Shown: positions 1 through 11,914 of the stretch, piece by piece
Numbering within the stretch: position 1 is the stretch's first letter
Layout of the letters: each line of letters starts with the position of its first letter
Origin: Selaginella moellendorffii
Taxonomy: Eukaryota; Plantae; Lycopodiophyta
Reading direction: 5' to 3'
Assembly: GCF_000143415.4 (NCBI RefSeq)
Contig: NW_003314294.1
Location: 1,476,910-1,488,823 of the forward strand
Length of the DNA: 11,914 bases
Notes under the pieces: generated by a model
The model's input: only the letters and a program-made list of their open reading frames with translations
What the model was told of the DNA's origin: nothing
Databases searched by the model: none
Translations under genes and position numbers: made by a program

Positions 1-826
1 CCAAAGGATTGCTCCTCTTCCTTTCATAGTCTGGGACTTCGGGACAACATTTCGGAACACCGTAACCCTACGCGAGCCTCATAGGCACTCTCCTCACCTT
101 CTACCTTTGGGTGCTCTAGCCATGGGCTTAGAACTAGGTTCTGTTGAGCCACGCCAAGTATCCAAGTACACAGTGCCACCCACACTTGGATTGGGAGCAT
201 CGACCATTCGATCTCCCGGGGGAACTAAAGCCGGCTCTTAAACACTTCACCATGCTACTCTACTTGTCAGTCCGTATTCACTCTAGCCTTGGACTTCTCA
301 GTGGTTATCTCATCACCCAACACACCTAGGTACAACCTTTTTGGGCCAAACTGGCCTTTCCTAGCCAAACTGGCTTGATTGGGGTCTAACCCCCACACTC
401 TCCCTACTATACTTTTGGAACCCCCTGCAGCCCCCCCCCCGGGGGGGACAATCACTTTGGGCTTTCACTCAACAACCTATATTAGTATTCGGATTCGGAT
501 TCGGACTCGGACTTGGACTTGGACTCGGCCTTGGTCTCAGTCTCGATTTCAGTTCCATCTCAGACTCCATCTCAGACTCCATCTCGGACTCCATCTTGTG
601 TCCTTCTATGTGTCAGTCCTTTTGTGTCCTTATTTTAGAGACTTACTTATTGCTTGCTTCGTGCTCGTTCCTCGAGCACTTCTTTAGGAGTTCCACTTCT
701 GCTCTCAACTTTTCGAGTCGGAGCTTTTAGTCCATATGTGTTACCTCATTTAGCTTTTGCCTCAACCACTACCACGTGGCACCCTTTTGGCTCCTCTTAG
801 GGGGCCTAGGGATTTTATGTCTCACA
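1..826 (-). mobile_element. LTR remnant, truncated by the window edge; distant relative of the 5656-7637 LTR
   Basis: The block cctactatacttttggaaccccc...actttgggctttcact (about 403-469) resembles 6361-6430 in direct orientation and 4363-4430 in inverted orientation. CCACGTGGCA at 772-781 is collinear with CCACATGGCA at about 6882. The segment ends in ...CTCACA at 826 (TGTGAG on the minus strand), where pol-like sequence begins. No TSD can be checked. Confidence 0.55.
488..596. repeat. Hexamer tandem repeat (YTYGGA) grading into a 12-mer (TCCATCTCRGAC x about 3.5)
   Basis: Read directly: ttcgga x3, ctcgga, cttgga x2, ctcggc, cttggt, ctcagt. The 12-mer units start at 554, 566 and 578, with a partial unit at 590. 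Confidence 0.9.
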
Positions 827-829
827 ATA

Positions 830-2160
830 TGATTATGGATTTGTGGCCAGAATATTGAGGCATTGCTGGATTCTATCTGTCCTTAACTACAAGGTTGTAA
901 AATGCCTCAAGTTGGAGCATTTGGTGGAGCTCAAACCAGCAATGGTTATTGGTGCAAGTGGTGAAGCTATGCATATCTTGAGGTTCATTAGGGATTTACT
1001 GGTTGGGACAAAGGGGATCTTGGTCATTGTTGTTATCAACCACCAAGACTACAACTTCATGCTATGTGGGCTGGAGGTTTATTTACTCCTAAATGAGTAT
1101 CTGAATCCTCATAAGAGAATCTTTTAATTCTTTGGTAGTGAAGGAGAGAAGCTCTAGGTCCCAATAGCAATCTACAAACTACAACATCAAGGGGTAGACA
1201 TATTTGCCTAATAAGTAAGTTGATGGAGTTTTTTCCAATGGAAAAGGCATTATAGAATACAATTGAATCTTTGGTGGAAGCATTAGTGGATGAAATAACT
1301 TGACAACTACATAGGGTGGATATTGCAGAAGGAAACCACAAAACTTATGTTGTGATATAGGCAGCTAGGAAAAAGCAGATAATCTTTGAGAAGGGTGCCA
1401 AGCCGGCCATTGAAGAGGATGAGATGCTAAGATTCTTGGTGAATATGATATTTGGGGATCTAGCTCTAGTAGATGGGAAATGATTTTTCGACATAGGTCC
1501 TAGTGGGATAGGAGCTGAATGTTATTCCCTTGGTCAAGCACTATTGATAAAGAAATTGGCATAGCAGTACCTTGAGGTTGAAGCAATCAATGACAATATA
1601 AACTTTATGATGTAAGCAAGGGTGATAGAGCCATCAATCTCTCCATGGTGTTTTCCTATAGTGCTCACAACTAAGTCGGATGGAAGCCTTTGCATGTGCA
1701 TCAACAACAAGCTGTTAAACAATGTCACAACAAAAGATACACATCTAATGCCTTGGAACGATGTTGGATTGAGTGGGGCAATCTGATCTTCACTCAGTCT
1801 ACTGATAGGTTGGTAGTCAACTTTCTCATGCTGGATAAAAGGGGCTTTACAATTCATTTGGATGCTTTTTGGTTTGTCAAATGCATTAGCAACTTTCCAG
1901 TGCTTAATGAATTGGGTTTGATGAATATGCACAGCTGTACTTTGACAATAGCCTCATTCACTTAGCAAATACTTTGGAGCATATATAGCGTGTGGATTTT
2001 ATATTGTAGGTGCTTGGGGCTAACAAGTTGAGATCCAAGGTGAAGAAATGTTTATTCTTCACCAATGAGGTGCAGTACATAGGGTACTTGGTCACTAGCA
2101 AGGTGAAAATGAAGGACATTTTAGAGATTCAAAGGCCTCTTAGTTTGACAACTATCTTGA
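830..2160 (+). pseudogene. pol: Degenerate Ty3/gypsy pol fragment (aspartic protease + reverse transcriptase)
   Basis: Manual translation: GQNIEALLDS at 845-874 (retropepsin D-S/T-G region); VIEPSISPWCFPIVLTTKSDGSLCMCINNKLLNNVTTKDTHLMP from 1622; MLFGLSNALATFQCLMN from 1862; YFDN at 1938-1949 (decayed YxDD); KKCLFFTNEVQYIGYLV from about 2043. The PR-RT order and motifs are gypsy-type. There are many stops and frameshifts. Confidence 0.92.
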
Positions 2161-2274
2161 ATGTGATTTTAGATATTTAAAAATACTTATCAACTAGTCC
2201 TTACTAACACTCTCTCTCTATTGCCATGACGGCAAAAGATTGGTACTATTGGTTCCCTTCATTAACTTTTCTTG

Positions 2275-2501
2275 TTCAAGTGTTAGTAAATTGGGTTTAG
2301 CATTTATACTTAGCCAGATGAATATAAGGTAGCAACTCTTATGTGTTTCTTGCTAATCATACTCAACCTAGCTTTTACTTATCTTTTGCTTTAATTTGCA
2401 CTAGTTTGGCAAAAACTTTTGTATATTGAGTTTACTCCTTCAATATTACTATATGATAGTTTACCATGTCTACCAAACACCCTTGCTATCATGCCCCATG
2501 T
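2275..2501 (+). mobile_element. Partial LTR copy, left half (inverted homolog of 6618-6846)
   Basis: ttcaagtgttagtaaattgggtttagcatttatacttagcc matches the reverse complement of about 6806-6846 (ttcaagtgttaataaacttgatttagcatctgtacttggct). ccaaacaccct is also shared. Weak similarity may extend left to about 2200. Confidence 0.8.
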
Positions 2502-4157
2502 CAATGGGGGCTTTTCATATTTATCCTCTTGAAAAACCATAGAGGTCCAGTTTCGACACGCTCAAAACTGGCAAAGAGCATATGGGGGGGTTGAGAAGAG
2601 GGGAGGATCCCTAGAACTAGAGTGCGGTTCGGTTCTGTGCAGATCAGATCAAGGAACTAGTGTCCGGTTCTGTGCTGCCCAAAGCCATGCCACTCACTCC
2701 GCAAACGCGTGCTCCCTATCCGTACTGGTGGTGAACTTCGCGCCTTATCCATGGTCCCCAGCCTCATCTCTCCCATGTGGTTGCATCTACAGATGTGAAG
2801 GACTTGAGTCGATCGTGAGATCAGTGAAGGTACACCGCCCTTGCTTGATCTCCATCTGTATGACGCCTACAGTTTTCCAGAGATATAAGAAGCCCCTGGA
2901 GATGTACTGTCCTGGATCCCACAGTGCGGTGAACTGAGGAGGAGTGTGCCGTCTCCGGTAATGGTGATGCTGCTGCTGCCTGGGAGTCCTCTCCTCGCTG
3001 CTGTGTGACTGATCCCCTCCAACTGGGATTGCTGTTTCCAGCCTCCCATCAGGCCGTGCAAGTGTAGTGCCGCCACGCTAGTCCCACGGCCTCATACCAG
3101 TGTAGCCGTACCCTTGGCGCTATCCATCTGGAATCACAACCAAAGGCGAGCCGCTCCTTTCGGATCCGGGTTGAAGCTACGTTTCCGTACTCCAACAAGC
3201 TAGCCTGATGCAGCTTCTGACACGAGCCGTGCCCCTCGAAACATCCCATACATCAAATGGCGTTGCTCCGAGTGCCTTGATCATGGTGGATCCACAACCA
3301 AGGCAAGAAAGGGATCAGCCAACACAGCTGTACCGTACAAATTGGGACTTCAGTGTGCCGTCGAAAGTTGTTCCTTTGCCGATTGGGACTAGGTGTACAA
3401 TCGGAGGGTAGGGAAGTGCTGCCACGTAGTTTGAAGGACCCGGTGCGTGTCGGAGAATAGTGTCCTTTGCATATTCAAATGAGCAGCCGTAACGGCGCCA
3501 AGCGAGTTGTCCCCTCCTTAAGTGGAGCTTGGCTCTCCGGACCCCAAAACTCCGAACCCCAAGTGAATGAGGAAGGAAGGACGCTGCCAATGAGGTTCTG
3601 TGCAGCTAGTGTCCTTGGAAGAAGTTCCAGCAACCGTGGACTCCAAAGCCCCCAACTTGAACCATGTTCCGAAATTTGAACGTTTGGATCTTGCTCGTGA
3701 ACCGTTGGATTGCCACGAAGTTTTGCTGGCGTGTGCTCCTTCAGAGGATCTATCTTCCCACCGTTGCGATCAGTGAAAAGGTACGTGGTTCAGCCGCCGC
3801 CGCAATCCCTAGGTCGTCCATAACCCTAGCCGCCACCAGAGATAGGGTCGCCTTGATCTCCTGATTCCTGGCTCCAAATCGCCTGTTCTTGGACTCAGAA
3901 TGATCGTGGGGATGTGCTCTCTCCAGCCGTGAAAAGGAATCGTGGGAAATCCATGTGGAGAGCTCGCAGTGACTAAAAGAGTACTCTTGACGCTTTCTCG
4001 CTCATGGAACATGCAAATCCAGTGAAACCAAGGCACGGCTTGCTCTCAGCATCGTCCTTATTGCTCTCCTAGTCCTACTCCTACTCTGGATCAAGCACGA
4101 AAGTCGACTCTCAAGGCGCTCCTCTTCTCGCTAAACTTAGGGTTTTTTCTCTAGTCC
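2502..4157 (-). mobile_element. Unclassified 1656-bp GC-rich insertion flanked by a 16-bp target-site duplication; non-autonomous, retroposon-like
   Basis: CTATCATGCCCCATGT occurs at both 2486-2501 and 4158-4173. The two flanks join into one continuous homolog of 6355-6846, where this motif occurs only once (6618-6633). No TIR, poly(A) or long ORF is present. The strand is tentative, based on a telo-box AAACCCTA near the minus-strand 5' end. Confidence 0.8.
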
Positions 4158-4440
4158 CTATCATGCCCCATGTGTTGGTTTTATTCCGGTCCCATATGCT
4201 ATTTATGATAAGTGTCTAAATCCACTCAAGGGGCATATCTATGGAATGTAGAGAGTGTCTTGAATCCCATAGTATTGTTCCTACACCCTGATTTGAGAGT
4301 TAGCACCATTCTATATTTAGTAAGTTTTCACACTTATTCCATAAGTGAACTTCTAGGACTAAAGTGAAAGCCCAAAGTATGTATTCCTCACAGGGGGCAA
4401 GGTATGTGGGGGTTCCAAATGTATAGTAGGATAGTGGTTA
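4158..4440 (+). mobile_element. Partial LTR copy, right half (inverted homolog of 6355-6633)
   Basis: There is a 22-bp exact inverted match between 4233-4254 and 6538-6559. Collinear similarity continues through the TATA-like block (about 4420-4435 vs 6360-6380). Confidence 0.85.
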
Positions 4441-4749
4441 AAATGAATGTTATAACTTTTTCCAACACCTCAATAGGCAAACTCTCAAGAACAAAGTACC
4501 CACTTAGCATAAATGGACTCCAATGTTACTTTTTGTAAGTAAACTAGCTTCACTATCAACCATTTTGGGGTTGATTATTATTTAACCAAACAACACATTC
4601 TCACTATCAAATGGATATGATATAAAAATTATAACTTGATCATTAATCAAGTAACACCACAAGCAATGCCATAATATTATGTAAGTATCAAGTGCCAACT
4701 CAATTCGACAAAATGCAATATAAATGCCACACCCCACTAATAGAAATTT

Positions 4750-5210
4750 ACAACACCCAACACCATTAACTTTTTTCACAACACAGACAAGCCCATGCCA
4801 CTCTTTATCCAACCAAACTCAAAACTAATCCAACACTAAGCTACTCAAGGAGCAAAAGCAAGGTTCCCCAGAAAAGAATTAAGCATTGTAACCTAAGCTT
4901 TCAATAACAAACCTAGACAAAATATTTTAATGCTTCACCATTATCCATTTTATGGCTCACTACTTATAAAACTATCATAACCAATATGCATCAAGACAGG
5001 GACTCTTGATTATATGATGTGAACATGAGCAATGAGTTAACACCTCGTTGCAAATCATCTCTCCAAGAAAAGAAAATGATTTACATGTTTAATCCTTCAT
5101 CCTTAATAACTCTCTTTTCAGTCTCAACTTGATTAAACCTCAAGTTTGCATTCATAGTGCTTTCAGTTTAATCCATGAAAAGTTTATAAGAGAGTACAGT
5201 AATAACTATT
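4750..5210 (-). pseudogene. Highly decayed gag-like region of the minus-strand LTR element
   Basis: It lies downstream of the PBS, where gag is expected. The translation RDDLQRGVNSLLMFTSYNQE...MDNGEALKYF..GL and a CLCCEK patch loosely recall a retrotransposon capsid and zinc knuckle. There are many stops, and the support is weak. Confidence 0.35.
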
Positions 5211-5412
5211 TAAACCAATAGATTAATCCCTATAGTCTTAATAGATCCACTTATAATTATGCCTAAGAAGGATCCACTAAACAGCTACAAGCTATCCTAT
5301 TTGCCACTCATAGCAAATCTAGGGAAGGTTTACTTTCACTCATAGTACATGGAACAACTCATAGTAACCATGCTAACTTAAAGTGTAACTTGAGTTGCTA
5401 ATGTGCCTCAAT

Positions 5413-5496
5413 TATGAGCCCAAGTGCAAACCCATGTAAATGGTACATCTCAATCCATTATATGAGCCTAAGCACAAGCTCATACAATTTGGCACA
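5413..5496. repeat. Degenerate two-copy direct repeat, 48-bp period, in the element leader
   Basis: tatgagcccaagtgcaaacccatgtaaatggtaca (5413) vs tatgagcctaagcacaagctcatacaatttggcaca (5461). Confidence 0.55.
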
Positions 5497-5641
5497 GAAA
5501 GATAACTAAAATCCATACTCAAATAACAAATGCGAAATTATAACACCCAAACGTATACCCACTCGAATCATTTTTTTCATCTCTGCATATGCAATGAGAT
5601 CAGTTGCCCAATATTATTAGATAATACTTAATGAGACTCAT

Positions 5642-5653
5642 CCTTTGATACCA
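5642..5653 (-). other. Primer-binding site complementary to tRNA-iMet
   Basis: The minus strand reads ...GTGCTACA-TT-TGGTATCAAAGG; the canonical plant PBS is TGGTATCAGAGC. It lies 2 nt after the LTR end. Confidence 0.85.
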
Positions 5654-5863
5654 AATGTAGCACACCTGGTTTTCATCCTTTATCCTATAATGATTTACCA
5701 TAGGATAACCATGAAGTGGAAGCTAAACCCTCCATATGCCATGTGTCACATGCCATGTGTCCAAAGACAACAGAGTGGAACCCAAGTTTCATAGCTTTGA
5801 GCCACTAAATGAAGGTATGGAGCCAAACTCCCAAGCTTATAGCCAAGGAGCGAAAGAACTAGA

Positions 5864-6058
5864 TGTAAGCTCCTGAGTTTGGACTTCCCAGGAGGTCACC
5901 CAGCTCAGTACTATTCAAACCCAAGGACGCTTAACTCCAAATATCCCAAGACCCTTAACCGATTGGAAAAGGGGGTGCACTCTTGTTCATGGGCCCTTTC
6001 CCTCTATATTTGAACCCCTATGGATCGTTTCTCGAGTCGTTCCCTTTGGTTGCTTACA
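5864..6058 (-). mobile_element. Cassandra-type TRIM solo LTR (195 bp) carrying 5S rRNA-derived sequence
   Basis: The termini are TGTAAGC...GCTTACA (7-bp inverted repeat). A perfect 5-bp TSD, CTAGA, sits at 5859-5863 and 6059-6063. The internal 5S segment is at 5881-5936. Confidence 0.9.
5881..5936 (-). promoter_or_regulatory. 5S rRNA-derived Pol III type-1 internal control region (A box, IE, C box)
   Basis: The minus strand reads AGTTAAGCGTCCTTGGGTTTGAATAGTACTGAGCTGGGTGACCTCCTGGGAAGTCC. This is about 48/56 identical to the plant 5S sequence as I recall it (AGTTAAGCGTGCTTGGGCGAGAGTAGTACTAGGATGGGTGACCTCCTGGGAAGTCC). The 5' part and extreme 3' end of 5S are absent. Confidence 0.9.
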
Positions 6059-6952
6059 CTAGAGCATGAAATGACTCCTGAACATTCAGCCCAAGAATAA
6101 AGAGACAGGAGTATGGACATTGGAATAGTTCTAAAATATTTGACATCCTAATGCTATGACCAACACGCAAAACAGAGCTAAACAGAGTCTAGTACTATTT
6201 TAGCATATTGATGGCCTAATGCGAGGATATGGGTACTCCACTAGTTAACATGTTGTGGAATTTAGGCTTAAACCTAAGCTGAATGTAAAATAAGGATAGG
6301 CATGCAATTAGAAGTTGCTAAACTATACTTTAGGTTGGTTAACTATGCTCAAACTACCCACTATCCTTACTATATATTTTAAACCCCCCCTCCCCCTTTT
6401 AAGGAACACATATTTTCGGTTTAAACACCCTTAGTACCAGGAGTTAATCTTTGGGACTGACTTGAAACTTATTAAATATGGAATGGCACTAGATTGCAAA
6501 TTTGGACATAGGACCAATACTAACAATAAACTGACAATCTCTACATTCCATAGATATGCTAAATTAACAAATTTAAACACTTTTCATATATAGCAATTAA
6601 AACTGAACAGAACTAACACAAGAAGCATAATAGTGAGGGTGTTTGGCAAATATAATAAGCTATCATCTAGGAAATATTAAAAGACCAATCTCAATATTAC
6701 AGAGGTTCTTATCAAGCTAGTGCAAGACAGAGCAAAAGAAAATTAATAAGTCGGGCCAAGTATGCTTGGCTAAATAGACACTTAGCAATTCCTTATGCCC
6801 ATTTAGCCAAGTACAGATGCTAAATCAAGTTTATTAACACTTGAATACTTCAGCCATGTGTCTGCAAAATATCCTGAATTGCCACATGGCAACTATAGCA
6901 TGGGAGGCAAGGAAATTCCAAGGCTCACTTATTGGCAAGAAAGACCTCAAAG

Positions 6953-6996
6953 TTTAGGGTTTAGGTTTTAGTGATTTCACGCTTTAGGGTTTAGGG
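6953..6996. repeat. Cluster of plant telomere-like TTTAGGG units (telo-boxes) inside the LTR
   Basis: TTTAGGG-TTTAGG-TTTTAG at 6953-6971 and TTTAGGG x2 at 6983-6996. Confidence 0.7.
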
Positions 6997-7806
6997 TGGC
7001 ACCCTATTTTCTTGCTGTGATGAATCATTCCATCGATCTGCCATGTCCTATGCTGTAGCTTGATTCCTCTTGCCAGTTTCATCGTTTAGGCGCAGGAGGC
7101 CAGTCTGCATTTTCTGCATGTTTTTGCCATAGCTTCGTGGATGTGAGATTTTTGGCAGGGTTCTTCATTCTCGGAGCAAAATTTTTCCTCTCATGATCAC
7201 AGTGGTGCCTGAGACAGAGGCATGATGCAGCAACTCTATGTGCTCTTGGTTCCTCATGCCCACAACTGCTCTCATGTTAGAGCACAACTATGTGGAGTTT
7301 GATGGCAACCTCAGAAATGGTTCAGAAAACCAATGTTAAAAACAAGGGGTAAATAACTAAAACTAGTGTTGAAGGCTCATGTACTCACAATACATAATAT
7401 TAAAGGTAATTACAAAGAAAAAATATATAACATATATAAGTCACATAAGTGGTAAGGTGTAAAGTGCCTGATTTGTGTAGTGTACCCTAAGCAAGAATGG
7501 TGAAGCAATAGTCTCCTGAACTCTTAAGAGTAGCTGAATTTCCTGGAAATCATGAGCAAAAACTGGAGTAATTACATCTTCATTCTTCAGAAGCATTTTT
7601 TTTTCAAACAAAAATCAAATTGTACCCTCCTGCTACACAAGGTGGCCGCCTTGTACCATCAACACAAATTCTGCGAGGGAGGTTTGAGCTCCCACGTCTT
7701 GCAATAGATTGATTTGGCCCAAGAATTCATCGATTGGATTCCCCAAAGGCATTGTCCAGGGCACATACTTCTTAGGTTCAGGGTTAGGGTTGTGGCGCGG
7801 GCGGCG

Positions 7807-11914: not shown

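Follow-up and report, generated by a model that had tools for sequence, protein, structure and literature searches.

Analysis of a stretch of 11,914 nucleotides from the Selaginella moellendorffii genome (the window, to which all coordinates refer) revealed a young, non-coding insert of 1656 bp that interrupts an old, decayed repeat and is flanked by an exact 16-bp target-site duplication (TSD). With moderate confidence, we interpret this insert as a copy of a non-coding RNA, retroposed in the minus orientation through target priming by a LINE that recognizes the tail of that RNA. LINE-mediated retroposition in the wider sense, i.e., with a one-off retrocopy of a cellular transcript counted in, is rather probable.

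A precise insertion into an old repeat

The window contains two exact copies of the 16-mer CTATCATGCCCCATGT, at positions 2486–2501 and 4158–4173, and no further match when up to three mismatches are allowed. The bases that flank the two copies are unlike each other (G2485 vs. C4157 and C2502 vs. G4174), and the duplication is therefore exactly 16 bp long. Beyond this pair, exact direct repeats of at least 16 nt are confined to a 185-bp tandem duplication at 11054–11415. The two copies enclose 1656 bp (2502–4157). Comparison of the window against itself by BLASTN revealed that positions 2275–2501 align in inverted orientation to 6845–6618 with 72% identity and that positions 4155–4440 align, likewise inverted, to 6636–6355 with 70% identity, the right match being colinear with the left one. 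The features of the insertion and its surroundings are as follows:

2275–2485, plus strand: left part of the host repeat (72% identity to the reverse complement of 6618–6845; CpG o/e 0.10)
2486–2501, no strand assigned: left TSD copy, CTATCATGCCCCATGT (exact match; homology to the paralog breaks off at its end)
2502–4157, minus strand (probable sense strand): non-coding insert of 1656 bp (judged by GC content, CpG o/e and searches without matches)
4158–4173, no strand assigned: right TSD copy (exact match; homology to the paralog restarts here)
4174–4440, plus strand: right part of the host repeat (70% identity to the reverse complement of 6355–6636; CpG o/e 0.13)
6355–6845, minus strand: inverted paralog of the host repeat, which shows the empty site (BLASTN and junction alignment)

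The empty site was reconstructed by taking out the insert together with one repeat copy and was then aligned to the reverse complement of 6300–6920, which yielded 75% identity with no gap across the junction. In the inverted paralog, the motif is present in a single copy, CTATTATGCTTCTTGT (6618–6633), which matches the duplicated 16-mer at 12 of 16 positions, and three of the four differences are C/T. Because the alignment runs across the junction without a gap and the paralog carries the motif only once, the insertion was precise, with a 16-bp TSD and no loss of target bases. These results bear out a preliminary description of this stretch, which had claimed both an exact 16-bp TSD and an empty site visible in the same window.

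The insert itself starts with CAATG and ends with AGTCC. The possible nick contexts, CATGT/GTTGG on the minus strand and GATAG/CAAGG on the plus strand, do not resemble the L1 consensus TTTT/AA, and the target site is not T-rich. When the 48-nt empty site was compared with 26 eukaryotic LSU rDNA loci (none of them from Selaginella), it scored no better than shuffled versions of itself; the rDNA comparisons reported here left out locus L032, which comes from a human-gut sample. Judging from these alignments, the insertion target appears to be an old dispersed repeat and not a 28S-like site.

The insert is more GC-rich than its flanks, as had been described before, and the difference extends to its CpG content. 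Specifically, the insert has a GC content of 0.53 and a CpG o/e of 0.69, in comparison with 0.32–0.35 and 0.10–0.13, respectively, in the flanking DNA. The CpG o/e of the insert is close to that of the neighboring gene (0.78), and the old repeats at 2100–2485, 4174–5800 and 840–2100 display values of 0.10–0.13 and have lost CAG/CTG as well. Differences between the two copies of the host repeat are mostly transitions. The CpG o/e of 0.69 in the insert vs. 0.10–0.13 in the flanks indicates that the insertion took place long after the host repeat had decayed, and a recent date also fits the perfect TSD. A young insert thus lies within an old, methylation-decayed repeat, and the contrast in GC content is a contrast in age. 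Values of ~0.1 for old repeats vs. ~0.7 for young DNA provide a simple relative clock for nested insertions in S. moellendorffii.

A third, partial copy of the host-repeat end was observed in inverted orientation at 396–469 (76% identity to 4363–4436). It adjoins a C10G7 palindrome (430–447) and hexamer/12-mer microsatellites (489–596).

Content of the insert and element classes considered

Neither a terminal inverted repeat (TIR) joining the ends of the insert nor a terminal direct repeat or LTR was found, and the insert contains no internal repeats above chance. No A-run, T-run or simple-repeat tail is present at either end, and neither the nucleotide sequence of the insert nor its translation resembles any other part of the window. 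The longest stop-free stretch of the insert comprises 134 codons, of which ~0.4 would be expected by chance at its GC content and length according to our estimate, and the longest ORF starting with ATG encodes 67 aa. In these respects, the earlier account of the insert as lacking TIRs, poly(A) and an ORF was accurate.

Database searches gave a consistent picture. Pfam returned no match for the 20 longest stop-free pieces of the insert, even at E-values up to 10, and the 134-aa piece was equally without matches in a word-indexed protein search. An exhaustive phmmer search with the same piece against 1.84 billion representatives yielded only three borderline matches, which we judged to be spurious because they are translated tandem repeats whose scores sum repeated 26-aa matches. 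Exact look-up of three ATG ORFs of the insert in the protein collection found none of them; like the word-indexed search, this look-up is uninformative on copy number. Using Rfam and ARAGORN, we detected no tRNA, 5S or 7SL head, hammerhead (E-values up to 10), group II intron or rRNA in the insert. There was likewise no match in blastn searches against plasmids and phages, in the comparison with 118 eukaryotic rDNA loci, or in an exact scan of metagenome contigs for the tail hairpin described below, the last result being as expected for plant DNA. The insert is without coding capacity. Moreover, Pfam, Rfam and ARAGORN detected no organelle signature in the insert, be it a gene of plastid or mitochondrial type, a tRNA, an rRNA or a group II intron. 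Within the scope of these family-level searches and of the blastn comparisons, an organelle or bacterial origin appears unlikely.

Several element classes were considered for the insert and rejected. An LTR retrotransposon or solo LTR would have a TSD of 4–6 bp instead of 16 bp, TG…CA ends instead of CAATG…AGTCC, and terminal direct repeats. For TIR DNA transposons (MITE, MULE, hAT and others), no inverted pair joins the ends, and the TSD of 16 bp stands against fixed lengths of 2–11 bp. The preliminary argument that the TSD is too long for LTR elements and common TIR elements is therefore sound, and Helitrons can be added to the excluded classes, since a TSD is present and the termini fit 5′-TC…CTRR-3′ on neither strand. 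A Penelope-like element was dismissed on the basis of the absence of pseudo-LTRs or internal repeats, of a hammerhead at E-values up to 10, and of any reverse transcriptase or GIY-YIG remnant in Pfam. The insert is no SINE in the strict sense either, as it has no small-RNA head according to Rfam and the tRNA search and measures 1656 bp vs. under ~600 bp. An L1-type processed retrocopy is contradicted by the lack of a poly(A) tract and of a TTTT/AA-like target, and an origin from rDNA by the lack of a match among the 118 rDNA loci. By comparison, a LINE-dependent retroposon is marked by precise insertion with a TSD of roughly 7–30 bp and by the absence of coding capacity of its own, and both were found here. 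The window itself contains no LINE.

Ends of the insert and possible route of insertion

Further analysis of the insert ends revealed a structured terminus on one strand. Read as minus-strand RNA, the insert is predicted to form two hairpins within its last 74 nt (from 2575 down to 2502), with 7 unpaired nucleotides, CCCAUUG, at the very end, and a telo-box lies near the opposite end of the same strand:

4137–4145, minus strand: telo-box AAACCCTAA (match to the AAACCCTA motif, starting 13 nt into the minus strand of the insert)
2547–2571, minus strand: hairpin 1 of the putative 3′ tail, a 10-bp stem with one G·U pair and a 5-nt loop (MFE and centroid structures)
2509–2538, minus strand: hairpin 2 of the putative 3′ tail, a 9-bp stem with one U·G pair and a 12-nt loop with AUAAAU (predicted fold)
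2502–2508, minus strand: single-stranded end CCCAUUG, 7 nt, after hairpin 2

The minus-strand tail has a predicted folding energy of −21.3 kcal/mol (z = −3.54); only 1 of 200 shuffled sequences folds as well, and the MFE structure is identical to the centroid structure. As plus-strand RNA, the same 74 nt reach −14.1 kcal/mol (z = −0.80), and the one G·U pair that each stem contains on the minus-strand RNA corresponds to a C·A mismatch on the plus strand. The limits of the 74-nt tail were chosen after the fold had been seen, and among the 80 windows of a sliding scan (80 nt each), the terminal one takes only 6th place; the fold therefore lends modest support to the putative tail and to the orientation. 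The reverse orientation was rejected because no fold is predicted for the plus-strand 3′ end (z about +1), and a Pol III terminator at the plus-strand terminus because the T6 run there sits 9 nt inside the end.

At its other end, the minus strand begins with GGACTAGAGAAAAAACCCTAAG, and the telo-box AAACCCTAA starts at nt 13 within a purine-rich leader. The window contains four matches to AAACCCTA vs. 0.47 expected. Telo-boxes in the same orientation are several-fold enriched in the 5′ UTRs of Arabidopsis and rice, near the transcription start (PMC3022908). The AUAAAU motif, located 18–23 nt from the minus-strand 3′ end, is a weak signal, and both this motif and the telo-box are short. Since a strand-specific double hairpin is present at one end and a telo-box of the 5′-UTR type at the other, the minus strand is likely the sense strand of the insert, an orientation proposed here for the first time. 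Judged by their motifs and predicted fold, the two ends resemble the 5′ and 3′ termini of a single minus-strand transcript.

A possible route of insertion can be outlined on this basis. The source would be a non-coding RNA of ~1.66 kb whose sense strand is the minus strand of the window, with GGACUAGAG as its predicted start and …CCCCCAUUG as its predicted end. A LINE endonuclease would nick the plus strand after …CCCCATGT (2501), and the free 3′-OH would prime cDNA synthesis at the 3′ end of the RNA (…GAAAAGCCCCCAUUG). The second strand would then be nicked 16 bp away and both overhangs filled in, giving rise to the exact 16-bp duplication. The enzyme probably recognizes the structured 3′ end, i.e., the two hairpins together with the 7-nt single-stranded end, in the manner of “stringent-type” LINEs, and such recognition would explain the missing A-tail. 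The copy looks full-length, with a purine-rich, telo-box-containing leader resembling the 5′ UTR of a plant RNA polymerase II transcript, and this leader could bring promoter-proximal signals along with every new copy.

Target-primed retroposition is supported by the precise insertion, the exact TSD, the absence of TIRs and LTRs, and the lack of coding capacity, and precise retroposition of the LINE type is a well-known kind of event. A second-strand nick staggered by 8–30 nt is the signature of target-primed reverse transcription and the standard source of such TSDs (PMC5322556), and retrocopies that have a TSD but no tail are documented (PMC5322556; PMC4838847). Because the nick contexts are unlike the L1 consensus TTTT/AA, a tail-recognizing enzyme is a likelier agent than relaxed L1-type activity. 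For partners of LINEs that recognize a specific 3′ stem-loop, the absence of a poly(A) tail is expected (cf. PMC5135761). We infer that the insert originated from an RNA, in the minus orientation and with a LINE as partner, and that it most likely belongs to a LINE-dependent non-autonomous family.

The insert resembles several known systems in part. Pairs of stringent-type LINEs and their non-autonomous partners, such as UnaL2/UnaSINE1 of the eel (cf. PMC5135761), have in common with it the non-coding partner, a TSD of 8–30 bp, the absence of poly(A), and a stem-loop near the 3′ end that is followed by a short single-stranded end. In contrast to such partners, the insert is, at 1.66 kb, far longer than a SINE and lacks a Pol III promoter, a terminal short-repeat tail and any head of the tRNA, 5S or 7SL type. 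Therian tail-less retropseudogenes (PMC5322556) are similarly flanked by TSDs, lack an A-tail and are derived from RNA, as the insert putatively is. However, they occupy T-rich L1 targets, unlike the insert, and stem from known small RNAs or from mRNAs truncated at single-stranded sites. Plant L1-like processed retrocopies (PMC4838847) have TSDs of 13–17 bp and insert independently of LTR elements, as is the case here, but they carry poly(A) tracts and have identifiable protein-coding parents, whereas the insert has neither.

The preliminary description had suggested a young, tail-less retroposon or retrocopy. The precise TSD, the youth of the insert, its lack of coding capacity and the minus-strand tail fold support that suggestion in part, and filler DNA and an unclassified element still compete with it. 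Filler DNA, which we regard as an unlikely source, would have been captured during the repair of a staggered double-strand break: nicks 16 bp apart would have left overhangs that were filled in, with a 1.66-kb fragment ligated between them. Such a fragment, either genomic DNA or cDNA from elsewhere and with the same low probability, would mimic a TSD without any transposition machinery. The lack of a tail, of TIRs, of any recognizable transposon feature and of an L1-type target motif is compatible with this scenario, as is the absence of signs of a family in the protein collections and metagenome contigs searched. Patch-mediated breaks that produce tandem duplications have reportedly been described for plants, by Vaughn and Bennetzen in 2014, and would fit as well. 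However, the junctions are perfectly clean, with neither deletion nor microhomology, which is unusual for capture by end joining. The ends of the fragment also look transcript-like, with a telo-box leader on one side and a tail structured on one strand only on the other, and no organelle gene, tRNA or rRNA signal points to a plastid or mitochondrial source.

Rather unlikely, too, is a one-off event in which a LINE acting in trans produced a tail-less retrocopy of a cellular non-coding RNA or untranslated transcript, with no propagating family behind it. Within the window, such a retrocopy would look identical to a family member, and all of the evidence for LINE-mediated retroposition applies to it equally. 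In addition, leaders with a telo-box are a typical feature of ordinary plant genes (PMC3022908), and retrocopies without a tail that keep their TSD are documented in mammals (PMC5322556). On the other hand, the tail-less copies made by relaxed L1 activity keep a T-rich target, which is not seen here, and they are usually 3′-truncated at single-stranded sites (PMC5322556). The insert instead ends just past the double hairpin, more like a dedicated recognition tail.

A mobile element of an unclassified type, generating a 16-bp staggered cut and having neither TIRs nor a tail, would agree with the absence of every standard superfamily signature, yet it is highly improbable, as the insert encodes no enzyme and its strand-specific RNA fold points to an RNA intermediate. 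A 16-bp TSD is not known to us from any superfamily of eukaryotic DNA transposons. The same very low probability applies to an unclassified eukaryotic element of this kind that also lacks LTRs and to a milder version, namely, a Pol II-driven family of long non-coding retroposons in a lycophyte that would use the telo-box leader as a portable promoter element and be mobilized genome-wide by a tail-recognizing LINE.

The significance of retroposition by a tail-recognizing LINE depends on whether the insert belongs to a family. If a family is confirmed, this copy would provide a reference insertion that is young and clean, retains both ends and an exact TSD, and can be compared with a visible empty site. 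It would exemplify, in a lycophyte, a long non-coding retroposon that depends on a LINE; systems of LINEs and their partners are poorly described in plants. In addition, the element would be shown to land outside rDNA. If the insert is single-copy, it would reflect a common kind of repair or retrocopying and hold little interest beyond this locus.

Neighboring gene and other features of the window

A link between the insert and a neighboring NTPase-nuclease gene had been considered conceivable in the preliminary description. Our results lend no support to such a link: the insert and the gene share no similarity at the nucleotide or translated level, the ~3.4 kb between the insert and the start of the NTPase ORF consist of old, decayed repeat, and the gene, which has a paralog, is annotated as a host gene. 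Specifically, the ORF at 7807–9741 on the plus strand matches the annotated protein SELMODRAFT_417218 with 100% identity across 85% of its length. It is intron-less, encodes 645 aa and has a CpG o/e of 0.78 amid CpG-depleted repeats, and its only relative in the word-indexed search is a Selaginella paralog with 41% identity. Weak, sub-threshold Pfam matches to P-loop/AAA families cover residues 37–230 of the protein. The “nuclease” part of the earlier designation found no support, since Pfam detected neither a match nor a nuclease family in the C-terminal half. The full-length protein has no match among PDB structures, and no TSD was found around the gene.

The rest of the window contains several minor features. 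The plus-strand frames at 1622–2180 are riddled with stops and resemble, by eye, a Ty3/gypsy reverse transcriptase (e.g., SPWCFPIVLTTKSDGSLCMCIN); this resemblance was not confirmed by Pfam searches with short pieces of the region. On the minus strand, a 5S rRNA-like stretch lies in decayed repeat DNA at 5867–5954 (36.6 bits vs. an Rfam gathering score of 38; E-value of 1.3e-4) and may represent a Cassandra-type TRIM LTR or another 5S-derived element. The tandem duplication at 11054–11415 has a 185-bp unit, comprises 1.9 copies with 83% identity and is located in non-coding DNA. Finally, TRF identified a degenerate TTTAGGG-like array at 6952–6997, whose minus strand contains two exact telo-boxes. 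A likewise degenerate telomere-type repeat, GGTTCAGGGTTAGGGTT, is present at 7770–7790, just upstream of the NTPase start codon. Both are possibly promoter telo-boxes rather than telomere remnants.
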